64,000 nt of DNA from Sphaerodactylus townsendi. Lineage: Eukaryota. The notes under the pieces are model-generated. The model did not search any database. It was not told the DNA's origin and was given only the letters and a program-made list of their open reading frames with translations. The stretch lies in the NCBI RefSeq assembly GCF_021028975.2, contig NC_059439.1, positions 22,010,001 to 22,074,000 on the forward strand. Reading direction: 5' to 3'. This document shows positions 1 to 64,000 of this stretch, piece by piece (position 1 is the first letter of the stretch; the number at the start of each line of letters is the position of its first letter). A program made the translations under genes and the position numbers.

Positions 1-453
1 CAGGTGTACACACTGGCCTGATGTCCCGTTTGTCTTTTTGTCAGGACAATGTCATCCATCACTCTTTCTGTGACGTTCCACCTCTCTTGCAGCTTTCTTG
101 CTCCAACACTCAAATCAATCAGATTGTTGTCTTTGCGGTGGGTGGAAATGTGGTCATTGGTTCCTTTGTATTGTTGACGCTAGTGTCTTATGTCTATATA
201 GTGGCATCCATCCTCAGGATCATTACACAGGATGCGCCTCAAAGCCTTCTCCACCTGTGCTTCTCACCTGACTGTTGTCAACATATTTTATGTCCTGCCA
301 TCTTTACCTACTTTCTCCAGCTCTCCTTCCTCTTCTAAAAGAGAATCAGGCCCTTTCTGTATGTATGGGATCATTGCACCTATGTTTAATCCAATAGTAT
401 ACAGCTTGAGGAACAGGATGTTGCTAAATGCCCTTCAAAAAAGTAATAGGTAA
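1..453 (+). pseudogene. Olfactory receptor, 3' part only (5' end outside window), frameshifted
   Basis: SFC..NVIHHSFCDVPPLLQLSC and VSYVYIVASILRI in one frame; KAFSTCASHLTVV and PMFNPIVYSLRN in another; small deletions around 225-350. Confidence 0.85.
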
Positions 454-879
454 GGTGAGATAGAACTGATGTGTTTTCAGAGCTCAAATGACCATGTTTT
501 CAAGAAACTTTGACATTCTGAAACTGATTGACACTGATTGACACTAAAGATCAGTATTGAAGATGAATCATGGCTTTCATGGGTCCCCTCTGAGGAAAAT
601 CTGAACTTAGTATAGGCAATGAAGAGCTCAAGCTTGCCCAACCTTTTGCTAAGCCAAGAGTATTTTCTTGCTAATTTCCCTTTCTGAAAGGGACAGACTC
701 CCACCATTTTGGGTAACAATATATGCATATATAGAGATGGCTATAGGGATTGATCAAAATACCCCTTCAGGACAGATGAGTGGAAAGACATCTTTTGATC
801 ATATGCCATTGTACAGCTCTAATCTATAGTAAAATAAACAGTTTATATTGGGTGTCCTTTAGTGTTATTAAGAATGTTC

Positions 880-1517
880 TTCCTAAAGCCTCCTATTTTC
901 ATTGGCCTGGCCATATTCCAAGGAGCTTGGGATGAGAAACTGAAACTTCGTGCAAAATGCAGCAGCCAGGCTCCTTTCGAGGGAGCCAACATCTAGGGAC
1001 GGATGCGCCCGGTCCTATACCAACTACACTGGCTGCCAATTCAGTACGGGTCATGTTTAAAGTTTTGGTACTGACAGCAAAAGCCATTTGAGGCCTTGGC
1101 CCTGTATCTGAGGACTATCTCCCTATATAGCCCCTCTAGGCCTCTCTGCTCATGAGAGCAGACCTACTGGTGATCCCTGGCCCCAGATCCGGCTGGCCTC
1201 TACAAGGCCAGGGCTTTTCTGACTCTGGCCTCTACCTGGTGGAACAGGCCAGTGAGATCAAGGCCCTCTTGGGACACAGAGTTTCCGAGGGCCTGTAAAA
1301 TGGACCTGTTCCGCCAGGCATTTGGCCAGCGGGATTATTTCAACCATATAAGAACAGCTGGCAGCCTCCTTGGGTACACAAAGGTTGAAGCCATCTGCAA
1401 GTTTGAGTATTTTATGTATTATTATTATATGTTTTAAATTGCTTTATGACTGATGGACACCGCCCTGAGCCTTTATTGCAGGGCGGTGGTATATAAATAA
1501 ATAAATAAAATAAATAA
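880..1517 (+). mobile_element. Degenerate L2-clade LINE 3' fragment
   Basis: Homologous to the minus-strand L2 at 33780-35160 (QNAAARLL and LHWLP-like coding remnants); ends in ccgccctgagcc...gggcgg stem-loop and (TAAA)n tail. Confidence 0.75.
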
Positions 1518-1649
1518 CTAGTCCTTTCCTCCTTTCCCCATCTTGGCAATCCTGTAGAATTAGGAGTAGGGTGAAGGATATATGATTGCTTCAAGATTAC
1601 ACAGTGCATATTACGGCCAAATTGGAAGTGACGTTAGGTGTGTGCAGCA

Positions 1650-2445
1650 AAACACTGTTTTTTCTAGCAGATTTAATAGTAGTCTGGTCATGGATCTGTA
1701 GAAACCTGCTGCAGTTTTATTGCCATATCTCAAAAAACAGCTCCCCATCAATGAGTCTCTGCAAAGAAGACTTTCCATAGGCTTCAATGGAGGCATTTTT
1801 CCTCTACACTGAAATCTATGGGAAATCCTGGAAAGTGGGGAGCCAAAATGTTCAGCTTTTTTCACATTTGCCTTGTTCAGATCCAGTCAAATGCAGTTAA
1901 GTAGAGGAGGTTAGGAGCTTCGTGTATCTAATCTGGAGGAACTGGGTTTGATTCTCCGCTCTGCCGCCTGAGCTGTGGAGGCTTATCTGGGGAATTCAGA
2001 TTAGCCTGGGCACTCCACACACACCAACTGGGTGACCTTGGGCTAGTCACAGCTCTTCGGAGCTCTCAGCCCCACCCACCTCTGGGGTGTTTGTTGTGAG
2101 GGGGAAGGGCAAGGAGACTGTAAAAGCCCTTTGGAGTCTCCACCACAGGAGGGGGATATAAATCCAAAACTCTTCTTCTCTTCTAAGCACAATAGAACCA
2201 TGAAACAACACTGGCTTTTCCACCAGATTTAATATTAGTCTGGTCATGGATTTGTGGGGAAACTGCTGCAGTTTTTTATTGCCGCGTCTTTTAAAGCAGC
2301 TCCCAGTCAAAAGAGATTTGCAAAGATTTTTTCCATAGGCTTTAATGGAGGCATTTTTCCCTCAATTGAAACCTATGGGAAATCCTGAAAGTGAAAAGCC
2401 CAAAATGTTCAGTTTTCACATTTGGCTTGTTCAGATCCAGTCTAA
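1650..2445. repeat. Diverged ~240-bp direct repeat (1650-1890 and 2205-2445) separated by a SINE
   Basis: Both run agatttaata.tagtctggtcatggat ... ctatgggaaatcctg ... cttgttcagatccagtc. Confidence 0.8.
1893..2185 (+). mobile_element. tRNA-derived SINE
   Basis: B-box GGTTTGATTC, core gggtgaccttgggctagtcacag, (TCT)n-like tail; same family at 9390, 32746 and 41333. Confidence 0.85.
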
Positions 2446-3046
2446 CGAGCCTTTTTTTTCTGTTTGACATATCCACATGCATGCCCTGCTGACATCTGTG
2501 ACTACCATGCTTCTTGTTCATATCCACAGTTATTTATTTATTTATTTATTTATTCCACTTTTATACCGCCCTCCCCAAAGGGCTCAGGTGACCTTGGGCT
2601 GAGTCACAGTTAGACAACTGCTAGAGTTAGACAACTGCTAGAGAATGAGCCCAATATTTTTTTATTCAATAAATGTTGGGTTTGGGTTTAAACCCTGGAC
2701 ATTTTCAACTAAAGCCAAATAATGCTTATTTGGTTTTATTTCACTTTACTGAAATTTTTTTTTGGCGGGGGATCAAAACCTGAATCTGAATATTATGAAA
2801 TTAAAAGATTGTGCTCTCCTCACTGTCATTTCCAATATCCACGTGGACCTGGTAAATTGAGTGGGGAAGCTTCAACAATGCTAGACTCACACAAATCCAC
2901 TCTTTAAGGCAGCCCCTGTGAGAGATGAAACTTTTACCCACCTACCATGCCCCCAGAGGCCATATGATTCCATGCATATTTGCTTGATCAAAGAGTCCCA
3001 CCTCTTTCCCCTCAATATCATAAAACATGGTTGTATCCAACTCCAA

Positions 3047-3568
3047 GGCCCTTTCCGCACACCCACGAGCAGACCTCCACTGGCATATAAATTATAAATT
3101 ATGCCGGTGGAGGCTTAATGTGAGCAGCTAATTTCCTCCCCAGCAGGAGAGAGGTGCTCTGCATGGAGCCATCTCTCCTTTGGTCCCCTCCCTCATCTCT
3201 TCTGGCAGCATGGCTCCTGGAGGGCTGGAGGGGCGTGCCCATGCTAGCCTCCCACCTCCAGGGGTCAGAGGGCAGAGTGGGCATGTCTCTCAAGCCTCCA
3301 GAGCAACGCTGCCAGAAGAGGTGAGTGGAGGGATAGAGAAAAACAGCGCCTTCTTGCCAGTGCTGTTCACACCGTGCCATTGGGGAAGACACTGCTTTGC
3401 AAAAACCTCGCTCCCTTTGATTTGGGGTTTGAAAGCAGGCGCCTTCAAGACTGCTGGGGAAGGAGGATAGGCGCTGCTGTGATGCAGCAGTGCCAGCTGT
3501 GCAACTCCTCCCCAGGGATGCAGTTTAGCATCCCTGGGGTGCTGTTATTTTCCCATGCAGAAACAGCC
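3047..3568. mobile_element. PIF/Harbinger-type non-autonomous element
   Basis: Imperfect TIRs GGCCCTTTCCGCAC / ATGCAGAAACAGCC with 3-bp TSD CAA. Confidence 0.65.
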
Positions 3569-3907
3569 CAAGTTATGATTTGCCATGGCTGCAGAGTTTC
3601 TTGTTCAGCCATGTAAGTTCCTTATTCAGATGTGTAAGGGCAACTATAAGGTTATTTTGCTATCAGTACGTTTCCTAAGTTAATCTCTGTCTGTTCACTA
3701 AGAGCGAATTACTTTTTGGTAATTTGATGTTAGGCACATGACATGATAGTAAACATACCATGAAATGCCATTCATAGATCATATGTGTTTCTGATACTTT
3801 CTTCTGTAGTCGTTACATGCGTTTAAATTAGAGTTGTGGATGGTAGAGTAAAAAGAGCATACCACCATTTTTCATATTGAAGTTTGGTGTTGGAAGGGAA
3901 TGTTATG

Positions 3908-4157
3908 NNNNNNNNNNNNNNNNNNNNNNNNNNNNNNNNNNNNNNNNNNNNNNNNNNNNNNNNNNNNNNNNNNNNNNNNNNNNNNNNNNNNNNNNNNNNN
4001 NNNNNNNNNNNNNNNNNNNNNNNNNNNNNNNNNNNNNNNNNNNNNNNNNNNNNNNNNNNNNNNNNNNNNNNNNNNNNNNNNNNNNNNNNNNNNNNNNNNN
4101 NNNNNNNNNNNNNNNNNNNNNNNNNNNNNNNNNNNNNNNNNNNNNNNNNNNNNNNNN
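3908..4157. other. Assembly gap
   Basis: Run of N. Confidence 1.
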
Positions 4158-4159
4158 CA

Positions 4160-4395
4160 AGCTTGAACTAATCCTAGGAGCTAAAATGACTAAACTGAGG
4201 CTATAGCACTTTGATCACACTATGAGAAGACATCACTGGAAAAGACAATAATATCCCAAAAGCGTAAGGCATCAGGTAAAGAGGAAGACCAAACATGAGA
4301 TGGATTGACTTTACAAAGGTAACCATGGAGTTGAGTTTGCAAGACCTGAGCAAGGCAATGAAATATTTTGAAGGATTTTAATTCCTAAGGTCACT
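4160..4395 (+). mobile_element. RTE-clade (BovB-like) LINE 3' fragment
   Basis: Decayed AKMTKLRL..FGH.MRR..SLEKTI..GRPNMRWID coding remnant; second copy at ~5655-5830. Confidence 0.7.
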
Positions 4396-5875
4396 ATTTA
4401 TTTCTTCATTATTTTATTAAATTTACTTTTTCCAAGCTAAAGGCTGGGCTCAGGGCAGCTAACACACATGATTAAGCCACAAACAAATCAATATCAATTT
4501 CTAATTCAGCAATCATAAGCAATAACAAACATTAAAACACTAACACCAATTTGTATCAATGATGGCCACTGACAAATTGAAGTGGTTGCTAGGATACCAT
4601 AAAGGGCCCTAATAATGCTTAAAAAGCATTTGAATCCTCACCCTATTGGAACATAATTTATAACCATTTGTGCGGGAGGAGGGGGGTCAGATCGGGAGGC
4701 CAGCAAGTTGGAAAGGCAACCATGGCTGCCTCAACCAAAGATCCCCGGGAACATCTCCATTTCAGAGGCCCTGCGGAGCCAAGTCTCATTGCAGTGGTTC
4801 CCTCAACTGTTTTTGCTTCTCTCACAAGAGACTATGTTTATGGTTTGAGTGCATTTGTAACATTCCTCAAAAGGACTCATTCGAACAATTCCGCTGAGAA
4901 ATAATGTAAACTATACATAGCTACATCATTTCAGCAGCAGCTTGCTATAGAGTAAGTTGTCATCAAAAAGACATAAGACATAAAAGAGCTCTGCAAATGA
5001 AAGGGAATTTCATTCTTGACTTCAGAATTGCAGCTTGAAAATATCAGTGGGATGAACAAGGTTGGTCTTTGCGTCTTGCAAACTAGGGGAATATGTGTCT
5101 ATGATATTTCCCAACATGAGGGAAAAGTTACAAGGATAGAAGCAGAGCCGTTCTTTAAATGTGGGTTCACTGTGAAGAGATCCATTTTCAAAACGTGAGG
5201 ATATTCTTTATAGATTGTGTGCTAACTTCTCCCTATATCGCCAAGGTAGCATTTTGCTCACCAAGGTTCCTACCCCTTAGGTGAGGAAGGGGCTAGTTGC
5301 AAAGAAGAAAGAGGATACCACACATCTGTAATGAAAAGTGAAAGCATCCAAGGTGATAAGGGTTGAAAGAACTTTTCAGTCTAGGAAAAAAAACACAGCT
5401 AAGGGGAGATATATTAGAAGTTTATAAAAGAATTATGTTTAGGATCGAGAATATAAATGTATTATTGTATAACTGATTTATGGTGACCCTGGAAGGGTTT
5501 TCAAAGGGAAAGAGACATTTGCCATTGCCCAGGTGTGGTTTTGAGCAATTCTGAGAGGACTGTGACTGGCCCAAAGCTACCTTGAAGACTTTTGGGAGGG
5601 AGTGGGCATATGAACATAGTTCACCAAATTAGAATTTGTTCACCAAATTAGAAGTTGTGTGGTTTGGTCACATTATGAGAAGACAACAGTCACTGGCAAT
5701 AATGCTAGGAATAATGCTAGGAAAGCTTGAAGGCAGCAAGAGGGAAGTCCCAAATGGAGACATATTGACTTTATTCAGGAATCCACTGCCCTAATTCTGC
5801 AAGGCTGTTCATTATAAGATGTTTTCCCTAAGTCATCCTGGTCTTTCCTTTGCAGAGTCATAATTCACTGGCAAA

Positions 5876-6824
5876 ATGGAAGAAAGAAAGAACCAAACAC
5901 ATCTGAAAAGAGTTCATTCTCTTGGGTCTGTCTGATGATCCTCATATCCAACGGTCCTCTTCGCTACAGGGCTGTTGATATACATGTTCACATTAGCAGG
6001 GGAATCTGAGTCATTATTATTTTAATACAGATTGACCAGCATCTCCACACCCCAATGTATTTCTTGCTGAGCAATTTGTCCTTTACTGAGATCTGCTACA
6101 TCACCTCCACCATACCAAAGATGTTGTGGGACCTCCTGTCAGGGGACAAGACCATCTCACTCCCTGGCTGTGCAGTCCAAATGTATTGCTTTCTAACCAC
6201 AGCGGCTACGGAAGGTGTTCTACTTTCAGTCATGGCATATGATCGTTATGCTGCCATCTGCCACCCACTGCATTACATGCTACTTCCATGAGTCAATCCA
6301 TGCTCAGATGGCTTGTAGGAGCTTCGTGGGCCATTGGAAATATTAATGGTGTTGTCAACACAGCCTTTATTTTTTCTCTGAATTTCTGTGGTCCCAATAA
6401 GATAGTGCACTTCTTCTGTGATATCCCACCTGTCTTGCATCTCTCTTGTTCTGACACTTCATTTACTGAACTAGTGTCTTTTATTGTCTCTGGAAGCATC
6501 CTTATAGCAACTGTCTCCTTAATTGTCCTCTCCTATGTACTTATTGTCTTATCCATGCTCAAAATCAGCACGGCTCAGGGCAGGATCAAGACATTCTCCA
6601 CGTGTGCCTCCCACCTTACTGTGGTGAGTATCTTCTACAGCACAGGCATCTTTACTTATATGAGGCCTTCCTCCCGTCACTCCATGGAAGAGGACCGTGT
6701 GATCTCTGTGTTATACACCATCATCACTCCTTTGTTAAACCCTCTCATCTACAGCCTCAAAAACAAAGAAATCCAGGTAGCACTATGGAATGTTCTTGGA
6801 AAAAAACAACATTGTCAGCTATGA
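5876..6824 (+). pseudogene. Olfactory receptor with several single-base frameshifts (possible sequencing error)
   Basis: [67 protein letters not shown]; splice acceptor ctttcctttgcag just upstream; indels near 5910, 5955, 6000-6012 and 6286; no nonsense codon in the reconstructed frame. Confidence 0.9.
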
Positions 6825-7074
6825 ATGCACATAATGGATTGTTGTAGGCAAGCATGGCTTTATACTATGGCAGGTTACAAGAATCAATTCATGATGAAGA
6901 CTTGTAATTTATTATTTAGTTTATGCATTCACCAGAGCAACTATAGTATTTAATATCCTTTTCCTTCTGCACCACCCCCATTTCCTTGGCTGAAAACTGA
7001 GGATATTGTTATTATTTAATTTAAAAATATTGTATTATAATAAAATCAAACATAGAATAATCCTGTAAACCTCT

Positions 7075-7593
7075 GGCCGTTTCTGCACGAATGCGGAAGC
7101 GGCCGGGTCGGCGTACTTAACGCCGACCCGACGATGCTAGGACAGTCCGCACGGACGGTCCTGGAAAGAGCCGGGCAGCCGGGACCACGCGAAAGTGCGG
7201 CCCGGCTATTGTATGTCAGCCTCCGGTAGCGTCAGCCGAGGCCTGGGGAACATGCCCTGGCCCTCTTGGCGCCTGCTCCAGTGGCACAGGGCGAAATCTG
7301 TCCCCAGGCCTGGCGATCGAAGGAGGCCCGGGACAAGGTAAGTGCCAGGTGCAAGGAGGGTGGGGAGCGTCTCGAAGCCGCTGCCGCCTCTCGCTTGGCA
7401 GCGGCGGCTTCAGACGCGCTTTCCCCAACAGAGGCAGCTTCAAAGCTTCTGGGGAAACGCCGGCTTCGCGGCGGGAGGGCGGCGGGAGGGCGGCGCGGCT
7501 GCGATGCAGCTGCGCCCTCTGTGCGAATGGCGGCCTGGGGGCGGCGTTTTTGCCGTCCCCAGGCTGCCATATTCTGCCCGTGCGGAAACGGCC
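7075..7593. mobile_element. GC/CpG-rich PIF/Harbinger-type MITE (~500-bp family)
   Basis: TIRs GGCCGTTTCTGCACG / CGTGCGGAAACGGCC; homologous to copies at 10111, 45420 and 52405. Confidence 0.85.
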
Positions 7594-8932
7594 TTAGATA
7601 TATCTGCTATTCGTCCAGTTTTCCAGCTTTGTTACATTCTAGTTCAATTTTGTAAACTTCTGATAATTAATATAAAATTCAAAATTTTTTATCTATATTG
7701 TGCTTTATGTCTTTAGTTGCCCAGATAAGATTATTCCATTTATTGTTCAAGGATTTATATAATCCAAGAAAACTTTCCATCTTCTCTCTGACTCTGTGGA
7801 GTGTCTGCTATGTACCAAAGATGTTTGTTTTATCATTGTTAAATATTCGGTGAGCTTACTCATTCCTTCCATGAGATCTGGGTAATGTTCAGCTTTCCAC
7901 CTTATTGTAAATACAATTTTTGTTTCTATTATCATATATTTAAACAATTAGTCGCATACTTTTGGTATATTGTGGGCACAATACTTAATAATATGCATTT
8001 AAGATCTAGCCCAAAGTTTATTTTCAATGTCTTCTGCAGCTCACCATGGATGATAGTCCAATATTTTATTGCCGTTTGGCATGATAAAAAGTGGCATCAG
8101 TGTTTTGACATTTCCAAAACTGAGGATATTATTGAACATTTAAATGGGGAGGGAAAGAAAAGGAGAGGAACACATGAATCATTCTGATGGTGAAGAATTA
8201 TTACTCTTAATCATCTATTATAATTGTCAAGCCCATCAGTTATTGAAACCCTGTTCACAGATTATCCTGAATTTATGTACAATCCATGTCCATAGGATAC
8301 TTGATTGTTCTTTGTATGTGCATTGAGTAATTCTCATGTTACAGTCAGAGTGCATATAGCTGAAAATTCAGGTATTGGCCGCCATTTTCATTCATGCCAC
8401 ACATGGCAGCTCTTTCCTACAAACAAATACTGATTTACAATAATTACACCCCCAATACAGCACTTTGCTCAATGGATAAGAACTTGGTGGTGGTTCCTGG
8501 CCCAAAAGATTAGGAGCCAGAGTGGAGATGCCCAAACACAACTAGCCTGTTGTCTAATGAGTTACGGCCCGATACTAAAAAGAAATGAATAGTTCATAAT
8601 GCTAATCAGCCACTCAATAACATTGTAGATTAACTCACAAATACCTGTGTTTTGTGTCTTTATTTTGGGATGTGTGCTGGTATGAATGGGAAATTCTGCA
8701 TTTGTACTATGCTGTAGTGAGCCCCTGCTAAGGGTGGTGGGAAAAAAGAAATGGAAAGGGACTCTGTTTACTGTGTACAGGATGGGACTACACAGCTGGA
8801 GTTGGAACAGGGTTACCAACCTCCAGATGAGATCTGGACATCTTCCTGAATTTTAACTGGTTTCCAGGTTGCACAGATCAGTTCCCTGGAGAAAATGGCA
8901 GATTCAGAGGGCAGAGTCTATGGCATTAAAGC

Positions 8933-9324
8933 CAGAGGTGGGATCCAGCAGGTTCTCACAGGTTCCTGAGAGTAGGTTACTAATTATTTGTGTGTGCCGA
9001 GAGGGGGTTACTAATTGGTGATTTTGCCACATGTTTTTTGCCTTACTTACACCCCTCCTCTCAGCAGTAGCGCACAGAACTTGAAGCAATCTAGCAGGAG
9101 GTGCACCGGTGTGCATGGCAGCCTGCGCCTGCGTGCATTCATTTCCCGCCCAAGGACCGGCACAGTGGCTGTGTCCTTGCCACAGCCCCAGCCAGGAATG
9201 CCGCACCCCCGGAATGCCCAGCCACGCCCCCGCCGTGCCCTGCCCAGCCCCATTGGCACTACACCACAATTTGAATCCCACCACCATGGGAACCTGTTAC
9301 TAATTTTTTTGGATTCCACCACTG
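8933..9324. mobile_element. hAT-type MITE nested in an older element (~8808-9390)
   Basis: TIRs CAGAGGTGGGATCC / GGATTCCACCACTG, perfect 8-bp TSD ATTAAAGC. Confidence 0.85.
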
Positions 9325-9389
9325 ATTAAAGCTCCTTCTCTCCCAAACTCCCAGCCACCCACCACATAAAATTTCCCAAGCCGGAACTA

Positions 9390-9702
9390 GAAGAAGAAAA
9401 AAAGTAGGAGTAGGAGTTTGGATTTATACCTCATTTTTCTCTCCTGTGAGGAGAGTCAAGGTGGCTTACAAGCTCCTTTCCCTTCCTTTCCCCACAAGAG
9501 ACACGTTGTGAGGTAGGCGGGGCTGAGAGAGCTCTGAGAGAACTGTGACTAGGCAGAGGTCACCCAGCAGGAATGTAGGAGTGCAGAAACACATCTGGTT
9601 CATCAGATAAGCCTCTGCCACTCAGGTGGAGGAGTGGGGAATCAAACTTGGTTCTCCAGATTAGAATCCACCTGCCCTTAACCACTGCACCATGTTGCCT
9701 CT
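9390..9702 (-). mobile_element. tRNA-derived SINE
   Basis: Reverse complement of the SINE family at 1893; B-box-like gggaatcaaac on + strand; (GAA)n-like tail end. Confidence 0.8.
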
Positions 9703-10110
9703 CACCTAGACACCTCATATAGGAGAATGAATTGATGTTAAACTGTATAGGTAAGTGCCGACAAAAAAGAAGTATATTACCAACTGAGTTGACACTTTTC
9801 AAAATAACATTTTATAGATCTTTCTAACCAAGTATCTAAATTTAGATGGTGGAAATAACTCCCAATTATTTGAATTGCAAATCATTTTAAATTTCACAAT
9901 CCTTGAAGGAAAACTGAACCATGACCACTAAAGGGCACTAGAGTATATTATAATCCTTTTCACAAGGGCCGTGTTCTCCTCTCTGACTCTTTACAATGTC
10001 AACCTTTCAAAGTTGATCCTTGCATAAATTAAAATTTAATGCATTCCTGTGTTACATGTCCTTTAGTAACAAGACTCATTGCTCCTTCCATATTTGAAAT
10101 GCAGAACTGA

Positions 10111-10618
10111 GGCCAAGAGGCAGAATATGGCGCCCTGGGGATGGCAAAAATGCCGTCCCCAGGGGCCGATCACACAGAGAGCAGCTGCCCAGCTGCAGCC
10201 TCAGCGCCGCTTAACTGGTGGCGAGCCGTCGTTTCCCAACCTTGCTTGGCAAGCAAGGTTTATGGGAAACGGCAGCTTGGAGCCGCTGCCATGCGAACGG
10301 CAGCGGCTTCCAAGCGCCTTTCCTCCCCCCACGACCGGGCAACTTACCTGTCCTGCAGCCCTCCGGCGCATCGCCGAGGCCTGGGGACACCCCCCTCTGC
10401 CCTGCGACTCTGGAGTGGTTGTGCAGGGCAGGGGGGCGTGTCCCCCTGGCCTCAGCGATGTGCCGGAGGGCCACAGGACCGGTAAGTTGTTCTGATGGCG
10501 CAGCTTTGTGCCGTCGTCTCAGCTGATTCTGGGACCGTTCATGCGAACAGTCCCAGAGGGGTCGGGTCGGCATGGACTACGCCGACCTGACCCCTTCCGC
10601 CTTCGTGCGGAAGCGGCC
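10111..10618. mobile_element. GC-rich Harbinger-type MITE, left TIR damaged
   Basis: Right TIR CGTGCGGAAGCGGCC; body homologous to 7075-7593. Confidence 0.8.
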
Positions 10619-11911
10619 GCAGTGTTGCTCAAGGTCATAGGATGAGCCCCCTTCCCAGCAGAGGTGAGGTCTGAAACCAGATCAGAAGGCCACCACCTTA
10701 TCCACTTCATGCAACGTTAAGTGCATTTGCTTATTTTTAGGAGAGATGAAAAAACACATCTATGATTCATGAGTCTCAAGTGGGATCTCCCTATAGAGCC
10801 TTGAAACAAATTCTCTTACCTACTTAATTGGAATGGATTTTCTAAGGTAAATGAATATACTAATTACTATAATACAAAAGAGATGAAGACTCTATCACAT
10901 GTTTCATAAGCATCATCTTGGGTAATATACCTTAAAATAAGCATCCCTCTAGCATAGCCAAGGCAGAGACTATTTTTTGTATGGACATGATCTTGGAGAA
11001 TGCATCTGTAAGTCTCCGAAATCCATGGTGGGTACAACATGAGAAGAAAATTATGTCCATTTCAGTGATTCAAAGCAAGCGACTTGAGAACTGCACCTTC
11101 TGCCTTTGAATGGAAACTCACCAGGAAAAGGAAAATAGTAAGTAAGACTGAAAATTACTACCACAAACAATAACTTGGATCCAGTGGAAACCTAAACAAA
11201 TCGTAGCATAGTTTACTTGTACAAATTCATATTCAAAACATAAGGCCTTCCTTGTTTATAGGCTCCAGAAATTAATTATATAAGACACTACATAAGCAGA
11301 GATGCAAAAGGCTACATGACTTCTACTACAAGCAGCAATTTTGTGCTGATCCAAACTAAAGTCTTCACAGTGTAGAGGAAAAGAAGGTTAAAAGGGAGAA
11401 AGGACAAAAGGTTTACAAACAGAATTTTTTTTTAAAAAAAAAATCTTATTTCACAATCTCAGTATTTTAATAGCACCCAGATCTTCTCACTATCAAGCCA
11501 ATGAATAATAATAATAATATCAAAAAGTGAAAACAGTATCACAGCAGCAATGGTGAAGGGAAAAACACATAAAATGAATTGTTGCAGAAATGCAGAAATA
11601 TGTGGCATATTTATGAGAAAAAAACTGAAGCTAAGAAGGATACAATACATATAATGTAATATTTCTATTTTAGAGCGAAATATACAGGCACATTTTTGAA
11701 GTACTGATAATAATCAAAGGAGGTTAATTGTTTTGCTTAAAGATCAATTCTTCATTACATAATATTGATCCTGCATTGCTGCTAGAAGAAGGTCTTTGTT
11801 CACAGATGGAATCTTTTGCTGGGACTACTCTGTTTTCCATCGGCAAGATGCAAACTTTTGATCCAGCCAAGTAAAAAGAAGATTATTACAGTAATCCTGG
11901 TATATGGCTAA

Positions 11912-12052
11912 GGCTCATTCTGCACATGCAGAATAATACACTTTCAAACTGCTTTCAGTGCTCTTTGAAGCTGTGCGGAATAGCAAAATCCACTTGCAAA
12001 CAGTTGTGAAAGTGGTTTGAAAACACATTATTTTGCGTGTGCGGAAGGGGCC
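11912..12052. mobile_element. 141-bp Harbinger-type MITE
   Basis: TIRs GGCTCATTCTGCACA / TGTGCGGAAGGGGCC; near-identical or related copies at 38235, 40090, 40375, 43552, 49420, 55806, partial at ~19920. Confidence 0.85.
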
Positions 12053-12634
12053 ATAGTTACGTATTTAAGTGTCCTGGGAATGGCAAATCTGCTGGCGTAG
12101 ACCTGTACCACCTCCAACACCGGATTCATCCCCTGCCTTTGGATGGGCCATTAAATACAAACATGGCTCCTTATTCCAACCGGTCTCCTAACTGAATTTC
12201 ATAACGGTTTTAGCCATGGCATTAACACTGGAGTTTACTATCTGGCAACAGACCTAATACCAGAAATGATGTGATTATACCTGAAAAGAAAATAAGGTCA
12301 AATTGGTTTCTTGTTTTGCTTTATCCATGGCATCCCAAAATTTGTGTGTATGTATGTGTGAGTGTGTGGGTGTGTGTGTGAGAGAGAGGGATCATAGCTT
12401 TTTTGTGAGTCTGAAAGGGACACACTGAAGGAGGCCCTTGCCACCAGAAACTTTATTCAGTAAGTATGTAGTATGGATGTGTTTGACAGAAAGGGACATT
12501 GTATCCTGCTTCTTGATTTGTTTAAAAATCGTGTTTTGATTCTTTTTTTATGCTTCAGGTTCACAGTAATTTGAGATTTTGCAGAGGGAGCAAGTATCGG
12601 CAGGGTGAGTTAAAGAATATTTTTTTTCCAATTC

Positions 12635-13592
12635 ATGACTGACATGAGTGTGAGAAACCTTTCTCAACCTGTCATCACTGAAGTTATTCTCCTTGGCTTC
12701 TCGCATCTCCACCAGCTTCAGATACCACTCTTCCTCCTATTCCTTACCATGTATGCCCTGACTTTGCTTGGCAATGGATTGGTCATTCTTCTGATTGAGA
12801 TGGATCACCGCCTCCAAACCCCCATGTACTACTTTCTCAAGAACCTCTCCTGGCTAGAGATCATCATCACAACAACTGTCACGCCCAAGATGCTCAGCCT
12901 ACTCATCTTACCAGACGACACCATTTCTTTTTTTGCCTGTGCTCTGCAAGGATACCTCTATTTTGTGGCGGGTTCTTCTGAAGTTCTCTTGTTAGCCGCT
13001 ATGTCAGTAGATCGCTATGTGGCCATCTGTAACCCGCTGAGATACATCTTTATCATGAGAACCCGGGTCTGCCAGCTGATGGTACTGTCTTGTTGGTTGT
13101 GCAGTTTCTTTTCTATAACAATATCTATGGTGCTGAAGGCTAGGCTGCCTTTCTGTGGCCCAAATGTTATTGATCATTTTTTCTGTGACAGTGGTCCTAT
13201 GCTGGAGATGATTTGTGCTGACATCCACTTTCTCCAAGTCTTAGGCCAGCATTCTCTGCTTTGGTCTCTCAGGCACCATTTATGTGACAGTTGTCTCCTA
13301 CGTCTGCATCATTGTCACGGTGATGAGGATTCCCTCTGCCAAAGGCCGAAAGAAAGCCTTCAGCACTTGTAGCTCTCACATCACAGTGACATCACTCTAT
13401 TATGGTAGCTCCATGTTCATCTATATCAAGCCAGGAAGAAAATCCTCTATGAATTTTAACAAGTTGGCCACAGTACTAAACACAGTGGTGACCCCTTTGC
13501 TGAACCCCATCATCTACAGCTTCAGGAATAAAGTTGTGAAGGAGGCTATGAAAGAGGCCATTGGGAAAGTGTGGGTAGGTTTTCAAAAATGA
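12635..13592 (+). pseudogene. Olfactory receptor (OR6-like), frameshifted in TM5
   Basis: LQTPMYYFLKNLS, MSVDRYVAICNPLRY, KAFSTCSSH, PLLNPIIYSFRN; net 2-nt loss between 13240 and 13280 relative to the spacing in the intact OR at 31124. Confidence 0.9.
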
Positions 13593-13966
13593 AGTCCAGG
13601 ATTATATTTCACAATGCTCAAATAGACCAAATATACTGAAAATGTTGCATTAAAAAGTCTATTTTAGTATTTTTTTTGTATTTTTAGTGTTTTTTCAGTT
13701 GTTGGTGTGCAGAAGGCGCACTTTTTAGGCTAGCAGCACCAGAATTTCAGGGATTTTTTGGGAGACTTTCCTGAGGATACCACCCAAGTTAGGTAAGGTT
13801 TGATTCAGGGAGTCCAAAATTATGGACTCCCAAAGAGGGTGCCCCCATCCCCATTGTTTCCAATGGGAGCTATTAGATGGGGCTATACTTTTCGAGGCTC
13901 CATAACATTGTACTAGGCAAAACTTCACCAAACCTGGATGGTATCGTACAAGAGTCTCCTAAGATA

Positions 13967-14213
13967 TTTGGGTGCTGTGTGGTTTCCGGGCTGTATGGCC
14001 GTGTTCTAGCAGCATTCTCTCCTGACGTTTCGCCTGCATCTGTGGCTGGCATCTTCAGAGGAAGATGAAGATGCCAGATGAAGATCCTCTGAAGATGTAA
14101 CCAGCTTGCCAGATTACCCGGCTAAACGTCGGGAGCTCTGCTAGAACACGCTATGACTTCCTGAAACCTTCCAGCTCACCCAAGTGGTCTAGCCCGTGAA
14201 AGCTCGGCAAATG
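13967..14213. mobile_element. Penelope-like element pLTR fragment in inverted (hairpin) configuration
   Basis: Minus-strand arm 13967-14062 followed by a degenerate plus-strand arm ending ccgtgaaagc..; approximate TSD ctcctaagata. Confidence 0.75.
14020..14062 (-). ncRNA. Minimal type-I hammerhead ribozyme (PLE-associated)
   Basis: Minus strand reads TCCT-CTGAAGA-T-GCC-AGCCACAGATGCA-GGC-GAAAC-GTC-AGGA: CUGANGA and GAAA cores, stem II GCC/GGC, stem I TCCT/AGGA, GUC cleavage triplet. Confidence 0.8.
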
Positions 14214-14700
14214 GCCTCCCTAAAGATACCCTGAAATTTTGGTGCTGCTAGATTAACAATTGCATGCCTGACAGCAGGCACCCTCCAATTTCCCCAGATT
14301 CTCCTTTCAAATCCATCCCCTTTGGCATGGATTTAAACAGAAAATCTGAGGTTCCCAGTTTAAACATTGAAAGTGATGCTGTTTCAGGGTGGGGGATAAT
14401 CTACCCCCATACAGTATCACTCTCAATGTTGTTTCAACTGGGACCCCAGATTGTCTCTTTAAGGTGGATTTAAAAGGAGAGTCTGGGCTCTCTAGTTTAA
14501 ACGCTATTAAAAGTGATGTTGTTTGGGGGTGGATTCCAGCATCACAGTGGCTGCCCAGGGGGAGGGTGTGTGCAAAACTCAGATTTTGCACCTAGCTACA
14601 CCTCTGCCCACTTCATTTAGTGTTGCCCCTCAGAGAAGAGTTATCCCTGGAGATTGAGGCTCTATTCTATTCCACGCAGAGGTAAGGAACTTCCACACAG

Positions 14701-14919
14701 GACTGAATTTGCAGATTGGCTAAGTGAAGTTGGAATCAAAGAAGGAAATTGGAAAAGGAGAGCAGAACGAATGAACCTGCTGCTGCACATTTAAAGAAAA
14801 GAAGAAGAAATTTGGAGGGGAAGGGTGGGGAAAAAGGGGTAAAATGATATTATGGATGTATTATAATGTTGAAATTTGAAATGTAAAAAGATCCAGAATA
14901 TTCAATAAAAATTATATAT
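14701..14919 (+). mobile_element. L1-like LINE 3' end with its tail interrupted by a DNA transposon
   Basis: Purine-rich 3' UTR ending AATAAAA; 17-bp direct repeat AAGGAACTTCCACACAG at 14684-14700 and 17566-17582. Confidence 0.55.
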
Positions 14920-17554
14920 TAGGGTTGGTCAATACTAAAAAAATTCGGTAAAATTCGGATTTGGGTATTTTGGGGCATAAAATGATTTGTATGCCCGAAT
15001 CCGAATCATAGCCGATTCGGATATGCCCGAAAATTCGGGTAAATCCAGAAAAATTCGGAGTCCGTTTATTATTATTTTTTGAATTTTTTTGGTGTTTTAC
15101 GTTAATGTTTGGCCTGCAGGGGAGTGCAATTTTAAAGCTAGCAAGCATCTTAAACTTTGGGATATCATCTGGAGACTGTCCTGATGATTCTCCCAAGTTT
15201 ATGTGCAGTTTAGTTCAGTGGGGGCAAAGTTATTGACCCCTCAAAGGGAGTGCCCCATCCCCATTGTTTCAATGGGAAGCTAACAGGGAAATGGGGCTAC
15301 ACCTTTGAAGGTCCATATCACAATTTGGACCCTGAACCAAACGTTCACCAGAAGCTTGGGGGGGTATCATAGGGACAGTACTTGTATGATGCCCTGAAAT
15401 TCTGGTGACAGTGGCTCTAAAACTGCACCACCTCATAGTCACAAAAAAATTTCCCCAGATTCTGTGTGCTCTGTAGTGGCTGGCTGGCTCCATTGCAGCC
15501 AATGTTTAGGAAATTTCTGTGGGAGGGCTGTAATGAGTGCACATTTCTCATGGTAAGAAGCCACATTAAACTCTTCAGGGTGTCTTCAGGAGAGTCTCTT
15601 CACTGGCCACCACCCAGGTTTGACCCGTTGCTTCAAGGGTTCCAATGTTATGGGTAGGGTCCATCTCCCACTGCCCCATAAGCAAGGAGTTCCCTCAAAC
15701 CTGGATGGTGTCATCCAAAGACTCTCACAAAGGAATACCCTGAACATTTGTGACTGTACCTTCCGATAAAAATGTGCACCCCACAGCCTCCACAGAAATT
15801 CCCCATTGACAGCAATGCAGAAGTCACCTGTGAAAAGAAGAATCTTGGGCAAATTTTGGGGGGGGGTGACATCTACAGAGAGCGCATTTTTTTTAGACAT
15901 ATCAGCACCAAAATATCAGGGTATCATCCAGGAGACTGTCCCACAGATGGCCTTTAAGCTTGGTAGTGCAGTTTGGTTTTAAGGGGGGGCCAAAGTTATG
16001 GACCCCTCAAAATGGTAGCCACCATCTCCTTAGCTCTCATTGGAAACAATGGGGGGATAGAGAAGACCCCCTGTGAGGGGTCCATAACTTTGCCTCCCTG
16101 AACCAAACCTCACCAGGCAGGGGATTGTCATCAGGACAGTCTCCTGAGTGATACCCTGAAATTGTAGTGCCACTAGCTTTAAAAAAAATTCCGGTTTTCA
16201 TGTTTCACCACCGCTCCTGCACACATGAAGCCTGCTGGAGTAGTGAGTGAGTGGTGAAACTCGCAAACCAGCATTTTGTAAAGCTAGTGACACTAAACTT
16301 CAGCGGGGTATTTCATCGGGGGGACTGTCCTGATGATACCCCCCAAAGACTGATTGCAGTTTGGGATTCTAGGGAAGCCAGATTATGGACTCTCAAAGGT
16401 GTAGCCCTATCGGCTACCACAGGAAACAATGGGGGGATAGTTGCACCCCTTTTGAGGGTCCATACCTGGGCCAAACTGCAAACCCAAGCATGATGGGTAA
16501 CATCAGGACAGTCACCTGATGATACCCTGATAATTTGGTGCCGATACATCTCAAAATGCATCCCTGCAGGCACCCAGAAATTTGTGCCCAAGATTCTTAA
16601 CTGTTCTGCCAGTGGCTTGGCTGTATTGCTTGTCAATGGGGAATTTCTGTAGTAGAGAAGGCTTATTGAAGGTGCAAATTTCTGGAGGTATGGTCACAAA
16701 ACTTTCAGGGTATCTTCAGGAGAGTCTCTAGATGACACCATCAGGTTTGGGGAATTTTGCTTCAGGAGTTTTGCAATTCTATGGGACCCAAAAAAGGGTG
16801 AGGGTCCATCTCCACTGCCCCCTGAGTAAAGTTCCCCAAACCTGGATGAAGTGTCATCCAGAAAATTTCTCAAGAAAATACCCTTCTGGAATGTTTAATT
16901 TGTGGGTTTCACAAAGAAAATGTGCACTCCACAATCCCCTCTATCGAAAATTCTACTATTGACAGCTTTAATGCAACTAAGATCACTACCAGAACAAAGA
17001 ATCTTGATAAAACCCTAAGAAGCCTGCAGAAGTGCATTAATAGAAGGTGTATCGGTACCAATATTTCAGTGTGTCATCCGAGAGGAGACTGTCCTGATGA
17101 TACCCTCAAGATTTGGTGCAGTTTGGTTCAGGGGGGGCCAAAGTTATGGACCCTCAAAGGGGTAGCCCTCATCTCCTTAGTTCCCATTGGAAAGAATGGG
17201 AGATATGGACACACCTTTTGGGGATCCCGCCTTTGGACCCTCTAAACAAACTTCATTGCACCAGAGCTATGAGGAGTATCACTCAGGACAGTCTCCCTGA
17301 TGACTACCCTGAGAGCCTGAGGTGCTGATATCGTTTAAATAATGTCGCCCCTGCAGGCCGAAATTTCATGACGAAAACCCCAAAAAAATAAGCGCCAATT
17401 AGGTACAGGTGATCGAATCCCATGGGATTCCGGATCTGTGTTAGAATTCCAGGACAGCTCAGATTCAGCCCCTCCTCGTCCTGAATCCGTCCAGGATCAG
17501 TCACGAAGGTCAGTAAAATTCAGAGTTTAGGGACTGTCGAGATCTCCAACCCTA
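14920..17554. mobile_element. Large non-autonomous hAT-like element built from repeated ~290-bp palindromic modules
   Basis: TIRs TAGGGTTGG / CCAACCCTA, subterminal CCGAA/TTCGG repeats, several internal module copies, no transposase ORF. Confidence 0.75.
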
Positions 17555-18592
17555 TTTTTATATAAAAGGAACTTCCACACAGAGGTAGGGAATGGTTAGA
17601 GGGACTATTGATTCAAAGTAATCCAATATCTCTAAATTTAGGTGTAATAAAATGAGTCTATTAAAATTATTTGTTTCTTTAAAAAACAAAGCAACAATAG
17701 CAATCACCTCAAGGTCAGTTCAGACATTATGCAAAGCCATGGTAAATATTAATGATGGCTAACTTGTGAGATCTTGATTTACTCAAGGACAAGCACTCAC
17801 ATCCTTGTTTCTCCTCAAGAAATGCTGGTTTTCTCATCTACTTTGTGTAGTAGCCTAGTAGGATTTCACTGAGAAACTAGCCAGGATTAATCCAGGGTGT
17901 TTCCATCTGTGCATCACACCAAATCACTATTAATGGTAACAAGTTTGTTTCACGTGCATGGATTTCCTCAATAATAACAAAAATATACATATTAAAAGAC
18001 TAACTGTGGTTAACAAAACTAAATTCAGGGTCTGATGGTTTGATGGACTATAACTAAACAGTGACAATGAAATGGTTTGCATAATGAACTTTAGTTGTTT
18101 ACACTATGTCAGAATTAAGCCTAATTTTTTTTAAGCTGAGATTTTTGATAAACGACATGGAAGTTGTTCATCTCTGGGAATAGCATTAGCATCTTGTATC
18201 TCAAATATGACAATTTGTCAATTTACTTGGTTTCTACCCTGATGACTTTCTATTAGACAGCTGCTTTTCCCCTTCTGGGTCAAATTAAATTAAAAAGTCT
18301 TTAATGTTAAGTTATGCTGATTACAAAGAAACTTGTTTTCTTCTCTTTTCTGGTGCAAATGATATCCCAAAAAGCATACTCCTGTGGAGAGATGATTCTG
18401 ATGGTGTAATTATCTCTAATTATTAGGATTTACTCTCCATGTTGCCAGCTGTCATATGCGTGCTTTGAGGCCCAGTGAATTTCCACAATAAATCTGTGCG
18501 CTGGGTCTTATATGAGTTCTGCCCTTCAAAGTCAGAATTATGAAAAGGCAGCACAATCCGGCAGAAGACAAAACAAAGGAACTCCTTCTGCA

Positions 18593-18834
18593 ATGATTTG
18601 CTCCCAGATGCCAGACATATATGGGTTCCTATTGTTCTTTCTGTGGTTACAGCTACTAACAGTAGATGGCAAAGTGCTCAGTATGTGCACCTTGACTGAT
18701 CCTTTCCAACTTCCACATAAATATTCTCAGAAAGGTGATGTAATCATTGGAAAAGTTGTGGCTCACTATGGCTGTGTTTTTGATGAAACCACTTATACAA
18801 GAAACCCTAGAACTGTGAGGGAAGATGGACTTAT
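18593..18834 (+). CDS. V2R exon 1 (signal peptide; alternative ATGs at 18512 and 18608)
   Basis: [11 protein letters not shown] hydrophobic stretch, [10 protein letters not shown]; donor AT|GTAAGG. Confidence 0.8.
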
Positions 18835-21800
18835 GTAAGGAAATCACTTTGTTTTTAGTATGTCTTCCTTCAAGTGTTTAAGTGAGAATGGCCAGGTTGT
18901 ACTTTACTTGGAAACATAATCTTCTTACCTATTACAGACAAGACCTTAGAACAGTGGTGGTGAACCTATGGCACGTGCACACAGAGTTCATCATGTGGGG
19001 AGTGCTATCTAGGCTGGCCTGGGCTGCTGGACTTGATGTGCGTGCACCTCAGCGAGCAGGGAGGACTTGGCTGGCAGCCCCGGTGCCTGTGCTCCAGGTG
19101 GCTGCTGCCCGGGGTGGTGGTGGTGCAGAGGCGGCAGAAATGCTAGAGAGGCACAGAGCGGTGCATGTGGGACTTGCTGGAGGCTACAAAGGTTATTCAG
19201 GTTAAATTGCCGCATTGGCACTTTGCAATAAATAAGTGGGTTTTGTGTTGCAATTTGGGCACTCGGTCTCGAAAAGGTTCGCCATCACTGCCTTAGAACA
19301 TAAGAAACAGTCACAGAAGCTGATGTTGTAGCCGAAGAAAGCAGCTTGCTGCTCCTCAGCAACCGAAGGCAAAGTACTCATTGTCAGGAATGACTGGGAA
19401 CTGGGTTTGATGTTCTTTTCCCCTGCCCCCTGAAATAAGACTGATCACAATCCAAGTGTAGTTAAGCACAGCATGCTCAGTCATCCAGTGAAATAGGTCA
19501 AAATAGCTGGGAACTTCGGTGGAAATCAATGGGATTTGTATATATGCTGATCTTTGGCTGTACCATACGTATGAGTTTCAGATTAATCCTTAGGTGGAAT
19601 TCTTAGCTGCACTTCACACTGTGGGAGAGGAGGGAATCACATATTTAATGCTCTTCCCATTGTAAATAAATTCTTACCAATTCAAAGTAGGTTGTCTGGA
19701 AGCTTTTTGCTGTGCTGGTTCTTCGCTTGCAGGGCAGTATTAATCTGATGGAAATTTGAAAAATGTCACCTCTTCTACTATAGTCTAAAGTGCCATAGTC
19801 CATTCTTGCACCTTAGCAGTGTGCTGCCTCAATATTACCTTTTCCTGCTGCAATTTCAGGTCAGGCAAGAGGGAGCAGGGATTATGGACTCAGGGAACAA
19901 AAGTGAGGGACATTCAGGAAGACTCCTTCCACACATGCAGAATAATGTACTTTGAATCCACTTTCAATGCACTTTACCGCTGGATTTAACTGTGCGGAAT
20001 AGCAAAATCCACTTGCAAACAATTGTGAAATCCACTTGCAAACAATTTATAAATTTCTAATTTTCATATTTTTATATAGATATGTATAACCAAAATGTAT
20101 GTACAACTTTTTGAAAATGTTGAATATCTGGGGTTTTGAAAATTTTCTCTTAAAAAGAAGAAGAAAGAACAACAAGGAGGAAAAAACTCAACATCTGGCA
20201 ACTAGATAAAATAAAAAATGGGGAAAATTAATACATAAAGTAGAGACAAAAATGTAACAACAGTGGTAGCAGATTTACACACAAGTTTCTCTGAAACATT
20301 TCCCACCATCTGAATATATGTCCATACACGATTCTCAATGTACCACATGATTCTCAATGTATCACACATTAATTATTGTTACAGTTTTAAGTCCTCTGTC
20401 CATTGATTTATCAAAGGTGGCCATTTATCCTTCCAAGGTTGTAATCTAAGACTTTCAGCTGTAGGAAGTGTGAAGGAAGAAGTCAATTTTCAATGACCAC
20501 TGGTTAACTTCCAAGGGAAGGGCAAATAGCTCAAAAAGAATATAAATATCATCCAAAATAAGTAAACATTCCAATACAAAAGTGATATGAGTAATAATAT
20601 CTTAAACTGTAATAGATAATTCTTGAAATGCTGATTTTTTTCATAATGTAACCTTTAGTGTTGCACCAAAGAGGTACCAGCATGTCCTATCATTTTTATT
20701 TGCTGTGAAGGAGATTAATGCACACTCCAAGGTCTTACCCAATATCAGCCTGGGATTCCAGATCTTTGATGGCTACTTCAGTGCAAGGATGACTCAGCAA
20801 AACACCCTGAAACTACTGTCTTCCTGGGAAAGGATTGTCCCCAACTATAACTGCAACAAGAAAAAACATCTGATTGCGGTGGTTGCGGGACGTAGCTCTG
20901 AAATGGCCTTTCACATAATTTCTATTTTAAACATCTACAAGGTCCCACAGGTAAAACAAAGTGTTTTACAGCTGTATTGTCTACTATATCAGGGATAGGG
21001 AACCTGCGGCTCCCCAGATGTTCAGGAACTACAATTCCCATCAGCCTCTGTCAGCATGGCCAATTGGCCATGCTGGTAGGGGCTGATGGGAATTGTAGTT
21101 CCTGAACATCTGGAGAGCCGCAGGTTCCCTACCCCTGTACTANNNNNNNNNNNNNNNNNNNNNNNNNNNNNNNNNNNNNNNNNNNNNNNNNNNNNNNNNN
21201 NNNNNNNNNNNNNNNNNNNNNNNNNNNNNNNNNNNNNNNNNNNNNNNNNNNNNNNNNNNNNNNNNNNNNNNNNNNNNNNNNNNNNNNNNNNNNNNAAGTG
21301 CGGTGCTAGAATCTTCAGGTGGAATTCTTAGCAGCACCTCTTCATACTGTGAGAGAGGAGGACATCACATATTTAATGTTCCTCCAAGTGAAAAATTCTT
21401 GCAAATTTAAAGTAGGGCATCAGGAAGAAAGGGCTAATCTTAGCCTTTTGCCTGCTGTGCTGGTTTTCCACTTACAGGAGAGTGTTAATCTTGGGCAATT
21501 TCCTGGGGTGCCTGTCAGGGGTGCATTTTTAAACCTGGTGACACCAAAATTTCAGGGAATCATCCAGAGACTGTTCTGATGACACCACCCAAGGTTAGTG
21601 AAGTTAGGTTCAGGGGGCAAGGTTATGGACCCCCAAAGGGGTAGCCCCCATTTCCTGTTAGCTCCCATTGGAAACAGGCATCCCTTTTGAGGTCTATAAC
21701 TTTGCCCCCCCAAACCAAACTTCACCAAATTCAGATGGCATCATCAGAACTGTCTCCGGATGATACCCTGAAAGTTTAGTGCCACTAGCTTTAACTATCC

Positions 21801-24800
21801 GTCCCCTGCAGGCTGAAAGGCAAAAATACAAAAAAATCAGATGGACCTGAATTTTTCAGGTATATCTGAATATTCGGGTATATCCGAATGTGTTATTTGT
21901 CTTATTAGGGCATACAGATAATTTTATGCCCGAATAAATCTGAATTTTACCAAATTTCTAGGGTATTGACTGGCACTTTTTTGTTTGTTTTTGTTAGAAA
22001 TTAAAGCATTGAGCATATGGAACAGTAACTTTCATAACCAGAATCCTAAGAAGTCTGATATGATTGAAGTAGCAATTCAGCATGAAAAAAAGCAAAATAA
22101 TGGATTGGAACCGGGCATGGGAAACATCCTAAAGAGATTGGTTGTGAAGCCTTTGACAATACATCCTAAAGAGATGTCACAGGCCCATGATGCCATTTTG
22201 TGAACAGTTCAGCTAAAGAATAGCTGTAACAGGGCATTCATTTAATATGTTTTGCATCTGCAAATAAATTTTTTTGGGAACCAAAGGGGTTAAAAACAAG
22301 GCATCATGGAGGGAACATTTTATTTCCTATCTCAAAATGTTTTAAAAGTTTTGTGCAGAAAAGCCAATTGTGGCAAAGTTTTGTGCAGAAAAGCCGACTG
22401 TGTTTATTATGGCCTTTACTGGTTTTTAGTGCTTAGCTGGTAACCTAATCTGTTGTGTCCTGAGACAAGAATAAAAGTCAAAATAATAATTCATAAACTT
22501 CTAACATTCTGTATGCAGTAAACAGAAGTAGTCTGGTGAAATGTGAGGAAAGAAGGATGCAAGAATATTAGCAAGAAAATTTGAGTTCACCTCAAACAGC
22601 TTATAAATGAATTATGATCTGAATGTTTTTGTCCAGAAATTTTTATATCTGGTATTTATTACTAATTTCTTTCGATTATGCATTTAAACCAATTTATATG
22701 GTATTTATACATAAAATGCATGCCATTTTCTGTAATTGTGTACATTGTGCCATGCTGATAATAATAGACAACGTACAATACTGACTTTTCAACACAAACA
22801 TGATTTTGAAAAATGTATAAATTTTATGGCAAAATTCAACGTATACAAATAGAAAAGGGAAATGAAAAAGAAAAAAAGGCTAACTTCAGAAAAATCTAAC
22901 TAAAGGCTCATGCATTCAATTTCTATTGTTAAAACAAACTTGAATGGAAATATTCAAACATGGAAGCTTATTGAAATTTAATAACATCCCTAGCATTAAA
23001 GAAGCTTCATACAAGAAGCACTATAACTAATAAATATCTCTGACATTCCTTCTCCATTCCAAATATTTAAATACATTTTGAAGATGTTTTGCTTGGCTTC
23101 TAATGAAACCCCTAGATTTTATCTCAACTGCTAAGTAGGACTCATTATAATTCAATACAATTGCTATCTATCATTATGAACACTCATTTGTTTTCATTTC
23201 TTTCAGATTGCCTATTGTGTCTTTGCTCCAGTTCAGGAAGTTCAAAGTCAGTTCCCTTCCTTCTATCGCATGGTCTCCAATGAAGAATTTCAGTACATAG
23301 GCCTTGTCTTGCTCCTTTTGCATTTCCAATGGACATGGGTTGGGATCATGACAACGGCTGATGACCAAGGAGACAGATTTGCCCAAACTCTGACCTCTAT
23401 GCTTTTCAAGCATGGAATCTGTACAGCACATGTTGAAAAGATACCAGCTTTGCATCACGCAACACGCTCATTCATATCTCTAGACTCTGTTGCTCTTATG
23501 GCTGTTTCCCTGGCCAATTCTGGTGTAAAGCTATTTGTTGTATATGCAGACCTTCAGATCATAAATACTTTGAAATGGTTGATATATGTGAATGAATTAT
23601 CAGGAGGTATGACCAGTGCTTTCATGGGGATTGTATGGATTATGACAGCCCACTGGGATCTCTCATCACAGACAGAGCTCAGGGAATTTGATATGGACAT
23701 CTTCCATGGTGCTTTGTCCTTTACCATTCACTCCAATGAGGTACTGGATTTCACAAAATTCCTTCAGGGGGTACGTCCTGACTTACAACAGGAAGATGGT
23801 TTTCTCAGGGTCTTCTGGGAAAAGGCTTTTGACTGTATGTTGTCTGATTCTGGTGAAAAGAAGGAAATGAACAATGTTTGCACAGGAGAAGAGAGGCTGG
23901 ATAGCCTACCTGGAGTTATTTTTGAAATGTCCATGACTGGCCAAAGCTATAGCATCTACAATGCAGTCTATGCCATAGCACATGCTTTGCATAAGATAAC
24001 CACATCAAGTTTGAAACTCAGAGCACTGGGGGACAGATATAAATGGGATCCTTCAAATCTACAACCATGGAAGGTAATGTTTCATGACATTTAGAGAAGA
24101 CTTTTGTCCTGAGTTGTTGTCTAATGTATGGTGGCATCTGATGTGGTGAATGCAGCCTTGCAGCCAAATTTCCACATACATTTTCCTTGTATTTAACCCC
24201 TTTTATCCCTGTAATTTCTTAACATTTTCCATTACCACAGAAGCTGTAAGTATCACCGAAACTCCAAATCATGATGTTCCTTTTACTTCCCTTTGCTGTG
24301 TGAGACTTGGGGAAATTTGCCTGAATGTCAATGTAGTCTGTCTCTTTTCTATGCTTCTCTGATGATACTTGTGTACTTATTGGAGAACCTAGTAAATTAG
24401 GGATGGTGTCCAATTGCTAGTTGCTTGTGGTTCAATTAAGAAACAACCACCTCCATTTCATTTAATTTCTTTTTTGTGCAAATCACACCCATGATTCTCC
24501 ATTTGCCCTATTTTCTTGTTTCCCCCACTTTCTGAAATAAAAGCAGGAAACATCAAAATATGTCTTACAAGCCATCAAGTCATTTTTGACTTACGATGAC
24601 CCTATGAATTAAACTTACAAAATGTTCTATAAAAAGCAGCCATGACTAAGCGTGGCTGCCATTGCCACACAGGAGGGGAAAACTGAAGGGGGAGGCAGGG
24701 TGTTTGGAAAATTAATTAGAAGGGGAGGAAAAAAGCACCAAAACAATGCACCAAAAAGAAGCCCCATGATGTCCAGGAGGGGCAGAGCAGGCCAAGGCTT

Positions 24801-27800
24801 AAATAAGCAGGCTTGGCTCACCACTTCCTCCTTCCCTCAGGGTTTTCCCACCCACCTTCCCTCAGGGTCTCCCCATCCACCTCTCCCCTCTATTTTGGAA
24901 ACATCCATACTTTTATCATAGCCAGATGGGTGGGTGCGCATGAGAGGGGGAGCCGAGGAGCTACCCCCCTTTTTGGGGAACTTCCAAGGGAGGTTATGGG
25001 GTGGAGCATGCCAGGGGTTGGGACACCCAGCGGGGGCTACCGAGGCTTGCACCCTGGAGCGTGAATGGGCACTCAGCATGGAGCCGGCTGCCCAGCTGAG
25101 TCCCTGTGGCAGTTCAGCATGGGGCCTCCTGAACTGGATGTTTTCTAATTTCTTCATGGCTGCCCTTCCAAGTCATGATTTCCTTTTGATCTCTTGGCTC
25201 CATTGTCACGGTTTTTGATCTAAACACTGCTTCTGACAATGTGGTCTCTTGATTAGTCACATTTATTCTATGGCTTCCACTGTTTAGACAAATATAAATA
25301 ACTCAAAGCCTTTTGCTTGTAAATATTAAAATAATCATGTGTGTGTGTGTGTGTGTGTGTGTCTTTTTGTCAACATATGCATTTTCTTCCAAGATTCACC
25401 GTTTCCTGAAAACCATCTCATTCAACAACAGTGCCGGAGATCTGGTATTTTTTAATGAGAATGGTGAAATAGTAGCCGGATTTGATATTATAAACTGGGT
25501 CCTTTTGCCAAACAAATCCTTCATAAGAGTAAAAGTTGGAAGAATGGATCCACAAGTTTCCCCAGGCAGAGAGTTCACCATTAATGAAGAGGCCATCACA
25601 TGGCATAGTATGGTTAATCAGGTGGGATCCAAATCATGCATCGAATTTCAAACTTGAATTGTGCTTATAAGTGAGTTATAGCAATTAAATAGAGTGCTTA
25701 TAAGTGAGTTATAGCAATTAAACGTCCAAGAGACCACTAGAGGGAGCAGAACACATATGGAAAATGGAAAAGCTGATAGTATATGCACATAAGGAATGAA
25801 AGTAAGATGTATATAAAAGCTTCTCAAGAAACAAGGAACAAGGTTGGCCAAACCCCAAAAAACTTGCCACGCAACAGGAATTGCACAAGGAAGTGTTAAT
25901 ACCAACAATGATTAAGTGCATATATGCAATATTCACAAAATAACATAATCAGGAATGATCCCATGAGTCCATAAGGTTCTCCCGACCATAATTCTATAAA
26001 TATTTCATTCACAGTCCAATGGAAAACATGGAAAAAGCACCGGTTCAAGAAACTTCCTTGTGCAATTCCTGTTGTGCGGCAAGTTTTTTGGGGTTTGGCC
26101 AACCTTGTTCCTTGTTTCTTGTTTAGTCTTGGCCTCATTCTTCCTTTCCATATAAAAGCTTCTCAGACATTTTACTCACATGGGAAAGTCTGTGAAAATA
26201 ATGGTCATCAATTTGCAAACTAGTGCAATTTTTTTCCTATCTTAGAACATATTATTATAAAATCATATTTCAAGGTTCATTTCCATTAAAATTAACTATT
26301 TAGCTGTTTATAGAACAATGTTGGTAAACTTTTAAAAAAAGATTTCTCGTTTCTTATCTTTTTCGGAGTAGGTGCCTCCCATTGCTGTGTGCAATGACAA
26401 CTGTTGGCCTGGGTATAGCAGAGAGAAGATTGAGGGAGCACCATTTTGTTGTTACAGTTGTGCTTCATGTCCAGATAAGAAGATTTCAAATCAGAAGGGT
26501 ATGAGACATGAAGTGCAATGTTAAATTATGACAACAGGGCAAGTGCTGGAGAAGAGAGGAAGACAAAGTTTTATCGTACATCCTTCATGATCAGTATACC
26601 TCACACATGTATGTAATCCTACTAGTGGCTACAATCTGCAGTCAGTCAAGAAGGCCCAGGCCCTCTCACTTCTCCCTTCCATTAATAAATACAGCTTATG
26701 CCATGGTTGAGCCAGCAAAAGGCAAGAATGTAATAATGAAAGAAAGCAAAAGAAAAGACGGTGTTTTCAGTCATGGGTTGTTTAAAAGGGGAATTTGTTT
26801 CATTTTCACGTTCATTATGATAATTATGAAACACACAATTTTGTGTCATTATTATGAGTCATACATGAATTATGATTCATAAAGAAAGACATACCCAAGT
26901 CTAGTTAGATCCAACAATCTGTTCTGCTGTTAAAAAGAGAACATGGAGTCCTCTTTCCCATACAAAAACCCTATGCTGGGAATCTTAAAACTGTCAGGTG
27001 AGGCAGGGGCTACAGTAAAGAGAATATTTATTAAGGGGCTCAGCCAGAAAAATGTCCTCCTCCCTAAAGACTTTGTCCATGTGTGGTTGGAGAAATGGAA
27101 ACTTTAGAGCAGTGATTCCCAAAGTGGGAGCCACCCCCTGGTGGGTGCTGCAGCGATCCAGGGGGGCAGTGATGGCCACAGGTAGAAACATTAATACATA
27201 TATCTTTCTGTTTAATTGCTATTAAAATTTAAAAAAAATAATTTCCAGGGGGCGCTAAGTAATATTTTTTCTGGAAAGGGGGCGGTAGGCCAAAAAAGTT
27301 TGGGAACCACTGCTTTAGAGCATGTCCCTTTAAAATGTAGTTTTTATAGTGATGCTAAGTGGACCCTTATTGAACTGGAGTCCAGGCTGTCTTGTCAACT
27401 AGAACTAATATTCTCCTTACTGGTGGATTTCCACATATCATGAAGCTGGTGGCCAAGTTCTGGGTGATAGTATACATAGTCCTCAGATGAGAGCACAACT
27501 GATACAAAGTATTTGCCACCCGAGGGTGGGACTGGCACTGCTCAGAGTTCCCAACCAAAATAACAACACAATACTCTTTTCTGTGGGTTAAAATTTTGGC
27601 CATAGCCAAACCGTGTTATTGACAAAGGATGAAAAGAAGCGTGAGGCGCAGCATAGAATCTGATCTGAACAGGTGGAACTCAGGTGGGCGACATGCCCCT
27701 GTCTGAAGATCCAGTTTACTGCTAAGGGGAGCAAGCTTCAGTAGCCCCCGGCTGGGCGTCCTGACCCACAGCTTGCTCCACCCCAAACCTCTTAAGGAGG

Positions 27801-30480
27801 TTCCGCCAAAGAGTGTCAGCTTCACAGCTCCCCTCAATATCAGATCAGTTCCCATGAACAACTGCCGGCTTGGCTATGACATCATACACTTGCATTAACA
27901 TTGTCCAAAGGGGAGACTTGGGTGGGAAACTCGGCGCCACTCTGCTCCAAGGAGGGGCCAAGGGCCAGGTCGAAGCCTCATGTAGGCTCCCGGCCACCCC
28001 TCCTGATGACGCTGATGCCCATAGTGGGCCTGCCTTCTGCCCTTCTAAGGGGAGGCATGGCAGGGCCTCTTTGCAGTGCCCATCCCGAGCAGCAATGGCG
28101 GGCCCCACTGATTCAGGGCCACTCTTTATGATTGGTGGGGAATTTTCTTTGTAAATGTTATGATACCAAGATTTTAATCATTTTTTAAAAATTTTATAAT
28201 GTCATGTATGATTATTTGTATTTTTTTAGGCAAATTCATTAGTTGTTATTATTGGTCATTCACTGCAAATGAATGAATGAATGAATGAATGAATGAATGA
28301 ATGAATGAATGAATGAATGAATGAATGAATGAATGAATGAATGAGTCAGAAAAGTGGCTAAATCCATCCCACTCCATCCATGTAAAAAAAATAATCCAGA
28401 GCCCTTGAAACTTGCCTTCTTTGTTCATCATTCCATCCTTGTTGTAGGCCCAGCCCCCAGTTGTCATGCCAGAAGTTCAAGCAATAAAGAATGACTGGAA
28501 ATTCTACACAGCTGCTTAGCTTCACAGAATTCAAATTTTGAATCTTGCTATCCAGACACAGTTCTCTTGTTTCATGGGCCATTGAGATCATTGAGATTGA
28601 TAGGCAGCTGAGAAATTTTGGAAAAATTCATGCCCTATTTGACCTGGGAAGTCAGGTAGCAACAGAGGATTTGTCTAGTGCCATTGGCTTATGAAGTGAA
28701 GTCTTTATTTACTGTCAATGACCAAATACCCATTGGCTTATGCAAAACTCCCAAGTCTTCTTCCTTTCCTCAGACTAATTGCTACGACCATGTTCTCCCT
28801 CAGCAAACCAGGGCTAATTCCTCATGGGCCAAAAACAGCCGTGTGAAAACGGTGCGAAAATGCTGCAAAAGGGTTTTAAACGGTGTAAAAGGGTTTATAC
28901 TGTTTTCACACTGTTTTCACACCGCTGTTTTTGGCCCATGCAGAATCAGCCCAAGATAAACTCATGTTTGCAGTTAGAAGCACATTGCCCCTGACTGGTG
29001 ATATGAAACGAAGGGCATCTCAATGTCGTTCCGGGATATAGAGTGTTCGCCATCTGATGTTTGTGTTTTAAGTTTGTGATTGCTGTGGTTTTTAACATTT
29101 TATGATGTGTTTTAGCTGAAGTATTTTATTGTACACTGCCCAGAGCCTTTCGGGGGTGGGTGGTTTAGTAAATCTAAATAATAAATAAACAAACAAACAA
29201 TTCAGAAGGGAAGCCCATGCTGACAATTTGGCAGCATAAAGGAGCATTTCAGTGTCTTTTGAAAGCAGGAAAGTTTCTTATTGAACATCACTAATAGATA
29301 AGTGTCATAATTATGGATTATGACAAGTTTTCTCAGAAAGATACTTTATGGATGGAACATCACACATTATTTATTTACTCATTCATTCATTCATTCATTC
29401 ATTCATTCATTCATTCATTCATTCATTCATTCATTCATTCATTTAGCTTTATACCGCCCTCCCCCGGAGGGCTCAGGGATCTGTTCACTCCCCTGTTCGT
29501 GGAATGGCATTATGTATGGAAATATAAACATGAGATCATGGTATGATTAAGAACTTGAACCTAGATTTCTTTTCGGTTTTTCAGACATGGATGACTGTTT
29601 TAAATGTCCACAAGAGCAGTATCCAAACCTGAACCAAGATAGATGCATTCCCAAGCTTCTAAACTTCCTCTCCTTCACAGAATCTTTGGGCATCACTTTA
29701 GCTTCCTTGGCTCTCTTCCTTTCTTTGATCACAGCTTTGGTGCTAGGAATTTTCATCAAGAACCAAAACACTCCAATAGTCAAAGCCAACAATCGGGACC
29801 TCACCTATTCTCTCCTTGTCTCCCTGTTGCTCTGTTTCCTTTGCTCCTTGCTCTTCATTGGCCGGCCTCAGACTGTGACCTGCTACTTACGGCAAACTAC
29901 TTTTGGCATCATCTTCACAGTGGCTGTTTCATGCATGCTGGCCAAGACCATCACTGTGGTTGTGGCTTTTGCAGCTACTAAGCCAGGCAGCAAGATGAGG
30001 AAATGGGTAGGAAAAAGAGTGGCAAACACCATTCTTATCTGTTGCTCCCTCATTCAAGCCAGTGTTTGTGCCGTGTGGCTCTGCACTGCTCCTCCATTCC
30101 CCCATTTTGACCCGGACACTCTGGCTGAAGAAGTCATAGTGGAATGCAATGAAGGGTCAGTCACAATGTTTTATTTGGTACTGGGGTATCTGGGATTTCT
30201 GGCCATTGTGAGCTTTACTGTGGCTTTCCTCGCCAGGAAGTTGCCTGACAGTTTCAATGAAGCCAAATTTATCACTTTCAGTATGTTGGTGTTTTGCGGC
30301 GTCTGGCTGTCCTTTGTTCCATCTTATCTCAGCACCAAAGGCAAATATATGGTAGCGGTGGAGATCTTCTCTATCTTGGCCTCTAGTGCTGGGCTGCTGG
30401 CTTGTATCTTCTTCCCTAAATGCTACATAATCATTGTGAGGCCTGAGCTGAATTCTAGACACCAGCTAATAAAGAAGTAA
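18593..30480 (+). CDS. Vomeronasal type-2 receptor (V2R, class C GPCR), 6 exons, ~883 aa, intact
   Basis: Exons 18593-18834, 20659-20950, 23207-24073, 25394-25621, 26372-26498, 29585-30480; all GT-AG, phases 2,0,0,0,1 compatible, total 2652 nt; signal peptide, Venus flytrap motifs, Cys-rich domain, 7TM motifs [41 protein letters not shown]. Confidence 0.93.
18952..19290. mobile_element. hAT (Charlie-type) MITE in V2R intron 1
   Basis: TIRs CAGTGGTGGTGAACCT / AGGTTCGCCATCACTG; perfect 8-bp TSD CCTTAGAA. Confidence 0.9.
20659..20950 (+). CDS. V2R exon 2
   Basis: [37 protein letters not shown]; acceptor ctttag, donor CAG|GTAAAA. Confidence 0.92.
20990..21137. mobile_element. Palindromic hAT-type MITE
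   Basis: Near-perfect 148-bp inverted repeat centred on ggccaattggcc; flank tacta duplicated (second copy cut by the gap). Confidence 0.85.
21143..21295. other. Assembly gap
   Basis: Run of N. Confidence 1.
21500..21970 (-). mobile_element. Fragment of the 14920-type hAT-like element, opposite orientation
   Basis: One palindromic module plus attttatgcccgaat...gtattgac, the reverse complement of the 14928-14985 end. Confidence 0.7.
22139..22160 (+). mobile_element. 22-bp Penelope-like 3' end micro-insertion
   Basis: tggttgtgaagcctttgacaat matches the PLE terminus at 51381-51397; perfect 15-bp TSD ACATCCTAAAGAGAT. Confidence 0.7.
23207..24073 (+). CDS. V2R exon 3
   Basis: [48 protein letters not shown]; acceptor tttcag, donor AAG|GTAATG. 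Confidence 0.93.
24640..25135 (+). mobile_element. GC-rich LTR-like (Gypsy or DIRS/Ngaro terminal-repeat-like) fragment
   Basis: Homologous in inverted orientation to 27545-28145. Confidence 0.5.
25394..25621 (+). CDS. V2R exon 4
   Basis: [27 protein letters not shown]; 228 bp; acceptor ttccaag, donor CAG|GTGGGA. Confidence 0.92.
26372..26498 (+). CDS. V2R exon 5 (cysteine-rich domain)
   Basis: [42 protein letters not shown]; too short for the ORF track; donor G|GTATGA. Confidence 0.92.
27110..27312. mobile_element. hAT (Charlie-type) MITE
   Basis: TIRs CAGTGATTCCCAAA / TTTGGGAACCACTG; perfect 8-bp TSD CTTTAGAG. Confidence 0.9.
27545..28145 (-). mobile_element. GC-rich LTR-like repeat
   Basis: Reverse complement shares gcctcacgcttc...aataa...tggctatgg with 57410-57475 and a long block with 24940-25060. 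Confidence 0.55.
28268..28343. repeat. (GAAT)n microsatellite
   Basis: Direct reading. Confidence 0.95.
28811..28951. mobile_element. Short palindromic Harbinger-type MITE
   Basis: ggct.attc..catgggccaaaaacagc / gctgtttttggcccatgcagaatcagcc. Confidence 0.7.
29378..29443. repeat. (ATTC)n microsatellite, tail of a tiny minus-strand L2 3' end (29444-29478)
   Basis: Followed by tttataccgccctcccccggagggctcaggg. Confidence 0.9.
29585..30480 (+). CDS. V2R exon 6 (7TM domain)
   Basis: [38 protein letters not shown]; acceptor ttttcag; TAA stop. Confidence 0.95.
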
Positions 30481-31123
30481 GAGCATCAGTGCAATGTAAA
30501 CTGTGTTTTTATCTACATATACACAAAGAAAATGAAGGAACGTATTTACACACGCTGATAAGTAGATTTCTCCTGGTCCATTTATTTTTTCCTGAATTCT
30601 TATTTCTTTTGAAGATTTTATCAATATTATTCTGGAAAATCATTCATGGGCAGCTTTTTGTAGCTTTCATTTTTTATGTTGGTATCATCAAAAATTTTCA
30701 ACAAGAAATCAGGTGGAACCATTCACAGGAATGCACCATCCAATTGCCACTGATAAAGACATCAGAGGAAAAGCAGGAAACATCTCAGGTTCCCAGCTGC
30801 AAGAGGAGAGCAGGAAATGCCAGGCAACCAACCGCTATTCTGCAACAAATTCCAGGAAAAGCCCTTCCTTCTATTTCCCCTTTCTCATTGCTGAATTCAT
30901 CAGATGCTCGGGAAGACATCTGGCTGGCACCCCTCTCTGATGCCTGGGTCCAATTACACTCCCCAAGCATCTCATAGATGCCCTTCTATGCCTGTCTCCA
31001 CGTTTTACAAACCCTAAATGGTAATAAGCAAGTCAACAAATAAAAAAGGAAGAAAGAATGTTTCAAAATGTTTCAAAAACTTATAGCCTATCCAGATTTT
31101 CATGCCGTTTGTAAATGTTCCTT

Positions 31124-32086
31124 TTAGTCACACAAAACTTTTCTTTGTCCCCAGTGTAATGAATGTTTCAAGGCCGCTTTCACATCTTTGTTCCTGAGTG
31201 TGTAGATAAAAGGATTCAACAAAGGAGTCACAATTGTGTTCAGCACGTTCACAAATTTGGTCATTTCTACAGATGCTCGTTTAGAGGGTTTGATATAAAG
31301 AAACATGGTGGAGCCAAACCAAATAACCACAACAGCAAAATGGGAGGAGCATGTCGAAAAGGCCTTTCGACGACCTTTGGCAGAGGCAATATGCAGTATT
31401 GTATAAATGATGTAAGCATAGGAAAGAAAGGTTATCAAACAGGAACTCAGAATGACTGTGCTGGCTACAATAAACATTGCTGTTTCAACAGCATGGGTGT
31501 CAGAACAAGAAAGAGATATCCAGGAATCAATGTGGCAATAGAAATGATTAATCACATTGGGTCCACAGAAGGATAACTTTGAGATCAGAACTGTTGGTGT
31601 AGACATAGCGAGGAATCCTAATAACCAGGAAACAGCAGCCAACGTGCAGCAGAGTTTGAGGTTCATCAGGGTGCTGTATTGCAGTGGATAACAAATGGCC
31701 AAATATCGATCATAAGCCATAGCAGATAGTAGGAAGAATTCTGTGCATCCAAAGGAATAATTGAAATACATCTGCACGATGCAACCATTGAAGGAGATGC
31801 TTGTGCTGTCTCCAAGAAACACGGAAAGGGTTTTAGGCATGATGGCTGTTGTGTACCATATTTCCAGGAAAGAGAGGTTCCAAAGCAAGAAGTACATGGG
31901 AGTGTGGAGCTGAGAGTTAGTTATCACTAGAATGACAATGGTGACGTTCCCCAAAACTGTCAAGATGTACATGAAAAGAAAGCTCAAGAAGATCCCCGTC
32001 TGTACATAGTGAGACTCAGGGAAGCCAAGAAAAGTGAATTCCATCGCTGTTGTTTTGTTTTGTGCCCTTTCATTCAGTTCTTCCAT
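31124..32086 (-). CDS. Olfactory receptor, intact, 320 aa (OR6/OR11-like)
   Basis: NKT glycosylation site, [48 protein letters not shown]. Confidence 0.96.
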   Translation of the reverse strand: MEELNERAQNKTTAMEFTFLGFPESHYVQTGIFLSFLFMYILTVLGNVTIVILVITNSQLHTPMYFLLWNLSFLEIWYTTAIMPKTLSVFLGDSTSISFNGCIVQMYFNYSFGCTEFFLLSAMAYDRYLAICYPLQYSTLMNLKLCCTLAAVSWLLGFLAMSTPTVLISKLSFCGPNVINHFYCHIDSWISLSCSDTHAVETAMFIVASTVILSSCLITFLSYAYIIYTILHIASAKGRRKAFSTCSSHFAVVVIWFGSTMFLYIKPSKRASVEMTKFVNVLNTIVTPLLNPFIYTLRNKDVKAALKHSLHWGQRKVLCD

Positions 32087-32255
32087 TTGTCCAGTTCTGT
32101 CTGCTGAAATAACATGCTACTTTAACACATGGACAATTTTTCCCACCAAGAATTCAAAGTTTATTACCAACTTTTCAAGCCAGAAATCATCCTTTTTTCC
32201 CAACTGTGAAATCCAGATTGTGCACTGAGACTCATTTTTTACAGATGAAGCAGTG

Positions 32256-32536
32256 GCCCTTTCCCCACTTTCCTTAAGCCCCGCGCTACTCTCCTAAAGT
32301 AGCGCGGGGTTCAGCTGCCCTCCCCACTTCAGGGGCGGCGAGAAAGCAGCCGCCCCAACGCTGCTTCTCTCGCGCCCCCTCGACGTGCGGAATTTCTGGC
32401 GCCTTTTCAAATGGCGCCTTTCGATGACCCCGTGCAGAGCGCGGGGTCGTGGGGAAGCTGGGGCGCGTGCCAGGAATGGTGCGCGCCGGGAATTGCCCGC
32501 AGCAACCCTCGGGCAAAGGTGAGTGGGGAAAGGGCC
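32256..32536. mobile_element. GC-rich Harbinger-type MITE (second family)
   Basis: TIRs GGCCCTTTCCCCAC / GTGGGGAAAGGGCC, TSD AGT; related copy at 61637-61925. Confidence 0.85.
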
Positions 32537-32745
32537 AGTATCTATGGCTACCACATAAGGAAATTCCCTGTTCTTGCCAATTAATCTTTGGCACAAAGTC
32601 CTTTCCCTATGGAAAGAACATTAAGTGCCTCAGAGTGGAATAAATACACATCCCCCCCCTGTTATTGCTTTGTTATGTTGCGTGAAGAGTTCCTACATAG
32701 GTTTTCTCTGCTTGCAGTTCATCCATTTGCTATTTCACTGTAAAA

Positions 32746-33050
32746 GAAGAAGAAGAAGAAGAGTTTGGATTTATATCCTTCCTTTCTCTCCTGCAGGAGA
32801 CTCAAAGGGGCTTACAATCTCCTTGCCCTTCCCCCCTCACAACAAACACCCTGTGAGGTAGGTGGGGCTGAGAGAGCTCCGAAAAGCTGTGACTAGCCCA
32901 AGGTCACCCAGCTGGCATGTGTGGGAGTGTACAGGCTAATCTGAATTCCCCAGATAAGCCTCCACAGCTCAGGCGGCAGAGCTGGGAATCAAACCCGGTT
33001 CCTCCAGATTAGATACACGAGCTCTTACCCTCCTACGCCACTGCTGCTCC
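32746..33050 (-). mobile_element. Full-length young tRNA-derived SINE
   Basis: Minus strand: A-box TGGCGTAGGAGG, B-box GGTTTGATTCC, (TCT)n tail. Confidence 0.9.
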
Positions 33051-33779
33051 TAGATGAATAAAGTTTGTTTTGCCTAGCAATGCAGTGCAGGTGTCATTTT
33101 CCCCTTTTTTGTTTTGAGGGGGATATCTGGGAACCTATGGAAACATGATTTGAGAAGCTGCAATATACAAATATTCATGTTGCTGTAGCTTCAGAGACAT
33201 CCCCCTCAAAACAAAAAAAGGAGGAAAAAACAGCATGTGCATGGAATTGCAGGGCAAAACAAATTTTATCCATCTACCTTTTACAATGAAATAGCCAATG
33301 GATGAGCTGCAAGCAGAGGAAACCTCCGTGGGGAATCTTCACAGAGAATCTGCTGCAGTACACAAAATGGTGGGTGCTACTGTGAAATGGACAAGAACTC
33401 AGTTCAGCGAGTGAGAAAAAAGATCAATTTTGGCTGGCAACGGTTATGTTCTCCTGCTCTGTGGGAACACAAAATTCCAAAACATAATGTCCTGAAGATG
33501 TTATGTTTATGCTGTGCAGCATCTGCCTATGTTGTGTTCTCAGCTTCATGAAAAAGATTTGAGCTCTATCTGTTGGGAGCCTTATTTTTATTGAATGTAT
33601 ATAATATGATAGAGGCAGGGGAAAAAGGTACGTTACTGGGATTTTGATCAGCATCAGGAAGGCAACAATTTTCAGATCCTGCAGTATAGGAGTGGCCAAC
33701 TTGTGGAGGTGGAGATTGCTGCAGTGATGGGCAAAACATGAGGCAGATTCTTGTGACCTCTACACATGGATGGCAAGAC

Positions 33780-33780
33780 A

Positions 33781-33861
<81 letters not shown>

Positions 33862-35160
33862 TATAAACCGCCCTCCCCCGAAGGGCTCAGGGCGGTGAAC
33901 AAACAAATAGATAGAGCACAATAAAATCAGTAATCATTAAATAACGGCTCTATACATATTTAAAATCAACCCCATTAAAATGCAGCGTTCTAACATCAGG
34001 TAAAGTAATGGCATCCTACTAATAGATCCCCTAAAAAGGGGGGAGGGGAAGAAGAGAAGAGGGACAGCAGGGTCCACAGATGTTAAAAGGGGGGGGCATC
34101 AACGGCCAGCCTCTCCAAAGGCCTGGTGGAACAACTCTGTCTTGCAGGCCCTGCGGAAATCATTAAGATCCCGCAGGGCCCGCATAGCTGGAGGTAGAGT
34201 GTTCCACCAGGCAGGGGCCAGAGCTGTAAAGGCTCTGGCCCGGGTGGAGGCTAGCCGCATCATTGAGGGGCCAGGGATCACCAGTAGGTTGGCCTCTGCT
34301 GAACGCAGAGGTCGATTTGGGACATATGGGGCAAGACGGTCCCTGAAGTAATGAGGAGGTCCCAGGTCAGCAAGGCCTTAAAGGTCAATACCAACACCTT
34401 GAAGATGATTCGGAATTCAACCGGTAACCAGTGCAGGCGGCGCAACACAGGTGAAATATGATCTCTGGCGGCACCTCCTGTGAGCAGGCGGGCCGCCGCA
34501 TTCTGGACCAGTTTTAATTTCTGAATCAATCTCAAGGGAAGGCCTGTGTAGAGCGAGTTGCAATAGTCTAGCCTGGAGGTGACCGTTGTATGGATCACAG
34601 TAGCCAGATCCGTTTGGGAGAGGAAGGGGGCCAGCAGTCGGGCTTGCCGGAGATGAAAAAACGCAACCAGGGTTACATGGGCCACCTGGGTCTCCATTGA
34701 AAGAGATGAATCCAGGTGGACCCCCAGGCTGCGGATGGAGGAGGCCGGTGCCAATGTAACCCCCTCCCACACCGGCGGCTGGAAATCCCCAACCCCTCCC
34801 CCCCGGCCCAGCCAGAGGATCTCCGTCTTCGATGGATTCAGTTTTAACCTGCTCTGCTTCAACCAACCAGCGACCGCCTCCAAGCAATGCTGGAGAGCTA
34901 CAGGGGCAATGACCGTTCCCCCCTCCATCAACAGAATGAGCTGAGTGTCATCAGCATATTGATGACAGGTCAGCCCAAAGCTCCATACTAACTGAGCAAG
35001 GGGTCGCATATAGATGTTAAATAACAGCGGGGACAACAGCGCTCCCTGAGGTACACCACACTGAAGTGGGCACTTTCGGGAGGCTGAGTCCCCGCACCAC
35101 ACTTGCTGGGTCCGGTCCCGGAGAAACGAGGCAATCCACTGAAGGACAGTGTGTGTCATT
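33780..35160 (-). mobile_element. 5'-truncated L2-clade LINE with reverse transcriptase fragment and (TAA)n tail
   Basis: ORF 34278-35171: GVPQGALLSPLLFNIYM, HQYADDTQL, LKLNPSKTE, SRLDYCNSL, LHWLPV; 3' stem-loop at 33868-33894; (ATT)n at 33781-33862. Confidence 0.92.
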
Positions 35161-35229
35161 TTTGGTTGCATGCAATGGAATCATTTCCATTGAGTGTCTT
35201 ATTATCACTGCGGATTCATCCAGCAATCC

Positions 35230-35775
35230 CAGGGGCATAATGCCCATTGGGCAAGGTGGGCAGCTGCCCAGGGCACCACCTTGTGGGGGGCATCAAAATG
35301 CAGGGTTCGTTTTTGGGTATTTTTAGTGGTTTTCCATTTTTGGCCTGCAGGGGGTGCAGTTTTTAAGCTAGTGGCACCAGCATTTCAGCGTATCATCAGG
35401 AGACTGTCCTTATGCTACCCCCCCCAGGTTTGGTGAAGTTTGGTTTGGGGGGGCAAAGTTATGGACCCTCAAATCTGTAGCCCCCATCTCCTATTAGCTC
35501 CCATTGGAAACAATGGGGGATGGGGCACCCCTTTTGGGAGTCCATAACTTTGGACTCCTTGAACCAAACCTCACGAAACCTGGGGGGTAGCATAAGGACA
35601 GTCTCCTGATGATACGCTGAAATTGTGGTGCTGATATGTCTAAAATTGCACCCCCTGCAGGCACCAATATCTTGGTGCAAAAAAAAATTGGTTGTGCTGG
35701 AGTGGCTGCCCATGGGGGGATGGGCATCCAACTCAGGCTTTGCCCAGGGCTACAGTTTGCCTCGTTACGCCCCTG
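35230..35775. mobile_element. hAT-type non-autonomous element carrying one palindromic module
   Basis: TIRs CAGGGGCATAA / TTACGCCCCTG; 8-bp TSD AGCAATCC/AGCAATTC. Confidence 0.85.
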
Positions 35776-37574
35776 AGCAATTCTAATTTAATAGGGGAAG
35801 AGGACAGATAAAACAGGTGCTTCTTAAATCAAAATGTAATCACGTTCCCTAATTTGTTCTGTTTTAAAGATAAAGCTCATATGACGCTACATAGGAGACT
35901 GTCTCATACAGGATGAATTACCGCTGATTTTTTTAAATGCACATTTGAAGCATTTTACAGCTTGTACTCAGAAAGAAAGCAAGGAACCCACTTACCAATT
36001 ATTTGCTTTCCTCTTCCACTGGAAGACTGGTCAGACAAAACTACTATGGATTTGTTGCAACTTCCACAAGCCCAGACAGAATTTTAAATGTGTACTCGAT
36101 ATTTCTCCATATTTTCAAGTATTGTGTATTGACTGGATGTTTCACTGCTTTTCAGAATAAATCTCAGGGAGGAAAGTCTCTTGCATATTTTATATGTGAG
36201 ATGTAAACTGTTGGATGAAGAATATTTATGTAAGCCAAACTTGATGAACCCTTGGGATTTCCTCTTTATGGTATTGATTAGACTGTGGGGCTCCATCCTC
36301 CAGAAATTCCCTGAAGAACCACGTCATGTGCACTAGCTCAGGGACTGCATCGTTTCCTGGATTTTTTTAATTGGCTTTGGAACTACATTTATTGTTTTTT
36401 GTGAACTGTTGTTAGCGTCCATGATCTGGATAAAAATGAAATAGTGAATCTAGGGCTGCCAGCCTCCAGTTAGTGTCTGGAGATTTCCGGACATTAAAAC
36501 TGACCCCCAAACTACAGTGGTCAAGTCTGTTGACATGGAAGCCTATTGCCACACTGGGGGTAAAGAAATATCCAAAACTCTACCATTAATTTCTTGGTAT
36601 GATAGACATCCTAGAGTCATGAATTAGTGCAAGGGTATTTATTTATTTATTTATTTTCTTAGATTTTTATACCGCCCCATCCCCGAAGATCCCCGAAGGG
36701 CTCTGGGCGGTGAGAGGGATGCCTATATTAAATCAAGGTCTCTGATATCAATGTCGGAACTGAGCTTCATGCGTGGATCCAATTCCATTCACCAAGAATC
36801 TCATAGTTGCTTTGGTATGCTAGCCTTCAATTGCAATAAATCAATCAGCAACCATGTTTGTTCTATTCTTTCTTCAAGCAGATCAATATAGCTTGTGTTT
36901 AGTTAAGGTCTGAATGAGGGTCCACACTGTCTTATCACAGAACATACAATTAGGTATACTCATGGTGACACATTATAATATTATAGGCAGTTTATTTGAA
37001 CACAGTATAAGTAAAGACCCCCCCCCCCGCATTGACAAGAGGTGGACTCTTCAGCCAAGAGGGGGGTGACCCTGCCAATAGTCCATCTGAACCCAGGCAA
37101 CAAAGTGCACTGATAGGAAATTATCTTGTCTCTGTGTGTGGATGTCTGTAACTTTGTTCTCTGGTGCCATTGTCTAATTCTTCTTCTACAAAGAATTACA
37201 AAATAAATAAAATATGGAATTCACAAGAAAACATGGGGGGGGGGACGGGAAAGCGGCGTCTTCAGCGTGGGAGGTGGAAAGCGGAGCCTTCACGCTGCTC
37301 AGGGCTGCACAGGACTGCCTGTGTGAACAGCTCTCCAGGAACCGGTGTTTTCTGTCCCTGGGCCGCTGTTTTTGGCCCCGTGTGGAAAGGGCCTTTGTCT
37401 CATATTCTTTTGGGCTGTGAAATCAACAAAGATCTGTGTTATCTATTGATTAAACCTCTGTTATCATCAAGAAATATTCATCATCCTACACACACAGTCC
37501 TGAACAATCGTAACCCTGAAATTACAATTGCAGTCACCATTTTCTGGCATTTATTCTCAAGAGACAATGATTAC

Positions 37575-37613
<39 letters not shown>

Positions 37614-38234
37614 AACCCAGAATTTCCACCCCACCCCCCTCCCTGGGTTTTTCAGGTTATTGTACTTTGTCTGTCTGTATTAGATCCTGCCAATAAAGGC
37701 ATGAAATGAAATGAATGATAGAACTCTGTTGCTTTTGGGAACTCTTTGATACTATTTGTTTCTGGTGTGATCTTTTAACGTAGAATGAAAATTCTGATGT
37801 GATAGCCAGAAATGAAATACTTTATCTGACCGAAGAAGAATACGGAAACAATGAATGCGTCTGAATGTATGAATATTGGTCGTATTGATCCATCTAGCCC
37901 AAAATGGAAATTCCAAAATATTTCAAGCGATACACAGATAAATTATGCTAACTGCATAATGTTCTGGAGTCCCCTGCAACATGTTTCAGACCATAGAACA
38001 ACTTGTAGTACTGATCCCACAAACTGCAGTTCACTCAAGACTTTTAAAAATATTTTGGCAGAAATCAGCTGTCCATTGGTGAAGTTCACTAGACTTTCCC
38101 AGAGACGAACTTAGTATTAATTTAGGAAAATTTGTGCCACATCTTCAGAGTCCTGCTTGACTTTTATGCTAGAATTCATATTGCCCCTTATGTACATGGT
38201 AATGGTTTGAACACTCCAAAAATCCTGAGACTTA

Positions 38235-38375
38235 GGCTCATTCTGCACATGCAGAATAATGCACTTTCAAACTGCTTTTAGTGCTCTTTGAAGCTGTGCG
38301 GAATGGCAAAATCCACTTGCAAACAGTTGTGAAAGTGGTTTGAAAACACATTATTTTGCATGTGCAGAAGGGGCC
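38235..38375. mobile_element. 141-bp Harbinger-type MITE
   Basis: TIRs as at 11912; TSD TTA. Confidence 0.9.
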
Positions 38376-38569
38376 TTATAAAAGTCCAAAAGAATTTAAG
38401 TTGAAATTTTAAAAATACAGATGAAACGTCCATGATATACTACATAAACATTGCATAGATGCCAAACAGGTTAGCACTGCTGAGTGGAAAGCCAAGTTCC
38501 ATTGTTAGATGACAGAAGGTCATATTTCTCCAATACTGCAAACCATTTTGAAAAAACTCTTTGAGGCTA

Positions 38570-39496
38570 TCATATTGAATTCAAAAATTTCCTCTTCCTC
38601 AGAGCTTCTTGGATGTCTTTGTTTCTTAGAGTATAAATGATAGGATTCATAAGTGGGGGTAAAACTGCATACAAAACAGCAGCTAACATGTCCACAGATG
38701 GTGACAGCATCTCCTGAGGTCTCATGTAAGTAAACATGACAGTAAAAACAAAAAGAGAAAACATGGTCAAGTGTGGGATGCAGGTAGAGAAAGCTTTATA
38801 CTTCCCCTGGCCTGACTGGATCTTGAACACAGCAGAGAAGATGTAACTGTAGGAAACCAATATGAACACAGAGCAGAAAAAACCCACAGTAAGAACACAG
38901 ACAGAAGTGAAGATCTCATTGAACTTGGTATCAGTGCAAGATATCTTCAACAACTGTGGGATATCACAGAAATATTGTTCAACTACGCTGGACCAGCAGA
39001 ACTGTAGCCGGAATGTGTTTGCTGTTTGTATTATTCCATTGATTACACTCAAGACCAGCGCAGCAGATGCCATTTGGAAGCAGGAATCCCAGTTCATGAT
39101 CAGCATGTACTGTAGGGGATGGCAGATTGCCACATAGCGGTCATAAGCCATGACAGTGAGCAGGGCAACTTCTGCGGTAGTGCATGCAACAACAACGAAA
39201 AGTTGGCCGACGCATCCCCAGAAAGAAATCCGGTTGTCATTCATAAAGGAATTAGCCATGGATTTGGGAACCGTGGAAGAGATGAAGCAGGCATCTACTA
39301 ATGACAAGACAGCCAGGAAAAAATACATGGGGGTATGAAGGTGATGAACCAGGACCACAGTTACGATGATGAGAAAATTTCCCATCAGGGTTGTTAAGTA
39401 GAGAACGAGAAATGCCATAAAATGTAAAACCTGTAGCTCTCGCATATCAGAGAATCCTTGGAGGATGAATTCAGTCACAGCTGTTTGGTTTACCAT
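38570..39496 (-). CDS. Olfactory receptor, intact, 308 aa (OR14-like)
   Basis: Starts MVNQT after acceptor ttttgtccacag; [60 protein letters not shown]. Confidence 0.95.
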   Translation of the reverse strand: MVNQTAVTEFILQGFSDMRELQVLHFMAFLVLYLTTLMGNFLIIVTVVLVHHLHTPMYFFLAVLSLVDACFISSTVPKSMANSFMNDNRISFWGCVGQLFVVVACTTAEVALLTVMAYDRYVAICHPLQYMLIMNWDSCFQMASAALVLSVINGIIQTANTFRLQFCWSSVVEQYFCDIPQLLKISCTDTKFNEIFTSVCVLTVGFFCSVFILVSYSYIFSAVFKIQSGQGKYKAFSTCIPHLTMFSLFVFTVMFTYMRPQEMLSPSVDMLAAVLYAVLPPLMNPIIYTLRNKDIQEALRKRKFLNSI

Positions 39497-40089
39497 GTGT
39501 TCCTCTGTGCAAAATTCTGTGGACAAAAAGGTATAAAAGGGGGTTTACTATGGTTTGTACTTTTTTGTTTCCATGATGCAACTACTGGGTGCAACCTTCA
39601 GAAGTCTATTTAAGAAGGCAACTAAAAAGCTATGTGTTGTCAGAAGTAGACACAAAGTGAGAAATTGAGATGTCCAGTTGCAAATGTGTGGTTTGTTGCT
39701 TGTCCCAGTATCCTCAGTATATATTTGCAATGTGTAAAAATGTGAAGTTCTCCCCTACAATTTGAAAAGCACAAGATCAGGCAGCAGATTGAAACTAGTA
39801 AAAAGTCATCATGAATATCCCCCCCGCCCCTAAATTCAATTATGAATGCAATACCTATCTTTTTCAAGGTATCCCAAAAACTTGAGCAGCAGACAAAATA
39901 TCTCTGACTCAGTATTTGATGCTTAAGAGGATTGTAGGAAGGGTTATTAGGGGAGAGAAGGCAGAATGGATACCTAATACTTTGACATCCACAGCTTTCC
40001 CTCCACAACTTTCCCCAGACACTGTCCCCCATTTTATACCTTACCCAAGCTCCAAGGCAGAAAAGTGCTTTGTGAACACAAAAAACGAA

Positions 40090-40230
40090 GGCCCCTTCCA
40101 CACACGCAAAATAATGCATTTTCAAACCACTTTCACAACTGTTTGCAAGTGGATTTTGCTATTCCGCACAGCTTCAAAGAGCACTGAAAGCAGTTTGAAA
40201 GTGCATTATTCTGCATGTGCGAAATGAGCC
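40090..40230. mobile_element. 141-bp Harbinger-type MITE
   Basis: TIRs; TSD GAA; related variant at 40375-40510. Confidence 0.9.
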
Positions 40231-40979
40231 GAAGTCAGCCTCCCAAGACACAGAACATGCCTTTAAAAGTTCTCATGATTTTTAACTTGCACCACACCAC
40301 ATTTCATAACCTCTAGATTTTGTGGGCCGCCTGATACTATTCCTTTCTGGATCCATCTTTCTATGCAGAACTGAGGCCCCTTCCGCACATGCAGAATAAT
40401 TTCAATCCACTTTCAGTGCAATTTGCAGCTGTGTGGAATAGCCAAATCCACTTGCAAACAATTATGAAAGTGAATTGAAAGTGCATTATTCTGCATGTGC
40501 GGAAGGGGCCTAAGATTCTTATGTGCTAGCCAGAAATAAAACACCTTATCTGACCAGATACTTTTCACAGAAAAACCTAATAAGATTACTGACCTGTTCA
40601 CTTGCTGCATTTAGAATGACTAGACTTAGTTGTGAGAAGATATGGTTTAGCTGCATAGATGAGATGGCCTCATTTCTTCTTGTCTGGGTTTCCATTATCT
40701 GTTTTCCATAAATCCACATGAGTATGTGTCCCAGAGGGAGAAAATGAAACGTCTCTTGAATAAACTTGAGAAAAGCCATCTGGGATCTGTTGATAATACA
40801 GTCCCTTTAGTGATGTTCCAAGCACCTTCTTCAAAACAAGATTAATTTGAAGGAAGAGAACCTATGCCAAGATCAGGTCAGGCCAATGGTCTGGTGCAGG
40901 AGAGTAAAACCCTATGCGCCTGCTTAACATAGCTGTCAAACTGTATAGTAAACATCCCTTGGACAAACTAGAGGACTGG

Positions 40980-41310
40980 GAAGCCTTGAATTGTACTATA
41001 TAACCCTATCAGTCTGGCTTTAAAAAGGGCCAAAGTACTGTAGAGTATTCAACCTTATATCAACTAGCTGCTCTAGGCATAAGTGAACATACCAAAGCCC
41101 TCTTCATGTCCTTTTTAGACTGGCAGAGGCATTTGATTCTGTAGAAATTGTCTTTGGGCAATAAGAATTACACATAGACACTATGGCCAAGATCCCCTGA
41201 CTAAAGCAATTTCAGTCATCAAGGGTATAAAGCAAGGATGTGTACAGACTCCCATGGTCTTCAAGTTGTATTTAAATAAAATGGTTGCAAAATTATATGC
41301 CCAGAGTTTA
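40980..41310 (+). mobile_element. Old LINE reverse transcriptase remnant
   Basis: Decayed FLDWQ.AFDSVE and GIKQGCVQTPMVFKLYLN motifs. Confidence 0.6.
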
Positions 41311-41332
41311 CTAGTCCTTCTCTGGGTTATCC

Positions 41333-41643
41333 CTCAGCCTGGTGTAGAAGTTAACAGCAGTGGACTCTAATCTGGAGGACAGGGTTGGATTCCCTACTCC
41401 TCCACATGAGTTGCAGACTATTTTCTTCTTAACTGGATTTGTTTCTGTGTTCCTACACATGAAGGCTGCTGGGTGATCTTGGGTGCTAGTCACAGTTCTT
41501 TCTGAACTCTCTCAGCCCCACCTACCTCAGGAAGTGTCTGTTGAGGGAAGAGAAAAAGATGGAGTTTGTAAGCCTCCTTGAGACTCCTTACAGGATAGAA
41601 AAGGGGGTATAAATACAAACTGTTCTCTTCTTCTTTTCTTCTC
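41333..41643 (+). mobile_element. tRNA-derived SINE (older copy)
   Basis: tggtgtagaag..gggttggattccc, gggtgatcttggg..gtcacag, (TCT)-like tail. Confidence 0.8.
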
Positions 41644-43551
41644 CATCTTACTATTGGCAGATGACACCCCTTTAGTGTATGCAACAAACACTTAATAAAA
41701 GTTCTGACTGCCATCTTATGTTTAATAAACAGACTATGTTTACACAGTGGTTTGTCAGACCCCTGGAACAAAACATTCATTAGTTCATTCATTAGTTCAT
41801 TCGGTTGTTCATTCATTCGTTAGTTCATTCATTCAGTGTATTTTTATCCCACTCTTTTTCCAAGGAGCTCAGAATAACTTACACAGTTCTCTCCTCCTCC
41901 ATTTTATTTTCTTATCACCTCAACTAGGTTAGGCTTAGAGTGAATAATTAGTACAAGGTCAGCAAATATATTTCATAGAACAGAGAGATATGAATGCAGG
42001 TCTCCCTCAGCCCTAATCTGACATTTAACCATTGGTAGAATGATGAGAGCAGCATGCATGTATTTGTTGGAATTTTAATTGGTACTTCTCCTCTTAAATT
42101 GTTGACCCCTCTATGGGTTTACTTTAGAGTTTCTAATAATTTTTGAACAGACATGACGTCATTTCCAGGTTTAGCACGAAGGTGATACAACACTGGTTAT
42201 TTTTATTTGTTTCCTTCTGCCAGCTGTTAGAGTGTTGGTTGGCAAAGGGAGATTGGGGCAGATCTCCTCACCCCAGTGGGCAAATAGCATGCCTAGATGC
42301 CAAGGGTGCCTGGCATTATAATTATTGGTCAGCCCAAGATTCCCTTTCCCAAAGATACCCTAAAAAGGAAACAAGGAAACACTAGAGCATTAGAGGAGTT
42401 GGCAGATTTGTGAGGGAGAGTCTATTCACACCTACTGGTGTTTGTCACTGACAGCGCAGATCTTAGCAGCAACTTTCAGTGCTCAAAGAAGGTTTTTGGA
42501 ATATCCTTGGAGAAACCAGGGCATTACAGTCTCCTGTGTCATAAGCTGTTTTAATTATTCCCTCTGGGTCTACATTGCTATAAACGTGGAAATTGGAAAA
42601 CAGATCCTTGAAACATTTACAAAAGAACTGATGAAGCAATGTCCTCTATATAGCTATATTCTCTATCTTCTCCCAGCACAACACCCTTTTTATGTCCAAG
42701 TCCAGAAAATAGTGACGAGGTCAGTAGCTTTATTGTTTTGTTCTGTGAAGTGTATCGGGTTTGGTGGGTGTTCTATTTCTGTCTAACAAAACAGGATCTG
42801 CCTAGTACATTTCTGTCTACCATATCAGAACTAAGTATTGTCGAAGGTTTTCATGGCTGGAATCACTGGGGGCCAGAAACATCCCATATCAGAACTAGTT
42901 TTCAAACTGTGCAGCATACTATAAAGCTGAGTATGTACGATTCATTTCATTGATTTCTGCAGTCAAGGATTACAAGGCAAAAGAAGAACTATCAGTCGTA
43001 TTTCCCATCTAATTTAAATCCAGAGGTGGGCATTTACAGGAGACAGTGAATGGGAAGAAATCCTTCTTTTTGATCTCAGAGCATGCTTGGAGGACAAGAA
43101 ATGACTGGGAACTATACTGGGAAGATAATAGTGATGCCTGGGACAGAGTCCAGAAGTTCATCATCAGTCCCAAATCCACATCCCCTTTAAATGCCAAATA
43201 CTGAACTGGGAGTCTTAAATTTCTTGTTCAAGGCTAGTCCTGTTGTGCTTGGCATCATGAAAAAAGTGACATTATAGCTACACTTAAATGAGAAGGTTTT
43301 TTAGTGGAGGGAGGGGACAGCCATGATGCTTGCTGTCTGGTTGAAATATGATTCTCTGTTTTTCTTGAATTTCATGGATTTATGCATTGCTTGAATGCAC
43401 TGTGAATCTATGCTGAAGAAACTGGTGCAGGCTGCAAGGTTTCCAAGTGCATGTTCATTGTATATATGCAAGCACAACTCCTTCCCTTCTCTCTTCGCAC
43501 AAACATTTGACAAATGTGAATGTTTCTTTACTTTTGAGCACATTTCTCTAT

Positions 43552-43692
43552 GGCCCCTTCCGCACACGCAAAATAATGTGTTTTCAAACCACTTTCACAA
43601 CTGTTTGCAAGTGGATTTTGCTGTTCCGCACAGCTTCAAAGAGCACTGAAAGCAGTTTGAAAGTGCATTATTCTGCATGTGCGGAATGAGCC
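43552..43692. mobile_element. 141-bp Harbinger-type MITE
   Basis: TIRs GGCCCCTTCCGCAC / GTGCGGAATGAGCC. Confidence 0.9.
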
Positions 43693-43793
43693 TAAGTGTC
43701 TTGATCAATCTGTCATGGAAGAGAGACAGAAAGAGACAGAAAGATGAACATTTATTTCCTTACTCTCCACAGAATTTTCTTCTACCAAAACAA

Positions 43794-44720
43794 ATGGTAA
43801 ACAAAACGGTCGTGACAGAATTCATCCTTGAAGGATTCTCTGATCAGCGAGAGCTACAGATTTTGCATTTTATGGTGTTTCTCTCCCTCTACTTAGCTAC
43901 CCTGACGGGAAATCTTTTCATCATCACCTCCGTGGCACTGTTTCCTCATCTTCATACCCCCATGTACTTTTTCCTGGCTGTCTTGTCATCAGTAGATGTT
44001 TGCTTCATCTCTACTACTGTCCCGACATCGATGGTCAATTCCCTGATGAATAACAATAAGATTTCTTTTGCAGGATGTGTCAGCCAAGTTCTCCTTGTTG
44101 TTGCATGTGCCAGTGCAGAAATTACCCTGCTCACTATCATGGCTTATGACCGCTACGTCGCGATCTGCCATCCCCTACAGTACATGCTGATCATGAACTG
44201 GGATGCCTGCTTCCAAATGGCAGCTGCTGCGTTGATCTTCAGTTTATTGAATGGAGTAACGCAAACAGCAAACACATTTTGGCGACAGTTCTGCTGGTCC
44301 AATGTAGTTGAACAATATTTCTGTGATGTTCCTCAGTTATTAAGGATATCTTGCGCTGATACCAAGTTCAATGAGATCTTCAATTCAGTCGGAGTTCTTA
44401 TAATAGGGGCAGTTTGCTCTGTGTTCATATTGGTTTCCTACAGTTACATCTTCTCTGCTGTGTTCAAGATCCAGTCAGGCCAGGGAAAATATAAAGCTTT
44501 CTCTACCTGCATCCCACACTTGACCATGTTTTCGCTTTTTGTTTTTACTATCATGCTTACTTACATGATGCCTCAGGAGATGTTGTCTTCATATATGAAC
44601 TTGCTTTCGGCTGTTTTGTACGCTGTTTTGCCCCCACTCATGAATCCTATCATTTATAGCCTGAGAAACAGAGACATTCAAGTGGCACTGAGGAAGATAA
44701 TGTGTCAAAATGCCATGTGA
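43794..44720 (+). CDS. Olfactory receptor, intact, 308 aa (OR14-like; inverted paralog of 38570-39496)
   Basis: Starts MVNKT after acceptor ctctccacag; [48 protein letters not shown]. Confidence 0.95.
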   Translation: MVNKTVVTEFILEGFSDQRELQILHFMVFLSLYLATLTGNLFIITSVALFPHLHTPMYFFLAVLSSVDVCFISTTVPTSMVNSLMNNNKISFAGCVSQVLLVVACASAEITLLTIMAYDRYVAICHPLQYMLIMNWDACFQMAAAALIFSLLNGVTQTANTFWRQFCWSNVVEQYFCDVPQLLRISCADTKFNEIFNSVGVLIIGAVCSVFILVSYSYIFSAVFKIQSGQGKYKAFSTCIPHLTMFSLFVFTIMLTYMMPQEMLSSYMNLLSAVLYAVLPPLMNPIIYSLRNRDIQVALRKIMCQNAM

Positions 44721-45419
44721 TAACCTCAAAGAGTTTCTTCCAGAAGTTGCAGCATTGAAGTGAAGGTGACCATCTTCCACTTTTTTCCTCTTTATTTTAC
44801 CTGTATCGTCTTATATGCCAATAAAGGCTTGGTGCTACCTCTTAAAAATGAGACTTTGATTATGGACATTGCTTTTTTAAATGTACACATTGAAATGCTT
44901 GAATACTTCCTTGCTCCATGTTGCTTGTACATAGGGGCTTCTACTAATCTGAGCCAGCATGGATGATTTCCCATCATGTTTACTCCTACAACACCCACAA
45001 TTTTACTGAAGCCAATGGCCAGTTTTTAATCAACTTGCTTTATTTTCCAATGAGCTATGCCTGCCATGAACTGACAATGTTAGCTGTATTTGATTAGTAA
45101 ATGGGGGTGGGTGGTTTTTAAAGGTAACCTGGGCCATGATATTAAGTTTCCCATAATTCTTGCCACTGGAACTCCAATCATTAGCACTGATCTTTTGGCC
45201 AGGTTTGAAACCCAAAACTTTATTTTCTGGCGCAAACAGAGGATTTGATCTTCCAGTGCAAAAAGTAGTTCTAATCTAGACATTACATGACCATGATATT
45301 CCATTTCCTTTTCGGCACTTCCTTTTTGACAGTTCTCATTATCATCCTGAATCCCGCAACCCATTTTGAAGCCCCTAGCCTTACTTTCTGATGAGTTATG
45401 ACTCCTACAGTCAATCTTA

Positions 45420-45932
45420 GGCCATTTCCGCAAGGGCATTTAATGGCGGCCTGGAGACGGCAAAAACGCCGTCTCCAGGCTGCCATTCGCACAGGGGGCG
45501 CAGCTGCATCGCAGCCGCGTCGCCCTCGCGCCGCCCGACCGCCGCGAAGCCGGCGTTTCCCCAGAGCTCTTGGAAGCGCTCTTGTTGGGCAAATGCCACC
45601 TCGAAGCCGCTGCCGAGCGAACGGCAGCGGCTTCGAGACGCCTCCCCCACTCGGCACTTACCTTGTCCCCGGGCCTCCGCCGCGTCGCCGAGGCCTGGGG
45701 ACATGCCCCCTGCCCTGCTCCGCTGGAGCAGGTGCGCAGGGCCAGGGGGCGTGTCCCCAGGCCTTGGCGACGCGCCGGAGGCCTGGGGACATGCCGGGTT
45801 GGCCGGGCACGGCGCTCCGCGGCGCCGGCTGCCCGGCTCTTTCCAGGACCGTCCGTGCGGACGGTCCCAGCGTCGTGGGGTCAGCGTCGGAAACGCCGAC
45901 CCGGCCGCTTCCGCATTCGTGCGGAAACGGCC
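45420..45932. mobile_element. GC/CpG-rich Harbinger-type MITE
   Basis: TIRs GGCCATTTCCGCAAG / CGTGCGGAAACGGCC; TSD TTA. Confidence 0.9.
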
Positions 45933-48900
45933 TTAGCTTCCACTGCAGATGGCTGGTTTGTTACATATTTGTAAACTATTGTGCATTTTCAGGAAAGTTT
46001 GTAATGAAATATATAAGGAAAAAGTCTGTTGTTATTGCAGTCCAGTTGGAGGCTTTTTTGCCAACATTAAGCTGTAGCCTTGTGGTACCTGCCCTGAGTC
46101 CTTGCGGGATAAAACCACGAAAACAAACAAATATAAATTTGTTCTTTGCTACTTTGTTATGAACAGACAATATTAGCTGTCATCGATAAATACATGGGAG
46201 TGAGTGGTTTTTAATCTGGGCCATGATGTTAAGTTTCCCATAATTCTTGCCACTTAAAGTTCCACATGGGTGCAGATGCAGAATTCCACACAAGGATTCT
46301 TTATATAAAACTCTCTGATGAGCTCCTTGCTCTGCTCTCATTCATAGCAAGTTTTACCCTACAGGTTTTGCTACTAGTGAAACCAATGGAAAGGCTTTGC
46401 TGTGAATCTTTAGCATCTTTGTTTATTAAAGCCACATGGGATGGGGTTACAGTGAGATGGGGAACTGGGAGAGTTCAAGGTGAAGACAAGAACAAATCTG
46501 ATTTTAAGTGGATTTAAATGTAAATCCACATTTACCTTTACATTGACCATAAATGTAAAGATGATCGCGTTCTCAAAAAAACGTGCCAGAGGAAATATTG
46601 GGTGAATGGAGTTTTGTGCACAGTTCATTGCCACTGTCAGGAACATTAGGGACCACTGATTTTATTTTAAACCAGAAATGTTGCTGTCCTAAAAAGAAAC
46701 ACTAATTCTTTCAATGGAAAGAACAAAGCTTGAATGTCATGTTGTGCAACGGGTAGGATATGATGCTCATTCACCCTGTGAATTCAAGGATCATCCTTAT
46801 AGAAGTTAACTCTTTGAAATGTTATTTTTTAAATAAAAATTGTATTGCCCCATCCACAAACTTCTATTGTACAAAAGTTTGAACAATGAAGCTCCTAAAT
46901 AGGCGAAAGGCACTTCCAACCACAGCTCAGATATTTAGTTTGACAGAAGCTGATCACCCCCAGTGGAAGTTCCACTCAGAAGCCTTGAAATGTTATCAGA
47001 AGGTCATTGCTCTCTACAGAAAGCAACAACTTCTCTTGGGATCTCTGTTACTGAACACTTTTGGGATACGTGGTGAACATCCTCAAGAATAGATCAGAAG
47101 GTACTTGTAAAAACCTTTTTTTCTCACCAAGCATATATTTACTATGAACACAAGGAGCTCATGATTGCAGTGGGTGTACATGGATATGGAATTCACTGTC
47201 ACCTTTTGGACATCTCTGAAGAAATTGAATGAGAAAACCTGAAAGCACTTGCCTGAAAGGTAAAACTGTTCTGTCACTTCCTCATCTACTCTTCTCCATT
47301 GTCATCCAACAAGATCCTTCTCTGAAAATTCTACCTTATGTGAATTTGCTAGATGGTAAAGACATAATCTTCTTCAAGGATAAGCATCTTTCCTCCTCTT
47401 CTCTAATCTTCATTTCTAAAACGCTTCAGTAAGGTATGGAAGCAGTTGAAAAGTGGAATATGATGTTTAAATCCTGAAAACTAGCTATGAAGGTGAAATA
47501 CTTGGGACATGAAATAAGTCAGCTTACAGTCTACTATTTAGACTGAATGAGTCTTCATGGTTGCAGTTAACTGTACAGAACCTTGTCCAATCCTCTTCCA
47601 GCAAGCCTCATGATTCCTACCTAGTATAGTGCTTTTTGGGTGGTCAACGGAGACCTTTGCTCCTCTTTTCACTAGTAGAGAAGCTGATTAGATCCAACCA
47701 TTTGTTTAAAAAAAATCTTTAAATATTTTACTTCTTACTATGGGAGTCAGTATGCCACCTAATAATTCCATAGAAATATGCTTTTATATTCTATACCAGT
47801 GACCATGGTTCCTCAGCCCTTCTTCTGCATGGTATGAAGTGTAATGGCACCTTAGGGTAACCTCACTTTTTGTGTAATGGCGCCTTAGGGTAACCTCACT
47901 TGATGCATTCCATCAAGTTGTGGAGTAACTATGTAGATAGAAATATAATAATGCATTAAAAGTGTCCTTATCTAGTTCCTCATTCCTTTTCACGCTAAAA
48001 TGCAGTTTCACAGGTCAACACCAGCAGTTTGATGTTTCCACTGCATATTAGCATATGGTTCTCTCCTCCGCACAGAGATACTCTGTCTTCACCAAGTGCT
48101 TGCTGTCAATTAATTATTTCATCTTCAGGGATAATGGAGTGAGGATTCTATCAAGACCTTTATTGCTTTAACATGTCCATGAGTGAGTGAGTTCATATGA
48201 GTAGCATGTCTGATTTCCACATAGCTTCTTTGATATCAAATCACTGCAGCCTATAGAAGCTCTTAAATCTGCAGTGTATTGTCCGGGGTTTACTCAGCTA
48301 ACACAAAAGTAATGAAAGGATGATGCAGTGTCCTTTAGCCAGACCTGGGGGTTATAGGATCTGCATGTGTGACAGGGACTATAATAAAGAGGGGAACTGG
48401 GCAAAATTTAGTAGAAGATCTGGCTGGATGTCACCCAGTGTGTGTCGAAGTGAATTGACCATATATCCTGGCTTTGTAGAAAGTATAGCTGACTCACATT
48501 TTGTTCAGGCAAGTCCCAGGCTCCCACCCAATTTAGCATTTTGGGGTGATCAAAGGAGGAGACCCCTTCCCCTCTTTTTACGAGTGGAAAAGCTGATTGG
48601 GTCCAATTGACTTTTCAAACAATTGTTCAATATTTATTGCTTACATTGCAAACCAAATGGCCACCTTGTTTTTCCACAGAAACATGCATTCATATTCGGC
48701 CCCAGGGATTGCAGTTTCCCAGCTTTACTTCTGCAAGGTATGAGTAATGGCACTATATGCCATGGTAAGGTCACTTGTGTGCATCCCTTCAGGTGGACAC
48801 TCTGAAGATAGAAACATTACAATTGAATGTATGCATTATTTCCACTATTGTTTCTTCCCATATTCCCTTTCGCGCTGACATACATTTGCACAGATCCATT

Positions 48901-50290
48901 ACAGGTACCTTGGCATCCCCACTGTTTATTAGTAAACTGTTCTCCTCTCCCCACAAAGATTTCCTATCTTCTGCTTTCACAAAGTGATTGCTGTCAATCA
49001 GTCCTTTTATCTTCAGCAAGTCACCTTCAGGAATAAGGGGGTAAGGACTGCATCAATTTGGATACTTGCAAATATTGTACATTCAAAAGCCAGTAATTTT
49101 CTTGAGACATTAGAAGTGAATGCAATCACTTTTGACCTTGGAGGAACATGGGAGGCCTTTGCTTTAACAACAAGTAATAGTCCACCACTGAGTGACTCCA
49201 CTGAACTGGGAACCTACATAAGAGTAGCCTGTCTGATTTCTAGACAGCTTCATTGATCACAATCTGCTGTAGCTTATAGAGCAAACAAAACAGCAATATA
49301 TTGTCAGTAGGTTAGATCCAGGTCACACACATATAAAAATTGGTGGATGCCATACCTGTGTGTGACATATTTATTTATTTATTTATTTATTTATTATTTC
49401 GATTTTTATACCGCCCTGTCCCCGCACATGCAGAATAATGCACTTTCAAACTGCTTTCAATGCTCTTTGAAGCTGTGCGGAATAGCAAAATCCGCTTGCA
49501 AACAGTTGTGAAAGTGGTTTGAAAACGCATTATTCTGTATGTGCGGAAGGGGCCTAATAAAGAAGGAAACTGGGCACAATTTAGTAGAAAAGTTGGCTGG
49601 AGGCAGCCCAATATCTATCAGAGTGAACTGACCCTACGTCCTGATACAGTATATCTGTATCAGTTAGAAAATGTCTTATTTGAAATTGAGCAATTGTGAC
49701 TAGGTATGTCAGGAATACATGTGAAAACTAGGACAATTCTTTAGTGCAATTGTGAACAGAGTTTCACCCTTCTAAACCCATTGGCTTCAATGGTGCTAGA
49801 ACTGTGGAACTGCTCTTTGGATTGGACTGGAAGGATCTCAATGATGTCTTTCTTCTAAACAATTCTGTGGAATCTGTCAAAACTATTTTATAGATTAATA
49901 ACTGAGTGAAAATGTCTACATTCAGTTGGTAAAACTTGAGAGTTTTTGTTCCAGCAGCAAGTTTTGGAAGCCCTCAAGCTCTCACTCCAGCTTGCCTTCC
50001 TGTCTCCCCTAAAATGTGGCATGGTAATTGAATACTTAATTTTTCCTATAGTACTTCACCCTGGCAATAATACCTGGACCAGACTTGAAAGCCAACTATA
50101 GCACTTCTCTTGGAGTTCTACCCTTATAAACCTATTGTCTTCAAAGGTACTGGAACTGTGTAACTCCTCTGAACTGGCAGGATCTTAATTATGTCTTTCT
50201 TCTTAACAATACTATGTAATATGTCACAACTATTTTACTGTCTCCCAATTATTCCCTCAACAGCAATACAAGAGAAGTCTACAGAAGAAA

Positions 50291-51247
50291 ATGGCCAACT
50301 CTAGCACTGTTACAATGTTTCTTCTTCTGGGTTTCTCGGACACTTGGGAACAAAATATATGGTACTTCATTCTTTTATTAGTGGTTTACTTGGCAGCTCT
50401 GACAGCAAACTTCCTCATCATTTCAGCTGTTGCCCTGGAACAGCACTTGCATACTCCCATGTACTTTTTCCTGGTGAATTTATCTGTTCTTGATCTGGGA
50501 TCCATATCTGTCACCATCCCAAATGCTATGATTAGTTCCCTCTTCAACACCTGGGAGATTTCATATTCTGGATGTGTAGCACAGGTGTATTCTTTGTTCT
50601 TTTTCTTGGCATCGGACTTTTTCCTCCTCACGGGCATGGCCTATGACAGATACGTTGCCATCTGTGACCCACTGCACTATGAGACAGTGATGGATAGAAC
50701 AGTCTGCATCAAGATGGCAGCCAGCGCATGGGTGGCTGGTCTTCTTTACTCAGGTTTACATACTGGTAGTACTTTTGCCATCACTTTCTGCGCCAATGTC
50801 ATCAACCAGTTCTTCTGTGAGATTTCACAGCTACTCAAACTATCATGTGACAATTTATACCTCATTGAAATTGGAGTTCTTGTTTTCAGTGAATTTATAG
50901 CCTTTTCTTGTTTTGGTTTAATAATTGTTTCATACATATACATTTTCAAGTCAGTGCTCAAAATCCCCACCACTCACGGAAGGAACAAAGCTTTCTCAAC
51001 ATGTGTACCCCACCTTATTGTTGTTTCTTTGTATATCAGCACTGGAAGCTTTGCCTATCTGAAGCCAAACTCACAATCCCCTTCAGATCTGGATCTGGTG
51101 ATTGCTATCCTGTATTCTGTGGTTCCTCCACTGATGAATCCAATCATCTATACAATGAGGAACAGGGACATCAAAACTGCACTATGGAAAATGTTTCATT
51201 GTGGCAATTTTTCAGGAAGAAAAGCAAGGCTTCCCCCATCAATCTGA
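50291..51247 (+). CDS. Olfactory receptor, intact, 318 aa (OR14-like)
   Basis: NSS site, [52 protein letters not shown]; acceptor ctcaacag upstream. Confidence 0.96.
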   Translation: MANSSTVTMFLLLGFSDTWEQNIWYFILLLVVYLAALTANFLIISAVALEQHLHTPMYFFLVNLSVLDLGSISVTIPNAMISSLFNTWEISYSGCVAQVYSLFFFLASDFFLLTGMAYDRYVAICDPLHYETVMDRTVCIKMAASAWVAGLLYSGLHTGSTFAITFCANVINQFFCEISQLLKLSCDNLYLIEIGVLVFSEFIAFSCFGLIIVSYIYIFKSVLKIPTTHGRNKAFSTCVPHLIVVSLYISTGSFAYLKPNSQSPSDLDLVIAILYSVVPPLMNPIIYTMRNRDIKTALWKMFHCGNFSGRKARLPPSI

Positions 51248-51282
51248 TCCCAAGGCACAATTTGTCAAAGAAAAAGCATTTT

Positions 51283-51397
51283 GGGATGCTGTGTGGTTTC
51301 CGGGCTGTATGGCCGTGTTCTAGCCGCATTCTGTCCTGACGTTTCACCTGCATCTGTGGCTGGCATCTTCAGAGGATCAAAAAGCCTTTGACAATAC
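51283..51397. mobile_element. Penelope-like element short insertion with inversion
   Basis: Minus-strand pLTR piece plus plus-strand terminus aaagcctttgacaatac; perfect 12-bp TSD AAAAAGCATTTT. Confidence 0.8.
51334..51376 (-). ncRNA. Minimal type-I hammerhead ribozyme (PLE-associated)
   Basis: Minus strand TCCT-CTGAAGA-T-GCC-AGCCACAGATGCA-GGT-GAAAC-GTC-AGGA; cores intact, one G-U pair in stem II. Confidence 0.78.
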
Positions 51398-52404
51398 AAA
51401 AAGCATTTTCATAGCCGTGAGATCATAAAGAAAACAGGGCACAAAAGCAACAAGACCTGCTATTTTGTACTTTGCATGTATAGTTCTGAAGGGAAGCTTT
51501 TCAGACAAGTGTTTCTTTAAAAAATAGTTTTGGGTAGCTGCAATGGTCTGTGATAGGACAACTAGATTCAAGTCTAGTAGAAACTTAGGGACTTACAAGA
51601 TTTTCAGATTATAAACTGTTACTTATAAAAGCTTATATCTCCCCAAAATCTTGGTGTTGTTTTTAAGTGTTTAATGCATTAGAAACATTTACGATAGAAG
51701 TAAGGCTTCTGCTCTTCTGAGATCATTCTTAAGAAGTACCTACACCTTTACTTAATTTGTTGCTTTTAACTGTGCTTTCAAACTAAATAGTGCATGTATT
51801 CTATATTAGTCCAGAAGTTGTTTGAATCCCCAGAACACATAAAATTTGTAAATTATTATGCTGTTGGCCCATAATAGGGACGGACTGAATTCTTTTGCTT
51901 GTTCTAAACATGCTCCCCCGCTAAAATAACGTCCCACTTTTATATCGTAAACTGTTGTTTTTAATGCTCAATGAAGACAGTCTGAAAAAGGTAAGTGGAT
52001 TGAATGGCAAGGAGGAATGGTGATGGAGCAGAAAAGTGGGTAATAGAAACAGTGTAGTGGCTGTCAGGAACAGAAAATAACAGTGGTAGGTTGGTGGGTG
52101 GGTAGGAGGAAGAAAAGGAGAGAGGAGAAGAGACAGACTAGAGAAGAAAAGAGTGAATGGGACATTGAGATGCCTCCCACAAGGGATTGCAAGTTCCCCA
52201 TTTGTAAGGCCTATAATAGAAGCCCAGTTGGAAGCTGGAATTGATCAGAAATATGGGGATTTTGATGGAAATGAGCTGCCTGTTACCTTTACCATACTGT
52301 CTACAGTTTTTGTAGCCATTTCTTTTGGTGGTGTGCCTATTCTGCTATCAATTTTAAACTGATCTATTACAAGCTTCTGGGACTGTAGAGCTGACTGTGT
52401 TAAT

Positions 52405-52858
52405 GGCCGTTTCCGCACGGGCATTAAATGGCGGCCTGGAGACGGTAAAAACGCCATCTCCAGGCCGCCATTCGCACAGGGGGCTCAGCTGCATCGCAGC
52501 CGCGCCGCCCTCGCACCACCCACCCGGCCCGAAGCCGGCGTTTTCCCAGAGCGCTGGGAAGCGCTCTTTTTGGGGAAGCGCCGCCCCCCCACCCGGCACT
52601 TACCTTGTCCCTGGGCCCCCGGCATGTCGCCGAGGCCTGGGGACACGCCCCCCTGCCCTGCACCGCTGGAGCAGGCGTGCAGGGCCAGGGGGCGTGTCCC
52701 CAGGCCTCGGTGACATGCTGGAGGCCCAGGGACACGCCGGCTCTGCGGCGCCGGCTGCCCGGCTGCTTCCAGGACCGTCCGTGCGGACGGTCCCAGGGTC
52801 GTCGGGTCGGAACACAATGTGCCGACCTAGCCGTTTCCGCCTCCGTGCGGAAACGGCC
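52405..52858. mobile_element. GC/CpG-rich Harbinger-type MITE
   Basis: Perfect TIRs GGCCGTTTCCGCACG / CGTGCGGAAACGGCC; TSD AAT. Confidence 0.9.
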
Positions 52859-53883
52859 AATGTCTATTAAATAGATATCCTCCCTGTAATGGTGGTTGAT
52901 ACATTACAAAAATATTGAGGAGACTAATCCTCCTTTGCGAAGGGTTTATAGATCCTCAAAAATAACAATTGCCACACCAAATCACATGTATCCAAAGTTT
53001 ATTTGAAATTATTAAAATGAAAACTTTTAACATATGTGGTACTGAAAATAAAAAGGAAAGTGTTTTCAAGTGTCAAGAATTCTGGAAAAATATACCAAAT
53101 TTGAAAGTCAGAGAGCCAGAAGCTCCATATAAACTCATTTATTTGTTGATCGTCTATGTTATTTATCGTCCATGTTTCTCATTAAGACTCAAGACAGGAA
53201 GGAATATTGCTCAAGGCAGTGCACAAAACAGAGATTATTAGTGTAACCAGACTAACCTGTGATGGAATTGAAGACATGGAAGGGGAGAGAATAGCCTTTC
53301 TACCTGGAGTGCTGCCCTGGCAGACCTGGCAGAAAAGCGCCCTGAACAGAGCAGCCTGGTTGCAGAACTCCATATTGGAACTGTCTGACCTTTTGGGCAA
53401 GACTGAAAAATGACACCCCCCTCCCCCACCTCATGTCTTGCACATACTCAGGAAAGCCTCTGAATATGAACAACACCATACCTGGACAAACCAGTTCTCT
53501 TTTGACTATAACTCTTAACCTACTCAAAGGTCTTCCTCTGACTCACCCTCCTAGTGACCATCTATGTGGTGGCACCCGTTATGGGTCATTTTTATTGTCC
53601 ACCACTGGCAAAACCCAACAAGATATTGGGTCAGCCATCAGTTCAACTGTCTGATAGTCAAGACAATTGCCTCATTCGGAACGGCAGGAAAAATCCTTTG
53701 TTCAAGGATTTCCTTTGCCCCAAGACACATTTTTCCATATAAGAGCATGCCTCAGAACCCACTTAGGTGTTCAATATTATCACACACCACCATGGTGCTC
53801 GATAATATTGTTCATTCAGAACTGATCATTTCAGAGGCCAGCACTGGTCTCTGTCTCTTGGACATCCGCTACAAGACTGGTAA

Positions 53884-54016
53884 NNNNNNNNNNNNNNNNN
53901 NNNNNNNNNNNNNNNNNNNNNNNNNNNNNNNNNNNNNNNNNNNNNNNNNNNNNNNNNNNNNNNNNNNNNNNNNNNNNNNNNNNNNNNNNNNNNNNNNNNN
54001 NNNNNNNNNNNNNNNN
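53884..54016. other. Assembly gap
   Basis: Run of N. Confidence 1.
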
Positions 54017-54343
54017 AGTGAGAAGGGATCTGAAGAGTACAACGATCAACAAACGTTACACTTGTGACCCTTTCCCTTCTATCCCAGATGTGATCAGACC
54101 CGGGAGTAGAGATTTAGGCACATGGATGCATATGCAGAGATCCTAACAATGATTCTTCAAATAAAATTTTTTGTTCATCTTTCCGCTTTGCTCACAATCA
54201 TAGCAGATTTATCCTACCAGTTTTCCCACTTGTGAAACTATCCAAAAGACTATGCTGTGATTCTTAGCATTTGTGTTTATCAAAGGCATATGAAATGAGG
54301 TTGCACTGAGATGGGCAACTGGGAACAATCAAGCTGAATAAAT

Positions 54344-55432
54344 GATAAGAACATAAGAACATAAGAACTAGCCTGCTGGATCAGACCAGAGTCCATCTAG
54401 TCCAGCATTCTGCTACTCGCAGTGGCCCACCAGGTGCCTTTGGGAGCTCACATGCAGGAGGTGAAAGCAATGGCCTGCTGCTGCTGCTGCTACTCCTGAG
54501 CACCTGGTCTGCTAAGGCATTTGCAATCTGAGATCAAGGAGGATCAAGATTGGTAGCCATAGATCGACTTCTCCTCCATGAATCTGTCCAAACCCTTTTT
54601 AAAGCTATCCAGGTTAGTGGCCATCACCACCTCCTGTGGCAGCATATTCCAAACACCAATCACACGTTGCGTGAAGAAGTGTTTCCTTTTATTAGTCCTA
54701 ATTCTTCCCCCCAGCATTTTCAATGGATGCCCCCTGGTTCTAGTACTGTGAGAAAGAGAGAAAAATTTCTCTCTGTGTCAACATTTTCTACCCCATGCAT
54801 AATTTTATAGACTTCAATCATATCCCCCCCCTCAGACGTCTCCTCTCCAAACTAAAGAGTCCCAAACGCTGCAGCCTCTCCTCATAAGGAAGGTGCTCCA
54901 ATCCTTCAATCATCCCCTGCGTTGCCCTTCTCCTGCCTTTTTTCTATCTCTTCCGATGTCCTTTGGGAGATGTGGCGACCAGAACTGAACACAATTACTC
55001 CAAGATTGCGAAATTAGCACCACTGCACTTTACTATAAGGGGCATGATCAATCCTTGCTTGCAGTTTTATTATCCCAACTCCGTTCCTAATTATCCCCAG
55101 CATAGAGTTTGCCTTTTTCACAGCTGCCATGCATTGAGTTGACATTCCCATGGAACTATCAACTAAGACGCCCAAATCCCTTTCCTGCTCTGTGACTGAT
55201 AGCACTGACCCCTGTAGCGTGTATGTGAAGTTTGGATTTTTTGCCCCTATGTGCATCACTTTACATTTTGCTACATTGAACTGCATTTGCCATTTCTTAG
55301 CCCACTCACCTAATTTATCAAGGTCCGCTTGGAGCTTTTCGCAATCCTTTGTGGTTCTTACCACCCTACATAATTTGGTATCATCTGCAAACTTGGCCAC
55401 CACGCTGCCCACCCCTACTTCCAAGTCATTTA
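54344..55432 (-). mobile_element. 5'-truncated CR1 LINE
   Basis: ORF 55014-55424: KFADDTKL, LQADLDKL..WQMQFNVAKCKVMHIG, ERDLGVLVD, KKANSMLGII; octamer tail (ATAAGAAC)n. Confidence 0.93.
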
Positions 55433-55805
55433 TGATAGAATTCAGTTGTATGCTGATTAAAATGTAAATCCATACTGACGTTTACATTGACCTTAAATGT
55501 AAAGATGGCAGTGTTCCTGACCCCAAAAAAAAAAGCCAGATCATATGAAATATTAAGTGAGTAAAATAGATGTCATGAGATGCATGGAGTTTTGTGGACA
55601 GTCCATTGCTACTTCCAGGAACACCAGTGACCACTGACTGATTTCTTTGATTTCCCCTCCTCTGTTTGACATACAGACTCAGAGTACGTTCCAATGAATT
55701 CCATAAAATCCATACAACATATTACAGCACCGAAAAGTTCAATCAGAATAGAATAATTTAAAATAAAAACAATGCCCTCTAGCCCTTTTGTAAACCAAAC
55801 ATATA

Positions 55806-55946
55806 GGCTCATTCCGCACATGCAGAATAATGCACTTTCAAACTGCTTTCAGTGCTCTTTGAAGCTGTGCGGAATAGCAAAATCCACTTGCAAACAGTTG
55901 TGAAAGTGGTTTGAAAACGCATTATTTTGAGTGTGCGGAAGGGGCC
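55806..55946. mobile_element. 141-bp Harbinger-type MITE
   Basis: TIRs; TSD ATA. Confidence 0.9.
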
Positions 55947-56911
55947 ATAGTGTCAAAAGGAAGGGAAAATAATGGGATGGGAAGAGCAAATCATGATAGG
56001 CTATACCCTTGTCACTGCCTTCGATCAGAAATGTTGCTATCATAAAAAGAAACATAAATTATTTCAATTGAGGCATCATAAATTAAATGTTTAATTGTGG
56101 AGAGAATGAGATATGATGCTCATCCTCTCTGCTAATTGGAAGATAACCCTTATGGGCACATAACCCAGTGAATCTTTTTATCCGAAAATCGTTGCAGTCT
56201 ACAGAGAGGAGACAACTTCTCCTGGGACCTCTATTACTGGATGTTTCTTGGATATGTGATGAACATTCTCAGCAACAATGCAAAAGATGCATATATAAAA
56301 CTTATTTCCAACAAAGTGTGCATTTACCATGAGCTCATTATTATAGAGGATGTGGATGAATGTGGAATTCACTGTTACCTTTTGGACATCTCTGGGAAAA
56401 AGAAGAAATTAAATGAGAAAGACTGAGGGTGCAACCCTAAAAGGTAAACTATCAGTCTCTCCTTATCTACCCTATTTCCTTCTCAGTCAACAAGATTCTT
56501 CTTTGCAAAGTCTACTGTATTTGTATATTTGAGAGGAAATGACTTAAGCATCCTTCAGGATGAGAATATTTTTCCTCTCTCCATTTTTTAATTTATAAAA
56601 TGCGACAATATTGTGTAGAAGCAGTTGGAACATGTGATATATGGTGCTTAAATACTGAAAACTAGCTATGCAGGTGAAATACTTGGGTAAGTTAGCTTAT
56701 AGCCTGTAAGCTGAAGTAAGTCAGTTTACAGCCTACAATTATCTGAATGAGGCTTCATGACTACAGTTGGCATCATGTATTTATTGGACAGGAATTGGAC
56801 CAATTCCTTTCCAGACTAAGGTCCTGACCCACATGGCTTTTGTCCAGGCAAGTCCCAGCACAGAGAGGTCAAAGGAGGTCAAATTCTTTTTGGGAAGTCA
56901 AAGGAGACTTT

Positions 56912-57545
56912 TGATAAAGACGCCTGTGAATCACCACGAGGCGCGGTTGCTGCTTGGGATGGGGAAAAGCAAGACCAGCTGATGCTGCCCAGTAAGGGCG
57001 GAAGGGGGAGACAGCCATGCTTGAAGAGGGCTAGTGGCACTGGAAGAAAGAAGCGGTGAGCCGAGACTTTAAAGAGGCTTGCTCTCCTTTTTCCGAGCCA
57101 TGTGCTCACCGGCTGATGATTTGCCCACCCGCCTCTCCCTAATTTTCTATGGTAATACATGCTTATTTTGTTGTAGCTTAGTTCTTGGCAGTTTGGCGCA
57201 TGGGTATGGCTCTGGAAGGGCAAGGGGAAGGGAGCTAGGGAGCTATGCCTTCCCCTCAGGAACGACAACAGTGGCAAGAAGCGACCGGCCCTGCCGAACC
57301 GGGCCAAAGGGGAACATCTCTGGCCAGGAGCGTCCATCCGGCAGAGCCCCACAGTAGAACGAACTCGGAGATGGGGCTCCCGCCCTGCTGAGCTGTAGCA
57401 TGTACCCGTATGACCAGATCCAGACCCATGCTTAGCCTCACGCTTCTGCTCAATAAAATGGCTATGGTCAATTTATCACCCCAGCAATTGACTAGAGTGT
57501 ATTATTGGTAAAGGGCCTCGCACAAAAGAGATCCACCCTCGGACA
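56912..57545 (+). mobile_element. Solo LTR-like insertion
   Basis: GC-rich, starts TG, AATAAA near the 3' end, absent from the paralogous site (~62695); related to 27545-28145; no clear TSD. Confidence 0.6.
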
Positions 57546-58908
57546 GCAATCTTTTTCACTACTGGAAAAACTGGTTGGATCCAACCGACGTATTAAACCA
57601 TCTCTCAATAGTATATTCCCCAGTATGCAACCCAATATGCCAACTTGTATTTCCATAGAAACATGCTTTCATGTTCTTTCCCACTGACCATAATTCCCCA
57701 GCTTTATTTCTGCATGGTAGGAGGAACTGTATAATCGCACCCTATGGTAACCTCACTTGTGTGCTTCTCTTTGAGTTTTGGAGACACTATGCAGGTAAAA
57801 ACATAAAAACTGAATGTATGTATTGAACCTCTATTCCTATCTTTTCCTTTATTCCTTTTCACACTAATGTACAATTTCACAGGTCCACACAGGCAGTTTG
57901 GTACTCTCACTATTAATTAGCAAACATTCTCCAATCTCAACAGAGAAATCCTATCTTCTATTTTCACAAAGTGCCTGCTATCAATTGGACATTTTCTCTT
58001 CAGCAAGTTCCCTTCAGGGACAAGAGACTGAGGACTGCATCAAAGTCAATGCAAATATTTTGTTAAAATTCCAGTACTAAATTTTCAAGCAGGAAATATT
58101 ACACTTTTTGATCTTGGAAGGACAAGAGAGATTGCTATTGCTTTTACAAATAAATATTAGTCCACCACTGAGTGAATCTATCGAATTGGGAACCTACATA
58201 TGAATAGCATATTTGACTTTTAAACAGCTTCATTTATCTCAATCTGCTGTAACTTAATGGAAGCAAACAAAACTGCAGCATTTGGTCAGTGGGATAAATC
58301 CAGATAACACTCTGGTTAAAAAGCGAGGAGACAGTATCTTTAAGCTAAAACTTTAGATGTGCATGTGGGACAGCAGCTATAATAAAATGGGAACTCGGGA
58401 AAATTTAGTAGTAAACTGACTGGAAACGAACAATCTCCATCAAAGTGAATTGACGATATATCCTGGCTTCTCAGAAGGTGAGGGTTCTGGTGGGTTCTCC
58501 CTTGATGCTTCAAAACATTTTCACAAAACCAAACTGTATTCTTAACCCCATTCCTAAATACCTATGTATCAGGGAATAGCCAAAGTTTATCTGAGTTATT
58601 GGAAAGTTTCAAAAATGATTAATAACACAGTTTATATAACAGTTAATGGGTTGGATCCAACCAGCTTAAATGATAGGAAAAAAGGAACATAAGGTCCACT
58701 TTGATCCTGCAAAGAGGATATCTTGGGGATCACTGGACCTTAAGGTACAAAATCTAAATGTAATAGTAGCAAAGGAAATATGCAATGAGAATGAGCAAGA
58801 CAAGATGGCGGAATGCAATCCAGTGAAACAGTTCTCTTCATTCATAACATCTAAATCAAGCTTGCTTTTTTCCACCAACAGCAATACAGAAGACTTCTTT
58901 ACAAGGAC

Positions 58909-59865
58909 ATGACCAACTCTAGCACTGTTACAACATTTCTTCTTCTGGGTTTCTCTGACTCTTGGGAACAAAATATATGGTATTTCATTCTTTTATTAGT
59001 GGTTTACTTGGCAGCTCTGACAGCAAACTTCCTCATCATTTCAGCTGTTTCTACAGACCAGCACTTACATACTCCCATGTACTTTTTCCTGGTGAATTTA
59101 TCTGTTGTTGATCTGGGATGCATATCTGTCACCATCCCGAATGCCATGATTAATTCTCTCTTCAACACCTGGGAGATTTCATATTCTGGATGTGTAGCAC
59201 AGGTGTATTCCTTGTTCTTTTTCTTGATAGTAGACTTTTTCCTCCTCACAGACATGGCCTATGATAGATACGTTGCCATCTGTGACCCGCTGCACTATGA
59301 GACAGTGATGGATAGAACAGTCTGCATCAAAATGGCAGCCAGCGCATGGGCTGCTGGTCTTCTTTACTCAGGTTTACATACTGGTAGTACTTTTGCCATC
59401 ACCTTCTGCTCCAATGTCATCAACCAGTTCTTCTGTGAGATCCCACAGCTACTAAAACTATCATGTGACAATCTGTACCTTATTGAAGTTGGAGTTCTTG
59501 TTTTCGGTGTGTTTGTAATCTTCCCTTGTTTTGGTTTCATAATTGTTTCATACGTGTACATTTTCAAGTCAGTGCTCAAAATCCCTACCACACAGGGAAG
59601 GAACAAAGCTTTCTCAACATGTATACCTCACCTTACTGTGGTCTCGTTGTTTGTCAGTACCGGAAGCTTTGCTTATCTGAAGCCAAACTCACAATCCTCT
59701 TCAGATCTGGACTTGATGTTTGCTATCCTGTATTCTGTGGTTCCTCCACTGATGAATCCAATCATCTATACAATGAGGAACAGGGACATCAAAACTGCCA
59801 TTTGGAAAATGATTGATTGTGGCAATTTTTCCGAAAGAAAAGCAAGGTTTTCCCCAACAATCTGA
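58909..59865 (+). CDS. Olfactory receptor, intact, 318 aa (OR14-like; tandem paralog of 50291-51247)
   Basis: [64 protein letters not shown]. Confidence 0.96.
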   Translation: MTNSSTVTTFLLLGFSDSWEQNIWYFILLLVVYLAALTANFLIISAVSTDQHLHTPMYFFLVNLSVVDLGCISVTIPNAMINSLFNTWEISYSGCVAQVYSLFFFLIVDFFLLTDMAYDRYVAICDPLHYETVMDRTVCIKMAASAWAAGLLYSGLHTGSTFAITFCSNVINQFFCEIPQLLKLSCDNLYLIEVGVLVFGVFVIFPCFGFIIVSYVYIFKSVLKIPTTQGRNKAFSTCIPHLTVVSLFVSTGSFAYLKPNSQSSSDLDLMFAILYSVVPPLMNPIIYTMRNRDIKTAIWKMIDCGNFSERKARFSPTI

Positions 59866-61636
59866 TCCCAGATATAACTTTGTCCCCTAGAAAAATTCAT
59901 TCCCCTAGTCAAAACTTCACCAAGAATGTAGGGCACAATGTCAGCAAAATCTGTTTTTTTGTCATGTGCTTGAATGGCTCTGAAGAGAAGATATTAAAAC
60001 TAGTGATTAAAGCTAGATATTAGATATAACTAGATATAACTAGATATTAAAGCTACGTGTTGGTCTGCAGTCAAAAGACTCATTTCAAATTCAGAATCTG
60101 AGACCAACAAATTTTGGAGCATAAGCTTTTACATCACACCCTCTCCCAATTTTAGAAACTTTTCAATGCAGTAACGACATTTAGGGTAAGTTTTCTATTC
60201 CACATGCAAGGTCTCTGCTCTGAGGAGTTCATTCCTTCATTGTGTCCTCTAGTTATGAGGATGAATTTTATTCTACTTCCATGGCCTCTACCCTTATGAA
60301 TTCATTCCTTTGTTGTGTCCACACCTCTAGTTATGAGGATGTATTTAAAATGTTGCTGCAACAAATGATCCATTCCTTTTACTACTAAATATTGTCTGTG
60401 TCCTAGATCAGTCCTTCAAGTTGTTTGAATCCTCAGAAGATATTAAAAACTTTTTTGGACCTTATAATCCCATTTGTCCATACCAGGGAAAGAAATGCAT
60501 GCAGTATATGCACCCTCCCACTGAAATTCAGGCCCACCACTATACCCCACTCTGAATTCCCTGCTGCCTTAGATGAGGGGATGGCTCCTTGCTCTTGCCA
60601 GATGCTCTAATTATTGTGTCAGACAACCTTTAGAATTAATCAATTGTTCTGGAAAAGCTTCCAAAGTGAAAATCATTGGCTGCCGATGCTTCATAATTTT
60701 TCCCTTCAAGTGCTTAATTTGTGGGAATTAATAGGATATTGAATTATGGATAAACTGGAACCTTTCTTTCTTTTAGTCCTCTGGAAGCCATGGTTTAAAA
60801 AGAGCACTTACGGTGAAATTGTACTGTGCTGTCATGTAAATTCAGTGGATTCTGTCCATTGACATGCATTATAAACAAATTAAAAGAATTGACACATTTT
60901 AATTGGCTCTTGATTGCTGATACTGGAGCCTGAAGTTTGTATTCTTATGCACTGTCCTGTGGATCATTCATCAAAACCTGTCTCTGACTCATCCTCCTGT
61001 TCATGACCATCTGTGTTTCTGGTCCAGCAGCCATGGCTGTAGGATTATCTTACTATGGATCCTGGGAGCTAAAGGGTAGCAGCAATATCAGATGAAGAAA
61101 CTTTGCGAAATACCACTCCTCCTTTTAGACGCACAGGAAAAAAGAACACTACATTTATTACATTTACAGGTCGCCCTCCAAACTCTTCTTTTTTTTTTTA
61201 CACAAAATGGATCCAAAGGTAATGATAACTTTCATTGTTCTCCTCTCCTTCATTTTATCTGCACAACACCCGTGTGAAGCAGGTTAGGCAGTGAAAGTGC
61301 TACTAGTCCAAGGTAACCCAGGAACTCCATGGCAGATTGGGTATTCAGGCCGAGATATCTCTGATGCCAGTCCCATGCTATCTCTAACTGCTACACCAAC
61401 AAGGTTTTGGTAGGTCAGGGAAGTTGTCAAACCTATTTGATTTTTAATGATGTTTTGATTCCATTACAAGTAGCAGAGGCATGTTGTGGATGTTACATGA
61501 TCAGAATTTTCTGAATAATTTCCTTTTTGGCACTCAACTTCCATGATTATTATGAAGATAGTGGACAATTTTGAAACCCTTAGCCTTATTTTTCTGATGG
61601 GTTATGCCTTTCACAGTAAACTGTAGATTCATTATA

Positions 61637-61925
61637 AGGCGTTTCCCCAATCTCCCCATTCCCCCTATGCCGCACTCTGCTCTCAGCACGTCCCCGGGCG
61701 CGTCCCCTGGTGCATCCCCCGGTGTCCCCATGACCCCGCGCTCTGTGCTGGGTCATCAAAAGATGCCATTTTCTCCAGCACCAGGGATGCTGCGCGCTGA
61801 GGGGGCGCGACAGCAGCAGCCTTGGGGCGGCTGCGCTGTCACCGCCCCTGTCATGGGGAGTGCCTGGGGACCCCGCGCTACTTGAGGAGAGTAGTGCGGG
61901 GCTTAAGGTAAGTGGGGAAAGCTCC
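61637..61925. mobile_element. GC-rich Harbinger-type MITE (second family)
   Basis: Decayed TIRs ggcgtttcccca / gtggggaaagctc; shares the ccccgcgctac...gtagtgcggggcttaagg hairpin with 32256. Confidence 0.75.
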
Positions 61926-64000
61926 ACAGATAGCTTCAGAAGACTGATGGAAAAACATCCCTTGTAGGCACTTAATCCAGTGAATATTTTTTATCAGAAA
62001 ATCATAACAGTCTACAGAGAGGAAACAACTTCTCCTGGGACCTCTGTTACTGAATGCTTCTTGAATATGGGATGAACATTCTCAACAACGATGTCAAAGA
62101 TGCATATATAAAACTTCTTTCCCACAAAGTATGCATTTACTATGGACTCAAAGTGCTCATTATTGCAGAGGATGTGGATGGATGTGGAATTCACTGTCAC
62201 CTTTTGGACATCTCTGAGCGAAAAGATGAAATCAAATGAGAAAGACTGAAAGTGCTTCCCTGGAAGGTAAAACTGTCAGTCTTCTTATCTACCCTATTCC
62301 CTTCTCAGCCAACAAGATTCTTCTTTGCCAAGTCTACTGTATTTGAATTTGCAAGATGGTAAAGACATAATCTTTTTTCAGGAGAAACATCTTTCCTCCT
62401 TTCCCCTAGTCTTAATTTATAAAGTGCTACAATATTGTAAAGAAGCAGTTGGTACATGTGGAATATGGTGCTTAAAGGTTGAAAACTAGCTATGAAGTTG
62501 AAATACTTGGGGATGAAATAAGTAACCTTACAGCTTACAATTATCTGAATGAGGCTTCATGCCTACAGTTGGCAACATGTGGTTACTGGGCAGGAATTTG
62601 CCCAATTCTTTCCCAGACTAAGGTTATGACCCAATGACTTTTCTGATCTTCCTGATCCCCACCTAGCAAAAGGTTTTTGAGTGGTCAAAGGAGACTTCTG
62701 GATATCTTTTCACTGTTGGGAAAACTGATTGGATGGAACTGATGTGTTATATAATATCTCAATATTATATTCCCCAATATGCAACCCAATATGCCAACTT
62801 GTATTTCCATAGAAACATGCTTTTATATTCTGCCCCAGTGACTGCCGTTTCCCAGCTAAACTTCTGCATAGTATGAAGAATTGTGTAATGGCACCCTATG
62901 GTAATCTCACTTGTGTGCTTCCCTTTGGGTGGTACAGACACTATGCAGATAAAGATATAACTGAATGTATGCATTGAAGCTCTATCCCTATCTTTTCCCT
63001 TATTCCTTTTCACACTAATGTACCATTTCACAGTGCCATGCAAGGAGTTTGGTATTCTCACTATTTATTAGCAAACAGTTCTCCAATCTCCACAGAGAAA
63101 TCCTATCTTCTATTTTCACAAAGTGCCTGCTGTCAATTGGACATTTCCTCTTCAGCAAGTTCCCTTCAGGGACAAGAGACTGAGGAATGCATCAAAGTCA
63201 ATGCAAATATTTTTTGTTAAAATCCTAGTAGTAATTCTTCAAGCAGGAAATATTATACTTTTTGATCATGGAAGGACAAGGGAGACTTCTATTGCTTTTA
63301 CAAACAAATATTAGTCCACCACTGAGTGAATCTATTGAATTGGGAACCTACATATGAATAGCATATCTGATTTTTACACAGCTTCATTTATCTCAATCTG
63401 CTGTACCTTACAGAAGCAAACAAAACTGCAGCCTTTTGTCAATGGGATAGATCCAGGTAACACACTGATTAAATAGGGAGGAGGCAGCATACCTGTTTGA
63501 ATTAGAAAATATCTTATTTTGAAACAGATTAATTATTACAAGTAATTCATGACAGTAATATATGTAAATAGAAGTCACATATGGCTTTTTGGGTGTGTGT
63601 CAGTATGATTCACACACAAGATTGGAAGCAAGACATATGAAGCAAGATTTCGACCTTGTCAGTGGTTGTTTGCTGTCCTGTTCTACAACCATAAAAACAC
63701 TTTTCATGATCTCCTAAGCAGACAAACTACAGTTTCTTTAGAATCATGAAAGAAATGGTCTTACTCTTTTTATCAATTAGTTTAACAATACAATCATTTT
63801 CAGAATTCAAAAGCTTGTTTGGTAGTTGGATATAAATCACGAACACATATGACCAGAAAACATAGGGCGTGGCTTTCAACTTTAATAAGGGCTGACTTTT
63901 CTTTTTTTGACACTCTTTTTTTCAACCACATTAAAAGCTTACTGCTGTTAACTGTAGTTCACCAGAGAAATTGCCACAACATTCCATGATTCAATATTTA

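What the first reader, a model, noticed from the sequence alone, without database searches (positions are those of the whole stretch)
51271..51409. Hammerhead ribozyme inserted 35 bp after an OR stop codon, absent from its paralog
Seen: a 115-bp insert with a perfect 12-bp TSD whose minus strand has CUGAAGA, stem II, GAAAC, GUC and stem I TCCT/AGGA; the paralog after 59865 lacks it. Known: Penelope-like elements carry minimal type-I hammerheads with a palindromic ACGU stem III that cleave as dimers. Inference: it is antisense to the OR mRNA, so it would cut antisense transcripts running into the OR, not the mRNA. The paralog pair is a natural with/without comparison.
Basis: partly seen in the sequence, partly recalled or inferred. 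Interest (0 to 1): 0.7.

Follow-up and report, generated by a model that had tools for sequence, protein, structure and literature searches.

The report
Decayed Penelope stub beside odorant receptor
A 115-base scrap of a very common jumping gene sits just after an odorant-receptor gene and carries a mutated hammerhead-ribozyme motif on the opposite strand; it is likely an inert insertion scar rather than a gene switch.

Summary
In detail: a 115-bp insert (51283-51397), an exact 12-bp TSD, and a minus-strand minimal hammerhead 35 bp after an intact OR stop; four paralogs lack it. It is not one piece. It is a two-armed Penelope/Poseidon insertion: a 96-bp arm (element positions -12..+83) joined head-to-head to the element's 18-bp 'tail' end (+101..+118). 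These ends fit the two reverse-transcription start sites shown for the Anolis element PAc. The genome holds at least 21,553 such cores and an intact 819-aa parent ORF that starts inside the ribozyme.

This is ordinary CpG decay (10,485 C, 1,642 T, 1,398 mirror G>A copies). The copy is single, so it has no dimer partner in cis. It lacks the upstream TATA box and the downstream RNA that PAc protein needs, and the PAc ribozyme did not cut without protein. Contigs labelled as two other organisms carry the insert with no sign of extra conservation. No RNA data were available. Landing near some gene's stop is expected by chance.

Verdict: ordinary; a regulatory role is unsupported. The scan has noted this family many times elsewhere.

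The parts
50291..51247 (+). Intact olfactory receptor ORF, 318 aa (host gene)
   Evidence: PF13853 E=3.8e-45
51271..51282 (.). Left copy of the 12-bp target-site duplication (10 of 12 A/T)
   Evidence: single near-intact site in paralog L110
51283..51378 (-). Long arm: Penelope/Poseidon pLTR and ORF start, element positions -12..+83 (A of ATG = +1 at 51366); ends at the inner RT start site
   Evidence: reads in frame as the first 28 residues of the parent ORF
51334..51376 (-). Minimal type-I hammerhead motif; C17 = 51338; position 11.1 = 51346 is U instead of C
51380..51397 (+). Short arm: the element's tail end, positions +101..+118, in the opposite orientation; ends at the outer RT start site
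   Evidence: an arm of like length is seen in L002-L008, L015, L023
51398..51409 (.). Right copy of the target-site duplication
58909..59865 (+). Paralogous olfactory receptor without the insert

Best explanation
This is a short, head-to-head insertion of an abundant Penelope-like retrotransposon related to the Anolis element PAc, likely made in one event by priming both cut DNA strands, and its hammerhead motif is likely an inactive passenger with no role in OR regulation. Inferred mechanism: the element's GIY-YIG endonuclease nicked an AT-rich site on both strands 12 bp apart. One nick primed reverse transcription at the inner start site (about +83) and ran to about -12, likely the 5' end of the RNA. 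The other primed at the outer site (about +118) and stopped after 18 nt. The two cDNAs were joined and the gaps filled, giving the TSD. The hammerhead came along because it overlaps the element's start codon. The copy then decayed: CpG>TpG at position 11.1 and in the tail, plus three other substitutions. Shown here: anatomy, family, copy number, parent ORF, end positions, substitutions. Inferred: two-strand priming, transcript start at about -13, inactivity, neutrality.
For: Family: 21,553 core matches, control 0. [quoted passage not shown] By eye, its first 120 nt differ at about 19 positions, without gaps, from the PAc template printed in PMC11167929, and the cut site lies 26 nt after the start codon in both. 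Ends: in 59 loci not selected for their ends, 3' ends cluster at +83..87 and +116..120. Of these, 35 hold an inverted pair: 31 have one end of each type, 1 has two tail ends, 3 have an end outside both classes. TSD estimates are 11-15 bp in 20 of 35 (crude caller). Decay: 10,485 C, 1,642 T and 1,398 mirror G>A copies of the 39-mer, the near-symmetry expected of CpG deamination. Inactivity (literature): single minimal hammerheads showed no cleavage and dimers little (PMC4209133); the PAc ribozyme needs protein, the minimal RNA for insertion needs ORF nt 1-172, and no RNA-seq reads ended at the cut site (PMC11167929). This copy stops at +83 on the ribozyme strand. Chance: genome density gives about 8 (within 35 bp) or 24 (within 100 bp) such neighbours per 20,000 genes, a gene number I assumed. 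A contig of organism B over 51295-51560 has 14 differences, of which 6 are listed in the flank, leaving up to 8 in insert plus TSD by subtraction.
Against: No RNA data or cleavage assay exists for this locus, so inactivity is inferred. The size of the G·U effect rests on recalled hammerhead biochemistry; two paper searches listed no direct measurement, and the model penalty is only about 2 kcal/mol. In its 161-nt context this copy is predicted to form stems I and II together more often (0.38; 0.11 as a 54-mer) than two intact copies folded with less flank (0.03, 0.006). The insert is retained in organisms A, B and C. 2 of 14 intact OR ORFs in the surrounding 464 kb have a family piece within 500 bp of the stop, against about 0.6% per gene expected; one of the two is this finding, picked for that reason. 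One B contig shows both its differences in the flank and none in 39 nt of insert. D. virilis Penelope has an internal promoter (PMC2377424), so the stub could in principle still start transcripts.
Confidence: 0.86

Rival explanations
1. One reading: the motif is an active ribozyme that cuts antisense transcripts running into the OR gene and so shields or tunes OR expression.
For: Core boxes, stem I and the ACGU palindrome are intact; orientation is antisense to the OR; the local flank is predicted to clamp stem I; the insert persists in three organism labels; over 20,000 family copies could supply a dimer partner in trans.
Against: G10.1·U11.1; no tandem partner; the ACGU duplex is worth only -1.7 kcal/mol; the close homolog is protein-dependent and this strand lacks +84..+172; no sign of conservation beyond the flank.
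Confidence: 0.03
2. The insert affects the OR by non-catalytic means: as new sequence in the likely 3'UTR of the mRNA (pairing with abundant Penelope RNAs or small RNAs), as a methylation seed, or as a weak internal promoter firing antisense into the OR.
For: The first AATAAA/ATTAAA lies 1176 bp after the stop, so the insert is likely inside the mRNA; the mRNA strand is complementary to the element's transcript; CpG decay indicates germline methylation; Penelope has an internal promoter in Drosophila.
Against: The copy begins at -12 and lacks the TATA box seen 28-35 nt upstream of the TCAG motif in 16 copies that retain that region; only 96 nt of complementarity; no expression data.
Confidence: 0.09
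3. It is a self-propagating mini-element or retrozyme rather than a by-product of the full element's insertion.
For: Similar short-tail-arm plus 96-bp-arm layouts recur at several loci (L002-L008, L015, L023).
Against: Those loci were retrieved by this very query. Their junctions differ by 1-8 nt from copy to copy, and arm lengths vary widely in the unselected set. It is not a tandem repeat.
Confidence: 0.02

Closest known systems
PAc / Poseidon_Ac of Anolis carolinensis (Frangieh et al. 2024, PMC11167929; abstract, results, methods and one supplementary table read; the GenBank supplement was unreadable)
   Same: Collinear sequence (about 101 of 120 nt by eye); ORF starts at stem II with the cut site 26 nt after the start codon; two RT start sites bounding the tail; AT-rich target; both strands extended in vitro.
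   Different: This is a 115-bp non-coding stub, not a full element; position 11.1 is mutated. In vitro no strand difference in start site was seen, whereas genomic inverted pairs here are 31 of 32 one-of-each.
Minimal type-I hammerheads of metazoan Penelope-like elements (Cervera and de la Pena 2014, PMC4209133; results and discussion read)
   Same: Short helix I, unpaired base between 9 and 10.1, palindromic 15.2-16.2 with no loop, mostly found as dispersed single motifs from truncated elements.
   Different: The highly conserved G10.1-C11.1 pair is G·U here; no tandem partner.
Canonical EN+ PLE insertion unit with inverted 5'-truncated pLTR, one-sided 30-40-bp tail and short TSD (PMC3846280, PMC8557442; passages read)
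   Same: Head-to-head arms, tail at one end only (35 nt between the two end types), 12-bp TSD.
   Different: Extremely truncated: one arm is only the last 18 nt of the tail.
Hammerheads in mammalian Clec2 mRNA 3'UTRs (recalled, not read here)
   Same: A hammerhead next to the 3' end of a protein-coding gene.
   Different: Those lie on the mRNA strand, are canonical monomer-active ribozymes and are conserved; this one is antisense, minimal, mutated and one of over 20,000 copies.

Membership tests
EN+ Penelope-like element (Penelope/Poseidon) | Parent with a single ORF holding an RT domain | tested here: met
   L046 819-aa ORF, RVT_1 E=1.1e-12; its first 28 codons match the insert's long arm
EN+ Penelope-like element (Penelope/Poseidon) | C-terminal GIY-YIG endonuclease | tested here: inconclusive
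   GVY...YIG motif at aa 700-714 by eye; Pfam gave no GIY-YIG hit at E<=0.001
EN+ Penelope-like element (Penelope/Poseidon) | Hammerhead in the pLTR overlapping the ORF start, as in PAc | tested here: met
   ATG at 51366 begins stem II; C17 is ORF position +29
EN+ Penelope-like element (Penelope/Poseidon) | Inverted truncated arm with a one-sided 30-40-nt tail and a TSD | tested here: met
   Arms end at +83 and +118; 12-bp TSD; 31 of 35 inverted pairs elsewhere alike
EN+ Penelope-like element (Penelope/Poseidon) | RT phylogeny placing it in the Poseidon clade | not tested
   No tree built; assignment rests on by-eye collinearity with the printed PAc template
Minimal type-I PLE hammerhead | Core boxes CUGAnGA, GAAA, GUC; extra base after A9; palindromic 15.2-16.2 | tested here: met
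Minimal type-I PLE hammerhead | G10.1-C11.1 base pair | tested here: not met
   G·U; 51346 is T, the minority CpG-decay state
Minimal type-I PLE hammerhead | Second motif on the same transcript for the active dimer | tested here: not met
   The only other core in the window is 37 kb away; no other family piece within 3 kb downstream of this OR
Minimal type-I PLE hammerhead | Self-cleavage | not testable with these tools
   needs an in vitro assay or 5'-OH end mapping
Rfam hammerhead families | Covariance-model match | tested here: not met
Regulatory 3'UTR hammerhead (Clec2-like; features recalled) | On the mRNA strand | tested here: not met
   OR is on +, motif on -
Regulatory 3'UTR hammerhead (Clec2-like; features recalled) | Conserved above the flank across orthologs | tested here: inconclusive
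   Present in organisms A, B, C; differences in the insert only by subtraction from one contig
Non-LTR retrozyme | Tandem units each bearing a hammerhead | tested here: not met
   Single TSD-flanked copy; criterion from bioRxiv 10.64898/2026.07.22.740005, passages

The most novel reading that the evidence does not exclude
A CpG-weakened Penelope hammerhead, clamped into its fold by host flank, has been kept across related species because it cuts antisense read-through into this OR gene when paired in trans with abundant Penelope RNA or helped by element protein: a transposon-dependent ribozyme switch on odorant-receptor expression.
Probability: 0.03. Interest if true: 0.75.

Novelty: new member of a known kind. 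Interest (0 to 1): 0.13.

Why it matters
As a single locus it matters little: it is one of over 20,000 stubs of a described lizard retrotransposon. Its use is as a footprint of how Penelope elements insert. Genomic inverted pairs almost always use the two RT start sites one each (31 of 32 classifiable pairs), and over half of copies stop within a few bases of a TATA/initiator-like site just before the ribozyme (22,072 matches at -11..+9 against 9,474 at -16..+4). Both constrain models of the PAc reaction, but the one-sided tail is already in print and other windows of this scan made similar notes. If the ribozyme did regulate the OR it would be a rare case of a co-opted minimal hammerhead; nothing here points that way.

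Tried and rejected
Rfam: no hammerhead hit; the models likely do not cover loop-less minimal motifs, so this neither confirms nor refutes. Single-strand folding: no excess stability (z +0.9 to +1.6 for the three minus-strand folds, -0.2 for the plus strand). Homodimer cofolding never gave the full active dimer, for this copy or for intact ones, so it is uninformative. Sequencing runs: no RNA holder listed, which is no evidence on expression. The base at 51346 in orthologs could not be read, because repeat copies swamp it. Luense et al. (dimer cleavage of PLE hammerheads) is not held and is known here only through a review passage (PMC6765202). Searching the PAc paper's text supplements for family motifs gave 0 hits; its GenBank file is unreadable. 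PDB search of the parent protein gave only weak RT hits. My first OR filter was too strict (7 ORFs) and was redone (14). Rejected ideas: that the short arm is a templated copy of the flank (it matches element +101..+118); that the T at 11.1 marks a subfamily (the mirror G>A change is nearly as common). Not settled: whether the -12 boundary is a transcription start or a splice acceptor (CAG after a pyrimidine tract); the TATA spacing of 28-30 nt in 10 of 16 copies favours a start. My 59 loci were chosen for an intact core, so they cannot show how often copies begin at the ribozyme cut site.

Full report
Observation. The insert, TSD and distances are as described: exact 12-bp repeats at 51271-51282 and 51398-51409, 115 bp between them, and the OR stop 35 bp upstream. 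The minus strand reads stem I UCCU, CUGAAGA, one unpaired U, stem II, GAAAC, GUC, AGGA, with C17 at 51338. Both neighbouring ORFs are 318-aa olfactory receptors. The window paralog and three more just downstream on C15 lack the insert, and one (L110) keeps the target site once, nearly unchanged, so this is a true insertion. Rfam finds no hammerhead.

What it is. The stretch is highly repeated: a 34-letter core pattern has 21,553 exact matches in the 1.81-Gb genome, reversed control 0. The window holds a second, intact-core copy near 13968-14062 and a tiny TSD-flanked remnant near 22140-22163. Following the sequence past its usual end led to a natural full-length copy, L046, with an 819-aa ORF that begins at the ATG inside the hammerhead. 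It carries RVT_1 (E=1.1e-12) and a GVY...YIG motif near its C-terminus, seen by eye and not hit by Pfam. The RNA template of the Anolis element PAc printed in PMC11167929 is collinear with it, about 19 differences in the first 120 nt by my eye count, and has the same geometry: ORF starting at stem II, cut site 26 nt after the start codon. The host is therefore likely a squamate (inference). No RT tree was built.

Anatomy. Mapped on a natural copy (A of ATG = +1), the insert has two arms: minus strand -12 to about +83, and plus strand +101..+118. I fetched the first 64 of the 10,485 places, merged into 59 loci. Their 3' ends cluster at +83..87 and +116..120. 35 of the 59 hold an inverted pair: 31 with one end of each class, 1 with two tail ends, 3 with an end outside both classes; the other 24 showed no pair. 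This fits the two RT start sites that PMC11167929 reports as bounding the tail (the outer one at 111-118) and the one-sided tail described in PMC3846280 and PMC8557442 (passages). 5' ends pile up at -6..-18. Genome-wide, a 20-mer at -11..+9 has 22,072 matches and one at -16..+4 has 9,474. Copies that keep upstream sequence have TATATA 28-35 nt before a TCAG motif (16 cases, 10 at 28-30), so -13 is likely the transcript start, though a splice acceptor is not excluded. Inferred mechanism: staggered nicks 12 bp apart at an AT-rich site, each strand priming at one of the two sites, one cDNA running to the RNA's 5' end and the other stopping early, then joining and fill-in.

Is the ribozyme alive? 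The long arm differs from L046 at 4 of 89 positions (51346, 51333, 51325, 51286), and the short arm has one CpG change. Position 51346 is 11.1, turning G10.1-C11.1, called highly conserved in PMC4209133, into G·U. The intact 39-mer has 10,485 copies, this T form 1,642, and the mirror G>A form, which destroys G12, 1,398. That is methyl-CpG decay, not a subfamily. How much G·U slows cleavage I know only from recall; two searches listed no measurement, and the folding penalty is about 2 kcal/mol. Architecture matters more. Stem III has no loop and needs a second molecule, and the ACGU duplex gives -1.7 kcal/mol. A single S. mansoni minimal motif did not cleave and dimers cleaved little. The PAc ribozyme cleaved only with protein, the RNA needed ORF nt 1-172 for insertion, and no RNA-seq reads ended at the cut site. 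On the ribozyme strand this copy ends at +83. Against my reading: in its 161-nt context stems I and II are predicted together with probability 0.38, above two intact copies folded with less flank (0.03, 0.006), partly because the short arm pairs with 9 nt of host flank.

Is the position special? At the measured density, a core within 35 or 100 bp of a stop is expected for about 8 or 24 of an assumed 20,000 genes, and for 0.25 or 0.7 of an assumed 600 ORs. In 464 kb around the window there are 33 family pieces and 14 intact OR ORFs. Two of these have a piece within 500 bp downstream: this one, and a perfect sense-strand copy 445 bp after another OR. That is somewhat above expectation, but one case is the finding itself and the copy count is a lower bound. 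The paralog is a poor control: CDS 876/957 identical, 3' flank about 67%, very different polyadenylation-signal spacing.

Other genomes. Eight runs hold the stretch, from organisms A-D in three studies, none on record as RNA. Contigs of B and C bridge the right junction, and one B contig covers 51295-51560 with 14 differences, 6 listed in the flank and so up to 8 in insert plus TSD by subtraction. Another B contig has 0 differences in 39 nt of insert and 2 in the flank. The insert thus predates the A/B/C split, with no clear sign of constraint. D is inconclusive, and the study holding A and C may include the source of this assembly.

Verdict. A real insertion and a real, mutated minimal hammerhead motif; a new copy of a known kind. 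Regulatory cleavage of antisense RNA is possible but has no support (about 3%). Earlier AI notes of this scan, looked up after my reading was formed, describe the same family in this and other genomes; they are not counted as evidence. Figures and the GenBank supplement of PMC11167929 could not be seen, so the exact position of the inner RT start site in PAc is taken from its text (30-40-bp tail), not from the figure.

Noticed in passing
G000:C15:21962960-21963240 (L121 about 2010-2290): A young copy of the same family, 100% identical to L046 over -7..+85, with upstream pLTR, TATA box and an apparent 14-15-bp TSD, lies in SENSE orientation with its core 445 bp after another intact OR stop (21962688). 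An AATAAA inside the left TSD copy, 276 bp after the stop, may end the mRNA before it. It is a better test of mRNA cleavage than the finding.
   Followed up: partly
window 13968-14200: Second family insertion: an intact-core minus arm, a jumbled junction, and a plus arm far more degenerate than its partner. Similar one-sided degeneration is seen in L030, L084, L085, L093 and L105; possibly a sequencing or assembly error in hairpin-forming repeats.
   Followed up: no
window 22125-22177: Minimal insertion of about 25 bp between about 14-bp direct repeats: the tail end +102..+119 plus a few bases that may be the remnant of the opposite arm.
   Followed up: partly
L046 799-3258 (G000:C3:109298-111757): Intact 819-aa Penelope-type ORF with an inverted arm at its 5' end, inserted into another repeat; the family may be recently active (22 of 64 sampled arms are identical to it over 89 nt, in a sample selected for an intact core).
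   Followed up: partly
L047-L105: 31 of 32 classifiable inverted pairs use the two RT start sites one each, although the in vitro study saw no strand difference in start site; this suggests the two priming events are coordinated in vivo.
   Followed up: partly
L082, L103; loose ends at window 51334-51342 and 51375: A second, diverged hammerhead-bearing family shares the core but has different flanks.
   Followed up: no
window 23270-24094 and 29587-30480: Exons of a family C GPCR, by look a vomeronasal type-2 receptor (name recalled, not searched), inside the OR cluster; also a LINE-type RT fragment at 34278-35171.
   Followed up: no
window 51397-51560 in runs X7, X8: Organism B shows two clearly different sequences over the right flank (several substitutions and small indels): two divergent haplotypes or a duplicated locus.
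   Followed up: no
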